Part shown: positions 1 to 64,000 of the stretch, in pieces | Layout of the letters: the number at the start of each line of letters is the position of its first letter | Numbering within the stretch: position 1 is the first letter of the stretch | Assembly: GCA_965227515.1 (NCBI GenBank) | Contig: CBDDFZ010000001.1 | Coordinates: 768,001 to 832,000, forward strand | DNA: 64,000 nt | Direction: 5' to 3' | Source: Alphaproteobacteria bacterium | GTDB lineage: Bacteria; Pseudomonadota; Alphaproteobacteria; CALKHQ01 | Notes under the pieces: model-generated | What the model saw: only the letters and a program-made list of their open reading frames with translations | What the model was told of the DNA's origin: nothing | Database searches by the model: none | Program-made: the position numbers and the translations under genes

Positions 1-236
1 AAGCGCTCGGGCGACGGCAGCATGTGCGGCAGGTCGCGGTCGGTGTCGGCGATGCCGTCGATATCGAAGAACCGCGCGCCCGGGATGTGGGCGTCGGCGA
101 ACTCGGCGCGCGGGTCGCGGTTGGCGTGGGGCAGGTGGTAGGTGGCGTCCAGCACCACCAGGCCCGGGTCGGCAAGCTGGGTTTCCAGCCAGTCGGTTTC
201 CACCAGCGCGTCGGGATTCGCGTAGCCGCCGGACAT
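1..236 (-). CDS. sseA: 3-mercaptopyruvate sulfurtransferase / rhodanese, N-terminal part (runs off window start)
   Basis: Manual translation from ATG at 236: MSGGYANPDALVETDWLETQLADPGLVVLDATYHLP...HIPGARFFDID...LPHMLPSPE, a classic SseA N-terminus; not in the ORF track. Confidence 0.9.
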   Translation of the reverse strand, partial: MSGGYANPDALVETDWLETQLADPGLVVLDATYHLPHANRDPRAEFADAHIPGARFFDIDGIADTDRDLPHMLPSPER

Positions 237-241
237 CGCGC

Positions 242-955
242 TCAATCCACCAACTCGAGAGACACGCGGCGGTTCTGCTTGCCCTTGCTCTGGATCTTGA
301 CCACCTCGACCTTGCCGATCTCGCCGGTGTGCGCGACATGGGTGCCGCCGCACGGCTGCAGGTCGCGGCCGACGACCCGGATCAGCCGCACCTTGCCGCT
401 GCCGCTGGGCGGCTTCACCGCCATGGTCTTGACCAGTTCGGGCTGGGCGGCCAGCTCCTCGTCGCTGATCCACTCCATTTCCACCGGATCGTCGGCGTCG
501 ATCAGGCGATTGAGCTCGTCGGTCAGCGCCGCCTTGTCCGGCGGTGCCTCGTTCATGTCGAAGTCCAGCCGCCCGCGCCCGTCGCCGACCTGGCCGCCGG
601 TAACCGGATAGGTCAGCACCGCCGACAGCAGGTGCAGGCAGGTGTGCATGCGCATGTGGCGGTGGCGGCGGTCCCAGTCGATCTCCGCGGTCACCGTGGC
701 GCCGACGGCCGGCGGCGTCTCGCCCTCGGCCGGCACGTGGACCACCTCGTCCGGCGTGTCGCCCTTCACCGCGGTCGCGATGGCCACCGCGCTGCCGTCG
801 GCCAGCCGCAGCACGCCGCTGTCGCCCGGCTGCCCACCGCCGGTGGCGTAGAACACGGTGCGATCGAGCACGATGCCGCCACGGTCGTTCACGGCCGTCA
901 CCACGGCGTCGCACGATTTCAGATAGGGCTGGTCGCGAAACAGGGCCTCGGTCAT
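242..955 (-). CDS. alaX: AlaX-family alanyl-tRNA editing protein (alternative start 997)
   Basis: TVFYATGGGQPGD, HxxxH (HTCLH) and CxxxH (CGGTH) zinc motifs. Confidence 0.9.
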   Translation of the reverse strand: MTEALFRDQPYLKSCDAVVTAVNDRGGIVLDRTVFYATGGGQPGDSGVLRLADGSAVAIATAVKGDTPDEVVHVPAEGETPPAVGATVTAEIDWDRRHRHMRMHTCLHLLSAVLTYPVTGGQVGDGRGRLDFDMNEAPPDKAALTDELNRLIDADDPVEMEWISDEELAAQPELVKTMAVKPPSGSGKVRLIRVVGRDLQPCGGTHVAHTGEIGKVEVVKIQSKGKQNRRVSLELVD

Positions 956-989
956 GGGCGTTTCCGGAGCCTCATTTGGGCGTTGGGGG

Positions 990-1994
990 TCATGCATCCA
1001 TCCACGGTGGCGTCGGCAGGTCTTTGGAGCGCAGGAATTCCGGGTTGAACAGCCGCGACATGTACCGCGATCCGGAATCGCACAGCACGGTCACGATGGT
1101 GTGGCCGGGGCCGAGCTGCTTGGCCAACCTGATGGCGCCGGCGACATTGATGCCGCTTGACCCGCCCAGGCACAAGCCCTCATCGGTCAGCAGGTCGAAC
1201 GTGGTCTGCACGATCTCGGTATCTGGAATGCGGAAGGCCTCGTCGATGACGATCCCTTCCAGGTTGGCGGTGACGCGGCCCTGGCCAATGCCCTCGGTGA
1301 TCGACGAGCCCTCGGCCTTCAACTCGCCGGTCTTGACCCAGCTATAGATCGCCGCGCCGTGCGGATCGGCCAGGGTGATCTTCACCTCCGGCTTCTTCTC
1401 CTTCAGGAATGCGCTGACCCCGGCCAGCGTGCCGCCGGTGCCGACCGCGCTGACGAAGGCGTCGACCTTGCCGTCGGTCTGCTCCCAGATCTCGGGCCCG
1501 GTGGTGCGATAGTGGCCGAACCGGTTGGCGGTGTTGTCGAACTGGTTGGCCCAGAACGCGCCGTTGGGCTCGGTCACCGCGAGTTCGGCCGCCAGCCGGC
1601 CGGAGACCTTCACGTAGTTGTTGGGGTCGCGATAGGGCACGGCCGGCACCTCGCGCAGGTCCGCGCCGCACATCCGAAGCGTGTCCTTCTTCTCGTCGCT
1701 CTGGGTGTCCGGGATGACGATGACGGAGCGCATGCCGAGCGCCTGGCCGACCAGGGCGAGCCCGATGCCGGTGTTGCCGGCGGTGCCTTCCACGATGGTG
1801 CCGCCCGGCTTGACCAGGCCCATATCGAGGGCGTCCTGCACGATGGCGAGTGCCGCGCGGTCCTTCACCGATCCGCCGGGGTTCATGAACTCCGCCTTGC
1901 CCAATATCTCGCAGCCGGTCTCTTCCGATGCTTTGCGCAGGCGGATCAGGGGCGTGTTGCCGATGGTCTCCAGGAGGCCGTTCTTGATGTTCAT
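990..1994 (-). CDS. cysK: Cysteine synthase (PLP-dependent)
   Basis: IGNTPLIRL, NPGGSVKDR (PLP Lys), GTAGNTG, GTGGT motifs. Confidence 0.92.
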   Translation of the reverse strand: MNIKNGLLETIGNTPLIRLRKASEETGCEILGKAEFMNPGGSVKDRAALAIVQDALDMGLVKPGGTIVEGTAGNTGIGLALVGQALGMRSVIVIPDTQSDEKKDTLRMCGADLREVPAVPYRDPNNYVKVSGRLAAELAVTEPNGAFWANQFDNTANRFGHYRTTGPEIWEQTDGKVDAFVSAVGTGGTLAGVSAFLKEKKPEVKITLADPHGAAIYSWVKTGELKAEGSSITEGIGQGRVTANLEGIVIDEAFRIPDTEIVQTTFDLLTDEGLCLGGSSGINVAGAIRLAKQLGPGHTIVTVLCDSGSRYMSRLFNPEFLRSKDLPTPPWMDA

Positions 1995-2001
1995 GATGTC
2001 G

Positions 2002-2613
2002 TTATCCGTCGGTATCGGCCCAGGCGTCCCGGACCTCGTCGTGATGCAGCATCAGCCATTGCAGGGCGATGATCGCCAGCGCGTTGCTGATCTCGCCCCG
2101 CTCCAGCATGGCCACCGCTTCGGCGAACGGCACCACGAACGCGCGTATGTCTTCGTGCTCGTGGGGCAGGCCATGGATGCCGGCCACGCCGTCGCTGTTG
2201 ATGTGGGCGACGTAGCAGACGACGACCTCGTTGGTGCCGCCCGGGCTGGAGAGATATTGCGTGATCCGCCGTATGGCCAGCGGCGCCCGGCCGATTTCCT
2301 CGACGCACTCGCGCCGCGCCACGCTGTCGTAGTCCTCGCCGTCCTCCACCAGGCCGGCAACCACCTCGATCTGCCAGGCCGGCAGGTCCGTCAGGTGGGC
2401 GCCCAGCCGGAACTGCTCGATCAGCACCACCGTGTCGCTCACCGGATCGTAGGGCAGCACCGCCACCGCCGGTCGGCGGATGAACATCTCCCGCTCCATG
2501 ATGTCGGTCCAGCCGCCACGGAACAGCTTGTGGCGCAGCTTCATCACGTCCATGCGGAAGAACCGCCGATAGGGCGTTTCGCGCTCGAGAATCTCGACGT
2601 CGGAGGAGTCCAT
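2002..2613 (-). CDS. nudF: ADP-ribose pyrophosphatase (Nudix)
   Basis: Nudix box GLVEDGEDYDSVARRECVEEIG; LIEQFR; SPGG; EHEDI. Confidence 0.85.
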   Translation of the reverse strand: MDSSDVEILERETPYRRFFRMDVMKLRHKLFRGGWTDIMEREMFIRRPAVAVLPYDPVSDTVVLIEQFRLGAHLTDLPAWQIEVVAGLVEDGEDYDSVARRECVEEIGRAPLAIRRITQYLSSPGGTNEVVVCYVAHINSDGVAGIHGLPHEHEDIRAFVVPFAEAVAMLERGEISNALAIIALQWLMLHHDEVRDAWADTDG

Positions 2614-2872
2614 GGCGGCCGATTGTCAGAACAAGATGGCGGCCATGGATAGACCGCGACGGGGCCGAGCGCAATGCGCCTCGGCTCGCCCGCCGGTCTC
2701 AGGTGCGGTCACAAGAAGTCCATGCGGCAACCGGTCACCCTCCCCGACGAATATTTGAGTGCTCATATGGTGTTAAGACGAGCGACCAGGTGAAGGTGGC
2801 ACGGCTTGAGGATCGCCCGTGTAATCGCGGGCGGTGGGCATGTGTGCTTTCTAAAGAAGAACGAGGCTGTCG

Positions 2873-3484
2873 ATGACAAGACTTGCAATCGGATGCCTGT
2901 TGGCATCGTGCGTGCTGATCGCGGGTTGCGCGCAACGCGTGGCGCCGACCACCGACGACGGTGTGGAGCCACCGGATAACGAGGCCGAGCTGGCGGTGGT
3001 GCCGGCGTCCACGTCGGCGCCGTCGGTGGTGGTTTCCGACGATCCGCCACGTGAGTTGCGGTTCACGTCGCAGTTGTCCTCCAGCCAACGCGCCGTCATC
3101 CGTTCCGAACTGGCCGAGATGACCGGATTGAACGCGGCCTTGTCCGGGGCGACGGCGGTGGACATCGACCTGAACGCGGACGGCACCAACGAGGTGCTGG
3201 TGATGATCAAGAACAATGCCTGGTGCGGGTCCGGCGATGTTTGCAACATCTGGTTGTTCGGCCAAACTGCGGACGGGTGGCGCCAGCTTGGCAGCGGCCG
3301 GGACGCGGGCTCGTGTGTCTCCGTGTTGCCGACGGCCACCAACGGCTACCGGGACCTGCGGTTGCACGGCCAATGTGCGGTCGAGATGTGCACGTTCGAC
3401 CTGCGCTATGACGGCAACCAGTACCAGTGGGACGGCAACAGCGACTGCGAAGAAATACCGGAACTGATCTTGAGACAGCCGTAA
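2873..3484 (+). CDS. Hypothetical Cys-rich lipoprotein
   Basis: Signal peptide with lipobox IAGC; DLNADGTNE and WCGSGDVC motifs; GAGG RBS. Confidence 0.65.
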   Translation: MTRLAIGCLLASCVLIAGCAQRVAPTTDDGVEPPDNEAELAVVPASTSAPSVVVSDDPPRELRFTSQLSSSQRAVIRSELAEMTGLNAALSGATAVDIDLNADGTNEVLVMIKNNAWCGSGDVCNIWLFGQTADGWRQLGSGRDAGSCVSVLPTATNGYRDLRLHGQCAVEMCTFDLRYDGNQYQWDGNSDCEEIPELILRQP

Positions 3485-3692
3485 CGTGCCAGGCAGGTGT
3501 GTCGCGGCGACCGGGCCGAACCGCCATGCGCGGCTCGGCCCGGCTTTGTTGCGCAACATTCGCGCGCTGGCACAAACATTACAGTCGAGATAGCATTCGC
3601 GCGCTCGCCGGTTCGGCGGGCGGTTCGATGTCATCACAAAACGACGGCTGCCGCGGTCCGGGTGGCCTGGTTCCGTCTTGGGGAGGTGCGCG

Positions 3693-4433
3693 ATGCCGAC
3701 GATGAATATCTACATGCTGGTCACCGACGGAATTCTCATGGGGAACGAGAGTAAGAGAGTGGCCGACGTCTTCGCCGGTTTCGCAGGTTTCGTGGGCCTC
3801 CAACGCACTAACGCGCCTGCGGCGGACCTCAATGTTTTTATGGCGACAGAATTTTATTATGGCGCGAACGCACGTCCTAAGGCGGACCGCAAGAAGGTCG
3901 AAAAACTGGCTCGAACTCTTTCACGCGGACACGGCAACAGCCTTGTTTTTCCAGGGACTATTATACAAGAAAAGGGCGACGGTATTAAGAACAGGTTGCC
4001 GATCTACTTCAACGGCAACGAAGTATTATTGCATTCCAAACGAAGCTGGGGCGGGTCCCGCACGGCGGACGGCTCGAGCGGTGGCGCCGCCTTCATTGCC
4101 GGCGAAAAGGATCCCACATTCACTATCACTGTTGCCGGCACCCAGTACACCTGCGGGGTCGAAATCTGCATGGACCACCAGGCCGGCGATCTCGCTGGCT
4201 ATCTGGCGCAGGCGGGTGCGGCGGTCGATCTTCATTTCATCGTGGGCAACACGGTGGGCGCCGACCAGAACAACCTGTGCGGCACAACTCTCTCTGTGCT
4301 GTGTAACGCCAACATGGGCATAGCTGCCGGTATGCTAGCGCTGGGCAGCCGGGTTTTTGACAACGCCGGAACAGAGGTGGCGCATGCTACCCAGACGATG
4401 CACGAAAAGTCGTGGACCGGCTTGGTTTTTTGA
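3693..4433 (+). CDS. Divergent carbon-nitrogen hydrolase (nitrilase-fold)-like protein
   Basis: GGAGG RBS; putative E-K-C triad in MATEFYY / HSKR / EICMDH; lower GC than flanks. Confidence 0.5.
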   Translation: MPTMNIYMLVTDGILMGNESKRVADVFAGFAGFVGLQRTNAPAADLNVFMATEFYYGANARPKADRKKVEKLARTLSRGHGNSLVFPGTIIQEKGDGIKNRLPIYFNGNEVLLHSKRSWGGSRTADGSSGGAAFIAGEKDPTFTITVAGTQYTCGVEICMDHQAGDLAGYLAQAGAAVDLHFIVGNTVGADQNNLCGTTLSVLCNANMGIAAGMLALGSRVFDNAGTEVAHATQTMHEKSWTGLVF

Positions 4434-4476
4434 TCCCCGTGCCACGGCACTCCCAGGTCGCGACCTTCCCATTCCG

Positions 4477-4509
4477 CAATTCGGGCCACAATTCGGGCCA
4501 CAATTCGGG
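4477..4509. repeat. Tandem repeat, 12-bp unit CAATTCGGGCCA x2.75
   Basis: Read directly. Confidence 0.85.
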
Positions 4510-4525
4510 TATGCCGGCACCGCCG

Positions 4526-4565
4526 CCGGGCCACCCAGATAGGATACTACCGTTGGGCGGCCGGG
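4526..4565. repeat. Hairpin repeat core (family shared with 38455-38536 and 61941-62023)
   Basis: ccgggccacccagataggatactaccgttgggcggccggg resembles the reverse complement of the 38.5-kb hairpin core. Confidence 0.7.
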
Positions 4566-4638
4566 CGCCAAAAGGGAGCGCGGATGCGCGCCCGCACGGA
4601 AATGGGTGTGGGCCGGCGCAGATAAGCCGAAAGTTGCT

Positions 4639-5421
4639 CTAAGCCGCCGACAGCTCCTGCTCCAGTTCGGCGATCTCCGCGCCGCCGGCCATCAGCGTCC
4701 TGATCTCGTCGGAGTCCAGCTCGTCGGTGGTGCCGCTGCCGATCACCCGGCCGCGGCTCAGGAACGTGAACCGGTCGGCGATCAGCTTGGCGTGCAGGTC
4801 GTTGTGGGTGATCAGGATGATGGCGATGTTGCCCAGCCCCTGCACCCGCTTGATCATGCGCAGCACCTCCATCTGCTGCTTCTGGCCCAGGGCCGAGGTC
4901 GGCTCGTCCAGGATCAGCACGTTGGCGCCGAAGTAGATCGCGCGCGCGATCGCCAGGGTCTGGCGCTGGCCGCCGGACATGGTGCCGATGGGCTGGTTCG
5001 GATCGGCAACGTCGATGCCGAGCTTGCCCATTTCCTCGCGCGCGATGCGTTCCATCCGCGGCACGTCCAGGAACTTGAACGGTCCCGCCCCTCTCCTGAA
5101 CTCGCGCCCCATGAAGAAGTTGCGGGTGACCGACATCAGCGGCACCAGCGCCAAGTCCTGGTAGACGGTGCCGATGCCGGCGTTGGCGGCGGCGCGCGGC
5201 GAGCCGAAGTGCACCGCCCTGCCGTCGATCAGGATTTGGCCTTCGGTCGGCTGGTGCACGCCGGACAGCGTCTTGATCAGGGTCGACTTGCCGGCGCCGT
5301 TGTCCCCGAGCAGGGCGTGCACCTCGCCCCGATAGGCGGTGAGCGTGACGTCGGCCAGTGCGATGATATTGCCGAAGCGCTTGCCGACGTTGCGCACTTC
5401 GATCAGCGGTGTATCGGCCAT
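4639..5421 (-). CDS. Sugar ABC transporter ATP-binding protein
   Basis: GDNGAGKST Walker A, MSGGQ signature, ILDEPT. Confidence 0.95.
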   Translation of the reverse strand: MADTPLIEVRNVGKRFGNIIALADVTLTAYRGEVHALLGDNGAGKSTLIKTLSGVHQPTEGQILIDGRAVHFGSPRAAANAGIGTVYQDLALVPLMSVTRNFFMGREFRRGAGPFKFLDVPRMERIAREEMGKLGIDVADPNQPIGTMSGGQRQTLAIARAIYFGANVLILDEPTSALGQKQQMEVLRMIKRVQGLGNIAIILITHNDLHAKLIADRFTFLSRGRVIGSGTTDELDSDEIRTLMAGGAEIAELEQELSAA

Positions 5422-5424
5422 GGC

Positions 5425-6528
5425 TCAGCTCCCGCCCGTCATGCGTCTGCGGATATAGGTATTGAAGGCGACCGCCAGCAGCAGGATGCCGCCCAGGAAC
5501 ACGCGGTACCAGTCGCCGTCGATGGTGGTGTAGTTGAAGCCCAGATTGACCATGCCGTAGATCAGCGCGCCCAGGCAGGCCCCGATGATGTTGCCGTAGC
5601 CGCCGGTCAGCAACGCGCCGCCGATGACCGACGCGGCGATGGCCTCCAGCTCCTTCAGATTGCCGCGCGCGGCATCGACCGCGCCACCCTGGAACAGCAG
5701 GATCGCGCCCATGATGGTGGCGCAGAGCGCGGTGATCATGAACAGCGAGATCTTGACCGCGTTCACCGGCACGCCGACCGAGCGCGCGGCCTCCGGGCTG
5801 CCGCCGGCGGCATAGATCCAGTTGCCGGGCCGCGTGCGCGACAGCACGATGTGGGCGATCACGGCCAGCACCAGCAGCCAGACGATCGACATCGGCACGC
5901 CGACATCGATGATGATCTCGTTGTCGCCGCGCATGAACGAGGATTCGAAGGTGAACAGGTCGCCGCCGAAGAACCAGGCGATCGAGTAGATCTCCTCGCT
6001 CATGCCGGAGAAGCCTTCGACCTGGGTGTCGCCGTGAATCCAGCGCATCGAGACCAGCATCGCGCCCCGCAGCAGGAACAGAAACGCCAACGACACAATG
6101 AACGATGGCAGGCGGGTCGCCACCACGATCAGGCCGATGATGGCGCCGATGCCCATCGCCATCACGATCGTGATCAAGAGCGCGAGCCAGACCGGCAGTT
6201 CGGCCTCATGGATCAGCATGCCGAGAATGGCGCTGGAGAACCCGATCATCGAGCCCAGCGACAAGTCGAACTCGCCGCCGATCATCAACAGGCAGGCGCC
6301 GATGGCGATAATGCCGAGCAGTGCGCACACGTTCAGCCAGTTGAACAGGCCCTGGGGCGAGAACATCTGCGCGCTGGCGGCAAACGAGAAGAATATCAGC
6401 AGTACGACGAAGCCTGAGATGGCGCCCAGTTCGGGCCGCGCCATCAGGCGCGTGATAAACGACTGGGTGTAGATCCGCTCGTCGACGTCGGGTTTGGGCG
6501 ACGCGTCGGCTTGTGTTTCGGCGGTCAT
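5425..6528 (-). CDS. Sugar ABC transporter permease (RbsC family)
   Basis: Multiple TM helices; GEFDLSLGS, AAGGSPEAARSVG, ELEAIAASVIGG. Confidence 0.95.
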   Translation of the reverse strand: MTAETQADASPKPDVDERIYTQSFITRLMARPELGAISGFVVLLIFFSFAASAQMFSPQGLFNWLNVCALLGIIAIGACLLMIGGEFDLSLGSMIGFSSAILGMLIHEAELPVWLALLITIVMAMGIGAIIGLIVVATRLPSFIVSLAFLFLLRGAMLVSMRWIHGDTQVEGFSGMSEEIYSIAWFFGGDLFTFESSFMRGDNEIIIDVGVPMSIVWLLVLAVIAHIVLSRTRPGNWIYAAGGSPEAARSVGVPVNAVKISLFMITALCATIMGAILLFQGGAVDAARGNLKELEAIAASVIGGALLTGGYGNIIGACLGALIYGMVNLGFNYTTIDGDWYRVFLGGILLLAVAFNTYIRRRMTGGS

Positions 6529-6695
6529 GGCAGCTTACCCGCAGCGTATCGGGTGGACGGACCCTCATGGTGCGCGGACGGCGATGTCTTGCGCACGGTC
6601 CGGATACGGCAGGGGCGGCACCGCGATACGGCACCGCCCCCGACGCAACTAATGCAACCTTGGCACGGCCCTGAGATCGGGCCGCATCCGGGCGG

Positions 6696-7631
6696 CTAGC
6701 GGTACTGGCCCGCCAGCTCCAGGACCTGTGCGGCGTTCTCCTGGGTCACGAAGCCAGGGCCCGACGGGATGTCGGCGCCGGGCAGCAGCCCATACTGGTT
6801 GTAGAGGTGCAGCACCACCAGCGGCATGTAGCCCTGCAGGAACTGCTGCTGGTCGATGGCGAAGGCCACGTCGCCGGCCTGGATGCCCTCGACCACGCCG
6901 GGCGTCAGGTCGAAGCAGCCTAGGTGGATCTGGCCGTTCAGGCCCAAACCGGTCAGCGCCTTGACCGCGGCCTCGCACACGTGCGGGCCGGTCGCGAACA
7001 CGCCGTCGATCTCGGCATCCGACGACACCGCGGCGGCGGTGCGCGCCTCGATCTCGGCCGGATCGTTGGTCACATCGATCATGTTGAGCTCTTGGCCCAG
7101 ACCGTCGAAATAGCCCTCGCAGCGCTGCACCAGCGCGACGTTGAAGGCTTCCTGGTTCAGGCAGATGCCCTTGGTCACGCCCGCCGCGGCCGCGCGTGCG
7201 CCGCCTGCGCTGCCGGCCTCGTACTCGGGCTGGCCGACGTGCATCAGCACACCCAGCTCACCCGCGACATCGGCGCCGGAATTGATCGAGACCACCGGGA
7301 TGCCGGCGGCGACGGCGGCCTGGATCGGCCCGCCCAGGATGTCGGCATCGGGGATCGAGACGACGATGCCGTCGGGACCCTGCGCGATGGCGGCCTCGAC
7401 GATCTGGCCCATCTCGACCAGGTCGCCGGCGGACGGGTGGCGGTACTCGAGGCCGACACCCAGATCGGCGGCCGCTTCCTCTGCGGCGCGCTGCACGACC
7501 GGCCAGAACGGATCGGTGCCGGCGGTGTGGGTGACCATGATGTAGGTCTCGTCCTGCGCCATGGCGCCGTTGGCCAGCGCGGTGACGCCGGCAAGCGCCG
7601 CAGCGGCGCTCAGCATGATTGTCTTGTGCAT
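6696..7631 (-). CDS. Sugar ABC transporter substrate-binding protein (RbsB-like)
   Basis: Signal peptide; DPFWPVV, IDQQQFLQGY; GGAGGAG RBS. Confidence 0.92.
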   Translation of the reverse strand: MHKTIMLSAAAALAGVTALANGAMAQDETYIMVTHTAGTDPFWPVVQRAAEEAAADLGVGLEYRHPSAGDLVEMGQIVEAAIAQGPDGIVVSIPDADILGGPIQAAVAAGIPVVSINSGADVAGELGVLMHVGQPEYEAGSAGGARAAAAGVTKGICLNQEAFNVALVQRCEGYFDGLGQELNMIDVTNDPAEIEARTAAAVSSDAEIDGVFATGPHVCEAAVKALTGLGLNGQIHLGCFDLTPGVVEGIQAGDVAFAIDQQQFLQGYMPLVVLHLYNQYGLLPGADIPSGPGFVTQENAAQVLELAGQYR

Positions 7632-8066
7632 GTCTCTTTGCTCCTCCCAAGAGATCGTGATTGGCGTCATCGGTTCTCCGGTGCGCCGGGCCACTATCGG
7701 CCCTTACTTCGTGGCCAAAAAATACAATCGGCCTGCGTATGTAAAGGCGATTTTGTCCGGCGCGAAGGCCAGCCCCGCGCGGTGCGCGCGCGTTGCCGTC
7801 CGTGGGCGCATTTCCGGCCGTCCACGGATTGTCGTTTGACAGATGCGCACGTGTTCCCGATAATCTTCGCAGGTTCAAGCGTTGGCAATGCGAACACGTC
7901 GACGGCAAATCCCCGCAGGTGGATCAAGTAAAACGCCAACCCGTTGCAAGAAAATATCACAAAAAAATGGGGTGCTATTGATGCGGTACGCTGAGCGCGC
8001 ACTGCGTTTTGTTGCGCGTGGCCGCAGGCCAATGCCTTCACAACGATTTTCGAGGGAGAATTGAGC

Positions 8067-9710
8067 ATGTCCGACAAGAAATGGTGGAAAGATGTCCACC
8101 CCGGTATCCCCGATGTGGCCGAGCGTCTGCGCAAGGAAGAGATCAGCCGGCGTGAATTTGTCCGCACGGCGACCCTGCTCGGCATGTCGGCGACCGCGGC
8201 CTATGCGGTGGCGGGCGAACTGACCGGCCAGGGCGCGGTGCCGGCCGCCGAGGCGCAGGACGGCGAGCCGACGATGGGCGGCACCCTGCGCTGCGGCATG
8301 CGGGTGCAGCAGATGAAGGACCCGGCGACCTTCGACTGGACCGAGAAGTCGAACCAGGCCCGCCACGTGCTGGAATACCTGGCCAAGACCGACGCCAACA
8401 ACATCACCACGCCATACCTTCTGGAAGGCTGGGAAGCGTCGGAGGATCTGAAGACCTGGACGTTCAACCTGCGCCAGGGCGTGAAGTGGAACAATGGCGA
8501 CGATTTCATCGCTGAGGACGTGAAGGCCAATTTCGATCGCTGGACCGACCCGGAAGTCGGCTCGTCGAACGAGAGCCTGTTCTCGTCGCTGGACGGGGTG
8601 GAGATCGTCAATGACCATCAGGTGCTGCTGCATCTGAAATCGGCCGAGCTGGCGATCCCGGAGAACCTCTACAACTATCCGACCGCGATCACCCACCGCA
8701 GCTTCCAGGAGACGGGCGCCGACTTCGAGGCGAACCCGATCGGGACCGGCCCGTATGAGCTGACCGACTTCGAGGTCGGCGGCGTGTGCCGCCTGGCCAA
8801 GCGCGATCCCAGCCAGTACTGGGGCGACGAGGTCTACCTCGACGGCATCGAGTACATCGACTTCGGCGAAGGCACCGGCCCGTCGGTGCAGGCGCTGCTG
8901 TCCGGCCAGGTCGACACCGTCTACGAGATCGGCGTCGAGGAAATCGAGGTCATCGAGAACGAGGCCGACCTGCGGGTGTACGAGGCGATCACGGCGCAGA
9001 CCGGTGTGGCGCGCATGCGGGTGACCGAGGCGCCGTTCGACGACGTGCGCGTGCGGCAGGCCGTGGTGGCCTGCCTGGACAACGACCGCCTGCTGCAGAT
9101 TGGCTATCGCGGCCGTGGCGCGCCGGCGGAGAACCACCATGTCTGCCCGATCCACCCGGAATACTTCGCCCTGCCGCGGCTGTCGCAGGACCATGAGCGG
9201 GCACGGGCGCTGCTGGCCGAGGCCGGCCACGCCGACGGCATCAACATCACCATCGACGTGCGCCAGGCGCCGGCATGGGAGTTGAACACCGTCACCGCGA
9301 TGAAGGAAATGTTGGAGCCGGCCGGCATCAACATGGAAATCAACGTGATGCCGAGCTCGCAGTACTGGGAGGTCTGGGACAAGACGCCGTTCGGCTTCAC
9401 CGCCTGGACCCACCGCCCGCTCGGCGTGATGGTCATGAACCTGGCCTACCGCTCCGGCGTGTCGTGGAACGAGAGCGCGTATTCGAACCCCGAGTTCGAT
9501 GCCGCGCTGGACGTGGCCAGCGGCATCCTGGATCCGGTGGAGCGTGCCAAGCAGATGGAAGTGGTGGAAGGCATCCTGCAGAACGACGCGGTGATCGCCC
9601 AGCCGCTGTGGCGCGCGGTCTACACGGCCGCCAATACCAGCGTCATGGGCCGGGTCTGCCACCCGACCTACTATCACCAGTTCAACACCGTCTGGCTCCA
9701 ATCGTCCTGA
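8067..9710 (+). CDS. Peptide/nickel ABC substrate-binding protein (family 5), Tat-exported
   Basis: SRREFV Tat motif; WTFNLRQGVKW; GTGPY; DVRVRQA. Confidence 0.93.
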   Translation: MSDKKWWKDVHPGIPDVAERLRKEEISRREFVRTATLLGMSATAAYAVAGELTGQGAVPAAEAQDGEPTMGGTLRCGMRVQQMKDPATFDWTEKSNQARHVLEYLAKTDANNITTPYLLEGWEASEDLKTWTFNLRQGVKWNNGDDFIAEDVKANFDRWTDPEVGSSNESLFSSLDGVEIVNDHQVLLHLKSAELAIPENLYNYPTAITHRSFQETGADFEANPIGTGPYELTDFEVGGVCRLAKRDPSQYWGDEVYLDGIEYIDFGEGTGPSVQALLSGQVDTVYEIGVEEIEVIENEADLRVYEAITAQTGVARMRVTEAPFDDVRVRQAVVACLDNDRLLQIGYRGRGAPAENHHVCPIHPEYFALPRLSQDHERARALLAEAGHADGINITIDVRQAPAWELNTVTAMKEMLEPAGINMEINVMPSSQYWEVWDKTPFGFTAWTHRPLGVMVMNLAYRSGVSWNESAYSNPEFDAALDVASGILDPVERAKQMEVVEGILQNDAVIAQPLWRAVYTAANTSVMGRVCHPTYYHQFNTVWLQSS

Positions 9711-9860
9711 CGGTTCGGTGATGCGGGCGGCGGTCGATACGCCGCCGTCCGCCCTTCTCCGCAATCCACGGGCCCGCGCCGCCCAGGCGCCTGGTTTCGA
9801 GACCCGATGACTGCGGACACGACCTGATCCGGCTGCAACCCGGAGGGCCTGCAAAGCGAC

Positions 9861-10805
9861 ATGCTGGTTCTGATCGTCAAACGCATCGGCGTAACACTGC
9901 TGACGATGTTGGTGGTGTCGATCCTGCTGTTCCTGATCTTCGAGCTCAGGGTCGACAATGTCGCGCTCAAGGTGCTCGGGCCGTACTCCACCGAAGAGCA
10001 GCGCTCGCTGTGGCTGGAGGCCAACGGCTACTACGACCCGTTGGTCGAGCGCTATCTGCGCTGGCTGGGCAATGCCCTGGTCGGCGACTTCGGCGAGTCC
10101 GTGCAGTTCAAGCGGCCGGTCAACGACCTGTTGTGGGACCGGCTCGGCAACACCGGTCTGCTCGGCGGCGTGGCGATGGCCGTCATCATCCCGCTCGCCC
10201 TATTCCTGGGCGTCATCGCCGGCATGCGCGAGGGCTCGATCCGCGACCGCACGATCTCGGTCACCTCGATCATCACCACCTCGATCCCCGAATTCGCCAG
10301 CGCGATGTTCCTGATCTCGATCTTCGCGGTGGCGCTGGCCGGCACCGGCTGGTCGCTGGACGGGGCGACCAACATGGCCGACGGCATCCAGTTCAGCGAG
10401 CTGATCCTGCCCGCCGCGGTGCTGATCCTGTATGACTTCGGCTATGTCGCGCGGATGACCCGGGCCTCGATGGCCGAGGTGATGACCACCCACTACATCC
10501 GCACCGCGGTGCTGAAGGGCCTGCCCTACCGCCGCATCATCACCAAGCACGCGCTACGCAACGCGCTGATCCCGCCGTTCACGGTGATCATGCTGCAGTT
10601 CAACTGGCTGTTGTCCGGCGTGATCGTGGTCGAGGTGGCGTTCGCCTACAAGGGCTTCGGCTTCCTGTTGCTGGAGGCAGCGACCAATGACGATATCTAC
10701 ATGATCCAGGCGTGCTCCATGGTCGCCGTGCTGGTCGCGGTCGCCACCCAGACCATCTCCGACATCGGCTACGGGTTCCTGAACCCGCGGATCAGGTTCT
10801 CCTGA
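9861..10805 (+). CDS. Peptide ABC permease (DppB-like)
   Basis: RYLRWLG..GDFGES; YIRTAVLKGL; HALRNALIP. Confidence 0.95.
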   Translation: MLVLIVKRIGVTLLTMLVVSILLFLIFELRVDNVALKVLGPYSTEEQRSLWLEANGYYDPLVERYLRWLGNALVGDFGESVQFKRPVNDLLWDRLGNTGLLGGVAMAVIIPLALFLGVIAGMREGSIRDRTISVTSIITTSIPEFASAMFLISIFAVALAGTGWSLDGATNMADGIQFSELILPAAVLILYDFGYVARMTRASMAEVMTTHYIRTAVLKGLPYRRIITKHALRNALIPPFTVIMLQFNWLLSGVIVVEVAFAYKGFGFLLLEAATNDDIYMIQACSMVAVLVAVATQTISDIGYGFLNPRIRFS

Positions 10806-12166
10806 TGAGCGCGGTCGCGGAATCGGCGCCGGCAGGGCGCAGCTTCGGGCAGGCTTTGATGGGCGCTTTGAGGTCGTTCGCGCTGTTGCGAGAGAGCAAG
10901 GTCGGCATGGTCGGCGTCGGCATCATCCTGCTGTGGATCGTGGTCGCGATCACGGCGGGGTGGATCGCGCCATATGACCCGAACCGGACCATCAATCGCG
11001 AGATGGTGCGGCCGTTCGAGACCGTGCCGGTCGACGTCGCGTCCTACCCGTCGATGATGGTGCGGGTCAGCGGCGTGCCCGACGACGTGTCGTTCTCGGA
11101 AGGCGAGCGCGAGGGCGGCGACTGGGTGGTCACCGGCTACGACATCCTCGACACCCGTATCGTCCTGCCGGAGGACGCGGAGGGGACGATCTCGTTCCCG
11201 GTCGAGGCCTGGGAGGTGTTCCGGGAGACCGACCAGGACGGCAATGAGATCGTCACCTTGGAGGACCTGACCTCCGGCACGCTGACCTATGACATTTCCG
11301 CCGCCATGGCCGAGCAGGAAGCGGACGACGCGGAGGACGTGTCGGACGCCTATGGCAACGCGTACGGGCAACAACAGCCGCAAGACGACAGCAATGACGT
11401 TTCGTCCGGCTATGGCAACGCGTACGGCCAGCAGCAGCAACAGGCGGAGCCGGAGGAGGAGGTGGGCCTGCCCATCGACCTGACCGAAGGACTGCCGGTC
11501 AGCTACGTGCTCGGCACCGACCATTCCGGCCGCGATATCTTCTCCCGCGTGCTCTATGGCTCACGTACGGTGCTGATGTACGCGCCGTTGGCCACCATCT
11601 GTGCGTACTTCGTCGGCATCCTGCTCGGGCTTGCCGCCGGCTACTACCGCGGCTGGGTGGATTCGGTGCTGTCGTTCATCGGCAACGTCATCCTGTCGTT
11701 CCCGGTGCTGGTGCTCTACATCGTCATCATCTCGATCATCGGGGCGTCCGGCTTCAACATCGTGCTGGCGGTCACCTTTGCCAGCGCGCCGGGCATATTG
11801 CGTATCGTGCGCGGCCTGGTGCTCGACCTGCGTAACCGCGAATACGTGGCGGCGGCCCAGACCCGCGGCGAGTCGAGTTGGTACATCATGCTGGTGGAAA
11901 TCCTGCCGAACGCGCGCGGGCCGCTGATCGTCGATGCCTGCCTGCGCATGGGCTACGTCACCATCACTATCGGCGTGCTCGGATTCCTGGGCCTCGGCCT
12001 GCCGCCGCCCGATCCCGACTGGGGCGGCATGGTGAACGACGCCCGCAACAACGGTGCGTTGACCAACATGCACACGGCGCTGTTCCCGTGCATCGCCATC
12101 TCGTCGCTGGTGCTGGGGCTGAACTTGCTGGCCGACGGCCTGCGCGAAGTATCCCTGAGGGACTAG
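10805..12166 (+). CDS. Peptide ABC permease (DppC-like) with a long acidic insertion
   Basis: APYDP...LGTDHSGRDIFSR; EYVAAAQTRGES; PDWGGMV; start overlaps dppB stop (TGATG). Confidence 0.9.
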   Translation: MSAVAESAPAGRSFGQALMGALRSFALLRESKVGMVGVGIILLWIVVAITAGWIAPYDPNRTINREMVRPFETVPVDVASYPSMMVRVSGVPDDVSFSEGEREGGDWVVTGYDILDTRIVLPEDAEGTISFPVEAWEVFRETDQDGNEIVTLEDLTSGTLTYDISAAMAEQEADDAEDVSDAYGNAYGQQQPQDDSNDVSSGYGNAYGQQQQQAEPEEEVGLPIDLTEGLPVSYVLGTDHSGRDIFSRVLYGSRTVLMYAPLATICAYFVGILLGLAAGYYRGWVDSVLSFIGNVILSFPVLVLYIVIISIIGASGFNIVLAVTFASAPGILRIVRGLVLDLRNREYVAAAQTRGESSWYIMLVEILPNARGPLIVDACLRMGYVTITIGVLGFLGLGLPPPDPDWGGMVNDARNNGALTNMHTALFPCIAISSLVLGLNLLADGLREVSLRD

Positions 12167-12169
12167 CCC

Positions 12170-14320
12170 ATGAGCAGCAACGGCCACGACACCAACACCG
12201 CCCGGGCTGGCCTCGACGCCGACGCCCCGCTGCTGGAGATCGAGAACCTGTCGATTTCCTACTTCACCCGCGCGGGCGAAGTGCCGGCGGTGATCGACTT
12301 CAACCTGACGCTGCAGGCCGGTGAGGCTGTCGGCTTGGTCGGGGAGTCCGGTTGCGGCAAGTCCACCGTCGCGATGGCGGTGATGCAGTACCTGGGCGGC
12401 AACGGCAAGATCGTCGGCGGGTCGGTCCGCTATAAGGGCCGCGACATGACCCAGATGGGCGAGGAGGAGCTGCGGCGCATCCGTGGTGCCGACATCGCCA
12501 TGGTCTACCAGGAGCCGATGGCGTCCCTGAACCCGTCGATGCTGATCGGCATGCAGCTGATGGAAGTGCCGATCTTCCATGAGGGTGTCAGCCGGGAGGA
12601 GGCCGGGGAGCGGGCGCGGGAAATCCTGGCTAGCGTGCACCTGCCGGACCCGGACCGGGTGATGAAGTCCTACCCGCACCAGATCTCCGGCGGACAGCAG
12701 CAGCGCGTGGTGATCGCGATGGCGCTGCTCTCCAACCCGTCGCTGCTGCTGCTGGACGAGCCGACCACGGCGCTGGACGTGACGGTGGAGGCCGGCATCG
12801 TCGAGCTGATCGCAGAGATCAGCGAGAAGTTCGGCACCGGCATGCTCTACATCTCGCACAATCTGGGGCTGATCCGCGAAACCTGCGACCGCATCTGCGT
12901 GATGTACTCCGGCCAGGCGGTGGAAACCGGCGACATCGCCACGGTCTTCAACAAGCCGACCCACCCCTACACCAACGGGCTGTTCGGCTGCATCGCGCTG
13001 CCCAGCGCCGACCGGTTCGCGCGCCCGCTGACGCCGATCCGGGGCAACCTGCCGCTGCCGCACCAGCGCCCGAAGGGCTGTTATTTCGGGCCGCGCTGCG
13101 ACTTCTTCCAGGCCGGCCGCTGCGACGGCGACCTGATCCCGATGTATGGCGTCGACAACACGGATGAGCACCAGGTGCGCTGCGTGCGCTGGGACGAGAT
13201 CGACTGGGACACCTACACCCCCGACGTGGAGCCGTTCGAGCGCCAGGACGCCGGCGAGGAGGTGCTGAAGGTCGACGCGATGTCGAAGTACTACCAGGTC
13301 AACAAGTCGGGCTTCGGCGCGTTGATCGGCGGCGGCGAGGTGCGCGAGGTCAAGGCCAATGAGAGCCTGACCTTCACCGCGCGCGAGGGCGAGACGGTGG
13401 CGATCGTCGGCGAGTCCGGCTGCGGCAAGTCCACCTTCGCCAAGGTGCTGATGGGCCTGGAGACCGCGACAGGCGGCGAGCTCATCTTCATGGGCACCGA
13501 CATCGCCGAGGTCGAGGTAGAGGATCGGTCGCGCGAGCAGATCGGCTCGCTGCAGATGGTGTTCCAGAACCCGTTCGACACGCTGAACCCCAGCCAGACC
13601 GTGGGCAGCCAGATCAGCCGGGTGATCCGCAAGTTCGGCGTCGAGAGCGACCCGCGCAAGGTGCGCCAGCGCATGCTGGAGCTGCTCGACCTGGTGAAGT
13701 TGCCGCGCGCGTTCGCAAAGCGGCGGCCGCGCCAGCTCTCCGGCGGCCAGAAGCAGCGCGTCGGCATCGCGCGCGCGTTCGCCGGCGAGCCGAAGACGGT
13801 GATCGCCGACGAGCCGGTCTCAGCCCTCGACGTGTCGGTGGCCGCCGCCGTCACCGGGCTGCTGCTCGACCTGCAGCGGCGCAACCGCACGACGCTGCTG
13901 TTCATCAGCCACGATCTGGGCGTGGTGCGCTATCTCGCCGACCGCATCGTGGTGATGTACCTCGGCAAGATCATGGAGCAGGGCACGGCCGACGAGATCT
14001 TCTCGCCGCCCTACCACCCCTACACCGAGGCGCTGCTGTCGGCGGTGCCGGTGGCAGATACCAGCGTCGACAAGCGCAAGATCATTCTGGAAGGCAACAT
14101 GCCGAGCCCAGTGAACCCGCCGTCGGGCTGCGTGTTCCGCACGCGCTGCCCGCGCAATCTGGGCGCGATCTGCGAGGAAGAGGTGCCGCCAGTGCAGGAG
14201 CCGACGCCGGGCCACAAGATCGCCTGCCACATCCCGCTCGAAGAGCTGCGAGAGACCGACCCGGTGTTCAAGATCCTCGACGCCAAGGAAGGCCTGGCGG
14301 CGGGAGAGACGCGGGTTTAG
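12170..14320 (+). CDS. Fused DppD/DppF dual ABC ATPase
   Basis: Two GESGCGKST Walker A motifs, two SGGQ signatures, two HPYT/Cys-rich C-terminal domains. Confidence 0.95.
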
Positions 14321-14705
14321 GGGAACGCCATCGCGTTCCAAGCGATCAGTAACGTGCTTGAATTTCTCGAAGAGCATCCAAAGACCAGACTGTTGTGTGC
14401 ACGTTTCCGACCCTAATATTGTGTCGTCCATATCTAGTTGGAGACGGTCAATGCCCTGGCCGAATTATTGGTGCTCTGGTTACAATAGTTCATAGTATAG
14501 TGGGCTGGTTGATCGACTAAAGTATATGCGAATAGATCCCAAATCTAATATTTGATGTTCCGCAAAAAAATGAAAAACGCAGAACGAGCCAGCTCATTCG
14601 CAGAAGTAGAACACAATATTCGCCAAAGTGGATGGAGTAGAACTCCTATTTATTCGCAACGACCTCGATATTTAGCTATACTGCATATGATGCTTTGTTC
14701 ATTAT

Positions 14706-15131
14706 TTAATGAGCAAGACTCATTAGTTTGATGAATCCCGCTTCAAGATCCACGCCTAGCGCATCTTGATAGTTTTGCTGGGCCTGATCAACAAATCGCG
14801 CGCCTGGCGTCTTGATGTCGCGCCACAAACCACCTAGGTCCGAGGGGAAATATTCCAAGGTAATGCCTGCGATAAACGCAGTGTAGTATGCAGAAAAGTA
14901 GTCACCGCGCTCAATGTGTCCGGCTATCTGATCAACCATCATTTCCTCAAATACTGCCCTGGTTTCCCGGATGATATCTCTCGGAGGGAGTATATTTGGA
15001 TCAGCAAAATTGTCGTCAATGATCGACTTGCCATCATTGATTGCGAGCGGTTCGTCAGCGTGGACATTCTCGACTGAAAGGCAGGCGGTGAATAATACAA
15101 CAACCACACTCATAGAATGCAAAATTCTCAT
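14706..15131 (-). CDS. Hypothetical exported protein (low-GC islet)
   Basis: ORF with signal peptide, coupled to upstream ORF (ATGA overlap), GGAG RBS. Confidence 0.6.
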   Translation of the reverse strand: MRILHSMSVVVVLFTACLSVENVHADEPLAINDGKSIIDDNFADPNILPPRDIIRETRAVFEEMMVDQIAGHIERGDYFSAYYTAFIAGITLEYFPSDLGGLWRDIKTPGARFVDQAQQNYQDALGVDLEAGFIKLMSLAH

Positions 15132-15508
15132 GACTGATCTCCTGTCGTCGCTATATATGCAGTGTGGTGTGTTTCAATTAGTTCCCGTGCCTTCTCAAGC
15201 AAGTGAGCCCGCAACGCCGGCCTTACCCCTGCCCGCAATGAAGACCAACCGCCATTCCTTTTTACTTGCGTCTCAACCATAGCTAAGTACGCAGTAATCG
15301 CTGCGCCACAGCTCTGGAAAGCGCTATCGATGGCTGAATCTATATGTTGCCCGTCCGCTACATGATGTGCGGCCCCAAACTCTGCACAGACAATAAAATC
15401 TCGAAAGCGACTTTCTAGAGAATTTGTGCCTGAGGTGCTCGATCCACTGGAGGCAACGCAGCCCGCTAGAAAGACGACCAAAGCTAGTATGCCAATTCTG
15501 TGATGCAT
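15128..15508 (-). CDS. Hypothetical lipoprotein (low-GC islet)
   Basis: Lipobox LAGC followed by a Ser-rich linker; GAGG RBS. Confidence 0.6.
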   Translation of the reverse strand: MHHRIGILALVVFLAGCVASSGSSTSGTNSLESRFRDFIVCAEFGAAHHVADGQHIDSAIDSAFQSCGAAITAYLAMVETQVKRNGGWSSLRAGVRPALRAHLLEKARELIETHHTAYIATTGDQS

Positions 15509-15734
15509 AAATCTGCCTCGTTCACCTCTGCTTCGATACAATTTTTTTCTATCACGCCGTCTGGTTGGTGGCAATTATTCCAATTGGGGGTTTATGGAAA
15601 TGTTAGTCACAACAGCAAGCGTAGATGGGCTAACGGCCCTCGTTTGGTGGCTTGCATGAGTGGTCGTCCCTCAAGATGTCGGTGTCATACACGGAGTCGG
15701 GTTTGCCGCTCCAAGACATCGAGGAGAGACGACC

Positions 15735-16778
15735 ATGAACTACTATGCCGGGATTGACGTTTCTTTGGAATGGTCATCGGTGTGCGTTGTTGACGGCGCG
15801 GGCGGGATTGTCTGCGAGGCTCGTATTGCGAGCACGCCGGCGGGTTTGTTGTTGTGGTTTGGGTCTTTGGGGATTTCGGTTGAGCGGATTGGTCTTGAGG
15901 CGGGGCCGTTGTCGCAATGGCTTGTGCGGGAGTGCGCGCAGGGCGGTCTTTCGGTTGAGTTGCTGGAGACGCGTCATGTTGCGCGGGCCCTTTCGACGAT
16001 GCCGGTGAAGTCGGACCGCTCGGACGCACGCGGGATTGCTCAGCTGATGCGTGTGGGCTGGTTTCGTCCGGTTCACTGCAAGTCTTTGGCGGCCCAGGAG
16101 ATGCGGGCCCTTTTGAAGGGTCGCGACCAGCTCCGCGCGAAGCTGCACGATCTTGAGATGCACCTTCGTGGTCAGCTGCGGAACTTCGGGCTGAAGGTAG
16201 GGCACACCACCAGGCGCAGCTTTTCGACACGTATTTCGGAGCTTGTGGCGGGGCATCCGGTACTGGAGGCGGTGGCGGGGGCGCTGCTGTCGGCACGCGA
16301 TGGCCTGTTGCTATCGTTCACGGCGCTGGACCGGCAGGTCCGAGCGGCATCGCAGGCGGACGATCGCGCTCGCCTGCTGATGACGGTGCCGGGCGTGGGG
16401 AGCATTGTCGGACTGACCTACTTGTCGGGAGTGGACGACCCCGGGCGGTTTGCCTCGTCGCGCCTGGTGGGGGCGCACTTCGGCCTGACGCCGACCAAGC
16501 GCCAGTCGGGCGAGAGCGAGATGACGGGGCGGATCTCGAAGGTGGGCGATGCGGACGTGCGTGCAGCGCTTTACGAGGCGGCGCACGTAATCCTGACCCG
16601 GCCGATCAAGGGCGGGTGGTTGAAGAGCTGGGCGATGAAGCTGGCCAGGCGAGCCGGCATGAGGAAGGCGAAGGTCGCGCTGGCGCGCCGGCTGGCCGTG
16701 ATCATGCACCGGATGTGGGTTGACGGCACCGCGTTCAACCATGCCGGACCGGTGCGCCCGGCGATGGCAGCGGCCTAA
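15735..16778 (+). CDS. IS110-family DEDD recombinase/transposase
   Basis: GIDVS, GLEAG, KSDRSDA (DEDD); VPGVG; QSGES catalytic Ser; ALARRLA. Confidence 0.96.
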   Translation: MNYYAGIDVSLEWSSVCVVDGAGGIVCEARIASTPAGLLLWFGSLGISVERIGLEAGPLSQWLVRECAQGGLSVELLETRHVARALSTMPVKSDRSDARGIAQLMRVGWFRPVHCKSLAAQEMRALLKGRDQLRAKLHDLEMHLRGQLRNFGLKVGHTTRRSFSTRISELVAGHPVLEAVAGALLSARDGLLLSFTALDRQVRAASQADDRARLLMTVPGVGSIVGLTYLSGVDDPGRFASSRLVGAHFGLTPTKRQSGESEMTGRISKVGDADVRAALYEAAHVILTRPIKGGWLKSWAMKLARRAGMRKAKVALARRLAVIMHRMWVDGTAFNHAGPVRPAMAAA

Positions 16779-16849
16779 TGGCAAAGACGACCGCCGCATA
16801 GGGAGAACCAGCACACGAGCTTCGGCGGGCGCAGACACCGGCCCGTCAA

Positions 16850-17015
16850 GCGCCGTCCCGCGCCGGGACGATGGATCAGGTCAGGCCGCCATCCAGGATG
16901 TCGCCTCGCACGAGAGCACGCTTCCGTAGATTGGACCGACCGATCCTCGCATATCCATCTTGGTGGCGGCCGTGCGCCGACCCCGTACAGAAGCATGACC
17001 CAGGCGCCGGGACGA
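16850..17015 (+). ncRNA. Predicted bridge RNA / seekRNA of IS copy 1 (boundaries approximate)
   Basis: 5' hairpin 16854-16870; target-matching 16889-16897 and 16924-16929; donor-matching 16955-16961 and 16986-16993, each pair flanking an inner hairpin. Confidence 0.75.
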
Positions 17016-17053
17016 CGAAAAAGGGATTGACCAACAATGGCCCGTTACAGAAG

Positions 17054-17106
17054 CCTGGGTGAAACGAAGCGGAACCCGGGTTTCACTGCGTTCCACCCGG
17101 GTTACG
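17054..17106. repeat. GTAG-type REP dyad interrupted by IS copy 1
   Basis: Rejoined site cgtagcctgggtgaaacgaagcggaacccggg...ccacccgggttacg matches 59171-59258. Confidence 0.88.
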
Positions 17107-17118
17107 AGAGCTTGCCGC

Positions 17119-17973
17119 CTACAACGACCGCAAATACGCAATCAACGCCGCCATGTCCTCGTCGGTCATGTTGGCGTAGGCGTAGGTGCCCATCGGCGGC
17201 AGCAGCTGCGAGCCGTCGGGCCGCACGCCGGTGGTGATGATCTGGACCAGCTCCTCGTCTGAATAGCGCTCCAGGGCCGCTCCGGTGATCGGCGGCGAGA
17301 CGCTGACGCCCCACGGGCCGTGGAACGGGAAGCCGCCCTGGTTCAGCGCGTTCTCCAGGTCGGGCGCGCCCATTGGGCCGGGCGACGAGTGGCACTCGGT
17401 GCAGTGGCCGAGCGGGCCTGCCAGGTATTCGCCATACGCCAACTGATCGGCTGGGTCGACGTCGGCCACGCTGTCGATCGGCGGGCCGTAGGCGGGCGGC
17501 AGTGGCACGTGGTACTCGGACGGCTGCACCTCGTTCTCCACCGCCGGCACTTGCCTGAGATAGGCGATGATCGCGTCGACATCGTTGTCGGAAAGCCCGC
17601 GATAGACCTGGCACGGCATCGGCGGGCCGATGATGGCCCCGTCCGGCCGCAGGCACTCGCGGATGGCGCGCGCGATATCCTCGTCGCTCCAGGTCCCGAT
17701 GCCGGTTCCCTCGTCGGGCGTGATGTTCGGCGTGAAGACCATGAACACGCCGGGTTCCTCGATCGGCAGGCCGCCGGCCAGTTCCATGCCGGGGATCAGC
17801 CCGTCCTGGTTTTGCGGCGTGTGGCAGTTGCCGCAATTGACGATGGACTGCATCAGGTAGGTGCCGCGCTCCAGCGGCGTTTGCCCGGTCGCCACGGACG
17901 CGCCGGTCGCCAGGCACAAAAAAACGGCCGCGGCAGATGCGCCACGAACCGTCCACTTCCCACCGAACTGCAT
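17119..17973 (-). CDS. Di-heme cytochrome c (start uncertain)
   Basis: CGNCH and CTECH motifs; PNITPD..TGIG.WS; signal peptide. Confidence 0.9.
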   Translation of the reverse strand: MQFGGKWTVRGASAAAVFLCLATGASVATGQTPLERGTYLMQSIVNCGNCHTPQNQDGLIPGMELAGGLPIEEPGVFMVFTPNITPDEGTGIGTWSDEDIARAIRECLRPDGAIIGPPMPCQVYRGLSDNDVDAIIAYLRQVPAVENEVQPSEYHVPLPPAYGPPIDSVADVDPADQLAYGEYLAGPLGHCTECHSSPGPMGAPDLENALNQGGFPFHGPWGVSVSPPITGAALERYSDEELVQIITTGVRPDGSQLLPPMGTYAYANMTDEDMAALIAYLRSL

Positions 17974-18070
17974 TGAACCCTCCCCAATTTATTTTGTTCG
18001 ATTTCGCGCCATTCGCGGGCGCCACGCAAGGGAAATATTTTGATGTTCGTGTCCGGCGCGGTCCCGGGCG

Positions 18071-18436
18071 TCACGCGGTGCCGGGCCCCGGTTGCCACAG
18101 TTCGATCGGGTTGCCTTCGGGATCGTGGATGCGGGCGAAACGGCCGATCTCGACACTGTCCCATTCGGCGCGGGTCTCGACCGCGATGCCGGCGGCTTCA
18201 AACTGGGCGATCATCGCGTCCAGGTCGTCGACGCGGAAGTTGATCATCCATTGCTGCTCGGCCCGGCCGAAATAGTCGGTGTCCCGGTCGAACGGCGCGA
18301 ACACGGTGGTGCCGGCCTGCTGCTGCCAAGGCGGCACGCCGGCGTCGACGCCCAGGTGGTCCTTGTACCATTGCACCAGCGCGTCCGGGTCGCGCGCGCG
18401 AAAGAACACCCCGCCGATCCCGTTCACCTTCTGCAT
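18071..18436 (-). CDS. VOC/glyoxalase family protein
   Basis: GIGGVFFRARDP..WY..HLG; NFRVDDLD; DPEGNPIELW. Confidence 0.9.
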   Translation of the reverse strand: MQKVNGIGGVFFRARDPDALVQWYKDHLGVDAGVPPWQQQAGTTVFAPFDRDTDYFGRAEQQWMINFRVDDLDAMIAQFEAAGIAVETRAEWDSVEIGRFARIHDPEGNPIELWQPGPGTA

Positions 18437-18522
18437 GACGTTGTCCCTCTTGGTCGCGGAGACTCTACCTTGTCGTGAGATTGCACTTGATTGCCGGCCA
18501 CGCCACAACGACATTAGACAAT

Positions 18523-18539
18523 ATGGACGATTTGTCCAT
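18523..18539. promoter_or_regulatory. Putative toxin-antitoxin operator palindrome ATGGAC-N5-GTCCAT
   Basis: Inverted repeat about 25 bp upstream of the antitoxin start. Confidence 0.55.
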
Positions 18540-18563
18540 TCCAGGATCAGGGGAGTCACGAAG

Positions 18564-18815
18564 ATGCGCACGATGTCTGCCACGGAAGCCAAACAGGCGT
18601 TCGGGCGTGCATTGGATATCGCCCAGCGGGAGCCGGTGGTGATCCGCAAGCAGAACCGCGACGTCGCCGTTCTGGTGTCCGCGCAAGACTATCAAGAACT
18701 GCGCAGGGCGCGCATTGCAGAGCTGGAGGCGCTTTGCGACGACATTGCCGCGGATGTGGCGCGCAAAGGGATGACGGAAGAACTGTATGCAGAGCTGATG
18801 AAGGATGTCGATTGA
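18564..18815 (+). CDS. Phd/YefM-family antitoxin
   Basis: MSATEAKQAFGRALD.AQREPVVIRKQNRDVAVLVS. Confidence 0.9.
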   Translation: MRTMSATEAKQAFGRALDIAQREPVVIRKQNRDVAVLVSAQDYQELRRARIAELEALCDDIAADVARKGMTEELYAELMKDVD

Positions 18816-19221
18816 GCGGGTGGTTCTGGATACCAACGTTCTGGTCAGCCGCCTCATCAAGCCGTCATCGGGCGCCGGCCAAGCTGTCTCGCTGGCGTTC
18901 AGACGGCACCTGGTCCTGACATCGGAAGCGCTCCTGTTCGAGATTGTCGATGTCCTCAGCAGGCCCAAATTCGCTTCGACCATCGAGGTGCCCGCCGCAC
19001 GGGCCCTGATACGCGCATTGGCAGGTGCGACCGAGCGCATTGCGATCAGCACCGATGTCGACGTCTGCCGCGACCCCAAGGACAACCATGTGCTTGCTCT
19101 GGCGCTGGATGGCATGGCGAGTGTCGTCATTACCGGCGACAGCGACCTGCTGGCTTTGCATCCGTTCAGAGGCATTCCAATTGTCACGCCGCGGCATTTC
19201 CTGGAATTGGACGCCGGCTGA
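18805..19221 (+). CDS. PIN-domain (VapC-like) toxin
   Basis: VVLDTNVLVS; CRDPKDN; ITGDSDLL; overlaps antitoxin. Confidence 0.9.
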   Translation: MSIERVVLDTNVLVSRLIKPSSGAGQAVSLAFRRHLVLTSEALLFEIVDVLSRPKFASTIEVPAARALIRALAGATERIAISTDVDVCRDPKDNHVLALALDGMASVVITGDSDLLALHPFRGIPIVTPRHFLELDAG

Positions 19222-19323
19222 CCCTGCCCTCCACACGGCACGGCACGACCCCGTCCCGCCAACACACTGTCGCCGCATTTGCCGCCAACCGTGCCGCCAT
19301 CAACGATTTGCGGAGGTGTGGCG

Positions 19324-20658
19324 ATGAACGGTGTGCGGATCGGGCTCGGCATGGCGGCGGCTGCCGTCGGGCTGGCGATGTCGGCTGGGGCGGCCCAGGC
19401 GTTTTGCGGGTTCTACGTGGCCCAGGCGGGCACCGACCTGTTCAACGAGGCGTCCAAGGTCATCTACGTGCGCGACGGCGACCGCTCGGTCATCACCATG
19501 GCCAACGACTATCAGGGCGAGCTGACCGAGTTCGCGCTGGTGGTGCCGGTGCCCACGGTGCTGCGCGAGCAGGACATCGACGTGGTCGACCCGGCGGTCA
19601 TCGACCACCTGGACGCCTACACCGCGCCGCGACTGGTCGAGTATCACGATTTCGACCCGTGTGAGCCATTGCCGCTGCCGACCGTTGGCGCGACCTCTGC
19701 ACCGGAAATGGTCGACAGCGCGCCATCGCTCGGTGCCGCCGGCCTCGGCGTGACCATCGAGGCCGAGTACACCGTCGGCGAGTACGACATTCTCATTCTG
19801 TCGGCCGCCGAGAGTGCCGGCCTGCAACTGTGGCTTTCGGCCAACGGCTATCAGGTGCCGCCCCAGGCCGAGCCGGTGCTGGCTGACTACATCTCCGCCG
19901 GCATGAAGTTCTTCGTCGCGCGGGTGAACCTGAAGGAGCAGTCGGCGCTGGGCTACAGCTATTTGCGGCCATTGCAGATCTCGACCGTCTCGCCGGAGTT
20001 CATGCTGCCGATCCGCCTCGGCATGGTGAACGCGAAGGGCCCGCAGGAGCTGTTCGTGTTCATGCTGAACCGCACCGGCCAGGTGGTGACCGTGCATACC
20101 CCGACGGTGCAACTGCCGACCGGCTCCAACGTGCCGCTCTACGTCGCCGACAATTTCGACGACTTCTACCTCGCGATGTTCGACCAGCAGGTGGAGCGCA
20201 ACAACATGCGCTCGGTGTTCATGGAGTACGCGTGGGACATGGCGTGGTGTGATCCCTGCGCGGCCGATCCCCTGTCCGCCAGCGAGCTCAGCCAGCTTGG
20301 CGTGTGGTGGGCCGATGGCGGCGACGGCCAGGCGCCCGACGTGTTCGTCACCCGGCTGCACCTGCGCTACTCCGCCGAGTCCTTCGCCAACGACCTGGTG
20401 TTCCGCGAGACCGGCAATCGCGACAACTTCCAGGGCCGCTATGTGCTGAACCATCCGTTCCGCGGGCCGGCCACCTGCGAGGCCGCGGAGTCATACTTCC
20501 GCAGCCTGCCCAGCCGGTTCGAGACCGAGGCGCAGTCGCTGGCGCAGCTTACCGGCTGGTCGATCAACGAGATCCGCCGCCAGATGGAGGCGAATGGCCA
20601 GCCGTTCGATGCCCATCGCGCCGCCGATGACGACGACTTCTGGGACGACCACCAATAG
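19324..20658 (+). CDS. DUF2330-family exported protein
   Basis: Signal peptide then FCGFYV; APRLVEYHD; EYAWD..WCDPC. Confidence 0.8.
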   Translation: MNGVRIGLGMAAAAVGLAMSAGAAQAFCGFYVAQAGTDLFNEASKVIYVRDGDRSVITMANDYQGELTEFALVVPVPTVLREQDIDVVDPAVIDHLDAYTAPRLVEYHDFDPCEPLPLPTVGATSAPEMVDSAPSLGAAGLGVTIEAEYTVGEYDILILSAAESAGLQLWLSANGYQVPPQAEPVLADYISAGMKFFVARVNLKEQSALGYSYLRPLQISTVSPEFMLPIRLGMVNAKGPQELFVFMLNRTGQVVTVHTPTVQLPTGSNVPLYVADNFDDFYLAMFDQQVERNNMRSVFMEYAWDMAWCDPCAADPLSASELSQLGVWWADGGDGQAPDVFVTRLHLRYSAESFANDLVFRETGNRDNFQGRYVLNHPFRGPATCEAAESYFRSLPSRFETEAQSLAQLTGWSINEIRRQMEANGQPFDAHRAADDDDFWDDHQ

Positions 20659-21163
20659 CGATGGGGCGCCAGCGGCGGTTCGGATCAGGGCGGCCGCCGC
20701 GCCCGACGCCGATGCGCTGACCGCCCTGGCCCGCCGGTCGAAGGCGGCCTGGGGCTATCCGCCCGAGATGACCGCCCGGTTCGCGGCCGAACTGACGGTG
20801 ACGCCGGAGTTGATCGCGCAGGGGCACACCTTCGTTGCGCAGTGCCCCGACGGCGGCCCGGTTCTCGGCTTCTATGAGCTTGCGATGCTGGGCGATGGCC
20901 AAGCCGAAATCGGCTTCATGTTCATCGACCCGGCCCATATGCGCGCCGGCATCGGCCGCGCGCTGTGGGCGCACATGGTCGCCCATGCCGCGTCCCAGGA
21001 CGTGCGGGTCATCGAGATCGACGCCGACCCCAACGCCGCCGGCTTCTATCGCGCCATGGGCGCGGTCGACCGTGGCGCACGGCCCTCTGCCAGCATTCCC
21101 GGCCGTATGCTGCCGTATCTCGCGTACAAGGTGTCCGCCCAGGACCCCAAGACTCGAATGTAA
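20594..21163 (+). CDS. GNAT N-acetyltransferase (start uncertain)
   Basis: RSKAAWGY; FIDP.HMRAGIGRAL; ADPNAAGFY. Confidence 0.85.
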   Translation: MASRSMPIAPPMTTTSGTTTNSDGAPAAVRIRAAAAPDADALTALARRSKAAWGYPPEMTARFAAELTVTPELIAQGHTFVAQCPDGGPVLGFYELAMLGDGQAEIGFMFIDPAHMRAGIGRALWAHMVAHAASQDVRVIEIDADPNAAGFYRAMGAVDRGARPSASIPGRMLPYLAYKVSAQDPKTRM

Positions 21164-21279
21164 TAAAACAGCAACGAGTTGAGATTTGCGGGCGCGTTTG
21201 ACTGCAAAGCGATTGATGTTCCGGCTGTCATCCGCTAAAATACATTGATACTGAAGAAGATATTTCAGGAGTCATTGGC

Positions 21280-22425
21280 ATGCGCATCGCGGCCTTCAAT
21301 GTCGAGAACCTGTTCGATCGCGCCAAGGTATTCAACGACACCGACCCCACGGCCCATCAGGACGTGTTGGACGCCCATGCGGCCCTGAACAAGCTGTTCG
21401 AAAAACCGGCCTACAGCGATGCCGACAAGGCGCGCATGCTCCAGTTGTTCGACACGCTCGGCATTCTGAAACGCGACGAGGGCCGGTTCGTCCATTTGCG
21501 CAAGATCCGCGGCAGGATCGTCACCCGGCCCCGCAGCGGCCCGCCGCGCATCGTCGCCGACGGACGCGACGACTGGGTCGGCTGGGTCGAACTGAAGACC
21601 GAGCCGGTGAACGAGGTCGCGATGATGAACACCGCCCGCATGGTGCGCGACGCTGCGGCGGACGTGCTGGCGGTGGTGGAGGCGGAAAGCCGCGTGGTGC
21701 TGAAGGAGTTCCACGACATGGTGCTGACCGAGGTCGGGGTGCCTGCCGGCCAGGGGTACCGGCATATCATGGTGATCGACGGCAATGACGGGCGTGGCAT
21801 CGACGTCGGCCTTGCCACCCGCGACGGCTATCCGATCGGCTGCATGCGCAGCCACGTCGACGACCTGAAGCCGGACGGTCAGCCGATCTTCAGCCGTGAC
21901 TGCCCGGAATATGAGGTGACGACGCCGTCGGGCGCGCGGTTGGTGGTGCTGCCCAATCACTTCAAGTCGAAGTACGGCGGCAACGACGCCGCCAGCCGCT
22001 ACAAGCGCCGCGCGCAGGCCGAGGCCACCGCCAACTACTACCGGCGTTTGCGCGACGAGGGCTTCGACAATGTGATCGTGCTGGGCGATTTGAACGACAC
22101 GCCGGACAGCGAGGAGTTGGCGCCGCTGCTCTCAGGCACCGACCTGAAGGACGTGTCCGGGCACCCGTACTTCACCGCGTTCCAGTTCCGCGCCGACAAC
22201 GGCCATCGCGGCATCGGCACCCATGGGCTGGGCAACGACAACACCAAGATCGACTATCTGCTGCTGTCGCCGGCCCTGTACGGGCGCGTGACCCTGGGCG
22301 GGCTGGAGCGGCGAGGCATCTGGCCCGGCAAGCGGGTCAAGCGGTGGGACACCTATCCGCAGCTGAGATACGAGCACCACGCCGCATCCGACCATCACCT
22401 GATCTGGGCGGACATCGACATTTGA
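21280..22425 (+). CDS. Endonuclease/exonuclease/phosphatase family protein
   Basis: FNVENLF; GNDGRGIDV; NHFKS; GDLND; IDY; SDH. Confidence 0.9.
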   Translation: MRIAAFNVENLFDRAKVFNDTDPTAHQDVLDAHAALNKLFEKPAYSDADKARMLQLFDTLGILKRDEGRFVHLRKIRGRIVTRPRSGPPRIVADGRDDWVGWVELKTEPVNEVAMMNTARMVRDAAADVLAVVEAESRVVLKEFHDMVLTEVGVPAGQGYRHIMVIDGNDGRGIDVGLATRDGYPIGCMRSHVDDLKPDGQPIFSRDCPEYEVTTPSGARLVVLPNHFKSKYGGNDAASRYKRRAQAEATANYYRRLRDEGFDNVIVLGDLNDTPDSEELAPLLSGTDLKDVSGHPYFTAFQFRADNGHRGIGTHGLGNDNTKIDYLLLSPALYGRVTLGGLERRGIWPGKRVKRWDTYPQLRYEHHAASDHHLIWADIDI

Positions 22426-22482
22426 CGTTGCCCGCGCCGCATGCGGAGATGTGCACCTGCCACTTCACTGCGGACGAGCATC

Positions 22483-23379
22483 ATGACCGAACCACGCTTC
22501 CCAGATGGCGTCGCCTATGTACGCGGCGACTACCGGCCGATGGCCGAGGCGACGATCTCGGTGCTCGACTGGGGCTTTCTGCGCTCCGACGCCACCTATG
22601 ACGTGGTGCACGTCTGGCAACGGCGCTTCTTCCGGCCCGATGCCCATGTCGACCGCTTCCTGCGCTCCTTGGAACGGCTGCGGCTCAGCCTGCCGGTGGA
22701 CCGCGACGGGCTGATCGACATCCTGAAGACCTGCACCGCCAAGGCCGGCCACGACGACGCCTATGTCGAGATGATCTGCACCCGCGGGTTCTCGCCCACC
22801 TTCAGCCGCGACCCGCGCGATGCCGACAACCAACTGATCGTGTTCGCGATCCCGTTCGGGTGGATTCTGCGGCCGGAGGAACGCGACCGTGGCCTCGACA
22901 TCATCATCAGCGACATCCCGCGCATCCCGCCCGCGTCCGTCGACCCGACGGTGAAGAACTATCACTGGCTGGACCTGGTGATGGGGCTCTACGACGCCTA
23001 TGACAAGGGCGCCAGCAACGTGGTGCTGGGCGATGGCGCCGGCAACGTCACCGAAGGGCCGGGCTTCAACGTGTTCGCGGTCCAGGGCGGCGCGGTGGCG
23101 ACGCCCGCCGTCGGCACCCTGGAAGGCATCACCCGCGACACCACGCTGAAGCTCTGCGCCGAGCTCGGCATCCCGGCGGAGACGCGGCTGGTGTCCGCCG
23201 ACGAGCTGCGCGGGGCCGACGAAGTGTTCATCACCTCGACCGCAGGCGGCATTATCCCCGTCACCCGCATCGACGGTGCGGCGGTGGGCGATGGGGCAGC
23301 GGGGCCGGTCTATCGCCGGCTGGTCGACCTCTATTGGGCGAAGCACACCGATCCGGCCTGGACGACGCCGGTGGACTGA
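22483..23379 (+). CDS. Class IV PLP aminotransferase, R-selective amine transaminase-like
   Basis: DWGFLRSDATYDVVHVW; VKNYHWLDL; EGPGFN; GITR; TAGG. Confidence 0.85.
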   Translation: MTEPRFPDGVAYVRGDYRPMAEATISVLDWGFLRSDATYDVVHVWQRRFFRPDAHVDRFLRSLERLRLSLPVDRDGLIDILKTCTAKAGHDDAYVEMICTRGFSPTFSRDPRDADNQLIVFAIPFGWILRPEERDRGLDIIISDIPRIPPASVDPTVKNYHWLDLVMGLYDAYDKGASNVVLGDGAGNVTEGPGFNVFAVQGGAVATPAVGTLEGITRDTTLKLCAELGIPAETRLVSADELRGADEVFITSTAGGIIPVTRIDGAAVGDGAAGPVYRRLVDLYWAKHTDPAWTTPVD

Positions 23380-23469
23380 ACGGCAACGGCTCCAGCAGGC
23401 TGCTGGATTCCGTAATTCGCCACAATTTGTTGCTAGAGCGCGCTTGCGGCTCCAGCAGGAGTGCAGACC

Positions 23470-24189
23470 ATGCCAGTTCTCAGCAGACGAGCATTCGTTG
23501 GCGGCAGCATCGCGGCCATGGGCCTCGCAGGCTCAGGTGCGGGCGCCCTGGCCGCCGGTTATGAAACATACGGTGACCTGCCCTGGTGGGTGCACCGGCT
23601 CGACGTTCTCGCGACGCTGCTGCGCAATGGCGGGATCGACCGCGAATATTGGCAGGGCAGCATGGAGGATGAGCTCCACGCCGTGGCGTTCGATAGTTTC
23701 GCCGCCGACATCGGTTTTGACCGGTTGCGACAAGACGCAACGTTCGCGGCGCGCGGACCTGCGCGCATTCCGATTGATTTTGACGGATTGGATCGCGCAC
23801 TCAATGTCGCGTTCGAGCTGGTTGCCCTCGATACCGGTCGCGGCATCGCACCCCATTTTCACAGCAATCGGGTTTGGGCGCAGGTCACATTGGCCGGCGC
23901 GTTCCATGTCCGCCGCTTCACCACGCTTGAGCAAGACGCCGAGACGGTCTTGCTCGATCGCCACATGGACATCGTTCTGGGCGACTACACGATCCTGTCG
24001 TACGGCGCAGGCCACGGCAACGTTGCCTGGCAGGTCGCCACCGACCCCACATTCCTGCTGGAAATGAGCGTCACGCTGCCGGGCGACGAGATCTCGTACG
24101 TGGATATCGAGGCCGCGACGGAAGTGGAGGATGAGCGTCTACGCGCGCCACTGATCGACGATGCAACCGCGCTGGCGAAATACGGCTGA
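23470..24189 (+). CDS. Tat-exported cupin-like protein
   Basis: SRRAFV Tat signal; PHFHSN HxH motif. Confidence 0.55.
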   Translation: MPVLSRRAFVGGSIAAMGLAGSGAGALAAGYETYGDLPWWVHRLDVLATLLRNGGIDREYWQGSMEDELHAVAFDSFAADIGFDRLRQDATFAARGPARIPIDFDGLDRALNVAFELVALDTGRGIAPHFHSNRVWAQVTLAGAFHVRRFTTLEQDAETVLLDRHMDIVLGDYTILSYGAGHGNVAWQVATDPTFLLEMSVTLPGDEISYVDIEAATEVEDERLRAPLIDDATALAKYG

Positions 24190-24214
24190 GGTCCGATCAC
24201 GTTTTCCGCGGCCG

Positions 24215-24243
24215 TTGACTATGTAAGCAAGTGCTTACATATT
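24215..24243 (+). promoter_or_regulatory. Sigma70-like promoter overlapped by a perfect 10-2-10 palindrome
   Basis: TTGACT-N17-CATATT; TATGTAAGCA-AG-TGCTTACATA at 24220-24241. Confidence 0.7.
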
Positions 24244-24264
24244 GGTGCAAGGAGGACTTGCACC

Positions 24265-24951
24265 ATGATCAGTCTGCACGACCGCCGCTATCCCGGCGAA
24301 ACCGATGCCTACCGCGCGGCCCGCGACGCCCTGCTGGCCGAGGAGATGGCGCTGCGCCGCCAGGTCGAAGCCGTGGCGCGGCACCGCCGCGACATGCCGC
24401 TCGGCGGGCGGGTGGCCCGGGACTATGTCTTTTCAGACGCTCGTGTCGGCGGCGATGGCGGCGCGGTCGCATTCAGCGCGCTATTTCAGGACGGCAAGGA
24501 TTCGCTGGTCGTCTACAGCCTGATGTACCGGTCCGGCGCCAAGCCGTGCCCGATGTGCACCGCGTTCCTGGACAGCCTGAACGGCAATGCCGTGCACATC
24601 CGCCAGCGGGTCAACCTGGCGGTGGTGGCGCGTGCCTCGGTCGGGGAGCTGCAGGACTTCGCGGCATCACGCGGCTGGGACCGCCTGCCGCTGCTGTCCT
24701 CGGCCGACAACACCTACAACACGGACTACTTCGCCGAAGCGCCGGATGGCGACCAGCTGCCGGCGCTGAACGTGTTCGAGCGCACCGGCGACGGCATCTT
24801 CCACACCTACGGCACCGAGATGTTCTTCGTCAGCCCGGAAGCGGGACAGCATCCGCGCCATGTCGATGCGCTGTGGCCGCTGTGGAATGTGTTCGACCTG
24901 ACCCGCGCCGGCCGCGGGGAGAACTGGTGGCCACAGCCGAGCTACGGGTAG
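24265..24951 (+). CDS. DUF899 thioredoxin-like protein
   Basis: R..LL.EE..LRR..E.VA..RR; CPMC; WNVFDLT..GRG. Confidence 0.85.
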   Translation: MISLHDRRYPGETDAYRAARDALLAEEMALRRQVEAVARHRRDMPLGGRVARDYVFSDARVGGDGGAVAFSALFQDGKDSLVVYSLMYRSGAKPCPMCTAFLDSLNGNAVHIRQRVNLAVVARASVGELQDFAASRGWDRLPLLSSADNTYNTDYFAEAPDGDQLPALNVFERTGDGIFHTYGTEMFFVSPEAGQHPRHVDALWPLWNVFDLTRAGRGENWWPQPSYG

Positions 24952-24976
24952 GGCAGCGGCGCGACCGCATGGAAAT

Positions 24977-25020
24977 GGGAGAGGGCTGGCGCAGATTCAG
25001 CGTAAGCTGATCCCGGTCTA
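24977..25020. repeat. Repeat terminus shared with 38429-38472
   Basis: Reverse complement is 41/44 identical to 38429-38472 by manual alignment. Confidence 0.85.
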
Positions 25021-25779
25021 AGCCGCCTTGCGGGAATCGCTCTGGCCGCTGACCGTCACGACCTTCATGCCGATGTTGGTGAAGATCGCCTTGCGCACCG
25101 CGGCCATGGTGTGGGCCTCGCCTGCGCCAAGCGGCGTGTCGATGGTGATGACCCGGCCGACGTGGTCACCGCCCCAGAAAGCGGCACTGACGATGTCGGA
25201 GCTCATGCGCAGATTGATGCCCCAGCTCTCGCCCAGGTGCTTGCCGCGCGCGATGCTCTGCGCGATCTGGCTGAACACCGGGAACGCCAGACTGCCGCCG
25301 GGCATGTACCAGACCAGGCGGCGCGCCGTCTTGGCCCAGCTCTCGTCGACGTTGGTCGCCATCGGCGGCGCGTTGAAGGTGACGAACGGCACCTTCGCCT
25401 GGTAGCCGACCACTTGCGCCAGCCCGCCGCCCAGCGAGTGGCCGCAGATCGAGATCGTCTTGGTGCCGAATTTCGCCTGCGCGAAGGCCAGCAACTGGGT
25501 CGCCGGCGTCACCTGTTTCGGTAGCTGGCCGACCGCGAGCCGGATGTCGGCGGCCACGTCCATCAGGCCCTGGCGCATGCCCTTCTCGGTCTCGGTGCCC
25601 TTGAACGCCACCACGCAGTCGCCGCCACGGATGTAGATGGCGCCCTTGAAGCCCTCCACCGGGTCGGTGACCATTCGCGCGCACTCGAAGCCAGGGACCA
25701 GCGTGTCGCCGCCGCCGATTTCCGAGACTTGGTAGACCTTCGAACAAATGTGGGCGTACTCGTTGAGCATCAGGGCCAT
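25018..25779 (-). CDS. Class 3 lipase-like alpha/beta hydrolase
   Basis: VVAFKGT; GHSLGGGLA (GxSxG); TFNAP; AGGAGG RBS. Confidence 0.8.
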   Translation of the reverse strand: MALMLNEYAHICSKVYQVSEIGGGDTLVPGFECARMVTDPVEGFKGAIYIRGGDCVVAFKGTETEKGMRQGLMDVAADIRLAVGQLPKQVTPATQLLAFAQAKFGTKTISICGHSLGGGLAQVVGYQAKVPFVTFNAPPMATNVDESWAKTARRLVWYMPGGSLAFPVFSQIAQSIARGKHLGESWGINLRMSSDIVSAAFWGGDHVGRVITIDTPLGAGEAHTMAAVRKAIFTNIGMKVVTVSGQSDSRKAA

Positions 25780-25942
25780 GGCCACCTCCTGCGCCGGCGG
25801 ATCGCGATACCGGCGCAGGCTACGCCCAATTCATTGTGCAATTGCTGATGCTGGCCCGAAATGTGGAGATGCATGCACCGGCGTTGGTGCGCCGGCAGCG
25901 GGGGCGTAGAATTACGGTCGCGCCGTAGTGGGAGGCTCGCGA

Positions 25943-27817
25943 ATGCCGGTGGACGTGCCACAAGGACCGCCTGATGTGCCAGCGGCGGCCGCGCCTCCGC
26001 GCAAGCGCGTGCGCGTCGGGCCGTTCTCGATCTCCGTCACCCTGGCAACGAGCATTGGCCTGCTGGTGTTTGCCGCCGCCGCGGCGGTGCTGGTGATCGG
26101 CTTCAACACGGGCCGTCAGAACACGCTCGACCTGTTGAACGACCGCTCGATCGAGATGGTTGCAACCATCGAGACCGGCGTGCGCAACCACCTGGAGCCG
26201 GCGCGCGATCAGGTCGAGTGGCTGGTTTCGCTGGTCGAGAGCAAGCGCGTCGACCCGCGTACCGATGCGCAGCGGTTCGTCGACATGATGGTCGGTGGGC
26301 TGGCGGCGACGCCGCAAACCACAGCACTTGTCTATGTCGATGCCGATCTGCAGGAAATGTCGGTCGCGCGAAACGGCGACACGCGCGAAGCCGACCGCAG
26401 CCGCGATGACATGATGATCGCGCTGCAGGAACGGGCGCGGGCCGATGGAGAACCGTTCTGGGGCCCGCTGACCTATGTGCCCCCGCCGTCCGACATCTCG
26501 TACGTCAACTACCTGCACCCGATCTACGTCGACGGCGCCTATGTTGGTGTGCTGGCCAGCGTGATCTCGATTTCCGAGATGTCGCTGCTGGTCACCGATG
26601 TCGGCGGCCTTTACGACGCGACGGCATTCATCCTGTACGGCGAAGACCGTGTGCTCGCTCATCCCAACCTGACCGGCGGACACGCGGACCTCAGCCCCGA
26701 CAATCCGGCGGTTGCACTGGATCGGGTCGGCGACCTGGTGCTGGCCGGCGCGCCCGGACGCGAGCCGATGGAGCAGTTCGAGCCGGCTGCGCTGGCCGGT
26801 GTCGAGGTCAGCGACGTCGGGCTGCCCGATGGCACCCACATCATGTTCCGCAAGCGCATCGACGGGTTCGGCCATACGCCGTTGGTCATCGGTGCCCACG
26901 CGCCGATCAATGTGGTGGACGAGCAGATGCGCCGGCTGATCGATTCCGGTGTGGCCGGGCTGATCGTGCTCGCCGTGGCGCTGGTGGCCGCCATCGTGCT
27001 CGGCAAGATGATCGCGCGGCCGATCCGCCGGGCGGCGGAAATCGCCGGCAGGATCGGCGACATGGACCTGGAGGGCGTCAGGCCGATGCCGCCCAGCATG
27101 ATCCGTGAGCTGAACGAGCAGGGCGTCGCCTTCAACCGCATGCTGGTCGGCCTGCGGTGGTTCGAGGCCTATGTGCCGCGCCGGCTGGTGCGCCGCCTGA
27201 TCCGCCGCGGCCAGGACGTGCAGTCGATGGAGCGGGACCTGACCATCATGTTCACCGACATCGTCGGCTTCACCACGATGGCCGAGGACATGCCCGCCGG
27301 CGACATCGCCGACGAGTTGAACGCGCATTTCCAGTTGCTGGCCGACGCCGTAGAGGCCGAGGGCGGCACCATCGACAAGTTCATCGGCGATGCGCTGATG
27401 GCGTTCTGGGGCGCTCCGGACGACATGGACGACCATGGTGCGCGTGGGTTGCGGGCGGTGCGGGCGATGGCGGTGGCGGTGAACGCCGACAACGCCCGGC
27501 GGCGCGCGGCGGGAAAGCCGGCGGTTCGGGTGCGCATCGGCCTTCACACCGGCCCGGTCGTGGTTGGCAATATCGGCGTGCCGAGCCGGATGAACTACAC
27601 CATCGTCGGCGATGCGGTGAACACGGCGCAGCGCATCGAGGCGCTGGGCAAGCAGTATGACGACGGCGCCGACGTGACCGTGCTTGTCAGCGCGGCGACG
27701 GCCCGCGCCGCGGGCGAAGCTGCCGCGGACCTGGAGGCGCTGGGCGACGTGGAGCTGAAGGGCCGCAGCCATGCCATCGGCGTCCTGCGCTGCCGAACCG
27801 CCGATCCGGCGGCATAG
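25943..27817 (+). CDS. Membrane class III adenylate/guanylate cyclase (periplasmic sensor plus HAMP)
   Basis: Two TM segments; MFTDIVGFT; KFIGDALM; GNIG; YTIVGDAVNTAQR. Confidence 0.92.
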   Translation: MPVDVPQGPPDVPAAAAPPRKRVRVGPFSISVTLATSIGLLVFAAAAAVLVIGFNTGRQNTLDLLNDRSIEMVATIETGVRNHLEPARDQVEWLVSLVESKRVDPRTDAQRFVDMMVGGLAATPQTTALVYVDADLQEMSVARNGDTREADRSRDDMMIALQERARADGEPFWGPLTYVPPPSDISYVNYLHPIYVDGAYVGVLASVISISEMSLLVTDVGGLYDATAFILYGEDRVLAHPNLTGGHADLSPDNPAVALDRVGDLVLAGAPGREPMEQFEPAALAGVEVSDVGLPDGTHIMFRKRIDGFGHTPLVIGAHAPINVVDEQMRRLIDSGVAGLIVLAVALVAAIVLGKMIARPIRRAAEIAGRIGDMDLEGVRPMPPSMIRELNEQGVAFNRMLVGLRWFEAYVPRRLVRRLIRRGQDVQSMERDLTIMFTDIVGFTTMAEDMPAGDIADELNAHFQLLADAVEAEGGTIDKFIGDALMAFWGAPDDMDDHGARGLRAVRAMAVAVNADNARRRAAGKPAVRVRIGLHTGPVVVGNIGVPSRMNYTIVGDAVNTAQRIEALGKQYDDGADVTVLVSAATARAAGEAAADLEALGDVELKGRSHAIGVLRCRTADPAA

Positions 27818-27855
27818 CGTCCCCGGCGGCATAGCGTCCCCGGCGGCATAGCGTC
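27806..27855. repeat. Tandem repeat, 17-bp unit CCGGCGGCATAGCGTCC x3, containing the cyclase stop codon
   Basis: Read directly. Confidence 0.9.
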
Positions 27856-27931
27856 ATTGTGTCGTTACGCGGTGCGCCGTTCGTACGGTGTGATAGGTTG
27901 CCGCCAGACAGGGATGCGCCGGGGAGGCACG

Positions 27932-29187
<1,256 letters not shown>

Positions 29188-29215
29188 TGACGCGGCATAT
29201 GCCCACCTTCTCCGA

Positions 29216-29339
29216 CGTCATTGCGAGGAGCGCCGCGCAATGAAGTGGAGCGGTGCGACGCGGCAATCCAGAGCGACGTTGGTTTCGGCGCGGCAATCGC
29301 CTGGATCGCCACGCCCGCTTATGCGGGCTCGCGATGACG
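29216..29339. repeat. CGTC-type REP-like palindromic dyad
   Basis: cgtcattgcgag...gcaatcc ... ggatcgcc...ctcgcgatgacg terminal inverted repeat. Confidence 0.75.
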
Positions 29340-29364
29340 GGTGGGGTGGTGGGGGACCACACCC

Positions 29365-31044
29365 ATGAGCGCCAACCCCATAACAGGCGCCGAGGCGCTG
29401 CTCAGGAGCCTGAAGCAGAACGGCATCGACCTCGTCTTCGCCAATGCCGGCAGCGACTTCGCGCCGATCATCGAGGCGTGCGTGGCCCTCGGCAAGTCCG
29501 ACGAAGTGCCCGAGTTCATCATTGCCACCCATGAGAACGTCTGCCTGTCGATGGCCCATGGCTACTACCTGGCCACCGGGCGCATGCAGGCGGCTATGGT
29601 GCACACCAATGTCGGGCTGGCGAACGCGACCATGGGCGTGCTCAACGCGCGGTCCGACGACATCCCGATCTTCGTGCTCTCCGGCCGCACGCCGCTGACC
29701 GAACACGCCCGGCTGGGCAGCCGCCAGAACCCGATCCAGTACGGCCAGGAGATGTTCGACCAGACCAGCCTTGTGCGCGACAGCGTGAAGTACGACTACG
29801 AGCTGCGCTATGCCGAGAACGCCGCCGACCTGGTGTCGCGCGCGGCCTCGGTGGCGCGGTCGGAGCCGGTGGGGGCGGTCTATATGTCGCTGCCGCGCGA
29901 GCCCTTGTGCGAGACCGTGGACTCCATGCCGGATGGGCCGATCCAGGTTGCGGGCTCCGTGCCCTATCCCGACCCGGCGGCGATCCGGGCGGCGGCCGAT
30001 GCACTGGCGTCGGCGCAAAACCCACTGATCGTCTGTTCGCGCGGCGACCCGGCCGGGGCCGTCGAGGCCGAGCTTATCGCGATTGCCGAGGAGAACGACA
30101 TCGCCGTCGCCGAGGTCTTCTCCACCCGCAACATCATGCCGACCGACCATGATCTATTGATCGGCCCTAACCTGGTGGCCCACCTGCCCGCCGCCGATGC
30201 GGTGCTGGTGATCGACGCCTCGGTGGCGTGGATGGAGGCAAAGGTGCAGCCGGCGGCCGACGCGACGGTCATCCATCTCGGCCCCGACCCGCTGTTCGCG
30301 CGCATGCCGGTGCGCGCCTACCGCACCTCGATTGCGATCCAGTCCAATGTCGCCGCTGGCTTGGCCGCCCTGCGCGCGGCCCTGCCGGGCACCAGGCGCC
30401 CGGAACGCCGGGCCGCGATCCTGGAGAAACACCGTGCGTTCTTGGCGGCGATGGACCGCAAGGCGGCCGATGGGTCGCAAGGCACGCCGACCAAGGCGTT
30501 CGTCGCGCGCGCGGTGTCGGACCGTCTCGGCGACGACGGCGTGGTCTTCGCCGAGCGCGCCGGGCCGGTCGCCACCTTCCGCATGGCAGGCGGAAACCGC
30601 TGGTTCGGCAACACCCAGGCCGGTGGGCTCGGCTGGTGCCTGCCGGCGGCGCTGGGCTACCAGATGGCCAACCGCGACCGGCTGGTGGTGGCGATGATGG
30701 GTGACGGCTCGTATGTGTTCGCCAACCCGACGGCCAGCCACCAGGTCGCCGCCGCCAACGACCTGCCGGTGCTCACCGTCGTGCTGAACAATGGCGGCTG
30801 GGATGCGGTGCGAACCTCGACCCTGGATGTCTACCCCGACGGCGCGGCCGCGAAAGCGAACCGCATGCCGATGGTGCACTTCGAGCCGGTGCCGGACTAT
30901 GCCGCCATCGCCGCGGCCAGCGGCGCCTGGTCACGCAAGGTCGACCAGGCCGGCGATGTCGCCGCCGCGCTCGATGCCGCCATCGAGGTGGTGCGTAGCG
31001 AACGCCGCCAGGCCCTGCTCGACATCACCGTGCTGCCGGATTGA
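29365..31044 (+). CDS. Thiamine pyrophosphate-requiring enzyme (acetolactate synthase/decarboxylase-like)
   Basis: HENV...MAHGY; GDGS...NNGGW TPP-binding motif. Confidence 0.9.
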   Translation: MSANPITGAEALLRSLKQNGIDLVFANAGSDFAPIIEACVALGKSDEVPEFIIATHENVCLSMAHGYYLATGRMQAAMVHTNVGLANATMGVLNARSDDIPIFVLSGRTPLTEHARLGSRQNPIQYGQEMFDQTSLVRDSVKYDYELRYAENAADLVSRAASVARSEPVGAVYMSLPREPLCETVDSMPDGPIQVAGSVPYPDPAAIRAAADALASAQNPLIVCSRGDPAGAVEAELIAIAEENDIAVAEVFSTRNIMPTDHDLLIGPNLVAHLPAADAVLVIDASVAWMEAKVQPAADATVIHLGPDPLFARMPVRAYRTSIAIQSNVAAGLAALRAALPGTRRPERRAAILEKHRAFLAAMDRKAADGSQGTPTKAFVARAVSDRLGDDGVVFAERAGPVATFRMAGGNRWFGNTQAGGLGWCLPAALGYQMANRDRLVVAMMGDGSYVFANPTASHQVAAANDLPVLTVVLNNGGWDAVRTSTLDVYPDGAAAKANRMPMVHFEPVPDYAAIAAASGAWSRKVDQAGDVAAALDAAIEVVRSERRQALLDITVLPD

Positions 31045-31061
31045 CCGGCGCCCGGTCCCCG

Positions 31062-32630
31062 CTACGCCTCCTTCAGGGCCTTTCTCAGGCCGATGAAGAT
31101 GCACACGCACATCGCCAGCAGCACCAGCGCGAACGGGAAGCCGGTGGCGATGGCGGCGGCCTGAAGGGCGGCCAATCCGCCGCCGATCAGCAGCGCCGCG
31201 GCGACGATGCCCTCGAACAGGACCCAGAACACCCGCTGAGCGACCGGCGCGTCGATCTTGCCGCCGGCTGTGATCATGTCGATCACCAGTGAGCCGGAAT
31301 CCGATGAGGTGACGAAGAACACGATCACCAGCACGATGCCGATGAACGAGGTCACCTCCACCCATGGCAGCGCTTCCAGCATCTTGAACAGCGACAGTTC
31401 CGGCGTCCACGCCGACACGGTCTCGGTCACGCCGGTGTAGCCGTCGTTGATGAACTGGCCGATGGCGGTGCCGCCGAACGACGTCATCCACAGCACGCAA
31501 ACCAGCATCGGCACGATCAGGACGGCGATCAGGAACTCGCGCACCGTGCGGCCGCGCGAGACCCGGGCGATGAACATGCCGACGAACGGCGACCAGGAAA
31601 TCCACCACGCCCAGTAGAACGTGGTCCAGCTCTGCATGAAGCCCTCGTCCTCCCGGCCGATCCAGTTGCTGAGCTCTGGCAGATTGACGACGTAGCCGGC
31701 GATGTTGGTGAAGAAGCCGCCCAGCACCTCCAGCGTCGGCCCGACAGCGATGACGAAGATCAGCAGGATCAACGCGAGCAGCATGTTGATCTCGCTCAGG
31801 CGCTTCACGCCGCCATCTAGGCCGCGCAGCACCGAGATCAGCGCAATACCGGTGATGCCGAAGATCAGCAGGATCTTGGCCAGGTCGTCGGCGGGAATGC
31901 CGAACAGATAGTCCAGGCCGGCGGTCGCCTGCTCGGCGCCGATGCCGAGCGAGGTCGCCAGCCCGAACAGGGTCGCGAACACCGCCAGCACATCGATGAT
32001 ATGGCCGGGCCAGCCCCATACGCGCTCGCCCAGGATCGGATGGAACGCGGAACGGATGGTCAGCGGCAGGCCGCGGTTGTAGGAGAAGAACGCCAGTGCC
32101 AGCGCCACCACCGCATAGATCGCCCACGGGTGCAGGCCCCAGTGGAAGATGGTCGCCGCCATGCCGATGGCGCGGGCCGCTTCCTGGTCGGCCGCGTCGA
32201 CACCCAGCGGTGGGTCCAGGAAGTGGTTCACCGGCTCCAGCACGCCGAAGAACATCAGGCCGATGCCCATGCCGGCGGCGAACAGCATGGCGAACCAGCC
32301 GGCATAGGAGTAGTCCGGTTTGGCATCCGCGCCGCCCAGCCTGACCTTGCCCAGCGGGGAGAAGATCAGCACCACGCAAAAGATCACGAATAGGTTGGCC
32401 GCGATCATGAACACCCAGTCGAAGGTGGATGTCAGCCAGGGCCGCAGTTCGGACAGGAAGGTGCCGACGGTCTCCTGAAAAATGATCGTGACCGCCACGA
32501 AGACGATGATGGTGATCCCGGAGATCAGAAAGACAGGATTATGGATATCAAGTCCCAGGAACTGGACGTTGTCCTGACCGACCTCGTAGTCGGTATCCTG
32601 CGGGTCGGGAATATTGGTTTGGTCTGTCAC
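31062..32630 (-). CDS. BCCT betaine/carnitine/choline transporter
   Basis: WFAMLFAAGMGIGL; FHWGLHPWAIY; WTTFYWAWWISWSPFVGMFIARVSRGRT. Confidence 0.95.
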   Translation of the reverse strand: MTDQTNIPDPQDTDYEVGQDNVQFLGLDIHNPVFLISGITIIVFVAVTIIFQETVGTFLSELRPWLTSTFDWVFMIAANLFVIFCVVLIFSPLGKVRLGGADAKPDYSYAGWFAMLFAAGMGIGLMFFGVLEPVNHFLDPPLGVDAADQEAARAIGMAATIFHWGLHPWAIYAVVALALAFFSYNRGLPLTIRSAFHPILGERVWGWPGHIIDVLAVFATLFGLATSLGIGAEQATAGLDYLFGIPADDLAKILLIFGITGIALISVLRGLDGGVKRLSEINMLLALILLIFVIAVGPTLEVLGGFFTNIAGYVVNLPELSNWIGREDEGFMQSWTTFYWAWWISWSPFVGMFIARVSRGRTVREFLIAVLIVPMLVCVLWMTSFGGTAIGQFINDGYTGVTETVSAWTPELSLFKMLEALPWVEVTSFIGIVLVIVFFVTSSDSGSLVIDMITAGGKIDAPVAQRVFWVLFEGIVAAALLIGGGLAALQAAAIATGFPFALVLLAMCVCIFIGLRKALKEA

Positions 32631-32822
32631 GGAACCGGACTCCCATAGCCTGGACGGGCCTGAAGTCCGGGGGACCTTGCCGGCAAGGACGCTAAGGCGG
32701 TTCCTGCCTCACCGCTACTTTGCCGAGATTGGAGCCTCAGGCATCGTGCGCGATTCGTTATGTTTCAATTCAGTTGCAGATGCGAACGCGCCTGTCCAGG
32801 CGCACTGCCGCTTTTTTGGGCA

Positions 32823-34862
32823 TCATGTGGCGGGAATGCCGACCCTGAACGTCGTGCCGGCGCCAGGCGTGCTGTCCACATCCAGGGTCAGGCCGTGGCT
32901 GGAGACGATCTCGTCGACGATGGCGAGCCCCAGCCCGGCGCCCTGGGACTGCGGTCCCTGGGCGCCTTCGCGCCGGTAGGCGGCGACCTGCTCCGGCGTC
33001 ATGCCGGGGCCGGAGTCGGCGATCTCGACCACCACCCGGTCGCCGTCGCGGGTGGCGGAGACCGAAACGCTGCCCTCCTCGGTATATTTCACCGCGTTCG
33101 ACACCAGGTTGTTGACCAGCCGCATCATCGGCAGCGGCGGCACGGCGATGGCGGCGTCCAGCCCCTTGCAGTGGAATTCCAGGCCCTTGGCGTTGGCCTC
33201 CTCGCGGAACATTTGGTCGACCGTGTCGGTGATCAGGGTCAGCGCATAGGGGTCGACGGCGGTGCCGGCATCGTCCCGGGTCGCGGTGTCCGCCCCGACA
33301 CCATCGTCGCCGTCGGTCTCGTCGTCTTCGTCCGGCAGCGTGTCCGATTTCGCATCGGCGATGTAGGCGCCGGTCAGGCCCTCCAGATAGTCGAACGCCT
33401 CGGCCAGCCGCGCCCGCGTTTCCTCGCTGCCCTCGGTGGTCAGCGCGCGCATCGACAGGCGTAGCGAGGCCAGTGGCTGGCGAATGTCGTGGGAGGCGGT
33501 GGCCAGTTGGCGTTGCCGCTGCTGGGCCAGGTCGCGGGCGCGGGCATAGTTCTTCTCGGTCTCGAACAGCTCCCGGTTCAGCGCCGCGTCGCGCTGCGCC
33601 GCCTCCACCTCGCGCTCCAGCGCGGCCTCGTACTCGCGCCGCAACTGCAGCATGTAGCCGGCGAACGTGGTCATGGTGGTGATGCTGATGAACAGGTAGA
33701 GCACGCGCTGGAAATTGCTGAGCAGGAACGCCGGCAGCGCGATGTCGAGCGCGACCGACCCGGCGATGGCCAGCACGGCGATGACCAGGATCGCAGCACC
33801 GATCAGGGCGGGCCAGCCGGGATCGCGCCGCCGGTGCACGGCCGGCAGCATCACGATGACGTGGCTGCCCAGCATCAGGAAGTTCAGCGCGTAGCCGACC
33901 AGCAGCAACGGCTCGGTGATGTCCAGCGGCACCAGGGCGTTCAGCGCCATGCTCAGGATCGCCAGGCCGTAGAGGGCCCGGACAAGCCGCTCGCCGCCCG
34001 GCTGTTCCCGCCGCAACTCTGCGGCGACATAGAAGCCGAAGCCGGCCATGACGAACAATTCCGGCACCGCCGCGATCATGTTCCATTCCGGCCATCCCGG
34101 CCAAAGGAACTGGAACGCGAAACCCTCCGACTGCGCGATCAGCAGCAGCGCCAGCGCGAACAGCGCCGCATAGAGCAGGCCGACCCGCGCGCGCATCGCG
34201 ATGTTGAACAGCACGAAGAACACCAGCGACGCCAGGGCGAACGCGTAGAAGATCGCCGATACGGTTGCGTCGTCGATAAGGATCGAGCGCAGGCTGTCGG
34301 CTGTCTCGATGGTGAATTCCAGGAAGTCCGGGCCGCCGGCCTGGTGCTCGATCATGATCAGCGAGGTCTCGCCGGGCCGCACGCCGAAGGAGTCGCTCTG
34401 CAACAGGCGGCTGGCGATCGGCCGGGTGTCGAACGGCGTGTCCGCGGCGCTGTCCAGCAGCGTGACCGGCGGGTCCCCCTCCGCCACCATGTACATGCGC
34501 AGGACCGGGCGGTAGGGAATGCGGGTGGAGACGTACCACTCGCCGATCTTGACGCCGGTGTTGGTCACTTCCAGCGCCAGCCAGTAATGGGAGTTGTTGT
34601 GGCCGAAATTGAGGTCGGCGCCGTCAACGTCGACGCCGCCGCCCGCCGCCAGCACCTCGAGCGCCTCGTCCAGGGTGAGTTGGCGGTCCTGGTCGGCAAT
34701 GTAGGTCAGCGTGGCGCCGCCGATCTGGGCCGGTTCGCCCGGCGACAGGTCGAGCGCGATCGCTGTCGTCACCGCGGTGGCCAGCGTCAGCATCAGCGCG
34801 GTCAGGGACATGGAGCCACCGAGGGCTCGCCATATCGGCCGGATCAGGCGAGAATGGCTCAT
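32823..34862 (-). CDS. 7TM-DISM-type sensor histidine kinase
   Basis: Periplasmic LNFG...YW domain, about 7 TM helices, H-box SHDIRQPL, NAVKYT, DSGPGM, GLGL. Confidence 0.88.
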   Translation of the reverse strand: MSHSRLIRPIWRALGGSMSLTALMLTLATAVTTAIALDLSPGEPAQIGGATLTYIADQDRQLTLDEALEVLAAGGGVDVDGADLNFGHNNSHYWLALEVTNTGVKIGEWYVSTRIPYRPVLRMYMVAEGDPPVTLLDSAADTPFDTRPIASRLLQSDSFGVRPGETSLIMIEHQAGGPDFLEFTIETADSLRSILIDDATVSAIFYAFALASLVFFVLFNIAMRARVGLLYAALFALALLLIAQSEGFAFQFLWPGWPEWNMIAAVPELFVMAGFGFYVAAELRREQPGGERLVRALYGLAILSMALNALVPLDITEPLLLVGYALNFLMLGSHVIVMLPAVHRRRDPGWPALIGAAILVIAVLAIAGSVALDIALPAFLLSNFQRVLYLFISITTMTTFAGYMLQLRREYEAALEREVEAAQRDAALNRELFETEKNYARARDLAQQRQRQLATASHDIRQPLASLRLSMRALTTEGSEETRARLAEAFDYLEGLTGAYIADAKSDTLPDEDDETDGDDGVGADTATRDDAGTAVDPYALTLITDTVDQMFREEANAKGLEFHCKGLDAAIAVPPLPMMRLVNNLVSNAVKYTEEGSVSVSATRDGDRVVVEIADSGPGMTPEQVAAYRREGAQGPQSQGAGLGLAIVDEIVSSHGLTLDVDSTPGAGTTFRVGIPAT

Positions 34863-34912
34863 CGGTCGGCGCCCGCGCCGCGCCGCGACACAACGAGCCG
34901 CCGGAGCCGCAT

Positions 34913-35575
34913 TTGAGTGCCAGCGATCCCTTCGTTCGACGCGTCGTCATCGCCGACGATCACAAGATCGTCCGTGCCGGCCTGCGCGCCGCGTTGGAGG
35001 CGCCGGGCACAATGGCGGCGGCACCCATCGAGGTGGTCGAGGAAGCGGGCGACGGCCTCGCCGCCATCGCCGCGGTCAAGCGCCACCAGCCGCACCTGCT
35101 GTTGCTGGACGTGTCCATGCCCCACGCCGGCGGGGTGGAGGTGCTGCTGGAAGTGCGGCGCTGGAGTCCGGATACCGCCGTGGTGGTGTTCACCGGCGTC
35201 ACCGCGCCCGGCCTGATCAGCGACCTGATCGACGCCGGTGTCGATGGCCTGTTCTCCAAGGCCTCCGACGACACCGAGCTGTTCGAGAAGCTGCCGCTGA
35301 TCCTGCACGGCGGGCGCCATATCTCGCAGACGTTCGTCGACCGGCTTGAGGCGCGGCCGGCGCGCACCGAACTGACCGACCGGGAGCGCCAGACCCTGAA
35401 CATGATCATCGCCGGCCGGTCCAACAAGGAGATCGCCAGCGGGCTCGGCATCAGCATCAAGACGGTGGACAAGCACCGCACCAGCCTGATGCAGAAGCTG
35501 AACGTCTCGTCGGTCGCGCAACTGATGGCGCTCGCCCTGAAGGAAGGGCTGATCGATCCGGCGCAGGAACTGTGA
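34913..35575 (+). CDS. NarL/LuxR-family response regulator
   Basis: IADDH; LLDVSMP; LTDRE..GRSNKEIA..LGISIKTVDKHR. Confidence 0.95.
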   Translation: MSASDPFVRRVVIADDHKIVRAGLRAALEAPGTMAAAPIEVVEEAGDGLAAIAAVKRHQPHLLLLDVSMPHAGGVEVLLEVRRWSPDTAVVVFTGVTAPGLISDLIDAGVDGLFSKASDDTELFEKLPLILHGGRHISQTFVDRLEARPARTELTDRERQTLNMIIAGRSNKEIASGLGISIKTVDKHRTSLMQKLNVSSVAQLMALALKEGLIDPAQEL

Positions 35576-35686
35576 ACGGGCAATCATCGCGGGAATCCTA
35601 GCACGGCGTGCCGTTTTGGGAGACGGGCTTGGCGGGATGGTTCGCACCACCCCGCCGCGCACCGCCTGCGTTGTGTCGGTTGAAAG

Positions 35687-36040
35687 TCAGCTTCCCAGGT
35701 CCTCGGCCGCCATCATCGGCCCGAAGGGTCCGCCGGACTGGCAGGCCTGGTTGCTGCGCACGTCGAAGATGGTCCGGTCCGAACCTGCGGGGCAGGAGAA
35801 GCAGCGCCCAAGCCCGATATCCCAGAAGCCCTGACCGCCATTGCTGCCGACACGCTGCGTGCACTGGGGCGTGTAGCTGGGCGGCGGGTTGACGCCGATA
35901 CCGCCGCCGCCCCCACCACCGCCGCCACCGTTGCCGGGCGCCACGGTGACGCAGGCCGACAGGCCGCTGGCGGCGGCGAAGACGATGGCCGACAGGATGG
36001 CGCCCCGGCGCTTCGCGGAGGTCTTGGAGATACGGTTCAT
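35687..36040 (-). CDS. Small lipoprotein: Gly linker plus 4-Cys domain
   Basis: Basic leader, lipobox LSAC, poly-Gly, four mature Cys; AGGGAG RBS. Confidence 0.7.
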   Translation of the reverse strand: MNRISKTSAKRRGAILSAIVFAAASGLSACVTVAPGNGGGGGGGGGGIGVNPPPSYTPQCTQRVGSNGGQGFWDIGLGRCFSCPAGSDRTIFDVRSNQACQSGGPFGPMMAAEDLGS

Positions 36041-36201
36041 GGTTGTGCTCCCTTGAATTGGCCGCGCTGAGGCGACCGTGTTGCGATGGGGGAGATGTGA
36101 GGGCGCGGGCGCACTTTCTGTATGGGGTCGATCCCCCATATTGGCCGGCCCCGGCGCGCAGGTCGGGGAGCGGGGACGCGCCGGGGCCTTTAGGCCGGGG
36201 G

Positions 36202-36663
36202 TCAGGACCCGGCCGTCATGAACATGACCGGCTGATAGATCGGCTGCTGCGGGTAGCCGTAGCCGGGGGCACCCACCGGATTGCCATAGCCGGGATTCCC
36301 GTAGCCGGGATTGCCGTAGCCCGGGTTCCCATAGCCCGGATTTCCGTAACCGGGGTTCCCGTAGCCCGGATTGCCATAGCCGGGGCCCGGGTTGATCACT
36401 CCGGGACCGCCGATCCCCGGATTGCCGATCCCCGGATTCCCGATTATCGGATTGCCGATGATCGGGGCGCCGATTGGCGGCTGCAGCCCTGGCGGCACCG
36501 GCTGACCGACGATCGGCGGCGCCAGGCCGGGATTGTTGGCCATCGGCACGCAGGCCGACATGGCACTGCCGACGGCAAGCACGAGGGCGGCGGCGACGCC
36601 CATTTTGCTGCGGTGGGCGCGGGTGCGGCTGGAACGGGACTTGGTGTGCGTATTGCGGGTCAT
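36202..36663 (-). CDS. Small lipoprotein of GNPG(Y/I) pentapeptide repeats
   Basis: Basic leader, MSAC lipobox, repeats with varied codons; AGGAG RBS. Confidence 0.75.
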   Translation of the reverse strand: MTRNTHTKSRSSRTRAHRSKMGVAAALVLAVGSAMSACVPMANNPGLAPPIVGQPVPPGLQPPIGAPIIGNPIIGNPGIGNPGIGGPGVINPGPGYGNPGYGNPGYGNPGYGNPGYGNPGYGNPGYGNPVGAPGYGYPQQPIYQPVMFMTAGS

Positions 36664-36781
36664 CGTTGGCTCCTGATGTTGGCCGCTGCGGCGGCCGTGT
36701 TTCGATGACCCAAACCTATTCACCGCCAGCCACCCGCAGTATGGGGCCGACACCCCATTCTGCCCTGCTGCCAGCGCGCGA

Positions 36782-36810
36782 TTGACGACAGACCGACCAG
36801 TTGGTATGTC
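36782..36810 (+). promoter_or_regulatory. Promoter with putative TetR autoregulatory operator
   Basis: TTGACG-N17-TATGTC; GACAGACCGAC-CA-GTTGGTATGTC, 9/11 inverted repeat. Confidence 0.7.
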
Positions 36811-36829
36811 CTCAATCGAGGAGATAGCG

Positions 36830-37564
36830 ATGTCGACGACGGCCCCGGCCAAAGGCAAGAGCGCGCGGCGGGCGGCACACGCCGCTGCGGACGACGGCGG
36901 CAATGCGCGCACGAAGCTGCTGAACGCCGCGCTCAATGTGATCCGCGCTCAAGGCTACGCCGGCACGACGGTGGACGACCTGTGCAGCGCCGCCGGGGTG
37001 ACCAAGGGGGCGTTCTTCCATCATTTCGACAGCAAGGCGGACTTCGGCGTCGCGGCGGCCGATCACTGGTCGCGGGTAACCGGCGCACTGTTCGCCGCCG
37101 CGCCCTATCACGCCCATGACGACCCGCTGGACCGCGTGCTGGCCTACATCGATCTGCGCAAGGCGCTGCTGACCGGGGCGTTGGAAGAGTTCACTTGCCT
37201 GGTCGGCACCATGGCGCAGGAGACCTTCGCCACCCAGCCCGAAATCGCCGCCGCCTGCGGCGCCTGCATCGGCGGCCATGCCGGCACGATTGCCGAGGAC
37301 ATCCAGGCGGCGATGGACCGGTACGGCATTGCCGGGGACTGGACCGCAGAGAGCCTGGCCCTGCACACCCAGGCCGTGCTGCAGGGCGCCTTCATCCTGG
37401 CCAAGGCCAAGCCCATCATCAATCCCGCCACTAAGCCCACCGGCAAGGACGCGGCCGCCATCGCAGCGGACAGCGTCGACCATCTGCGCCGCTACGTCGA
37501 ACTGCTGTTCGGCCGCGGTACGCGAACCGCCGCGACAGCCACGAAGGGAAAGGACACGCCATGA
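36830..37564 (+). CDS. TetR-family regulator (NemR-like)
   Basis: GY.GTTVDDLC.AAGVTKGAFFHHF.SK; CLVG. Confidence 0.92.
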   Translation: MSTTAPAKGKSARRAAHAAADDGGNARTKLLNAALNVIRAQGYAGTTVDDLCSAAGVTKGAFFHHFDSKADFGVAAADHWSRVTGALFAAAPYHAHDDPLDRVLAYIDLRKALLTGALEEFTCLVGTMAQETFATQPEIAAACGACIGGHAGTIAEDIQAAMDRYGIAGDWTAESLALHTQAVLQGAFILAKAKPIINPATKPTGKDAAAIAADSVDHLRRYVELLFGRGTRTAATATKGKDTP

Positions 37565-38049
37565 AAGACATCTCCCCCTGCCTCTGGTTCGATGGCAACG
37601 CGCGGGAAGCGGCCGAGTTCTATGTCGGCCTGTTCCCCGACAGCCATATCGACCAGGTCATCGCATCGCCTGCCGACACCCCGTCGACCGCCAAGGGCGA
37701 GGAGCTACTGGTCGTCTTCACGCTGCGGGGCCGGCAGTTCATCGGGCTCAACGGTGGGCCTGTCTTCACGTTCAGCGAGGCGGTCTCGTTCAGCATCGAC
37801 TGCGACGACCAGGCCGAGGTCGACCGCTACTGGGATGCGCTGACCGCCGACGGCGGCAGCCCCAGCGTCTGCGGCTGGTGCAAGGACCGGTTCGGGCTGT
37901 CGTGGCAGGTGGTCCCGCGCCGGATGATGGAGCTGATGGCGTCCGACGACCGCGACGCCGCCGAACGCGCCATGCTGGCGATGCTGGCCATGGGCAAGCT
38001 CGACATCGCCGCCCTGGAGGCGGCCGCCGCCGGCGAACGGGCGGCCTGA
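37561..38049 (+). CDS. PhnB/VOC (3-demethylubiquinone-9 3-methyltransferase-like) protein
   Basis: PCLWFDG.A.EAAEFY; LNGGP; CGWCKDRFGLSWQ. Confidence 0.9.
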   Translation: MKDISPCLWFDGNAREAAEFYVGLFPDSHIDQVIASPADTPSTAKGEELLVVFTLRGRQFIGLNGGPVFTFSEAVSFSIDCDDQAEVDRYWDALTADGGSPSVCGWCKDRFGLSWQVVPRRMMELMASDDRDAAERAMLAMLAMGKLDIAALEAAAAGERAA

Positions 38050-38077
38050 GCCGCATCACCACGTGGAGGATACGACC

Positions 38078-38431
38078 ATGACGTATATCGATGGCTTCCT
38101 GGCCGCGGTGCCGACCGGCAAGCGCGCCGAGTACCTGGATTTCTGTGAGAAGGCCGCGCTGGTCTTCAAGGACCACGGCGCACTCAGCGTCGTCGACGGC
38201 TGGGGCGACGACGTGCCCGACGGCGAGGTCACCTCGTTTCCGCTGGCGGTGAAGTGCCAGGATGATGAGACGGTCGCGTTCGGCTGGGTGATCTGGCCGT
38301 CGAGGGAAGCGCGCGACGCCGGCATGGAAAAGGTGATGGCCGATCCGCGCATGGCGCCGGACGCGATGACGATGCCGTTCGACGGCAAGCGGATGGTGTT
38401 CGGCGGCTTCGAGACGATCTACGAGACCTAG
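38078..38431 (+). CDS. DUF1428 family protein
   Basis: YIDGF..AVP; WGDDVPDGEVTSF; MPFDGKRM.FGGF. Confidence 0.9.
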   Translation: MTYIDGFLAAVPTGKRAEYLDFCEKAALVFKDHGALSVVDGWGDDVPDGEVTSFPLAVKCQDDETVAFGWVIWPSREARDAGMEKVMADPRMAPDAMTMPFDGKRMVFGGFETIYET

Positions 38432-38672
38432 ATCGGGATCAGCTTACGCTGAATCTGCACCAGCCCTCACCCCCACCCGGCCACCCACGAAAGTATCCTG
38501 TCTGGGTGGCCGGGTGGGGGTGAGGGCTGGCGCCGACTGAAATGATCATGCTCTAGGCCGTGCGCGGCCAGCGAAACTGGTGTGCCCGTCTGCGCCACCA
38601 CCGTCATGGCCGCAGCGGCGGCGATTTGAGGTACAACGGCCGGTGCGGATTCAGCGTAAGCTGATCCCGATC
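38428..38672. repeat. Composite palindromic/MITE-like element with 31-bp inverted termini and a large internal hairpin
   Basis: 38431-38461 vs 38642-38672 are 30/31 inverted; hairpin about 38460-38530; CTAG at 38428 and 38553. Confidence 0.75.
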
Positions 38673-38689
38673 GAAAAGGGGAGGGCCAT

Positions 38690-39640
38690 ATGAGTGCCGA
38701 ACCGATCGCTGCAACCGCCATGGACAGTGACGAAGCACGGCAGCACCTGAACGCGCACGGCTATGTGGTGCTGGAGAACGCGATCGACCGTGCCGCGGCG
38801 CGCGAGCTGAAGGCGCTGGTCGACCGCCGCATGGCGATTGAGCGCGCGCAGCCGTTCGATCCGGGCGACGGCCCGTCCCACCCTGACGATGCTTTCTTCG
38901 CCGAGGAGGTCGGCCCTTTCACCGCCGGCAAGGCCGAGCGCGCGCGCGTCGTGCAGCGCATCCGGGCCGATCGCGCCCGCGAGTTCGACACGCCCTGGCC
39001 GGTGGAGCCGGAGCACGTCTGCATCAGCTTCTTCCACATCCCGACATTGTTCGACGACGGCCGCTCGCAGCGGGTGTTCAACCTGATCAACAAGGAGCCG
39101 GCGTTCGCGCCGCTGATCGAGCACCCGGCGGTCATGAACATCATTGACGCTGAACTGGGCCGCGACGCGGTGCTGCTGGACGTCAGCATCAACAATGTCG
39201 GCGCCCACACCGAGAGCGGCGGTTGGCACGTGGACTCCCCGCTCAGCATGGCGCCCGAGCCGCTGCCCGACTTCACCCTGTCGATCCAGACGGTATGGAT
39301 GCTGGACGACTTCACGGCCGAGAACGGCGCCACCCTGGTGGCGCGCGACAGCAATCTGACCCGCCGCCAGCCACCGCCGAACGCGGCGGACGTGGCCAAC
39401 CCGGTGGTGCTGGAGGGCCCGGCGGGCTCGGTCGCGATCTGGCTGTCGCAGACCTGGCACCAGCACGGCGGCAACAGGACCGACACCCCGCGCACCGGCG
39501 CCATCGTCCAGTACGGCCGGGCGTGGATCAAGCCGTTCGTCGACCTGCGCACGCCGATGACGGCGGACCAGGCGGCGCAGTTCTCGCCGCGCCTGCGCTA
39601 CATGATGGGCTGCAACGCCAACGCCCCGGTGCGGGGATAA
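38690..39640 (+). CDS. PhyH-family Fe(II)/2-oxoglutarate dioxygenase
   Basis: GYVVLENA; WHVD; WMLDDFT.ENGAT; WHQHGGN.T...R. Confidence 0.88.
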   Translation: MSAEPIAATAMDSDEARQHLNAHGYVVLENAIDRAAARELKALVDRRMAIERAQPFDPGDGPSHPDDAFFAEEVGPFTAGKAERARVVQRIRADRAREFDTPWPVEPEHVCISFFHIPTLFDDGRSQRVFNLINKEPAFAPLIEHPAVMNIIDAELGRDAVLLDVSINNVGAHTESGGWHVDSPLSMAPEPLPDFTLSIQTVWMLDDFTAENGATLVARDSNLTRRQPPPNAADVANPVVLEGPAGSVAIWLSQTWHQHGGNRTDTPRTGAIVQYGRAWIKPFVDLRTPMTADQAAQFSPRLRYMMGCNANAPVRG

Positions 39641-39690
39641 GCTCGAAGTTTTTTTGCGTCATGCCCGCACTTGTCGAGCCTACGTTCAGT

Positions 39691-39772
39691 CGTAGCCCGG
39701 GTGGAACGTAGTGAAACCCGGGGACATACCTTCACCTCTCTGTGCCCCGGATTGCGCTGCGCTCCATCCGGG
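39691..39772. repeat. GTAG-type REP dyad interrupted by IS copy 2
   Basis: cgtagcccgggtggaacgtagtgaaacccggg ... cccggattgcgctgcgctccatccggg[ct]; completed by acg at 41195-41197. Confidence 0.9.
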
Positions 39773-39810
39773 CTTCTGTAACGGGCCATTGTTGGTCAAT
39801 CCCTTTTTCG

Positions 39811-39976
39811 TCGTCCCGGCGCCTGGGTCATGCTTCTGTACGGGGTCGGCGCAGGGCCGCCGCCAAGATGGATATGCGAGGATCGGTCGGTCCAATCTAC
39901 GGAAGCGTGCTCTCATGCGAGGCGACATCCCGGATGGCGGCCTGACCTGATCCATCGTCCCGGCGCGGGACGGCGC
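39811..39976 (-). ncRNA. Predicted bridge RNA / seekRNA of IS copy 2 (boundaries approximate)
   Basis: Guide-like segments at 39929-39937, 39897-39902, 39865-39871, 39833-39840. Confidence 0.75.
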
Positions 39977-40038
39977 TCGACGGGCCGGTGTCGGTGCCCG
40001 TCGAAGCTCGTGTGTCGGTTCTCCTTATGCCGCGGCCA

Positions 40039-41082
40039 TCATGCTGTCGCCATCGCCGGGCGCACCGGTCCGGCATGGTTGAACGGTGTGCCGTCAACCC
40101 ACATCCGGTGCATGATCACGGCGAGCCGGCGCGCCAGCGCGACCTTCGCCTTCCTCATGCCCGCACGCCTGGCCAGCTTCATCGCCCAGCTCTTCAGCCA
40201 GCCGCCCTCGATCGGCCGGGTCAGAACCACGTGTGCCGCCTCATAGAGGGCCGAGCGCACATCGGCGTCCCCTACCTTCGATATCCGCCCCATCACCTCG
40301 CTCTCGCCCGACTGGCGCTTGGTCGGCGTCAGGCCGAAGTGCGCACCCACCAGGCGCGACGAGGCAAACCGCCCGGGGTCGTCCACTCCCGACAAGTAGG
40401 TCAGTCCGACAATGCTCCCCACGCCCGGCACCGTCATCAGCAGGCGAGCGCGATCGTCGGCCTGCGCCGCCGCCCGGACCTGCCGGTCCAGCGCCGTGAA
40501 CGATAGCAACAGGCCATCGCGTGCCGACAGCAGCGCCCCCGCCACCGCCTCCAGTACCGGATGCCCCGCCACAAGCTCCGAAATACGTGTCGAAAAGCTG
40601 CGCCTGGTGGTGTGCCCTACCTTCAGCCCGAAGTTCCGCAGCTGACCACGAAGGTGCATCTCAAGATCGTGCAGCTTCGCGCGGAGCTGGTCGCGACCCT
40701 TCAAAAGGGCCCGCATCTCCTGGGCCGCCAAAGACTTGCAGTGAACCGGACGAAACCAGCCCACACGCATCAGCTGAGCAATCCCGCGTGCGTCCGAGCG
40801 GTCCGACTTCACCGGCATCGTCGAAAGGGCCCGCGCAACATGACGCGTCTCCAGCAACTCAACCGAAAGACCGCCCTGCGCGCACTCCCGCACAAGCCAT
40901 TGCGACAACGGCCCCGCCTCAAGACCAATCCGCTCAACCGAAATCCCCAAAGACCCAAACCACAACAACAAACCCGCCGGCGTGCTCGCAATACGAGCCT
41001 CGCAGACAATCCCGCCCGCGCCGTCAACAACGCATACCGATGACCATTCCAAAGAAACGTCAATCCCGGCATAGTAGTTCAT
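40039..41082 (-). CDS. IS110-family DEDD recombinase/transposase
   Basis: Same DEDD and QSGES motifs as copy 1; a few C-terminal substitutions. Confidence 0.96.
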   Translation of the reverse strand: MNYYAGIDVSLEWSSVCVVDGAGGIVCEARIASTPAGLLLWFGSLGISVERIGLEAGPLSQWLVRECAQGGLSVELLETRHVARALSTMPVKSDRSDARGIAQLMRVGWFRPVHCKSLAAQEMRALLKGRDQLRAKLHDLEMHLRGQLRNFGLKVGHTTRRSFSTRISELVAGHPVLEAVAGALLSARDGLLLSFTALDRQVRAAAQADDRARLLMTVPGVGSIVGLTYLSGVDDPGRFASSRLVGAHFGLTPTKRQSGESEVMGRISKVGDADVRSALYEAAHVVLTRPIEGGWLKSWAMKLARRAGMRKAKVALARRLAVIMHRMWVDGTPFNHAGPVRPAMATA

Positions 41083-41243
41083 GGTCGTCTCTCCTCGATG
41101 TCTTGGAGCGGCAAACCCGACTCCGTGTATGACACCGACATCTTGAGGGACGACCACTCATGCACGCCACCAAACAAGGGCCGTTAGCCCATCTACGGGT
41201 TTTCTTGCCAATGGCATCTTGAGGTCGCGGCTGATTGCGCCGC

Positions 41244-41310
41244 GCCCCTCACCTTCCCAGCCTATGGCTGGGCCCCTTCCTCTCCCGCACCGCTTCGCGG
41301 CGGGGAGAGA
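41244..41310. repeat. CCCTC(A/T)CC-type hairpin repeat
   Basis: cccctcaccttcccagcc..ggctgggccccttcctctccc...gggagag; same pattern at 63909-63972. Confidence 0.6.
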
Positions 41311-41346
41311 TGATTTGGACGCGCTTCGCGATGACGATGTAGGCAC

Positions 41347-44300
41347 CTACCGCTGGTCGAGCTTGATCTCGATGCGGCGGTTCTGGCGCAGGGACTCGTC
41401 GTCCTCGCCCTCGCTGAGCGGCTGATATTCGCCGAAGCCGGCGGCGACCAGCCGGTTGGGCGGAATGCCGCGCGAGATCAGGTATTCCACCACCGAGATC
41501 GCGCGCGCCGACGACAGCTCCCAGTTCGACGGGAACTCGCGGGTGTTGATCGGCACCACGTCGGTGTGGCCGTCGACCCGCAGCACCCACTGGATGTCGT
41601 CGGGAATGGTATCGGCGATGCCGAGCAGTGTATCGGCGATCTGGTCCAGTTGCGCCCGGCCTTCCGGGCCGATTCGCGCGTCGCCCGAGGCGAACAGCAC
41701 CTCCGACTGCAGCACGAAGCGATCGCCGACGATGCGGATGTCCTCGCGGTTGCCGATGGCCTCGCGCAGGCGGCCGAAGAACTCGGACCGGTAGCTCGCC
41801 AGCTCCTCCACCCGGTCGATCAGCGCGGTGTTGAGCCGGTTCGACAGGTTGACGATTTCCACGTCCTGCTCGGCGATATGAAGTTCGGCCCGGTCCAGTG
41901 CACCGGTCAACCGTTCCAGTTCGGCGCGCAGCGCCATCAGTTCCTCGTTAAGGGCGCTGATCCGCTCCGCCGCCTCCTCATAGCGGGTTTCGGCCACCAC
42001 CAGGTCGGCTTCCAGGCTGCGGTTCTCGTCCCGCGTGGCCGTCAGGTCGCGATAGAGCTGGCCGGTGTCGGCGCTGGCGTCGGCCAGATCGCTGGCCATG
42101 GCGGCAAGGTCGGCGGCGAGCCGCGCGCGTTCTTCCTCGCTCAGAGCAAGCGCGTCCTCGGCTTCCTGCAGCCCCGCCGACAGCTCGGTGATCTGGGTGC
42201 GCAAGGCATCGCGCAGCGCCGTCAGTTCGCCGATTTCGACCAGCCGCGCCTCAAGCGTGGCGTCGCGGGCCGACAGGTCGGCTTCCTGGGAGGCAATCTC
42301 GTCCTGCAGCTCCTCGGTGCGGGCCAGCAGCAGCGCGATCTCCGAATCCCGCTCCTCCATGTCGGCGAGCAACTGGTCGCGCAGGGCCAGCAAGGCGGCG
42401 ATCTCCGACTCCCGGCCGGCGAGGTCGCTGTTGAGTTGCGTGCGCAGGGCGACCAGGGCCGCCAGCTCGCCACGCACCGCGGCCAGCTCGCGCTCCCGCG
42501 CGGCCACGGCCTCGTTCAGTTCGGCGACATAGGCTTCAAGGTCCAGTACCTCGGCCTCGGCAGCACTCAGGTCTTGGCGCAGTTCGTCACGCTCGCCAAC
42601 TGCCGCCGCCAGCGCGGCGTCGCGCTCGGCCAGCGTCTGGGCCAGTTGCTCCTGCTCGCGGGTCAGTGCGTCCAGCGCCGCCTCGCGCTCGGCAAGCGCC
42701 TGGGCCAGCAGCTCGCGCTGTGCCTGGGCCTGGGCGGCCAGGGCAGTCTGCTCGTCGATGGAGTCGGCGAGCGCGGTCTCGGACTGCTCCAGTTCGCTGA
42801 TGGAGGCTTCCGCCAAGGCGGCCCGCGCCAACGCGGCATCGCGCTCGGCCAGCGCCGTTGCCAGGTCGTCGCGCACCTGGGCCAGTTCGGCCAACTCGGC
42901 GACCTGTGCCGCCATGTCGTCCTCGAGTGCGGCGCGCGCCAGTTCCAGTTCGGCGATCGCGGCATCGCGTGCGTCCAGGGTCTGGCTCAAGAGGTCGTAC
43001 TGGTCGGCGGCCAGCGCCAGCGCCGCGTCGCGTTCCGCCAGCGCATCGGCCAGCGCCTCGCGCGCGGCCTCCAGCGATGCCAGGTCGCCCTCTGTCTCCG
43101 CCAAGGTGCCGGCAAGCTCATCGCGCTCGGCGGTCAACGACGACAAGGCGGCATCGCGCTCCGCGACGGCGGCCGCCAGTTCGGCGCTGCGCTGCTGGGC
43201 CAGCGCCAGGGCGGCGTTACGCTGCGCCAGCGTCTCCGCCAGCGCATCGCGGGACTGCGCGGCCTGGGCCAGTGCTGCCTCGGTTTCCGCCAGTGCCGCG
43301 GTCTGGGTGTCCAGGCGCTCGGTCAACGCATCGGCCTGGCCGGAGGCGGCGTCCATCTCGGCTTCCAGGCCGCTGATCGTTTCGGTCTGGTTCGCCATCG
43401 CGGTCTCGAGCGCCTCGGCCATCGCCCCGACCTCGTCCAGCGCCTCGTCGCGCGCCGCCAGGTCGGCGGCCAGGGTATCGGTGCGCGCTTCCAGTTCGGC
43501 GATCAGCGCGTCGCGCTCGGCCAGCACCTCGGCCAGTGCCGCGCTCCGTTGCTCGGCCGCCGCCAGCGCCGCGTCGCGCTCGGCCAGCAGCGCTTCCAGT
43601 TCGGTCTCGCGGGTGGCGAACGCGAGGATCTCGTCCTCGCGTTGCTCCAGCTCGGCGTTCAGCGCGTCGCGCAGCGCCATCAGCGCCACCACCTCCTTGC
43701 GCAGGTCGCCGATGACGCGACGGTCGCCGGCCAGCGACTGCTCCAGGTCGGTGGCCTCGGCCAGCAGACCCTCGATCTGCAACCCCTGTTCGTCGAGCGA
43801 GGCCTGCAGCCGGTCGCGCAGCGCGGTGAGGGTGACGATTTCCTCGCGCAGCTGATCGCGCTCGGCCTCGGTCTCCGCCAGCGAGCCGGTCAGGGTTTCG
43901 GCCTGGGCGGTCAGCGCCGCGATCTCCTCGTCGCGCCCCGCAAGTTCGGATTCCAGCTCGTCGCGGATGGCGTAGAGGACCGCGATCTCCTCGCGCATGT
44001 CGGCGACAGTCTCGTCGCGCGCGGCCAGGTCGGCGGCGGTCTCGTCGACCTGCAGCTCCAGTGCGAGAATGCGCTCCTGCTGCTCGCGGCTGAGCGCGGA
44101 AAGCTGCTCGTTCGAGGCCTGGGCATCGGCAAGCTGGCCCTCGAGCGCGCTGAGCTCCTGGCGCAACTGGTCGCGCAGGGCGGACAGCGCGGCGGTTTCC
44201 TGGCGCACATCGGCAAGCTGGTTGGTGCGCTCCAGAAGCTGGGTGTTGAGCTGCTCCGAGAGTTGGTTGAGATCGGCGATGGAGCCGTCGCGCGCGGCCA

Positions 44301-45111
44301 CCTGCGCACGCAGGTCGTCGCGCAGTACGATGAGCGCCGCCACCTCGGTGACCGCATCCTCCAGGTCGGCGGCGAGCGCATCGCGTTCCGCTTCCGCGGT
44401 GGCCAGGCTCTCGGACAAGTCGTTGCGGTTGGCGTTGGCGTCGGCGAGTGCTGCCTGCAGGGCCGCGATATTGGCTTCGCGGCCCCCCAACTCGGCCTCC
44501 AGACCGGCGGCGCGCTCTTCCTGTGCTTCCAGCAACGCCGCCAGTTCCACCACCCGGTTCTCGAGCTGGCCGCGCACGTCGGTCAGGGTCGCGATGTCCT
44601 GCTCAAGTGCGGCGAGGTCCAGGGCCTGCTGGCTGATGGTCGCATCGCTCTCCGCGATCGTCTGCTCGGCCTCGGCAAGCTGTTGCTCGGCGGAGTCGGC
44701 GCGCGCGGTCGCCGCCGCCAGCCGGCCTTGCAGGCCGACCCGGTCGGTCTCCGCGGCTTCCAGGGCAGCCGTCAGCTCATCGCGGGTGGCGGTCAGGTCG
44801 CTGACCTGGGCGCTCAGTTGGTCGCGCGCGTCGTTGGCATCGGCCAGGTCGGCGGTCAGGGAGTCGACATTCAGGCGCAGGTCGGCATTGGACTGGCGTT
44901 CCAGCACCAGCATGCTGTTGAGCTCGTCGACCAGCTCGTTGAGTTCGCTCAGCCGCTCGTCGCGCCCGATCAGCGCGTCGTTCAGGAAGAACTGGGAGAT
45001 GGTGAAGATCAGCAGCAGGAAGATGATGACCATCAACAGCGTGGCCAGGGCATCCACGAAGCCCGGCCAGATGTTGGGGCTCGACCGCCGTGTCCGTGTC
45101 AGGCCTGGCAT
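41347..45111 (-). CDS. MotB/OmpA-like peptidoglycan-binding membrane protein with a very long coiled coil
   Basis: N-terminal WPGFVDAL TM; ~1000-aa Ala/Glu/Leu heptad region; C-terminal GHTD..NWELSSARA..NRRIE. Confidence 0.9.
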   Translation of the reverse strand: MPGLTRTRRSSPNIWPGFVDALATLLMVIIFLLLIFTISQFFLNDALIGRDERLSELNELVDELNSMLVLERQSNADLRLNVDSLTADLADANDARDQLSAQVSDLTATRDELTAALEAAETDRVGLQGRLAAATARADSAEQQLAEAEQTIAESDATISQQALDLAALEQDIATLTDVRGQLENRVVELAALLEAQEERAAGLEAELGGREANIAALQAALADANANRNDLSESLATAEAERDALAADLEDAVTEVAALIVLRDDLRAQVAARDGSIADLNQLSEQLNTQLLERTNQLADVRQETAALSALRDQLRQELSALEGQLADAQASNEQLSALSREQQERILALELQVDETAADLAARDETVADMREEIAVLYAIRDELESELAGRDEEIAALTAQAETLTGSLAETEAERDQLREEIVTLTALRDRLQASLDEQGLQIEGLLAEATDLEQSLAGDRRVIGDLRKEVVALMALRDALNAELEQREDEILAFATRETELEALLAERDAALAAAEQRSAALAEVLAERDALIAELEARTDTLAADLAARDEALDEVGAMAEALETAMANQTETISGLEAEMDAASGQADALTERLDTQTAALAETEAALAQAAQSRDALAETLAQRNAALALAQQRSAELAAAVAERDAALSSLTAERDELAGTLAETEGDLASLEAAREALADALAERDAALALAADQYDLLSQTLDARDAAIAELELARAALEDDMAAQVAELAELAQVRDDLATALAERDAALARAALAEASISELEQSETALADSIDEQTALAAQAQAQRELLAQALAEREAALDALTREQEQLAQTLAERDAALAAAVGERDELRQDLSAAEAEVLDLEAYVAELNEAVAARERELAAVRGELAALVALRTQLNSDLAGRESEIAALLALRDQLLADMEERDSEIALLLARTEELQDEIASQEADLSARDATLEARLVEIGELTALRDALRTQITELSAGLQEAEDALALSEEERARLAADLAAMASDLADASADTGQLYRDLTATRDENRSLEADLVVAETRYEEAAERISALNEELMALRAELERLTGALDRAELHIAEQDVEIVNLSNRLNTALIDRVEELASYRSEFFGRLREAIGNREDIRIVGDRFVLQSEVLFASGDARIGPEGRAQLDQIADTLLGIADTIPDDIQWVLRVDGHTDVVPINTREFPSNWELSSARAISVVEYLISRGIPPNRLVAAGFGEYQPLSEGEDDESLRQNRRIEIKLDQR

Positions 45112-45179
45112 GCCGTGGTCACTCCGCCATCATCCTTCGCGTGGTGTATGAACATGCGGTGCCCGCCGCTCGGCAGGAC

Positions 45180-46325
45180 TTAGCTTCGCGAATCGTCCGC
45201 CAGGGCCGCGATGGTGCGTGTCAGCGTCTTGATCTCGCTGCGGATCTCCTGCACCGCGTCGCTGCGGCCGGCCGCCAGCTCGTCAAGCAGCCGGGCGGCA
45301 TAGATCTCGATGTTGCGAATGTGCGAGCGAGACGCATCGTCGAAGCCCATGTTGCCGCTGGACATGCTATCCGACAATCGGGCCAAAATCGGACGCAGTT
45401 CCACCTGGGCCTCGGCCAGCCGCACCATCAGCGCCTGCTCGGCCTTCATCTGGTCGGTCAGCGTGGTCAGCCGCTCGGTCAGCGCCATCAAATTGGCGTT
45501 GGTCTGCGACCGCCCTTCCTCGCCGCGCACGATGGTGCGCTGCAGGCTCTCCAGGCTTTCCGCCGACTGCTCAAGAAGGGCCTGGATGTAGGCCGGCACC
45601 GACCCTTCGCCCTCGGCCAGCAGCGAGCCGCTGGACAGCCGGGTGACGCTGGAGAGCCACTCCTCCAGGTCATTGTAGAAACGGTTCTGCGCCTGGCCGG
45701 CCTGCAGTTCGAGAAACCCAAGGGCGAGCGAGCCGGCAAGGCCGAACAGGGACGAGCTGAACGCTGTCCCCATGCCCGAGATCGGTTCCTCCAGCCCGCG
45801 CTTCAGGTCGTCGAAGATCGACGGCAGGTCGGCGCCGCCGGTCACTTCCATCGCCTCGATCACGTCGCCGATGGCCCCCACCGTCTGCAACAGGCCCCAG
45901 AAGGTGCCCAGCAGGCCGAGGAAGATCAGCAGGCCGATAAAGTAGCGCGAAATATCCCGCGACTCGTCCAGCCGCGAGCCGATGGTGTCCAACAGCGAGC
46001 GCATCGACGCGGTCGACAGGCTGACACGCCCCACCCGCTCGCCGAGCAGCGTCGCCATCGGCGACAACAGCTTCGGTGGCTTGGTGATCGGCGTGTCCAC
46101 CTTCATCTGGCGGTAGTTGTCCAGCCACGCCACCTCAGGCCCTAGCAGAACGACCTGGCGGAAAATGTGAATGATGCCCAGCACCAGCACGCCCAGGATC
46201 ATGCCGTTCAGCACCGGGTTGGCCATGAAGGCATCGACCAGCGCGCCATAGATCAGCGCGACGCCAATGGCGAACAGCGCCACGAAGGCGGCCATGCGAA
46301 CCAGGTAGCGGTATGGCTTCGTCAT
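45180..46325 (-). CDS. MotA/TolQ/ExbB proton-channel family protein
   Basis: FLGLLGTFWGL and GMGTAFSSSLFGLAGS TM motifs; adjacent to MotB-like gene. Confidence 0.88.
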   Translation of the reverse strand: MTKPYRYLVRMAAFVALFAIGVALIYGALVDAFMANPVLNGMILGVLVLGIIHIFRQVVLLGPEVAWLDNYRQMKVDTPITKPPKLLSPMATLLGERVGRVSLSTASMRSLLDTIGSRLDESRDISRYFIGLLIFLGLLGTFWGLLQTVGAIGDVIEAMEVTGGADLPSIFDDLKRGLEEPISGMGTAFSSSLFGLAGSLALGFLELQAGQAQNRFYNDLEEWLSSVTRLSSGSLLAEGEGSVPAYIQALLEQSAESLESLQRTIVRGEEGRSQTNANLMALTERLTTLTDQMKAEQALMVRLAEAQVELRPILARLSDSMSSGNMGFDDASRSHIRNIEIYAARLLDELAAGRSDAVQEIRSEIKTLTRTIAALADDSRS

Positions 46326-46496
46326 CGGTTCCGACCGGGCACCGGGGTGGCTTCAGGCGCGCGGGAACATGCGCAACGGTGGACGGCGGCCACGGGAGTC
46401 GACCGCCACCGACCGTTCATGCCCTGGACGGCTGGCAATGGCAATGTCGGAACGGGGGCAATGACGGAGCGGGTGCGCTGACACCTACCGGGCCGC

Positions 46497-47999
46497 CTAC
46501 TGGCTGACCAGCTCCAGGTCGACCCGGTCCTGCGGCGCTTCGGTGCGGTGGCCGAGCGCGCGCACGTCCATGCGCGGCCCGCGCACGCCCTGCTCGATCA
46601 GATAGGACCGCACGGCCAGCGCGCGCGACAGCGACAGGCGCCGGGCGACACTGGCGGTGTCGACGGTGCCGGCCGCATAGGCGCGGATGGTGAGCCTGAG
46701 GCTGTCGTCGCTCAACAACTGCTGCGCCACACCGCGCAGCTCATCGAGCGACTCCTGCGGCAACTCGCTCTCGCCGTTCGGGAACGCCACCGAGACTGCG
46801 ATGCCACCCACCGAGGCCACGTCAGGCGGCGGCGGGGGCGGGTCTTGTGCCGGTGGGTCTTGGGCCGGCGGATCGGGCACCACCGGGTCCGGCGGCGGCG
46901 GCAAGTTGTCGTCGCCACTGGCCGTCTCGGTGGGCGGCGGCGTGGGTGTCGGTGTGGGCGGCGGCGTCACGTCGACCACGTCGTCGTCGCGCGTGCCGGG
47001 TGGCGGTGGCGGCGGCGTGATCTGCGGGTCCGGCGGCGGCGGTGGGTCGGCCGGCGGCGTTGCGCTGGCGATTGCCGGCGGGTCCGGCGGCGCCGCGGGT
47101 GGGTCGGGCTGAAGCGCCGGTGTCGGCGGCGGGGTGGTCGGCTCGTCGACGATGGTCGGCGGCACGAAGTCGCTGTCCGCGGCGGCGGTGTCCTGGCTCG
47201 GCGCCTGCGGCGGCGCGGGTGGCGGCGTCACGTCGGCGGAGGCCGGCACATCCGTGCGCTCGACGATCACCGGAACGGCCGGCACGTCGGCCGGTGCCGG
47301 CGGCAGGTCCGGCGGTGCCGGAGGGGTGGCCGAGGCGACCTGCGGCGTCTGTGTCTGGACCGGTTGGGTAACCTGGGGCTGGACGACCTGCGGCTGCGCC
47401 ACCTGCGGCGGGGTCGCCGGCAGCACGGCGGTGCCGTAGCTCAGTTGCGCCTGGGCATTGCCCGGGGCCGGCACGCCTGGCTGGATATAGAGTTGCGACC
47501 CTGGGGCCACCGGTCCCGGCACGTTCAGGCCGCCGGCCTGGCCATAGACACCGCGCGGGTAACCGGGCGCGCCCTGCTGGCCATATGGCTGCGCATAGCC
47601 TTGGCCGTATTGCTGCGGCGGCGCATAGGCGGCCACGCCGCCCTGGTTCGCGTAATATGGCGGCTGGTAACCGCCGCCGAGCACGCTGGGGTCGTACATG
47701 ATGCTGCCGCCGCTGCCGACGACCGCGCCGCCACCGTAGGGCTGGCCGTAGGCCTGGCCATAGGCAGGCTGACCGTACGGCTGACCGTAGGCCGGCTGGG
47801 GCGCGGCACCGCCCTGCTGCAGCGCCGAATAGGGCACCGGACCGCCGGCGAACGGATCGACGACCCCGTAGCCCTGGGGCTGGCCGTACTGCGCCTCGGC
47901 CGCGGCACTGACCAGAACCATCGCGGCCGATCCCAGAAGGGCGGCCTTGCAGATGCGCAGGCGCCCTGTCGCTGTGTTGGTCGTCGCTTTGTCGGTCAT
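46497..47999 (-). CDS. Exported Pro/Gln/Tyr-rich protein with a C-terminal OmpA-like domain
   Basis: Signal peptide, YGQP repeats, poly-Pro linker, ARRLSLSRALAVRSYL...DRVD. Confidence 0.8.
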   Translation of the reverse strand: MTDKATTNTATGRLRICKAALLGSAAMVLVSAAAEAQYGQPQGYGVVDPFAGGPVPYSALQQGGAAPQPAYGQPYGQPAYGQAYGQPYGGGAVVGSGGSIMYDPSVLGGGYQPPYYANQGGVAAYAPPQQYGQGYAQPYGQQGAPGYPRGVYGQAGGLNVPGPVAPGSQLYIQPGVPAPGNAQAQLSYGTAVLPATPPQVAQPQVVQPQVTQPVQTQTPQVASATPPAPPDLPPAPADVPAVPVIVERTDVPASADVTPPPAPPQAPSQDTAAADSDFVPPTIVDEPTTPPPTPALQPDPPAAPPDPPAIASATPPADPPPPPDPQITPPPPPPGTRDDDVVDVTPPPTPTPTPPPTETASGDDNLPPPPDPVVPDPPAQDPPAQDPPPPPPDVASVGGIAVSVAFPNGESELPQESLDELRGVAQQLLSDDSLRLTIRAYAAGTVDTASVARRLSLSRALAVRSYLIEQGVRGPRMDVRALGHRTEAPQDRVDLELVSQ

Positions 48000-48277
48000 G
48001 GTGTCAATCCTGTCGCGTCGACTGCATTGATGCGGTGGGGCATCGTCACCCGCCTCGCGGGCCCCGCGATGGCGGCCAACGCCGCACATGAGCCCTCATC
48101 AAGGGCGCCGAATGTATTCGATCTGGCGTCGCCTACCCTACGCATACCCTATTCTCGGCTGGAATGCGGCAAATCTTGGACACGGCCGCACGAAACCTAA
48201 CCGAATCGTCATCAACCCACCATAACGGGCGAACATGGTTAACGAAACGTTTTGCCGGTCGGTTCGCCGCGGCGGTG

Positions 48278-49099
48278 TTATCCCGCCGTCTTCAGCACCT
48301 TCCTGAGCGCATTGTGCACATTATCGTTGCCCGCCAGGATGCTGAGCTTGCCGATCGGGTCCGGCCCGCCGGCGACGTCGGAGACCATGCCGCCCGCCTC
48401 GCGCACCAGAACGATGCCGGCCGCCATGTCCCAGGGCGAGATCGTGCCTTCCCAGAAGCCGTCGAACCGGCCGGCCGCGGTGTAGGCGAGGTCGATGGCA
48501 GCCGAACCGAAGCGGCGGATGGTGGCCCCGGCATCCGATACCTTGTCGAACTCGGCCAGGAAGCGGGCCCGCTTGTCCGGCGCCAGCGCGGATCCGGGAT
48601 TCAGCCCGGTCGCCAGCAGGCAGTCGGTCAGCTTCACCCGGCTGGCCACCCGCAGCCGCCGGTCGAGCGCGCGCCGGTCGGCGACATAGGCGCCGACGCC
48701 GCGTTCGGCCCAGAACAGCTCGTCGCGGATCGGGTCGTAGACGACGCCGGCAATCACCTCCTTGTCGCGCTCCAGCCCGATGGAGATCGCCCAGTGCGGA
48801 ATGCCGTGCAGGAAGTTGTTGGTGCCGTCCAGCGGGTCGACCAGCCAGCGGTGCTGGCCGTCGCCGGCCACCTCGCCGCCCTCTTCCAGCAGGAAGCCGT
48901 ATTCGGGGCGCGCGCGCTCCAGCTCCTCGCGGATGATCTTTTCGGCACGGAAATCGGCCTGGCTGACGAAATCGCCCGGCCCCTTGCGCGAGACCTGCAG
49001 GTTCTCGACCTCGCCGAAGTCGTGCAGCAGGCTGCGGGCAGCCTTCAGCGCCGCCTTGGCCATGACATTGATGGTGGGCGACCGGCGCGACGTGGCCAT
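48278..49099 (-). CDS. suhB: Inositol monophosphatase
   Basis: DFVSQAD; WLVDPLDGTNNFLHG; WDMAAG. Confidence 0.93.
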   Translation of the reverse strand: MATSRRSPTINVMAKAALKAARSLLHDFGEVENLQVSRKGPGDFVSQADFRAEKIIREELERARPEYGFLLEEGGEVAGDGQHRWLVDPLDGTNNFLHGIPHWAISIGLERDKEVIAGVVYDPIRDELFWAERGVGAYVADRRALDRRLRVASRVKLTDCLLATGLNPGSALAPDKRARFLAEFDKVSDAGATIRRFGSAAIDLAYTAAGRFDGFWEGTISPWDMAAGIVLVREAGGMVSDVAGGPDPIGKLSILAGNDNVHNALRKVLKTAG

Positions 49100-49176
49100 G
49101 ACGGACTCCTGGAACGAGAGAATGGCCCGGCGGCAGCCGCCGGGATGGGCGCGGAACGAGAGCGGGCTGGCGCGCC

Positions 49177-49746
49177 CTAGTCCTTCGCGCGCTCCACATA
49201 GGTGAAGTCGACGGTGTTGACCACCACGCGGGTGCCGCTCTCGATGTGCGGCGGCACCATCACGCGCACGCCGTTCTCCAGCACCGCCGGCTTGTAGGAC
49301 GACGACGCGGTCTGGCCCTTGACCACCGCATCCGCCTCCACGATCTCCATGGTCACGTGCTGCGGCAGGGTCACCCCCAGCGTCGAGCCCTCGTGGCTTT
49401 CCACCGTCACCATCATGCCTTCCTGCAGGAACTTGGCGTGCTCGGCGCCGATCAGGTCTTCGCCGACGGTGATCTGCTCGTAGGTCTCGTTGTCCATGAA
49501 GGTGTGCTGGTCGCCCTCGGCGTAGAGATATTGATATTCCTTCTCGTCCAGCCGCGCGCGCTCGACCGTTTCCGACGCGCGGAACCGCTCGTTCAGCTTG
49601 GTGCCGTCGCGCAGGTTCTTCAGCTCGACCTGCATATAGGCCGGACCCTTGCCCGGCTTGACGTGCTGCACCTTGACCGCGCGCCACAGGCCGTCCTGGT
49701 GCTCGATGACGTTGCCCGGACGGACCTCGTTGCCATTGATCTTCAT
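49177..49746 (-). CDS. efp: Elongation factor P
   Basis: HVKPGKG; FMDNETYEQ; KPAVLENG. Confidence 0.97.
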
Positions 49747-49810
49747 GGATTGGGTTCAGTGGTGGTTGGAGTTGCGCGGCTTATAGCGGTGAGAACCGCA
49801 TGGTTCAATG

Positions 49811-50692
49811 CTAGCGGTTATGATGGTCCTGCTGCACCAGCGCCATCAGCCCGGCCTTGTAGGTCGGGTATTGCGGCGCCCAGCCCAGCTCGCGTTTCAG
49901 CTTGGCGTTGCTGACGCGCCGGTTGGCGGCCCAGAACGAGCGCTTCATGGCGCTCATCTCGGCGGTGTCGAAGTCTTCCTCCGGCGGCGGGTCGATGCCG
50001 AGGAGTGCCGCGGCATAGGCGATCACCTCCGGCTGCGGCGCCGGCGCGTCGTCGCAGACGTTGAAGGTGCGCAGGCCGCTCGGGCTGGCAATGCACAGCT
50101 TCAAGGCCGCGACGATGTCGTCGACATGGATGCGCGAGAACACCTGGCCCGGCTTGACGAGGCGGCGCGCGGTGCCGTCGCGCACCTGATCCAGCACCGA
50201 GCGGCCCGGCCCGTAGATGCCGGCGAGCCGCAGGATATCGACCGCGATGCCGGTGTCGGCCTGAAACCGCGCCCAGGCCGCCTCCGCCGCCACACGTCGC
50301 CTGGACCGTGCATTCGGCGGCGCGACGGGCGTGTCCTCGTCGACCCAGGCCCCGCCGGCATCGCCATAGACGCCGGTGGTGGCGAGGTAGCCGACCCAGC
50401 CCAAGGCGGCACGCGCGGGCTGCGATCGCAGTGCGGCCAGGGCCACGTCGGGCGTGTCGGACTCATCGTCGGGCGGGGTCGACACCAGCACGTGGGTCGC
50501 CTCGGCCAGCGCCGCCGCCATCGGCTCGTCGGGCGTGCCGCCATCGAAGACATGGGGCTGGAAGCCGGCGCGGCGCAGTCCGGCGAGCCTTTCGGTGCTG
50601 CGGGTGGTGCCGTGGACCGTCCAGCCCTCGGCCAGTAGCGCGCGGCCCAGCCGGGCCGCCACGTAGCCAAGCCCGAAACAAAAGAGCTTCAT
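49811..50692 (-). CDS. Atypical SDR / NAD-dependent epimerase
   Basis: FGLGYVA; TTGVYGD; RLAGIYGPGR; FSRIHVDD. Confidence 0.9.
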   Translation of the reverse strand: MKLFCFGLGYVAARLGRALLAEGWTVHGTTRSTERLAGLRRAGFQPHVFDGGTPDEPMAAALAEATHVLVSTPPDDESDTPDVALAALRSQPARAALGWVGYLATTGVYGDAGGAWVDEDTPVAPPNARSRRRVAAEAAWARFQADTGIAVDILRLAGIYGPGRSVLDQVRDGTARRLVKPGQVFSRIHVDDIVAALKLCIASPSGLRTFNVCDDAPAPQPEVIAYAAALLGIDPPPEEDFDTAEMSAMKRSFWAANRRVSNAKLKRELGWAPQYPTYKAGLMALVQQDHHNR

Positions 50693-51393
50693 CAGTTGCG
50701 ACTAAGCGCCAGTTCGCCGAGCGCCTTGGCGATCTCCCGGTTGAAGGCGCGCACCGCCTCGGCCGGGCCGTCCGCGTAGTCCCACACCGCCGTCACCACG
50801 GCGATGAAGTCGGCACCGGCGCGCACCAGCCCGCCGCAATTGGCCTGGGTGATGCCGCCGATGGCCACGCACGGCACCTCGAAGATGTCCTGCCACCAGG
50901 TCAGCAGCTCGGGCTCGGGCGCGAACTTGCGCGGCTTGGTCTCGGTGGGGAAGAACGCGCCGAAGGCGACATAGTCGGCGCCGCCCTCCGCCGCCTCCAT
51001 CGCCAGATGGCGGGAATCGTGGCAGGTCACGCCGACGATGGCGTCCTCGCCAAGCCAATCGCGGGCATCGACCAGCGACGCATCGGACTGGCCGACATGT
51101 ACGCCGTCGCAGCCGGTTTCGGCCGCCAGGTCGGGCCGGTCGTTCATGATGAACGCCACGTCGCGCGACTGCGCGATCGGCGCCAGACGCTCCGCAGCCC
51201 GGCGCACGGTGTCGTCATCGACATCCTTCAGGCGAAGCTGCACGCAGGCGACGTCATCGGCGTCCAGCGCCGCCGCCAGCGGGTCGGCGAACGCGTCCGG
51301 GTCCAGCGCCGGCGGCGTGACAAGATAGAGCCGGCAGGTGCGCGGGTCGCTGCCCGTGTTCGGGTCAGACCCCGCGCCCTGAACCTTGCTCAT
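50692..51393 (-). CDS. thiE: Thiamine phosphate synthase
   Basis: LYLVTP; VQLRLK; NDRPDLA; GVHVGQSD; AIGGIT. Confidence 0.9.
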
Positions 51394-52313
51394 TCCTTGC
51401 CCTGGTAGATGTCGATCAGCTTGGCGAGCAGCTCCTTGGCGTCGTCGTAGGAACGCTGGAAGCTGTTGCGGCCGATGATCGAGCCGTTGCCGCCGCCGTC
51501 GCGGATGTCGCGGGCGTCCTGGAACACGGCGTCGGCGCCCTTGGCCGAGCCGCCGGAGAACACCACGATGCGGCGGCCGTCGAAGCAGCATTGCATGATG
51601 TGCGCCACGCGCTCGGCCTGGGTCGCGAACGCGATCTTGTGCTCGCGATAGACCTTGGCGGCCTCGTCCTGCTCCAGGTGGTCGGTCGGCAGCTTGACCT
51701 TGACGATGTGCGCCCCGAGCAGACAGGCCATGTGCGCGCCGTAGCCGATGACGTCGATGCCGGTCTCGCCGGCCGTCGACATGGCGCCGCGCGGGTAGGA
51801 CCAGACCACGGAGGCGAGGCCAACCGCCTTCGCCTCGGCGATCATGTCGCGCACTTCCTCGTACATGTCATAGGTGTGGTCTGAGCCGGGGTAGATGGTG
51901 AAGCCGACCGCGACGCAGCCCAGCCTGAGCGCATCGTCGATGCCGGCGGTGATCGCCTGGTCGTGGCCGGCGCCGGCGGCCAGCGTGTTGGCGCTGTTCA
52001 TCTTCAGGATCAGCGGCACCTGGCCGGCATAGGTGGAGGCACCCGCCTCCAGCGCGCCCAGCGGCGCGGCGTAGGCGTTGAGGCCGGCGTCGACGGCCAG
52101 CTTGAACAGATAGTGCGGGTCGTAGGCGACGGGGTTGGGCGCGAAGCTGCGCGCCGGTCCGTGCTCGAAGCCCTGGTCGACCGGCAGGATGATCATCTTG
52201 CCGCTGCCGCCCAGCCGGCCGTTCATCAGCAGGCGGGCGAGGTTGGTCTTGGTGCCCGGATTGTCGCTCTCGTAGTTGTCGAGGATCCGGCGCACCTTCT
52301 GTGTCACGCGCAT
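51390..52313 (-). CDS. fbaB: Class I fructose-bisphosphate aldolase
   Basis: [12 protein letters not shown]; WSYPRG; IVKVK; FSGG; IIGRNSFQR. Confidence 0.92.
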
Positions 52314-52370
52314 GGCGGAACTCCAAATCGGTCGTAGGGGGTCTGGATAATTCGCGGACGCGAAAGTGCG

Positions 52371-52832
52371 TCAAATGTCGCCGGCGCGCAACCAGTCACG
52401 ACATGCGCCGCCCGGGTCCTTTTGCAATCGCAGGTCGAGCACGGGTGGGGCGCTTGCCAGAAGCTCCGCGCCGCAGATGCGCGCCAGGGCTTGCAGACTG
52501 GCCGCGGCCGGACCGTCGTAGACGAGGCGCCCGGCGCCCAATTCCAGCGCCAGCATGGCCCGCCCGGCGGCACCGCCGCTGTCGAACATGCAGTCGGCGT
52601 CGACGTCGGGCCAATTGGCCTGCGCCTGGCGCGTCATGTCGAGGAACCACGCCGGCCCGGCGAACAGCGCGGCGTCGGCATGGTTGATCAGGGTGACCGG
52701 CACGCCCTCGAGTGCGGCGGCCTGCAATGCGAGTTCGGCCTCGGCGAGCCCGTGGACAACGACGGCACGACCCGATGTCGGCTTGGACCCGGAGTCACGA
52801 TCGGTTGACCGCGTGGCGCGAGACTTGCCCAT
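52371..52832 (-). CDS. Conserved hypothetical protein
   Basis: ORF co-oriented with fbaB, AVVVHG...AGPAWF...D.G.AAG.A pattern; start uncertain. Confidence 0.6.
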   Translation of the reverse strand: MGKSRATRSTDRDSGSKPTSGRAVVVHGLAEAELALQAAALEGVPVTLINHADAALFAGPAWFLDMTRQAQANWPDVDADCMFDSGGAAGRAMLALELGAGRLVYDGPAAASLQALARICGAELLASAPPVLDLRLQKDPGGACRDWLRAGDI

Positions 52833-53025
52833 CGGGCGTGTTCGCCACGCGGCTGCGCCTTGCGACAGGTGAAGTCCGGGTGGTTTGGCAGGTCCGGTCA
52901 TCGGTGCAACCGACCATACCACCGGCATTCCGGCTGTGCACCCTGCGGGTGAGCGGCGTGGCACTCCCCTGCGCGCGCCAGGACCGCCCCGTGAAAGAGG
53001 GGCGGAAACCGGAGCGGCTTCGGCT

Positions 53026-53043
53026 ACGCGAACCGCGTAGCAA
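53026..53043. terminator. Possible terminator hairpin GCTACGCG-AAC-CGCGTAGC
   Basis: 8-bp stem just downstream of the 53052-53267 gene; no strong U-tract; coordinates approximate. Confidence 0.4.
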
Positions 53044-53051
53044 TGTAGATG

Positions 53052-53267
53052 TTAGTGGGCTGCGTGCACACCATTCTGGCCGCGGGCGTCATGACCACGC
53101 GTGAGGGCGGACCACAGCATCATCGGCGCGCGAAACACGGCGCGCATGGCGCGGGACATGCCGGCGCCCACGGCGTCTGCCTGCATCTGACGGGCACGGT
53201 GGATGTGAAACTGTATCTCGGCATCTGTAGGCACGGAATCGATCTCCAAGTTCGTGTGGTGCAACAT
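53052..53267 (-). CDS. Small protein, RSP_7527-like
   Basis: AAGGAGG RBS with TTG start; I..HI.RAR.M.A.A pattern. Confidence 0.6.
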   Translation of the reverse strand: MLHHTNLEIDSVPTDAEIQFHIHRARQMQADAVGAGMSRAMRAVFRAPMMLWSALTRGHDARGQNGVHAAH

Positions 53268-53582
53268 CGGGGCACCTCCTTTTCACGGGCAGGTTTCGGC
53301 AGAATTGCCAATCAGGCTGCTGAACGAAACACTTGGATATAGTTGGGGACTACTGACCTATTGTGCAGCGCAATATGCGCATGGCTTCCATGCGCTGAGC
53401 GCGGATGGAAAGGCCATCCGCGCGCCCGCCATTAACTCTGTTTCCACACTTCGGTGATCCACACGACTTATCGTGCACGCAGGAGCTGCCGGGCGGTCAC
53501 CGTTGGCGGTACCGCGAAATGAGGAGTGTCGGCACACGTGTGGTCGGTTCCGCCGGGTGCAAAAATCGATTAGATTGGGGCC

Positions 53583-54305
53583 ATGAACGATCGGACACCG
53601 CCTCTGCCGAAGTTCATGTATGTCACGCCGCCCCGGCCGTGCCCCTATCTGCCCGGCCGGATCGAGCGCGACATCTTCATGGAGCTGAACGGCGACGACC
53701 CCGACGGCATGCACGTGCGGCTTGCCCGGCTGGGCTTCCGCCGCAGCCATAATGTGGTCTACCGGCCCGATTGCCCGGGCTGCCGCGCCTGCGTCTCCGT
53801 GCGCGTGGTCGCCAACGAGTTCCGCCCCCAGCGCAGCCTGCGCCGGATCTGGCAGCGCAATGCCGACCTGCACGTCACCGCGCGTCCCGCCATCGGCAAT
53901 GCCGAGCAGTTCGCCCTGTTCAGCGCCTACCAGAACGCCCGCCATGGCGAGGGCGAGATGTCGTACATGACACTGGACGACTATTGCGGCATGGTCGAGA
54001 ACACGGTGGTCGACAGCCGGGTGTTCGAGTTCCGCGACAGCAGCCACCGGCTTGTGGCCGCCTGCCTGGCTGATGTGATGCGCGACGGCTATTCCGCCGT
54101 CTACAGCTTCTTCGATCCGGACCTGGCCGACCGCAGCCTGGGCACGCACGTGATCTTGTGGCTGATCGAAACCGCGCGCCGCGAGCAGCAGCCATACGTC
54201 TATCTCGGCTACTGGATCGGGCGCAGCGCCAAGATGGCCTACAAGACCCGGTTTCGGCCCATCGAGGCGCTGAACGGCCAGTCCTGGCGCCGGCTGGATA
54301 GTTAG
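53583..54305 (+). CDS. bpt: Arginyl/leucyl-tRNA-protein transferase (ATE-like Bpt)
   Basis: PCPYLPGR.ER; GFRRS; YRPDC..C.AC; SAVYSFFDP; YLGYWI...KM.YK. Confidence 0.9.
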   Translation: MNDRTPPLPKFMYVTPPRPCPYLPGRIERDIFMELNGDDPDGMHVRLARLGFRRSHNVVYRPDCPGCRACVSVRVVANEFRPQRSLRRIWQRNADLHVTARPAIGNAEQFALFSAYQNARHGEGEMSYMTLDDYCGMVENTVVDSRVFEFRDSSHRLVAACLADVMRDGYSAVYSFFDPDLADRSLGTHVILWLIETARREQQPYVYLGYWIGRSAKMAYKTRFRPIEALNGQSWRRLDS

Positions 54306-54513
54306 CACCGTCGCCGGTCTTGCACGCTGAGGCGTACGCAAGGCTGCCCACGCTCCGCAGTTGCGCAAGAGTGCCGCGCGCCTATACTCCTGCCGATGAC
54401 ATTGACATGACGCCGCCGCGCGCTCGGGGCGCGGGGCAGAGAATTAAGGGCCAGTGCCGCCGACGGGCGCCCACCGCCCACAAACAAGCCTACACACGAC
54501 AGGGAGATACCAC

Positions 54514-55623
54514 GTGAAACGCCGCAATTTCCTCGCCACCGGTGCGGTGGCCGGTGTCGCCGCAGCAGCGAGCAACCTGCCGAAGCCGGCAATCGCCCAG
54601 GACGTCCGCGAGATCAAGCTGGTCACCACCTGGCCGAAGAACTTCCCGGGCCTAGGCACCGGCGCGCAGCGCTTCGCCGACCGGGTGACCGCGATGACCG
54701 GCGGCCGGCTGAACGTCACCCTCTACGCCGCGGGCGAGCTGGTGCCGCCGTTCGAGTCCTTCAACGCCGTCTCCAACGGCGACGCGGAGATGTATCACGG
54801 CGCCGCCTATTACTGGCAGGGCAACTCGACCGCGTTCAACTTCTTTGCCGCGGTGCCGTTCGGGCTCACCGCCAGCGAGCTTAACGCCTGGATCTATCAC
54901 CTCGGCGGCCAGGAGCTGTGGGACGAGCTGGCCGGCCGCTTCAACATCAAGTGCATGATGTGCGGCAACTCCGGCGTGCAGATGGGCGGCTGGTTCAACA
55001 AGGAAATCAACAGCCTGGACGACATGCAGGGCCTGAAGATCCGCATGCCGGGCCTGGGCGGCGAAGTGCTGCGCAAGGTCGGTGCGGCGGCGGTGTCGCT
55101 GCCGGGCGGCGAGATCTATCCGGCGCTGGAATCCGGCGCCATCGATGCCACCGAGTGGGTCGGGCCGTGGAACGACCTGGCGTTCGGCTTCTACAAGGTC
55201 ACCCAGTACTACTACTATCCCGGCTTCCACGAGCCCGGCACCGCGCTGGACCTGGGCATCAACCTGGACTTCTGGAACAGCCTGTCGTCCGAAGACCAGG
55301 ACATCATCTCGGCCGCCGCGCAGGCCGAGACCACCAACATCCTGGCCGAGTTCGACGCCCGCAACTCCGATGCGCTGGCCACCCTGCTGGACGAGCACGG
55401 CGTGGAGCTGCGCCGCTTCTCCAACGACGTGCTGAACGCCATCGGCGAGAAGTCCGGCGAGGTGCTGACCGAGGTGGCGGAAGCGGGCGACGACCTGACG
55501 AAGCGCATCTACGACAGCTTCATGAACGCGCGCCAGATCGCCATCGGCTGGACCAAGCTGTCCACCGGTGCGTTCACCGACGCCCGCCTGCTGCCGTTCC
55601 CGTACGGCCGCGCGCCGGAATAG
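54514..55623 (+). CDS. TRAP substrate-binding protein (TakP-like, Tat)
   Basis: GTG start KRRNFL; QMGGWFNKEI; EWVGPWND; YYYPGFHEP. Confidence 0.93.
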   Translation: MKRRNFLATGAVAGVAAAASNLPKPAIAQDVREIKLVTTWPKNFPGLGTGAQRFADRVTAMTGGRLNVTLYAAGELVPPFESFNAVSNGDAEMYHGAAYYWQGNSTAFNFFAAVPFGLTASELNAWIYHLGGQELWDELAGRFNIKCMMCGNSGVQMGGWFNKEINSLDDMQGLKIRMPGLGGEVLRKVGAAAVSLPGGEIYPALESGAIDATEWVGPWNDLAFGFYKVTQYYYYPGFHEPGTALDLGINLDFWNSLSSEDQDIISAAAQAETTNILAEFDARNSDALATLLDEHGVELRRFSNDVLNAIGEKSGEVLTEVAEAGDDLTKRIYDSFMNARQIAIGWTKLSTGAFTDARLLPFPYGRAPE

Positions 55624-55717
55624 GCGCCGGTCCCGACGGCACGACGTGACGCCCACCTGGCCGCGCGCCGGGTGGGCCTTGCCCATATGAGGCGCACACG
55701 ATGCTTCGACCATCTCC

Positions 55718-56269
55718 ATGATCGAAGGCCTTCAGTGTATCCACCGCCTGATTGACCGCATGAGCCGCGTGATCGGGCTGGTCATCGCCTGGTACGCGGT
55801 GTGGATGGTGGTCATCCAGTTCGCCGTGGTCATCATGCGCTATGTGTTCGGCTACGGGTCGATCCAGATGCAGGAGTCCATCGTCTACCTGCACGGTGTC
55901 CTGTTCATGATCGGCGCGGGATACACCCTGATGGTCGGCGGCCATGTGCGCGTCGACATCTTCTACCGGGACGCCCGCCCGACCCGGAAAGCCATCGTCG
56001 ACCTTGCCGGCGTCTGCCTGCTGCTGCTGCCGTTCTGCGTCATCGTGATCATCGTGTCGTGGGGCCCGGTGCTGCAGTCGTGGGAGACCATGGAGGGCTC
56101 GCGCGAGACCAGCGGTATCCAGGCGGTCTACCTGCTGCGCACGGTGATCCCGATCTTCGCCCTGCTCGTCGGCTTACAGGGCATCTCGGTGGCGGTGCGC
56201 GCGATCCTGACCCTGCTGGGCCACGAGCCGAGGCCGATCGCGTCCGACGCGGCGCGCGAGGGCGCATGA
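55718..56269 (+). CDS. dctQ: TRAP small permease
   Basis: Four TM helices; GHVRVDIFY. Confidence 0.92.
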   Translation: MIEGLQCIHRLIDRMSRVIGLVIAWYAVWMVVIQFAVVIMRYVFGYGSIQMQESIVYLHGVLFMIGAGYTLMVGGHVRVDIFYRDARPTRKAIVDLAGVCLLLLPFCVIVIIVSWGPVLQSWETMEGSRETSGIQAVYLLRTVIPIFALLVGLQGISVAVRAILTLLGHEPRPIASDAAREGA

Positions 56270-56286
56270 CGGGCTGGAACGCACAG

Positions 56287-56326
56287 GGCCGCAAGCCAGG
56301 CCGAAAGCCGGGCCGAAAGCCAGGCC
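56287..56326. repeat. Tandem repeat, 12-bp unit GGCCG(A/C)AAGCC(A/G) x3.3, between dctQ and dctM
   Basis: Read directly. Confidence 0.8.
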
Positions 56327-56333
56327 ACTTGCC

Positions 56334-57899
56334 ATGGAGCTGATCGCCGGCGCGATGTTCCTGGTCGCCATCGTCGTGCTGATGGCGGGCTTCCCGGTTG
56401 CCTTCACCCTGGGCGGGACCGCGCTCGCCTTCGCGCTAGGCGGCCTGGTCGCCGGCGTGTTCGATATGTCATTCGTCGGCTTTCTGCCGGCCCGCATCTT
56501 CGGCACCATGACCAACGAGGTGCTGATCGCGGTGCCCCTGTTCGTGTTCATGGGGGTGACGCTCGAACGCTCCAAGGTTGCCGAGGAACTGCTGGAGACC
56601 ATGGGCCAGCTCTTCGGCCGCATGCGTGGCGGGCTCGGCATCTCGGTCACTGTCGTCGGCGCGCTGCTGGCGGCGTCGACCGGCATCGTCGGCGCGACCG
56701 TGGTGACGATGGGGCTGCTGGCGCTGCCGACCATGCTGAAACGCGGCTACAGCGCGCCGCTCGCCTGCGGGTCCATCGCCGCTGCCGGCACCCTGGGCCA
56801 GATCATCCCGCCTTCCATCGTGCTTGTGCTGCTGGGCGACCAGATTTCCAACGCCTATGTCGACGCGCAGCGCGAGTTCGGCAACTGGTCGCCGGAGCCG
56901 GTGTCTGTCGGCGACCTGTTCGCCGGCGCGCTGCTGCCGGGGCTGATGCTGGTCGGCCTCTACCTGCTCTATCAGCTCGCAATGGCGCTGTTCCGGCCGT
57001 CCTCCTCGCCGGCGATGCCGGCCGCCGAGGGCGACGGGCTGACGATCGGCCGCGTCATGCACGCGCTGGTGCCGCCGCTGGTGCTGATCGTCGCCGTGCT
57101 GGGCTCGATCCTGACCGGCATCGCGTTCCCCACCGAGGCCGCCGGTGTCGGCGCCGTCGGCGCCCTGCTGCTGGCGGGCATGCGCCAGCCGGGCAAGTCG
57201 AAGCTGCCGATCTATGCGGCGTTCTTGGCCCTGCTCGCCTTGCTTTTCCTGCAATCGGCCGCCGACCTGCGGGTGACCCGCGATGAGATTTCCTCCGGCG
57301 ACTACGTCTGGATCGTGGTCGCCATGGTGCTGTGCGCGGTCGTCGCCTGGGGCCTGCTGGTGGCGCTGTGGCGCACCTTGCTCAACGACATCCTGGGCAA
57401 GGTCGCGATCTCGACCATGGAAATCAGCTCCATGGTCTTCATCATCCTGATCGGCGCGGCCCTGTTCAGCCTGGTGTTCCGCGGCTATGGCGGCGACGAG
57501 GCGGTGAAGGACCTGTTGATCAACGAGGGCACCGACGCCGACATCGTGCGCTCCATCGCCCTGGTCATGCTGGTGATGTTCGTCCTCGGTTTCTTCCTGG
57601 ATTTCCTGGAGATCACGTTCGTGGTGGTGCCGGTGGTGGCACCCGCCCTGCTGGCCAACGACTTCATCAGCCCGGTCTGGCTCGGTGTGCTGATGGCGAT
57701 GAACCTGCAGACCTCGTTCCTGACCCCGCCATTCGGCTTCGCGCTGTTCTACCTGCGTGGGGTGGCGCCACCCCAGGTCTCGACGATGCAGATTTATCGC
57801 GGCGTATTGCCGTTCATCGTCATCCAGATCATCGGGCTCGGCATCCTGGCGCTGTTCCCGGAACTGGCGACCTGGCTGCCCGAGGTCCTGTTCGCGTGA
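56334..57899 (+). CDS. dctM: TRAP large permease
   Basis: AVPLFVFMG; GTLGQIIPPS; SFLTPPFG. Confidence 0.94.
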   Translation: MELIAGAMFLVAIVVLMAGFPVAFTLGGTALAFALGGLVAGVFDMSFVGFLPARIFGTMTNEVLIAVPLFVFMGVTLERSKVAEELLETMGQLFGRMRGGLGISVTVVGALLAASTGIVGATVVTMGLLALPTMLKRGYSAPLACGSIAAAGTLGQIIPPSIVLVLLGDQISNAYVDAQREFGNWSPEPVSVGDLFAGALLPGLMLVGLYLLYQLAMALFRPSSSPAMPAAEGDGLTIGRVMHALVPPLVLIVAVLGSILTGIAFPTEAAGVGAVGALLLAGMRQPGKSKLPIYAAFLALLALLFLQSAADLRVTRDEISSGDYVWIVVAMVLCAVVAWGLLVALWRTLLNDILGKVAISTMEISSMVFIILIGAALFSLVFRGYGGDEAVKDLLINEGTDADIVRSIALVMLVMFVLGFFLDFLEITFVVVPVVAPALLANDFISPVWLGVLMAMNLQTSFLTPPFGFALFYLRGVAPPQVSTMQIYRGVLPFIVIQIIGLGILALFPELATWLPEVLFA

Positions 57900-59116
57900 G
57901 CGACGGCGCCAGTTCGACCGGTTCCGGTCCGACGGGCCCCAAGCCGTCCGGGCCATCGCGCATCGTCCTTTTCAAGTCCGGGTTCCAGTACGGCGCCATC
58001 AACATCTTCGTCGACGGCCTGGCGCGCGGGTTCGCTGGCCTCGGCTACCGGACCGACATCGTCCAGGCCGACGCCGACGAGGACCAGGTGCGCGCGGATC
58101 TGCGGGCCGCGCTGGCCCAGCCGCAGGACGTGTTTGCCGTGGTCGGGGCTGGCGGCACGCTCTGCGATCTCGGCTCCGGCGGCCAGAACCTGTACGTGCG
58201 GCTTGGCGTGCCGTACGTGGCGTACATCACCGACCATCCCAGCTATGCGCTGCAACGGCTGTCGCGGGGCGGCAATCTGGTGGTGACCTGCGTCGACCGC
58301 CAGCACGTGCCGTTCCTGCAAGCGGCCGGTTTCCGGCACGTACACTTCGTGCCCCACGGCGCCGACCCGCCGGCAGCGCCGCCGCCACCCTTCGCGGCCC
58401 GCACCCAGGGCATGATGCTGGCCGCCACCGCAGCGGACCCTGGGCCGATACTGGCCGAGTGCCTTGAGGAGCGCGAGGGCATCGCGCGCGACCTGTTCCG
58501 GGACATCGCCACCCGCGAGGACCTTGCCACCATGGCGGATGTCGAGGCCGCGCTGGACGCCGACCCGCGCACGGCACAGGTGCCCGATCTCGCCCGGTTC
58601 TCCGGCACCCGGATCATCTGGCTGAACGATTTCGAGCGTCTGATCCGGCTGGTCCGCCGGCTCGCCCTGGTCAAGGCGCTCGACCGCCCCGGCACCGCGC
58701 TGGACCTCTTTGGCAAGGGGTGGGACGCGTTCGGGTTCGCCCATCATCGCGCACACGGCCCGGTACCGTTCGACCAGATCCTGGCGCTGCACGCAGACTA
58801 CCGGTTCACGCTGCATCCGAACCCGTTGTTCACCGAGTCACCGCACGAGCGCCCGCTCTATGCGGCGCTGGCCGGCTCGGTGGTGGTGACAGACGGCAAC
58901 CCGCTGCTGCGCGCGTTGCTGCCGTTCGGCAAGGCCGCCATCGGTTTCGACCCGGCCGAGCCCGATTGGCCGGCGCAACTGGCCGCGCGCCTGACCGACA
59001 GGGGCACCGATTTCCAGGCCATCGCCGATGAAGGGCGCCGCATCGTTGCCGAAGGGCACACATGGGCCCATCGCGCCGCCGCCATCGTCGAAGCCGTGAA
59101 GGCATTTACGGCATGA
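57896..59116 (+). CDS. Glycosyltransferase (GT-B, CgeB-like)
   Basis: GTG start overlapping dctM stop; DHP; FGKGW; HER...A.LAG; HTWAHRA. Confidence 0.7.
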   Translation: MSDGASSTGSGPTGPKPSGPSRIVLFKSGFQYGAINIFVDGLARGFAGLGYRTDIVQADADEDQVRADLRAALAQPQDVFAVVGAGGTLCDLGSGGQNLYVRLGVPYVAYITDHPSYALQRLSRGGNLVVTCVDRQHVPFLQAAGFRHVHFVPHGADPPAAPPPPFAARTQGMMLAATAADPGPILAECLEEREGIARDLFRDIATREDLATMADVEAALDADPRTAQVPDLARFSGTRIIWLNDFERLIRLVRRLALVKALDRPGTALDLFGKGWDAFGFAHHRAHGPVPFDQILALHADYRFTLHPNPLFTESPHERPLYAALAGSVVVTDGNPLLRALLPFGKAAIGFDPAEPDWPAQLAARLTDRGTDFQAIADEGRRIVAEGHTWAHRAAAIVEAVKAFTA

Positions 59117-59170
59117 CGATAGTGGTTGGATGCAACCAACTGTGCTGACGACGAGATGCATTTCTTTGCG

Positions 59171-59258
59171 CGTAGCCTGGGTGGAGCGCAACAGAACCCG
59201 GGTCTGACTGGCACAGGACCCTTGTCCCCGGGTTTCGTTTCACTTCGCCCGGGCTACG
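59171..59258. repeat. Intact (empty) GTAG-type REP dyad
   Basis: cgtagcctgggtggagcgcaacagaacccggg ... cccgggtttcgtttcacttcgcccgggctacg, between convergent genes. Confidence 0.9.
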
Positions 59259-59270
59259 ACTGGAGCGCGT

Positions 59271-59975
59271 TCAATCGCGCAAGCCGTCGCGCAACCATGC
59301 GGTGACGCGGCGCCTCAGGTCCGGGTCGCCGCCCAGCCGGGCTGCGAAATCCTCCAGCGCGTGGTCCGGCGCGAAATGGCCGGCGACCCGGCGCAGGATG
59401 TCGGCGGTCGTCGATTGCGGCGTCGTGCGGCCCTCGGCGATAACGGCGGCCAGCGCCACGGGCGCGCCGCCTGCTTGCAGAATGTCCCCGCCGCCCAGAT
59501 AGGCCTGGGCCTCGGCACGCTGTACGCCATCCGTGGTGGTGACAGACCCGACCGGCAACGCGGCGCGCTCATAGTTGCCGCCCTCGCTGGCATCCATCCG
59601 CTTGAGTTGGGCGGGCGACAGCCATGTCACCGCGACCCGCACGGTCACGCTGGCGTGCTCGACGATGCGGGCGGGCACCGCGCCATAGCTGGTGATGCGG
59701 GCGGCATAGACCACGTCCCAGCCGGCCAGCTCCACCGGCTCGACCAGGATGCCGTCGTCGACGGGCAGGTCCGGGAATTTCAGGGCAAGCTGCTGCGGGG
59801 CGCGGTTGGACCCGTAGGCGACCACCGGCACCCGTCCGGCGCGGTGGGCCGCGATCTGGTCGGCCGCCTCCAACGCTTCCAATCCGCCGCCATGGTGCAG
59901 ATAGGCGTGGTCGGGTGCGCTGTAGGGGTAGTGGAGGGCGCGGACGACCGCATCGAACCGGCCGTGCACGCTCAA
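59271..59975 (-). CDS. Hypothetical protein, possibly gamma-glutamylcyclotransferase-like fold
   Basis: VAYGSN motif; MDASEG.NY. Confidence 0.55.
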   Translation of the reverse strand: MSVHGRFDAVVRALHYPYSAPDHAYLHHGGGLEALEAADQIAAHRAGRVPVVAYGSNRAPQQLALKFPDLPVDDGILVEPVELAGWDVVYAARITSYGAVPARIVEHASVTVRVAVTWLSPAQLKRMDASEGGNYERAALPVGSVTTTDGVQRAEAQAYLGGGDILQAGGAPVALAAVIAEGRTTPQSTTADILRRVAGHFAPDHALEDFAARLGGDPDLRRRVTAWLRDGLRD

Positions 59976-59978
59976 GTC

Positions 59979-61832
59979 CTATTCGTCGTCGCCACCGTCG
60001 CCGTCAGACTCGGCGTCGTCGCCTTCGCCCTCGTCCTCGGCTGCATCCGCCACCCGGGTCGGGTCGCAGCGCTGGGTGGAGATGTTGACCGCCACGTCCT
60101 GGGCGCCGAGATAGCTGGTCAGCGCATTGCTGGCGATGGCGTAGGAGACGTGGCCGACCTCATTGGCGTCGACGTTGATGAAAGTGTTGATGCCGACCAC
60201 CCGGCCGCAGCGGTCGACCAGCGGGCCGCCGCTGTTGCCGCTGGAAATGACGGCGGTGTGCGCCACCACCGGCAGGCCGCCGCGCAGGGTCTGCATCACG
60301 CTGACCTCGCCGCTGGTGATCGCCAGGTCCGGCATTGCCGACAGATCGCCGCCCAGAAGCAGGTTCATGTTCTGGTCGTTGAGCACGATCAGTGCAGGGA
60401 AGCCGGCGGAGACCACGCTGTCCAGCTTCTCGACCGAGGTGGTGAACGACAGCGTCGTCGCCACGTTGGCGCCCTGCACCCGCAGCAGCGCGAAATCGGG
60501 CGTGCCCGGCTCGTTGGTCTCGGTGCGCGCCACCACGGTCGCCTGGGCAAGATGGCCCAGCGCCTGGCTGGCGACGAAAATCTCGTTCGGGCGTGCGCTC
60601 GCGACGACGTGGCTGTTGGTGGCCAACAGATCGGGCGCGACCCAGAACGCGGTGCCCATCTCGAAACCGGTACCGCGCGGCGTGGTGATGACCAAGGCGG
60701 CGGCCGCCTCCAGCAGGTCGACCAGGGTGCCGCTGTGCACCGGGCCGGCAGCCCCTTCCGGCGGCACCACTGGCGTGGTGGTCACCGGGGGGCCGAGCGG
60801 ATCGGCGATGCTGCACACATCCTCGTCCAGCGCGTCGCGCAGCCGGGCGATCTGGTCCTCGAGCTGCTCGTTGATCGCCTGCTGCACGGCGACCAGTTCC
60901 TCGACCTCCTCGGTGGTCAGGTCGGTCTCGTCGCCCTCATCGGCATCGGCAAGCGCGCCGCCGTTGCCATCATTGCCGTTGCTGCCATCGGCCCCGCCGG
61001 TCTGGCCGGGTGGGGTGTTGTCGGCCACCTGCTCGGCGCCATTGCCGGCGAACTCGCGGAAGGCGAGCCACGCGGCAACGCCGATCAGCAGGATCACGGC
61101 GGCACTGAACGCCCAGAACCAGGGCTGGCGATGCCACGGCCGGCGCTCCACCGGCGGTGGAGGCGGCGGCGGGAACGCGCCCAGCGGTGCGGCACCCCCC
61201 GGTTGACCCGGCTGTGCGGCTTGTGCGGCACCAGCCCCCATGCCAGCGGCAGCGGCACCCCCGGCCACGGCGGCACCGGTCGCGATGCCCGCGGCACCGC
61301 GGCGGCGCCCGGTCGACGGAATGCCGTGCTTCGGACGCTCCGCGGTCTGGTAGCGGCCCAGGGTCGCCTGGAAGTGGCGCTGCTGCGCGTCGGGATCGTC
61401 GCCGACGGCGGCGGGGACGAAGCCCCAGTTGGTCAGCACCACCTCGCCGTCGATGTAGTAGATGTCGGACTCGCCCGGCACCATCGTCGCCTGGCGCAGC
61501 AGCGGCCCGACCTCGGGATCGCGATAGTACTTGCCTATCTTGGCCAGCCGGTCGGCGAGCTGCGCCTCGGCCGCCGCGCGCGCGGAGCCTTCCAGTTCGG
61601 CGAAACTGACCATGTCGCCGCGCTGCGCGCTGTACCAGGAGATCTTGTCGCCGATACCGCCGTGCTCCTGCGCCATCACCGGCTCGGCGAACATGGTCGC
61701 GGCATCCGGGCCCAGCTTCTTGGTCAGGAACGCCTTCATCTGCTCATAGGCGCGCACGGCCGGGCGCCCGGCGGCCTGAAGGGCGTGGACATCGACGGTG
61801 GATGTCTTGCGAACGATACGTGGGTCAGCCAT
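59979..61832 (-). CDS. Membrane-anchored trypsin-like serine protease with SrfA-like N-terminal domain
   Basis: TNSHVV / DFALL / GNSGGP triad; single TM; N-terminal ISWY...VLTNWGF. Confidence 0.8.
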   Translation of the reverse strand: MADPRIVRKTSTVDVHALQAAGRPAVRAYEQMKAFLTKKLGPDAATMFAEPVMAQEHGGIGDKISWYSAQRGDMVSFAELEGSARAAAEAQLADRLAKIGKYYRDPEVGPLLRQATMVPGESDIYYIDGEVVLTNWGFVPAAVGDDPDAQQRHFQATLGRYQTAERPKHGIPSTGRRRGAAGIATGAAVAGGAAAAGMGAGAAQAAQPGQPGGAAPLGAFPPPPPPPVERRPWHRQPWFWAFSAAVILLIGVAAWLAFREFAGNGAEQVADNTPPGQTGGADGSNGNDGNGGALADADEGDETDLTTEEVEELVAVQQAINEQLEDQIARLRDALDEDVCSIADPLGPPVTTTPVVPPEGAAGPVHSGTLVDLLEAAAALVITTPRGTGFEMGTAFWVAPDLLATNSHVVASARPNEIFVASQALGHLAQATVVARTETNEPGTPDFALLRVQGANVATTLSFTTSVEKLDSVVSAGFPALIVLNDQNMNLLLGGDLSAMPDLAITSGEVSVMQTLRGGLPVVAHTAVISSGNSGGPLVDRCGRVVGINTFINVDANEVGHVSYAIASNALTSYLGAQDVAVNISTQRCDPTRVADAAEDEGEGDDAESDGDGGDDE

Positions 61833-61940
61833 CGCCGGGACGACCTTTCAATGAGTAGTCAGTCTATTTTGCCGCGTGGGGCCGGACGATGGTCAAGGAA
61901 TATGGTGGGAATGAGGCGCCAAGTACCCTGACTGACAAGC

Positions 61941-62023
61941 CTGCACCAGCCCTCTCCCCCACCCGACCGCCCGCTGAGCATACTGTCGTCGGGTGGCCGG
62001 GTGGGGGAGAGGGCCGGCGCCGA
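61941..62023. repeat. Large hairpin repeat (same family as 38455-38536)
   Basis: ctgcaccagccctctcccccacccg...gggtggccgggtgggggagagggccggcgccga. Confidence 0.85.
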
Positions 62024-62125
62024 TTTCGTGATTGCAACAGGCAATCAATGCGAAGCGTCACCAACGCTTGAGCGGTGCCCGGTTCACCCGTAGTTTGCCG
62101 CAAACAGTAGGCGCAAGGAAACACC

Positions 62126-63883
62126 ATGGCAGATCGCGATCCGCAAACCCCCTCCCGCACCCGGTTGCAGCCGGAACAACTGCGCAGCCACCGCTGGTAC
62201 GGGGTGAAGGACCTGCGGTCGTTCGGCCACCGCTCGCGCACCAAGCAGATGGGCTTCGCCGCCGCAGACTATGCCGGGAAGCCGGTTATCGGCATCGTCA
62301 ACACGTGGTCCGACATCAATTCCTGCCATTCCCACTTCCCGCAGCGGGTGCAGGAGATCAAACGCGGCGTGTGGCAGGCCGGCGGCTTCCCCATCGAGCT
62401 GCCGGCAATGTCGCTCGGCGAGCCGTTCGTGAAGCCGACGACCATGCTCTATCGCAACTTCCTGGCGATGGAGACCGAGGAACTGCTGCGCTGCCACCCG
62501 ATTGACGGCGTGGTGCTGATGGGCGGCTGCGACAAGACCACGCCGGCGCTGTTGATGGGTGCCGCCTCGATGAACCTGCCGACGATCTATTTCCCGGCCG
62601 GGCCGATGCTGCGGGGCAACTGGCGCGGCAACACCCTGGGCAGCGGGTCGGACGTCTGGAAGTACTGGGCCGAGCTGCGCGCCGGCAACATCGACGAGGA
62701 CGAGTGGGCGGAGATCGAGGACGGCATCGCCCGCGCGCCGGGCACCTGCATGACCATGGGCACGGCGGCGACCATGATGTCGCTGGCCGATGCGCTGGGC
62801 ATCACCTTGCCGGGCCTGTCGTCGGTGCCCGCCGCCGACAGCCGCCACGCCCAGGGCGCCTCCATGACTGGGCGGCGGATCGTCGACATGGTGTGGGAGG
62901 ATGTGAAGGCGCGCGACATCCTGACCGCCGCCGCGTTCCGCAACGCGATCACCGTCGACATGGCCATCGGCGGGTCGACCAACGCCATCATCCACCTGAT
63001 GGCGATGGCGGGGCGCGCCGGGGTCGACCTGAAGCTCGACGACTTCGACGCCATCAGCCGCACCACGCCGCTGCTGGGCAATGTGCGCCCTTCCGGCAAG
63101 TACCTGATGGAGGACTTCTACTATGCCGGCGGCATCTCCGCGCTGATGAAGCAGCTCGGCGACGCGCTCGACCTCTCCTGCCGCACCGTGAACGGCAAGA
63201 CGCTGGGCGAGAACATCGCCCGCGCCGAGGTGTGGGAGGAGGACGTGATCCGCACCCCCGACCGCGCCATGGGCAAGGAGGGCGGCACCGCCATCCTGCG
63301 CGGCAACCTCGCCCCCGACGGTGCGGTGATCAAGCAGTCGGCGGCCGAACCGCACCTGCTGACCCACACCGGCCCGGCGGTGGTGTTCAAGGACTACAAC
63401 GACATGGCCGCGCGCATCGACAGCGACGACCTGGACGTGACGCCGGACAGCGTGCTGGTGCTGCAGTCGGCCGGTCCGCTGGGCGGCCCCGGCATGCCCG
63501 AATGGGGCCAGCTGCCGATCCCGCGGAAGATCCTGAAGCAGGGCGTGCGCGACATGGTGCGGATTTCCGACGCGCGGATGAGCGGTACGTCATACGGCAC
63601 CTGCGTGCTGCACGTGGCGCCGGAGAGCTTCGTCGGCGGGCCGCTGGCGCTGGTGCAAGACGGCGACATGATCACGCTTGACGTGCCGAACCGCGCGCTG
63701 ACGCTAAACATCAGCGACGAGGAGCTGCAGGCGCGCAAGGCGGCCTGGACCGCCCCGCCGCGCCAGTACCCGCGCGGCTATGGCGCCCTGTTCTCGCAGC
63801 ACGTGACCCAGGCCAACCAGGGCTGCGACTTCGACTTCCTGCACGAGACCGAGGAGGCCGTCACGGAACCGGAGATTCATTAG
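62126..63883 (+). CDS. IlvD/Edd-family sugar-acid dehydratase (L-arabinonate dehydratase-like)
   Basis: GGCDKTTP; CMTMGTA; GGSTNA; [11 protein letters not shown]; C-terminal PEIH. Confidence 0.9.
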
Positions 63884-63908
63884 GTCCGATTCCGCCTGAA
63901 CGAGTTGG

Positions 63909-64000
63909 CCCTCACCCTCCCGTCCGGCCTTGCCGGCCGGGCCCCTCCCTCTCCCACTGCACGGGAGAGGGGTTGGAGGGCCGCCCTTCGCCCTCTCCCC
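63909..64000. repeat. CCCTC(A/T)CC-type hairpin repeat(s), truncated by window end
   Basis: ccctcaccctcccg...cgggcccctccctctccc...gggagagggg, then ccctctcccc. Confidence 0.65.

Follow-up and report, generated by a model that had tools for sequence, protein, structure and literature searches.

In IS621, as described by Hiraizumi 2024 (PMC11208158), the two bases that follow the right target guide of the bridge RNA pair with the donor after strand exchange, and at that stage the two bases behind the right donor guide find their partners in the target. The IS1111 group belongs to the same family. According to Siddiquee 2024 (PMC11187229), the transposases of its elements are 330–350 amino acids long and carry the motif GL-P----S(t)G, and they co-purify with long (145–170 nt) and short (70–100 nt) seekRNAs; the subterminal inverted repeats of the group are given as 7–17 bp by Durrant 2024 (PMC11208160). 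A further IS110-family element, ISPpu9 of Pseudomonas putida, is described as moving through circular intermediates (Pares-Guillen 2025, PMC12288879).

In this report, we analysed a window of 64,000 nucleotides from a contig (CBDDFZ010000001.1) of an alphaproteobacterial genome assembly (GCA_965227515.1). The region under study very probably forms, in our judgement, the non-coding 3′ tail of an IS1111-type element that is active, where it would encode a bispecific bridge RNA, or “long seekRNA”, of ~159 nt. Bridge RNAs were predicted earlier in 93% of the IS1111 elements in ISfinder (Durrant 2024, PMC11208160), and the element thus adds to an already known kind of system. Its sequence makes it a well-supported, if ordinary, addition to the RNA-guided recombinases that were described in 2024, and relatives of it may already stand among the ISfinder elements whose predicted RNAs and targets are given in the supplementary tables of Durrant and Siddiquee.

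Results

The element, its transposase and its ends

Copy 1 of the insertion sequence, an IS1111-type member of the IS110 family, 1.43 kb long, that we assign to subfamily A, occupies positions 15623–17053 of the window on the forward strand. It is bounded by AG at 15623–24 and at 17052–53, and one of these belongs to the target; with one AG counted, the element measures 1429 bp in subfamily A and 1420 bp in subfamily B. A member of the latter subfamily, copy 2, lies inverted relative to copy 1 at 39773–41194 (minus strand), with its predicted RNA at 39813–39974 and the guide CCAUCCGGG at 39929–37.

The sole long reading frame in copy 1 (15735–16778, forward strand) encodes a transposase of 347 amino acids with DEDD/RuvC-like and Transposase_20 domains (PF01548, DEDD_Tnp_IS110, E=1.6e-12; PF02371, E=1.1e-19). 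Against the NCBIfam model NF033542, which in current NCBI naming is the “IS110 family RNA-guided transposase”, the protein scores 236.5 bits (cut-off 140), and these three models bear out the membership in an RNA-guided recombinase family that the initial annotation had proposed. Four of its motifs, GIDVS, GLEAG, KSDRSDAR and GLTPTKRQSG, have aligned counterparts in the transposase chains of IS621 and ISCro4; the last of them fits GL-P----S(t)G and, together with the length of the protein, is what an IS1111 transposase would have.

The left subterminal inverted repeat, TAACGGCCC at 15631–15639, has its partner at 17039–17047 (8/9 complementary). The two stand 6 and 4 bases (plus core) away from the element tips, and in close relatives the repeat is perfect and 10 bp long (GTAACGGGCC). 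Non-coding DNA amounts to 275 nt downstream of the transposase gene (16779–17053) versus 110 nt upstream (15625–15734). We place the element in the IS1111 group because of its subterminal inverted repeats and because of this 275-nt tail behind a 110-nt head; by each feature of its sequence that could be tested, it is a member of that group within the IS110 family. The IS110 group proper (IS621-like) does not accommodate it, with a predicted RNA downstream of the gene and subterminal repeats of 9–10 bp.

Copies and target sites in the host genome

In the host genome (two contigs, 4.07 and 1.45 Mb), we counted 20 full copies with identical ends, plus one that is internally deleted (C1:998352-999181). 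The reading frame is open in all 20 full copies, at 347 amino acids in 18 and 345 in 2. The transposases are on average 97.0% identical in subfamily A and 99.4% in subfamily B, and several subfamily A copies are 99–100% identical in DNA. Three versions of the 159-nt RNA region occur; four positions distinguish them, and guide 1 contains one of these.

Of 40 related genomes searched for element DNA, 3 from the host’s family and 37 from its class, only three gave matches, all weak and partial, and megablast of the element against plasmids yielded no match. The 90% protein cluster of the transposase has 12 members, one of which is found only on a Logan contig. Contigs assembled from 4 public DNA runs show a break or a jump in depth at ~15620 and at ~17055–75, that is, at the edges of copy 1. 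One public-run contig joins ...CCGT straight to 17052, as an empty REP elsewhere would; the contigs of the 4 runs show no joints on the window, and therefore no circle-junction or empty-site read. None of the public runs listed was an RNA run.

All 20 copies sit within a REP-like repeat, at GT-AG|CCYGGRTG and in a single orientation relative to the REP. In the left flank, T at −1 and G at −2 are found in 20/20 copies and C at −3 in 15/20. Insertion is site- and orientation-specific across the whole set, and it occurs without a long target duplication. At copy 1, the REP-like palindromic repeat that makes up the right half of the target spans 17054–17080 (forward strand), and its first palindrome arm forms the right flank. 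The genome also contains 114 unoccupied GTAG|CCYGGRTG sites, which divide by their two variable positions into 60 CG, 33 TG, 18 CA and 3 TA.

The predicted RNA and its fold

The predicted bridge RNA extends over 16855–17013 on the forward strand (159 nt) and is closed by the helix P1; the covariance-model match spans 16852–17013. Rfam returned no family at E up to 1 in 15000–17600. The fold was examined on an unfitted alignment of 18 sequences and on a second alignment of 53 distinct sequences that was fitted to the covariance model and is biased towards it. On the 18 sequences, RNAalifold returned an outer helix, a long stem that closes the target loop and a hairpin in the donor loop; the four-pair inner hairpin of the target loop, P3, was added to this result by hand.

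The outer helix P1 (16855–67 with 17000–13) has changes on both sides at 8/11 pairs in the unfitted alignment and 10/11 in the fitted one. The target-binding domain (16873–16946) consists of P2 (16873–88 with 16932–46), which encloses an internal loop and P3 (16900–04 with 16916–19); compensatory changes and folding with unpaired guides argue for it, and 10/17 pairs of P2 are changed on both sides in the unfitted alignment when a 2-pair extension is included. In P5, the inner hairpin of the donor-binding loop (16965–16982; 16965–70 with 16976–82), 100% of cells pair and 4/5 pairs are compensatory in the unfitted alignment, as are 5/5 in the fitted one. All of these parts lie on the forward strand. 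The helix that would close the donor loop has no consistent column pairs; variable pyrimidine/purine pairings of 3–5 bp can be picked out by eye.

Across the whole fold, 86% of cells pair in the unfitted alignment, versus 35–48% with the partners slid, and 25/37 proposed pairs are compensatory, a number attained by 0/500 shuffles; four of five structure measures were attained by no shuffle (n=500). In the fitted alignment, with its bias towards the model, 90.7% of cells pair and 35/37 pairs are compensatory. Folding and a covariance model on homologous right ends had been named at the outset among the checks to make. The covariance model (R1), which was built from the 18-sequence alignment, matches 63/75 loci in relatives, always on the transposase strand and directly downstream of the gene, with an additional weak minus-strand match at one of these loci (E=0.0028). 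This placement agrees with the earlier statement that the RNA lies downstream of the transposase, as in IS1111-like elements. In its own genome, R1 recovers exactly the 20 full copies and the broken one.

Some of the stems proposed from the letters alone can be recognised in this fold. The strands of the GGATC/GATCC stem are at 16873–77 and 16942–46, and GGTC at 16879–82 has two candidate GACC partners, at 16934–37 or 16938–41. The proposed 5′ hairpin (16854–70) fares less well: it can form, but covariation favours the long-range helix of 16855–67 with 17000–13. On the unfitted alignment, 64% of the cells of the hairpin are paired, its arms being mis-registered there and nearly invariant. Covariation links its “loop” bases to the distant strand, and none favours the hairpin.

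The compensatory changes in P3 and P5 support a model in which each of the two guide pairs sits in an internal loop and flanks an inner hairpin, as the initial annotation had it. That the guides lie in loops and not in stems is favoured by covariation and by a constrained fold, but the minimum-energy fold is at odds with it for guide 1 and the left donor guide. The unconstrained minimum-energy fold of the window RNA (−72 kcal/mol) keeps P1, but in it the left donor guide and a strand of P5 are taken up by pairing with guide 1 and the bases just 5′ of it. When the guides are constrained to stay single-stranded, folding gives the loop model, P2 and P3 included, at −58.8 kcal/mol, or 13 kcal/mol less stable. 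Among all the results, the unconstrained fold alone corresponds to an outcome that had been named beforehand as refuting, namely guide segments in stems. In judging the loop model, we weighed the covariation among the sequences more heavily than this contrary fold.

Four guide segments

Guide 1, the left target guide in IS621 terms, is CCAUCCAGG at 16889–16897 and complements the right flank CCTGGRTGG on the transposase strand. The guide had been read beforehand as CCATCC(A/G)GG, and that string is in place both here (CCATCCAGG at 16889–97) and in copy 2 (CCATCCGGG at 39929–37, minus strand). It carries AU where a match to the CU core would be expected, and CU is found only in more distant groups. 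Guide 2 (16924–16931) comprises the right target guide CCGU, the core AG and then AU, and faces a left flank that reads GT-AG in 20/20 copies. The left donor guide, CCAU plus CU(U) at 16955–16961, complements the left tip ATGG plus core. The right donor guide, at 16983–16995, consists of CCGUACAGA, the core AG and then CA; it repeats the right tip CCGTTACAGAAG apart from one T that it leaves out, and its pairing is discontinuous, with CCG-UACAGAAG opposite CCGTTACAGAAG. All four guides are on the forward strand. The second loop, with CCAU-CU and CCGUACAGA-AG, matches the left and right tips as they would be joined in an excised circle.

The strings by which the last three guides had been predicted, CCGTAG at 16924–29, CCATCTT at 16955–61 and TACAGAAG at 16986–93, are present at those positions. 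Within them, the AG core is invariant in both 3′ guides. The core of the left donor guide is CU here and CA in close relatives (CCCAUCA), whose left donor guides also lack a full core match. The reading of CCATCTT as left donor guide plus core is to be narrowed accordingly: the string is there, but close relatives retain no more of it than CCAU plus C. When the tail of copy 2 was shuffled by mononucleotide 200,000 times, the four exact motifs appeared singly in 0.29%, 7.8%, 0.46% and 0.23% of cases and all four jointly in 0/200,000.

Guides and site choice within the genome

Copy 2 is flanked by ...CCCGT-AG-[IS]-AG-CCCGGATGG, of which the target given in the initial annotation, ccatccggg-CT-acgg, is the other-strand reading, and both of its target guides are matched perfectly. 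The fit of the first target guide to its target is perfect at this copy but partial at copy 1, where 7/9 positions and one U·G wobble match the copy’s own guide 1.

Guide 1 is CCAUCCAGG in the 7 copies of subfamily A, every one of which adjoins CCTGG. It is CCAUCCGGG in the 13 copies of subfamily B, and of these 11 adjoin CCCGG and 2 adjoin CCTGG; in the latter two, the guide G can still pair with T by G·U wobble. Over the 20 copies, the A/G variant of the guide is associated with T/C in the flank (Fisher p=4.6e-4). When empty sites are counted as well, subfamily B fills 9/27 of the perfectly matching CA sites versus 4/107 of the others (p=6.6e-5), and subfamily A fills 7/45 T-sites versus 0/89 C-sites (p=3.5e-4). 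A U·G wobble at flank position 6 is present in 6/7 of the subfamily A insertions. Judged by these sequences, the genome is home to two subfamilies that are one guide base apart (A or G) and insert at different REP variants.

Guides, flanks and ends in relatives

One genome per species was scanned for relatives, which gave 75 loci, mostly in soil Alphaproteobacteria, with transposases 37–69% identical to that of the window. The tails share a conserved scaffold on which they can be aligned; within it, the guide 1 position varies and matches the right flank of each element itself. Examples, by locus, are L022 (AAUCCGCC), L023 (CAACCCGCC), L024 (AAACCGCU), L029-33 (CAUGCGGG), L047 (CGCAUGUCCG) and L080 (CCAACAUU). 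The best 9-base match of guide 1 averages 7.4 against its own flank and 5.4 against the flanks of other elements, and 0/100,000 permutations attain the observed match (16 guide classes). For guide 2, taken as the six bases before the invariant AG, the own left flank matches at 3.7/6 versus 1.7 for those of others, and 1/100,000 permutations attains this (13 classes; p ~2e-5). The right flank goes unmatched by the element’s own guide 1 at L027, L046 and L071, and the left flank is poorly matched by guide 2 at L024, L036, L050, L062 and L080. The claim that all four guides can be identified is backed by these relatives and by the 20 genomic copies.

Both permutation tests cover loci with located ends and anchor motifs. 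The loci left aside were those without located ends (L021, L028, L037, L039, L043, L051-54, L057-59, L061, L063, L069, L074, L077, L079 and L086) or without anchor motifs (L040, L041, L056 and L064), together with L025 (end 480 nt downstream, guide unmatched to the flank), L034 (flank formed by a second RNA module) and duplicates of guide classes. The test on guide 2 alone also left aside L070, with its truncated left flank, and L029, in which guide 2 is as in the window.

One observation concerns two elements of a single assembly: the flank of L027 matches the guide of L024. This cross-match could stem from guiding in trans or from later drift.

The donor guides, too, follow the elements to which they belong. 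CCCAU accompanies the left end ATGGG, and GGCAU accompanies ATGCC (L038, L070). In the right donor guide, the heptamer ACAGAAG, AGAGAAG or AGCGAAG equals the right-end heptamer, group by group. These sequence correspondences support the notion that donor guides track element ends. The evidence is weaker than that for the target guides, because the variants are few; the donor-guide and handshake positions vary over few states, and covariation there is thin.

Handshake positions could be read in both loops. In the target loop, the core AG is followed by AU, which equals the first two bases of the element (AT). Among relatives, AU or CU after the guide 2 core goes with a left end of AG-AT or AG-CT, and a dinucleotide that starts with C accompanies a left end that starts with C at all 8 distant loci with a readable end. 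The C that follows the donor-loop core equals the first flank base, which is C in 20/20 of the element’s own copies; at the same position in relatives, A always occurs with an A flank and C is often unmatched, so that agreement is found in only part of them. The dinucleotides after both 3′ guides, as they appear in these sequences, fit the handshake-guide rule of IS621.

A possible promoter at the circle junction

Downstream of the RNA, TTGACC at 17027–17032 (forward strand) is probably a −35 box that would be completed only in the excised circle, by a −10 box that spans the junction after a spacer of 17 nt. In 18 aligned sequences, TTG is invariant, AC is nearly so and the distance from the end is near-fixed. 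The junction-spanning hexamer 17 nt after TTGACC matches at 3/6 positions, A2 and T6 among them, and a sigma-70 promoter scan of the integrated copy (15550–17150) returned 0 sites. The function that we attribute to TTGACC is a probable one, modelled on the precedent of ISEc11 and the IS110 family.

By analogy with these elements, the working of the whole may be pictured as follows. The element would excise as a circle, whose junction would create a promoter with the TTGACC in the right end, and the transposase and RNA would be transcribed together from it. The RNA would then be processed and bound by the DEDD/serine recombinase. The resulting complex would pair the target with the circle junction, and strand exchange would take place at the AG/CT core, presumably with no target duplication beyond the shared AG.

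Discussion

A first question for this account is whether the second loop of the RNA guides at all. The target-binding domain (~16869–16949) might be the sole functional seekRNA, in which case the “donor guides” would be no guides, the protein would recognise the ends by way of the subterminal repeats and excision would depend on pairing of the seekRNA with the flanking target, as proposed for ISEc11. This has a footing in what is described for ISEc11, where the short 70–100 nt form was enough for transposition, the long form was given no definite role and the donor needed the right target flanking it (PMC11187229). The left donor match, moreover, is only 4 nt plus core, and the donor-guide variants come in few states. 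Yet P5 and P1 are kept by compensatory changes among 53 sequences, which one would not expect of a stretch that could be dispensed with; GGCAU stands in for CCCAU in just those elements whose left end is ATGCC; the right-guide heptamer tracks the right end through three variants; and both cores are followed by bases that agree with the handshake rule. We consider a single functional domain improbable on this balance, and prefer to see in the tail a bispecific RNA with guides in both loops.

A bispecific RNA could also be a legacy. Were the element a recently silenced relic, its RNA features would be inherited and unused, and the distribution of copies would record past activity. The integrated copy, after all, has no promoter-like site, and one copy is internally deleted. 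The missing internal promoter is, however, the norm of the family as described for related elements (PMC12288879, PMC11187229), and open reading frames in 20/20 full copies, several subfamily A copies of 99–100% DNA identity and 20 different sites of insertion all speak against silence, to the point that we regard it as very improbable. It is less probable still, to a degree that we would call negligible, that the matches arose by chance or from REP fragments captured in the tail and have no guiding role. Such an origin might be thought of where the target palindromic repeat and the tail are both G+C-rich, and where a short match like CCGTAG turns up in 7.8% of shuffles. It is contradicted by the joint absence of the four motifs from 200,000 shuffles, by the matches of the same RNA positions to unrelated non-REP flanks in relatives, and by the single-base guide variant that tracks the choice of site. 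The active, bispecific element remains the reading to which the evidence points.

A more ambitious synthesis can be put forward tentatively, as one to which we would give slightly less than an even chance of holding in all its parts. The long seekRNA of this alphaproteobacterial IS1111 clade would be a complete bispecific bridge RNA, with the guide order and handshakes of IS621 on the CT strand and with both loops locked in a long-range helix. Two subfamilies, one guide base apart (16895 A/G), would divide the REP variants between them, and rG·dT and rU·dG wobbles would be tolerated. If so, the “reversed order” of guides in IS1111 elements would amount to an inverted gene cassette and not to a different mechanism, and the A/G difference at 16895 would be a natural reprogramming experiment.

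These results leave the known working of such elements unchanged, and as a candidate for an editing tool the element is one of thousands. Their value lies in a dataset of 20 copies, 114 empty sites and ~60 related RNAs for a natural IS1111-type ortholog, with a natural single-base guide change and a measurable shift in site use. Specialists may find use for a covariation-supported fold of a bridge RNA from the IS1111 clade, complete with an outer closing helix. The sequences also offer evidence for donor guides and handshake positions in a long seekRNA, whose role was left open in the account of Siddiquee 2024 (PMC11187229).

Comparison with known systems

The elements nearest in organisation are ISEc11, ISPa11, ISKpn4 and ISPst6, as described by Siddiquee 2024 (PMC11187229). 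They share with the present element a DEDD transposase of 330–350 amino acids with GL-P----SG, subterminal inverted repeats, a long non-coding region downstream of the gene, and a top-strand match 5′ of the bottom-strand match. The circle junction is described there as the sole promoter, and ISPa11, too, has a REP as its target. The sizes of the RNAs also correspond: the prediction of 159 nt overall, with a target domain of ~74–81 nt, falls in line with the long and short seekRNAs of that work. In contrast to the seekRNA elements that have been tested, the present one is known from sequence alone, and its donor guides and handshake positions are readable in the long form. IS4321 is more remote, its transposase being ~25% identical to that of the window element; R1 detects neither IS4321 nor two further plasmid elements of the IS110 family, both of uncertain identity, one from an E. 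coli plasmid and the other carried by an integron (best E 0.25).

In sequence, the closest elements are those annotated as “IS110 family transposase” in other Alphaproteobacteria, for example on a plasmid of Methylocystis sp. MJC1 and in soil metagenome-assembled genomes. Their transposases are 62–68% identical to that of the window (none exceeds 68%), and they have the same RNA (R1 110–146 bits), the same ends and the same TTGAC box. They differ in their guides and targets, and their annotation carries no IS name.

ISPpu9 (PMC12288879) resembles the element in residing in REPs and in recombining a target AG with an element AG. It is otherwise described as a member of the IS110 group, with a bridge RNA upstream, no subterminal repeats, a strong promoter of its own and the extra small RNAs Asr9 and Ssr9.

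With IS621, the similarity of the transposase lies mainly in the C-terminal domain (E ~1e-10). Here the RNA is predicted downstream, not upstream, of the transposase and would be transcribed towards the element tip; a long-range helix encloses the two loops; guide 1 is without a full core match; and the subterminal repeats are long. Against these differences stand likenesses to IS621 as it is described (PMC11208160, PMC11208158): two internal loops in the RNA, a right donor guide that pairs discontinuously, a REP target, and conserved DEDD and serine motifs. The order of the guides on the CT strand is also shared (left target, right target, left donor, right donor), and in each loop the 3′ guide contains the core and then a two-base handshake position (PMC11208158).

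Discussion

The window holds two copies of this IS1111-type element, copy 1 (15623-17053, + strand) and copy 2 (39773-41194, - strand), which are about 95% identical and belong to separate subfamilies, A and B. They lie in opposite orientation with 22.7 kb between them, an arrangement that could serve as a substrate for inverting the intervening segment. Directly 3' of the transposase stop codon (16779-16800 and 40020-40041, respectively), a 9-base indel and several substitutions separate the subfamilies, and the C-terminal residues of the two transposases are also not alike. Elsewhere in the genome, a copy with an internal deletion (C1:998352-999181) consists of the first 723 bases (89% identical) fused to the last 122 bases; it retains part of the RNA region.

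The REP-like repeats that supply the right half of the target, present next to copy 1 (17054-17110) and genome-wide, form a family that begins with GTAG. This motif precedes 89 of the 136 strict matches in the genome, and GAAG precedes a further 20, the occupied sites. Overlapping inverted pairs are common among these repeats, and one such pair adjoins copy 1.

Within the predicted bridge RNA, the start of guide 1 carries GGCCGCCA (16884-16891), a complement of the P5 5' strand (16964-16971); P5 is the inner hairpin of the donor-binding loop. This complementarity is preserved with an A/U change in the related loci L022 and L027 and is absent in L024. The pairing may give the RNA an alternative, closed conformation, or it may have arisen by chance in G+C-rich sequence.

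In some relatives, the guide does not match the element's own flank: the right flank in L027 and L046, and the left flank in L036, L050 and L062. The insertion site of L027 fits the guide of L024, and both loci come from the same assembly. This fit may mean that a sister element provides the guide in trans.

Another relative, L034, carries the whole RNA module twice in tandem 3' of its transposase gene (L034:2596-2761 and L034:2849-3014), the non-coding region starting over in the flank beyond the first right end. This arrangement is reminiscent of ISPpu9, an IS110-group element of Pseudomonas putida in which ssr9 moves as a module (PMC12288879).

Follow-up and report, generated by a model that had tools for sequence, protein, structure and literature searches.

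It has long been known that insertion sequences (IS) of the IS110 family target REP sequences, and such targeting was reportedly described by Tobes and Pareja in 2006 and by Choi et al. in 2003. The window analysed here, a stretch of 64,000 nucleotides of alphaproteobacterial DNA, holds two copies of one such IS (95% identity over alignment columns, flanks counted in) and raises the question of whether sibling elements in the same genome have retuned their RNA guides, by a single letter, to different REP sub-variants. This had been proposed in the initial annotation from the two window copies, with the reservation that chance could not be dismissed at n=2, and the letters were found to be as it had read them. 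In copy 2, positions 39929-39937 of the plus strand read cccggatgg (CCATCCGGG in the sense of the element) and match the flank at 39764-39772 (ccatccggg) in 9/9 positions. In copy 1, the guide CCATCCAGG at 16889-16897 matches tcacccagg (reverse complement of 17054-17062) in 7/9 positions, with one of the two mismatches being a possible rU:dG wobble and the other lying at the distal (terminal) position. The two copies differ at the guide position that mirrors the REP variant (alignment column 1347).

Judged by its sequence features, the element is an IS1111-type insertion sequence of the IS110 family, with a gene for a DEDD transposase (tnp) followed on the 3' side by a predicted seekRNA or bridge RNA. 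The transposase (347 aa in each window copy) matched PF01548 (DEDD transposase, RuvC-like, N-terminal; E=1.6e-12, residues 5-150), PF02371 (C-terminal transposase domain; E=1.1e-19) and the NCBIfam equivalog NF033542, 'IS110 family RNA-guided transposase' (236.5 bits, cut-off 140). Similarity to the solved transposase chains of IS621 and ISCro4 was found in the C-terminal domain (E about 1e-10), and a GLTP....SG motif is present, aligned with the ISCro4 transposase as fGLTPtkrqSGes. The non-coding region extends over 275 nt from the tnp stop (16778) to the right end (17053), and 110 nt lie upstream of tnp. A subterminal inverted repeat (arms 15631-15648 and 17030-17047, 18 nt, 72% complementary) is located 6-7 nt inside the ends. 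In the relevant part of PMC11187229, the IS1111 group is defined by the motif GL-P----S(t)G, by subterminal inverted repeats and by a long non-coding region that follows tnp. Rfam covariance models gave no match at E<=1 over window positions 15500-17200, and a plasmid collection searched with the IS gave no match.

The coordinates of the features are listed in Table 1. By analogy with the circle-junction promoters covered in PMC11187229, the outward-facing TTGACC may form half of such a promoter. Directly 5' of the tnp start, copy 1 carries a 12-nt inverted repeat with 92% complementarity (TGGTCGTCCCTC / GAGAGACGACCA; 15661-15672 with 15724-15735), which takes in the ribosome-binding region and the first base of the start codon (A, 15735). 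The same repeat is found in copy 2, the counterpart in relatives reads GGTCGTCCCTCA...GAGGGACGACC, and its role may be that of a translational lock on read-through transcripts. To the left of copy 1 (window 15000-15620), the DNA is markedly A+T-rich compared with the remaining window; copy 1 sits at the edge of this stretch, which possibly represents the border of a foreign island.

Table 1. Positions of features of the two IS copies in the window; the roles given to RNA segments are predicted.
Feature	Position	Strand	Basis
Copy 1 left junction: REP-derived CGT and dinucleotide core AG (15623-15624)	15620..15624	+	nCGTAG/ATGGG in 20/20 copies; CGTAGCC... in unoccupied REPs
Copy 1 of the IS, guide-A lineage, right core AG (17052-17053) included	15625..17053	+	Alignment of window copies; ends common to 20 copies
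Copy 1 transposase gene, 347 aa	15735..16778	+	PF01548, PF02371, NF033542; ORF intact in all 20 copies
Predicted P1 helix, 5' strand, pairs with 16999-17014	16854..16867	+	Duplex fold over 21 sequences
Predicted stem H2, 5' strand, closes target-binding loop	16873..16888	+	RNAalifold and pair counts: compensatory changes in 6 of 13 pairs
Copy 1 predicted target guide CCAUCCAGG, polymorphic A at 16895	16889..16897	+	Complementary to right-flank top strand
Second predicted target guide CCGUAG + AU	16924..16931	+	Same sense as left junction C-CGT-AG-AT; identical in 20/20 copies
Predicted stem H2, 3' strand	16932..16946	+	RNAalifold and pair counts
Predicted donor guide CCAUCU, complementary to core and left end AGATGG	16955..16960	+	Conserved as CCCAUC in relatives with left end AGATGGGG
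Predicted hairpin H4 between both donor guides	16962..16982	+	Compensatory changes in 3 of 5 pairs; all cells paired (100%)
Predicted donor guide ACAGAAG + C	16987..16994	+	Same sense as right end, core and first flank base; AGAAG invariant among relatives (alignment A2)
Predicted P1 helix, 3' strand	16999..17014	+	Duplex fold
Outward-facing -35-like TTGACC, 21 nt from right end	17027..17032	+	TTGAC almost unchanged across 21 relatives
Copy 1 right-flank target CCTGGGTGA, REP 5' arm	17054..17062	+	Letters read directly and 20-copy table
Copy 2 right-flank target, CCCGGATGG in element sense	39764..39772	-	Letters read directly and 20-copy table
Copy 2 of the IS, guide-G lineage, both cores included (39773-39774, 41193-41194)	39773..41194	-	Alignment of window copies
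Copy 2 second predicted target guide CCGUAGAU	39895..39902	-	Letters read directly and 20-copy table
Copy 2 predicted target guide CCAUCCGGG, polymorphic base at 39931	39929..39937	-	Letters read directly and 20-copy table
Copy 2 transposase gene, 347 aa	40039..41082	-	PF01548, PF02371

Every copy of the IS was collected from the genome (G000), which comprises two contigs of 4.07 and 1.45 Mb. This yielded 20 full-length copies at 20 different loci and one internally deleted copy. The reading frame is intact in all 20 (345-347 aa), and two of them have an in-frame 6-nt deletion (345 aa) in common. The junctions of every copy read ...GT-AG/ATGGGC on the left and ...ACAGA-AG/CC on the right, the AG dinucleotide was found at both junctions in 20/20 copies and likewise in the junctions read in relatives, and the orientation relative to the REP is identical throughout. 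Unoccupied REPs, of which the genome contains 114, follow the pattern CGTAGCC[C/T]GG[A/G]TGGAGCG...AACCCGGG. The joined left and right flanks of the 20 copies agree with the unoccupied consensus at 25/27 conserved positions, and the 14 nt further left are unconserved in occupied and unoccupied sets alike. Because the joined flanks restore the REP consensus, the element enters at the REP 5' edge, and the insertion point lies between CGT-AG and CC. AG comprises the only letters common to both junctions and was therefore taken to be a 2-nt core that, as in IS621, is CT when read on the opposite strand; a longer core was rejected, since the base that precedes AG differs between the two (left junction T, right end A). 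Since the left junction retains only CGTAG of the REP, the crossover falls at AG, and the polymorphic flank base, the third base beyond the core, is target DNA and not part of the element.

No orthologous empty site was found in the 30 relatives searched, and the pre-insertion base was thus deduced from paralogous REPs only. In the nearest three relatives (same family, other genus), the two flanks were located on different contigs, with no IS copy. Contigs of runs X1-X4 on window positions 38700-42300 break at the IS ends, and none joins across the element. Among public RNA runs, none was listed as containing the locus. In the X2, X3 and X4 contigs (window 39768-41196), the depth of the IS is several times that of the flanks (79.9 vs about 7 in X2), with about 3% differences, and the family is therefore multi-copy in related organisms too. 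Four insertions (window 39690-39760 and G000 C2:1238463, C1:2043175 and C1:1595896) have the same composite right flank, in which a REP is followed, after a spacer of about 20 nt (...gaggtgaaggtatgt...), by an inverted REP, so that REPs occur as repeated paired units, like BIMEs.

A single-sequence fold of the non-coding region was unconvincing (z=-1.78), with the guide paired to other segments, and a comparative structure built on an alignment of 21 non-coding regions was used instead. In the comparative model, the 9-nt guide, a variable hairpin (H3) and CCGUAGAU lie between the two strands of stem H2, hairpin H4 is placed between CCAUCU and ACAGAAGC, and the long helix P1 closes the whole RNA, so that the target guide is predicted to lie in an internal loop closed by a covarying stem. 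Cells were paired in 93.4% of cases, compared with 31-52% when the partners were slid, compensatory changes were found in 9/18 pairs, and the observed covariation score was reached by 0/500 shuffles. Over the 21 sequences, the P1 duplex energy had a mean of -24.1 kcal/mol for cognate and -17.9 kcal/mol for non-cognate strands. The right flank CC[T/C]GG[A/G]TGG, which is the REP 5' arm, is the complement of the 9-nt loop guide CCAUCC[A/G]GG. In 20/20 copies, CCAUCU fits the left end together with the core, and ACAGAAG fits the right end together with the core.

All genome copies were then tabulated by guide letter and flank letter, a comparison that the initial annotation had named as the test of its reading. 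Guide A faces a T at the third flank base in 7/7 copies, and guide G faces a C in 11/13 and a T in 2/13 copies (Fisher exact p=4.6e-4), with Watson-Crick pairing at this position in 18/20 copies. The association thus holds over 20 copies, and the reservation about n=2 falls away. The two exceptions, guide G at a T site, are rG:dT wobble-compatible, and the combination of guide A with a C site occurs 0 times. At target positions 1-8, every non-Watson-Crick position in the 20 copies is a possible rU:dG or rG:dT wobble, and pairing is 9/9 in 8/20 copies. In the two copies with guide G at a T site, pairing is poor (6 Watson-Crick positions, 2 wobbles and 1 mismatch), and these copies could be in-situ conversions of A-type copies. 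The A allele is found on two backbones only, comprising 6 similar copies (97.7-100% to copy 1) and one divergent copy. Independent guide mutations number 1-2, the allele being inherited, and each of the 20 insertions is a separate target choice. The deleted copy, which lies outside the window (G000 C1:998362-999184), was left out of the count because its guide is lost; its RNA tail is of the A type, and its flank carries a T. Its deletion, which removes the 3' half of tnp and the target guide, has its break at the short repeat TGGACCG, common to tnp and the 3' strand of H2.

Occupancy was then compared with the available sites, using a pool of 134 REPs, occupied and unoccupied, of which 45 are T-type and 89 C-type. 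The variant CCCGGGTG accounts for 62 sites, 2 of them occupied by guide G and 0 by guide A; CCTGGGTG for 41 sites (guide G at 2, guide A at 6); CCCGGATG for 27 sites (guide G at 9, guide A at 0); and CCTGGATG for 4 sites (guide G at 0, guide A at 1). Guide G is located at its perfectly pairing variant CCCGGATG in 9/13 copies, with a pool share of 27/134 (P=1.8e-4 for at least 9 of 13), and guide A occupies 0 of the 89 C-type sites (P=4.8e-4 for 7 of 7 at T sites, given the pool). Both lineages are biased towards the best-pairing REP variant relative to the pool of 134.

Relatives of the element were obtained by a scan of 185,579 species genomes, with one genome per species. Among the 75 related loci (best protein identity 68%), 46 carry a conserved anchor before the guide, and 36 of these also have a recognisable right end; the covariation set consisted of 28 distinct guide-flank pairs, the two window copies included. 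Guide and flank match in at least 7 of 8 positions in 23/28 cognate pairs, compared with 11/682 non-cognate pairs, and the segment equivalent to the second target guide (CCGUAG + AU) tracks the left flanks. From these comparisons, the 9-nt guide segment appears to behave as a programmable target guide across relatives, including those with unrelated target sequences. The misses are L015 and the nested L024 (3 of 8), L068 (5) and L036 and L077 (6). In L024 (2241-2660), the right end of an IS copy is directly followed by a second copy of the non-coding region, as in a tandem or nested partial duplication. One further misfit, missed by the pattern and read by eye, is L017 (= L087, genome G032), whose guide CATCATGCT does not fit its own flank AGCGGTTTA. 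The guide of its sibling L014 does match, and in L017/L087 either the guide was replaced after insertion or the copy was immobilised. Extensions of ACAGAAG into the flank, resembling a handshake, were read by eye over 1-3 nt in L014, L028 and L034, with none in L012, L025 and L029. The idea that the guide segment is a captured REP fragment was rejected, because in relatives with targets other than REPs this position of the RNA varies along with the target. Genome G031 contains two copies with guide CAATCCGCC, inserted at GGCGGATT and GGCAGATT, and one copy with guide CAACCCGCC, inserted at GGCGGGTT; it appears, from its sequences, to provide an independent replicate of single-letter retuning.

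The explanation that joins the observed anatomy, association, asymmetry and family-wide covariation, namely an IS1111-type element with a guide-RNA anatomy and a one-letter G-to-A split into two REP-variant lineages, is considered very probable. Briefly, the transposase would be guided by a seekRNA or bridge RNA encoded in the non-coding region of ~275 nt downstream of tnp. On the 5' side of the target loop, the 9-nt guide would pair with the top strand just right of the insertion point, while CCGUAG on the 3' side of the same loop would match the left side and the core; a second pair of segments, CCAUCU and ACAGAAG, would match the joined IS ends. A single G-to-A change in the guide would have split the family into two lineages. 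The G guide, able to pair with C and to wobble with T, would sit mainly at CCCGGATG REPs, and the A guide, pairing with T alone, would sit only at CCTGG REPs. Presumably the RNA is made and used, and both lineages are probably active at present. G is likely to be the ancestral guide letter, as the relatives L016, L018 and L019 carry G.

The same association could arise if the REP preference were set by the transposase variant, another non-coding difference or timing, with the A/G letter hitch-hiking as a passenger of its lineage. Such an account draws on the full linkage of the guide letter to a 9-nt indel at the tnp stop and to a C/T difference at 16911, on the 1-2 independent origins of the A allele and on ISPpu10, for which part of a preprint (10.64898/2026.03.19.712850) reports that a target stem-loop adds specificity beyond pairing. 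It is countered by the structure of the copies themselves, which in the element alignment of all 20 form mosaics with at least three blocks drawn from two sequence types; this suggests that the IS copies often recombine or undergo gene conversion with one another. Copy 926323 combines a B-type tnp 3' half with an A-type non-coding region and is located at a T site; copy 1655171 combines an A-type mid-tnp with a B-type (guide-G) non-coding region and is located at a C site. The mosaic copies thus uncouple transposase variants from target choice, which follows the non-coding region. In copy 694771, the most divergent (93.6% to copy 1), guide A is joined to a 3' RNA tail of the G type, and the flank CCTGGATGG is the only 9/9 A-type flank. 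As to the linked differences, hairpin H3 has, by reading of the sequence, the C/T in its apical loop, and the indel is not part of the folded RNA. The guide letter is never uncoupled from either of them, and the causal letter was therefore assigned by mechanism and wobble asymmetry, not by recombinants. The mirrored position is exactly that predicted by antiparallel pairing, the exceptions are wobble-compatible only, and the same RNA position covaries with the flanks in relatives with unrelated targets. A passenger role of the guide letter is therefore judged unlikely.

Matching could also have been acquired after insertion, if flank bases were carried along with the element or if gene conversion between IS copies or between REPs changed the flank or the guide. 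Recombination among the copies is extensive, the two copies with guide G at a T site could have arisen from A-type copies by conversion, and excision is reported, in the part of PMC11187229 that deals with it, to require a donor flank matching the seekRNA, which implies an interplay of flank and guide after insertion. These points are set against the position of the crossover at AG, which makes the third base beyond it target DNA, against flanks that differ at many further positions of the REP sub-families beyond the paired base, and against the three different flank variants found among the G-guide copies, so that matching after insertion seems very unlikely. An accidental resemblance between a 9-mer of the element and its neighbourhood, finally, would be favoured by the small number of alleles and by a palindromic, abundant repeat whose derived 9-mers are common in the genome (392 AG+CCNGGNTG sites). 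This is hardly credible given the Fisher test (p=4.6e-4), the pool probabilities (4.8e-4 and 1.8e-4), the contrast between cognate and non-cognate pairs across the family and the independent replicate in G031.

The preferred reading, that sibling elements have retuned their guides to different REP sub-variants, is thus supported as it had been proposed for the two window copies, and G031 shows the same kind of one-letter retuning. A wider version of it holds that the G-to-A change turned a generalist guide into a T-only specialist and opened about 45 CCTGG sites, that the sibling lineages partition the REP sub-variants of one chromosome, and that recombination moves guides between backbones. 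We give this version a little better than an even chance.

Several features of the element have counterparts in known systems. As in the IS1111-group seekRNA elements ISEc11, ISPa11 and ISKpn4, in so far as they are described in PMC11187229, a transposase of ~340 aa with the group motif is combined with a downstream non-coding region and subterminal repeats. In IS1111 seekRNAs, the match to the top strand precedes, on the 5' side, the match to the bottom strand (Siddiquee et al. 2024, PMC11187229, in the part on target matches), and both the two target matches in this order and a natural re-direction between relatives are found here as well. The 'natural re-direction' covered in the same source concerns ISEc11 and ISXne4 and is a replacement of the whole guide between transposases that are 72% identical and belong to different hosts (PMC11187229), whereas the copies studied here differ by one letter, are about 95.5% identical in DNA and represent 20 insertions in one genome. 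With IS621, as portrayed in sections of PMC11208160 and PMC11208158, the element has in common the target and donor loops, a long and a short guide in each, a 2-nt core, REP targets and guide-target covariation. For IS621 bridge RNA, the legend of Extended Data Fig. 5a links distinct natural guides (16 guides) to distinct target motifs (Durrant et al. 2024, PMC11208160). By analogy, the 9-nt guide may correspond, on the other strand, to the 8-9-nt 5'-side guide of IS621 in the structural account of PMC11208158, and CCGUAG + AU may correspond to its 3'-side guide, core and handshake bases (Hiraizumi et al. 2024, PMC11208158, same account). Unlike in IS621, the RNA is encoded at the right end, after tnp, and matched no Rfam family. 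The donor guides are placed in a multi-branch loop closed by P1, as remarked for many IS1111 members in a passage of PMC11208160. ISPpu9 and ISPpu10 of Pseudomonas putida are likewise multi-copy, REP-targeting IS110 members according to the portion of PMC12288879 devoted to them; they differ in belonging to the IS110 group with a 5' bridge RNA, and that portion describes no within-genome guide alleles. Experiments on ISPpu10, in an excerpt of the 2026 preprint 10.64898/2026.03.19.712850, show that a G.T wobble at one guide position supports insertion and that other mismatches do not.

RNA-guided targeting, programmability and the need for a match between donor flank and RNA are already in print, in the corresponding parts of PMC11187229. 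A one-letter guide split between sibling copies in one genome with matching REP sub-variants was not found in the main-text literature consulted. Since the mechanism and 'natural reprogramming' were published in 2024, the present case is a new example at a fine scale and not a new kind, and it leaves the known mechanism unchanged. It provides a compact, well-defined RNA anatomy of the IS1111 type, made up of four guides and the elements P1, H2, H3 and H4. It also indicates that wobbles are tolerated in vivo and A.C mismatches are not, and suggests that retargeting can occur by point mutation without loss of mobility. If the reading is true, the occupancy figures would show, in a natural setting, what rU:dG and rG:dT wobbles at defined guide positions of an IS1111 RNA cost in vivo, and niche splitting by guide mutation would be seen in a natural and countable form. 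With one letter, two lineages, 20 datable insertions and 134 candidate sites in one genome, the family offers a natural experiment on specificity change in RNA-guided recombinases.
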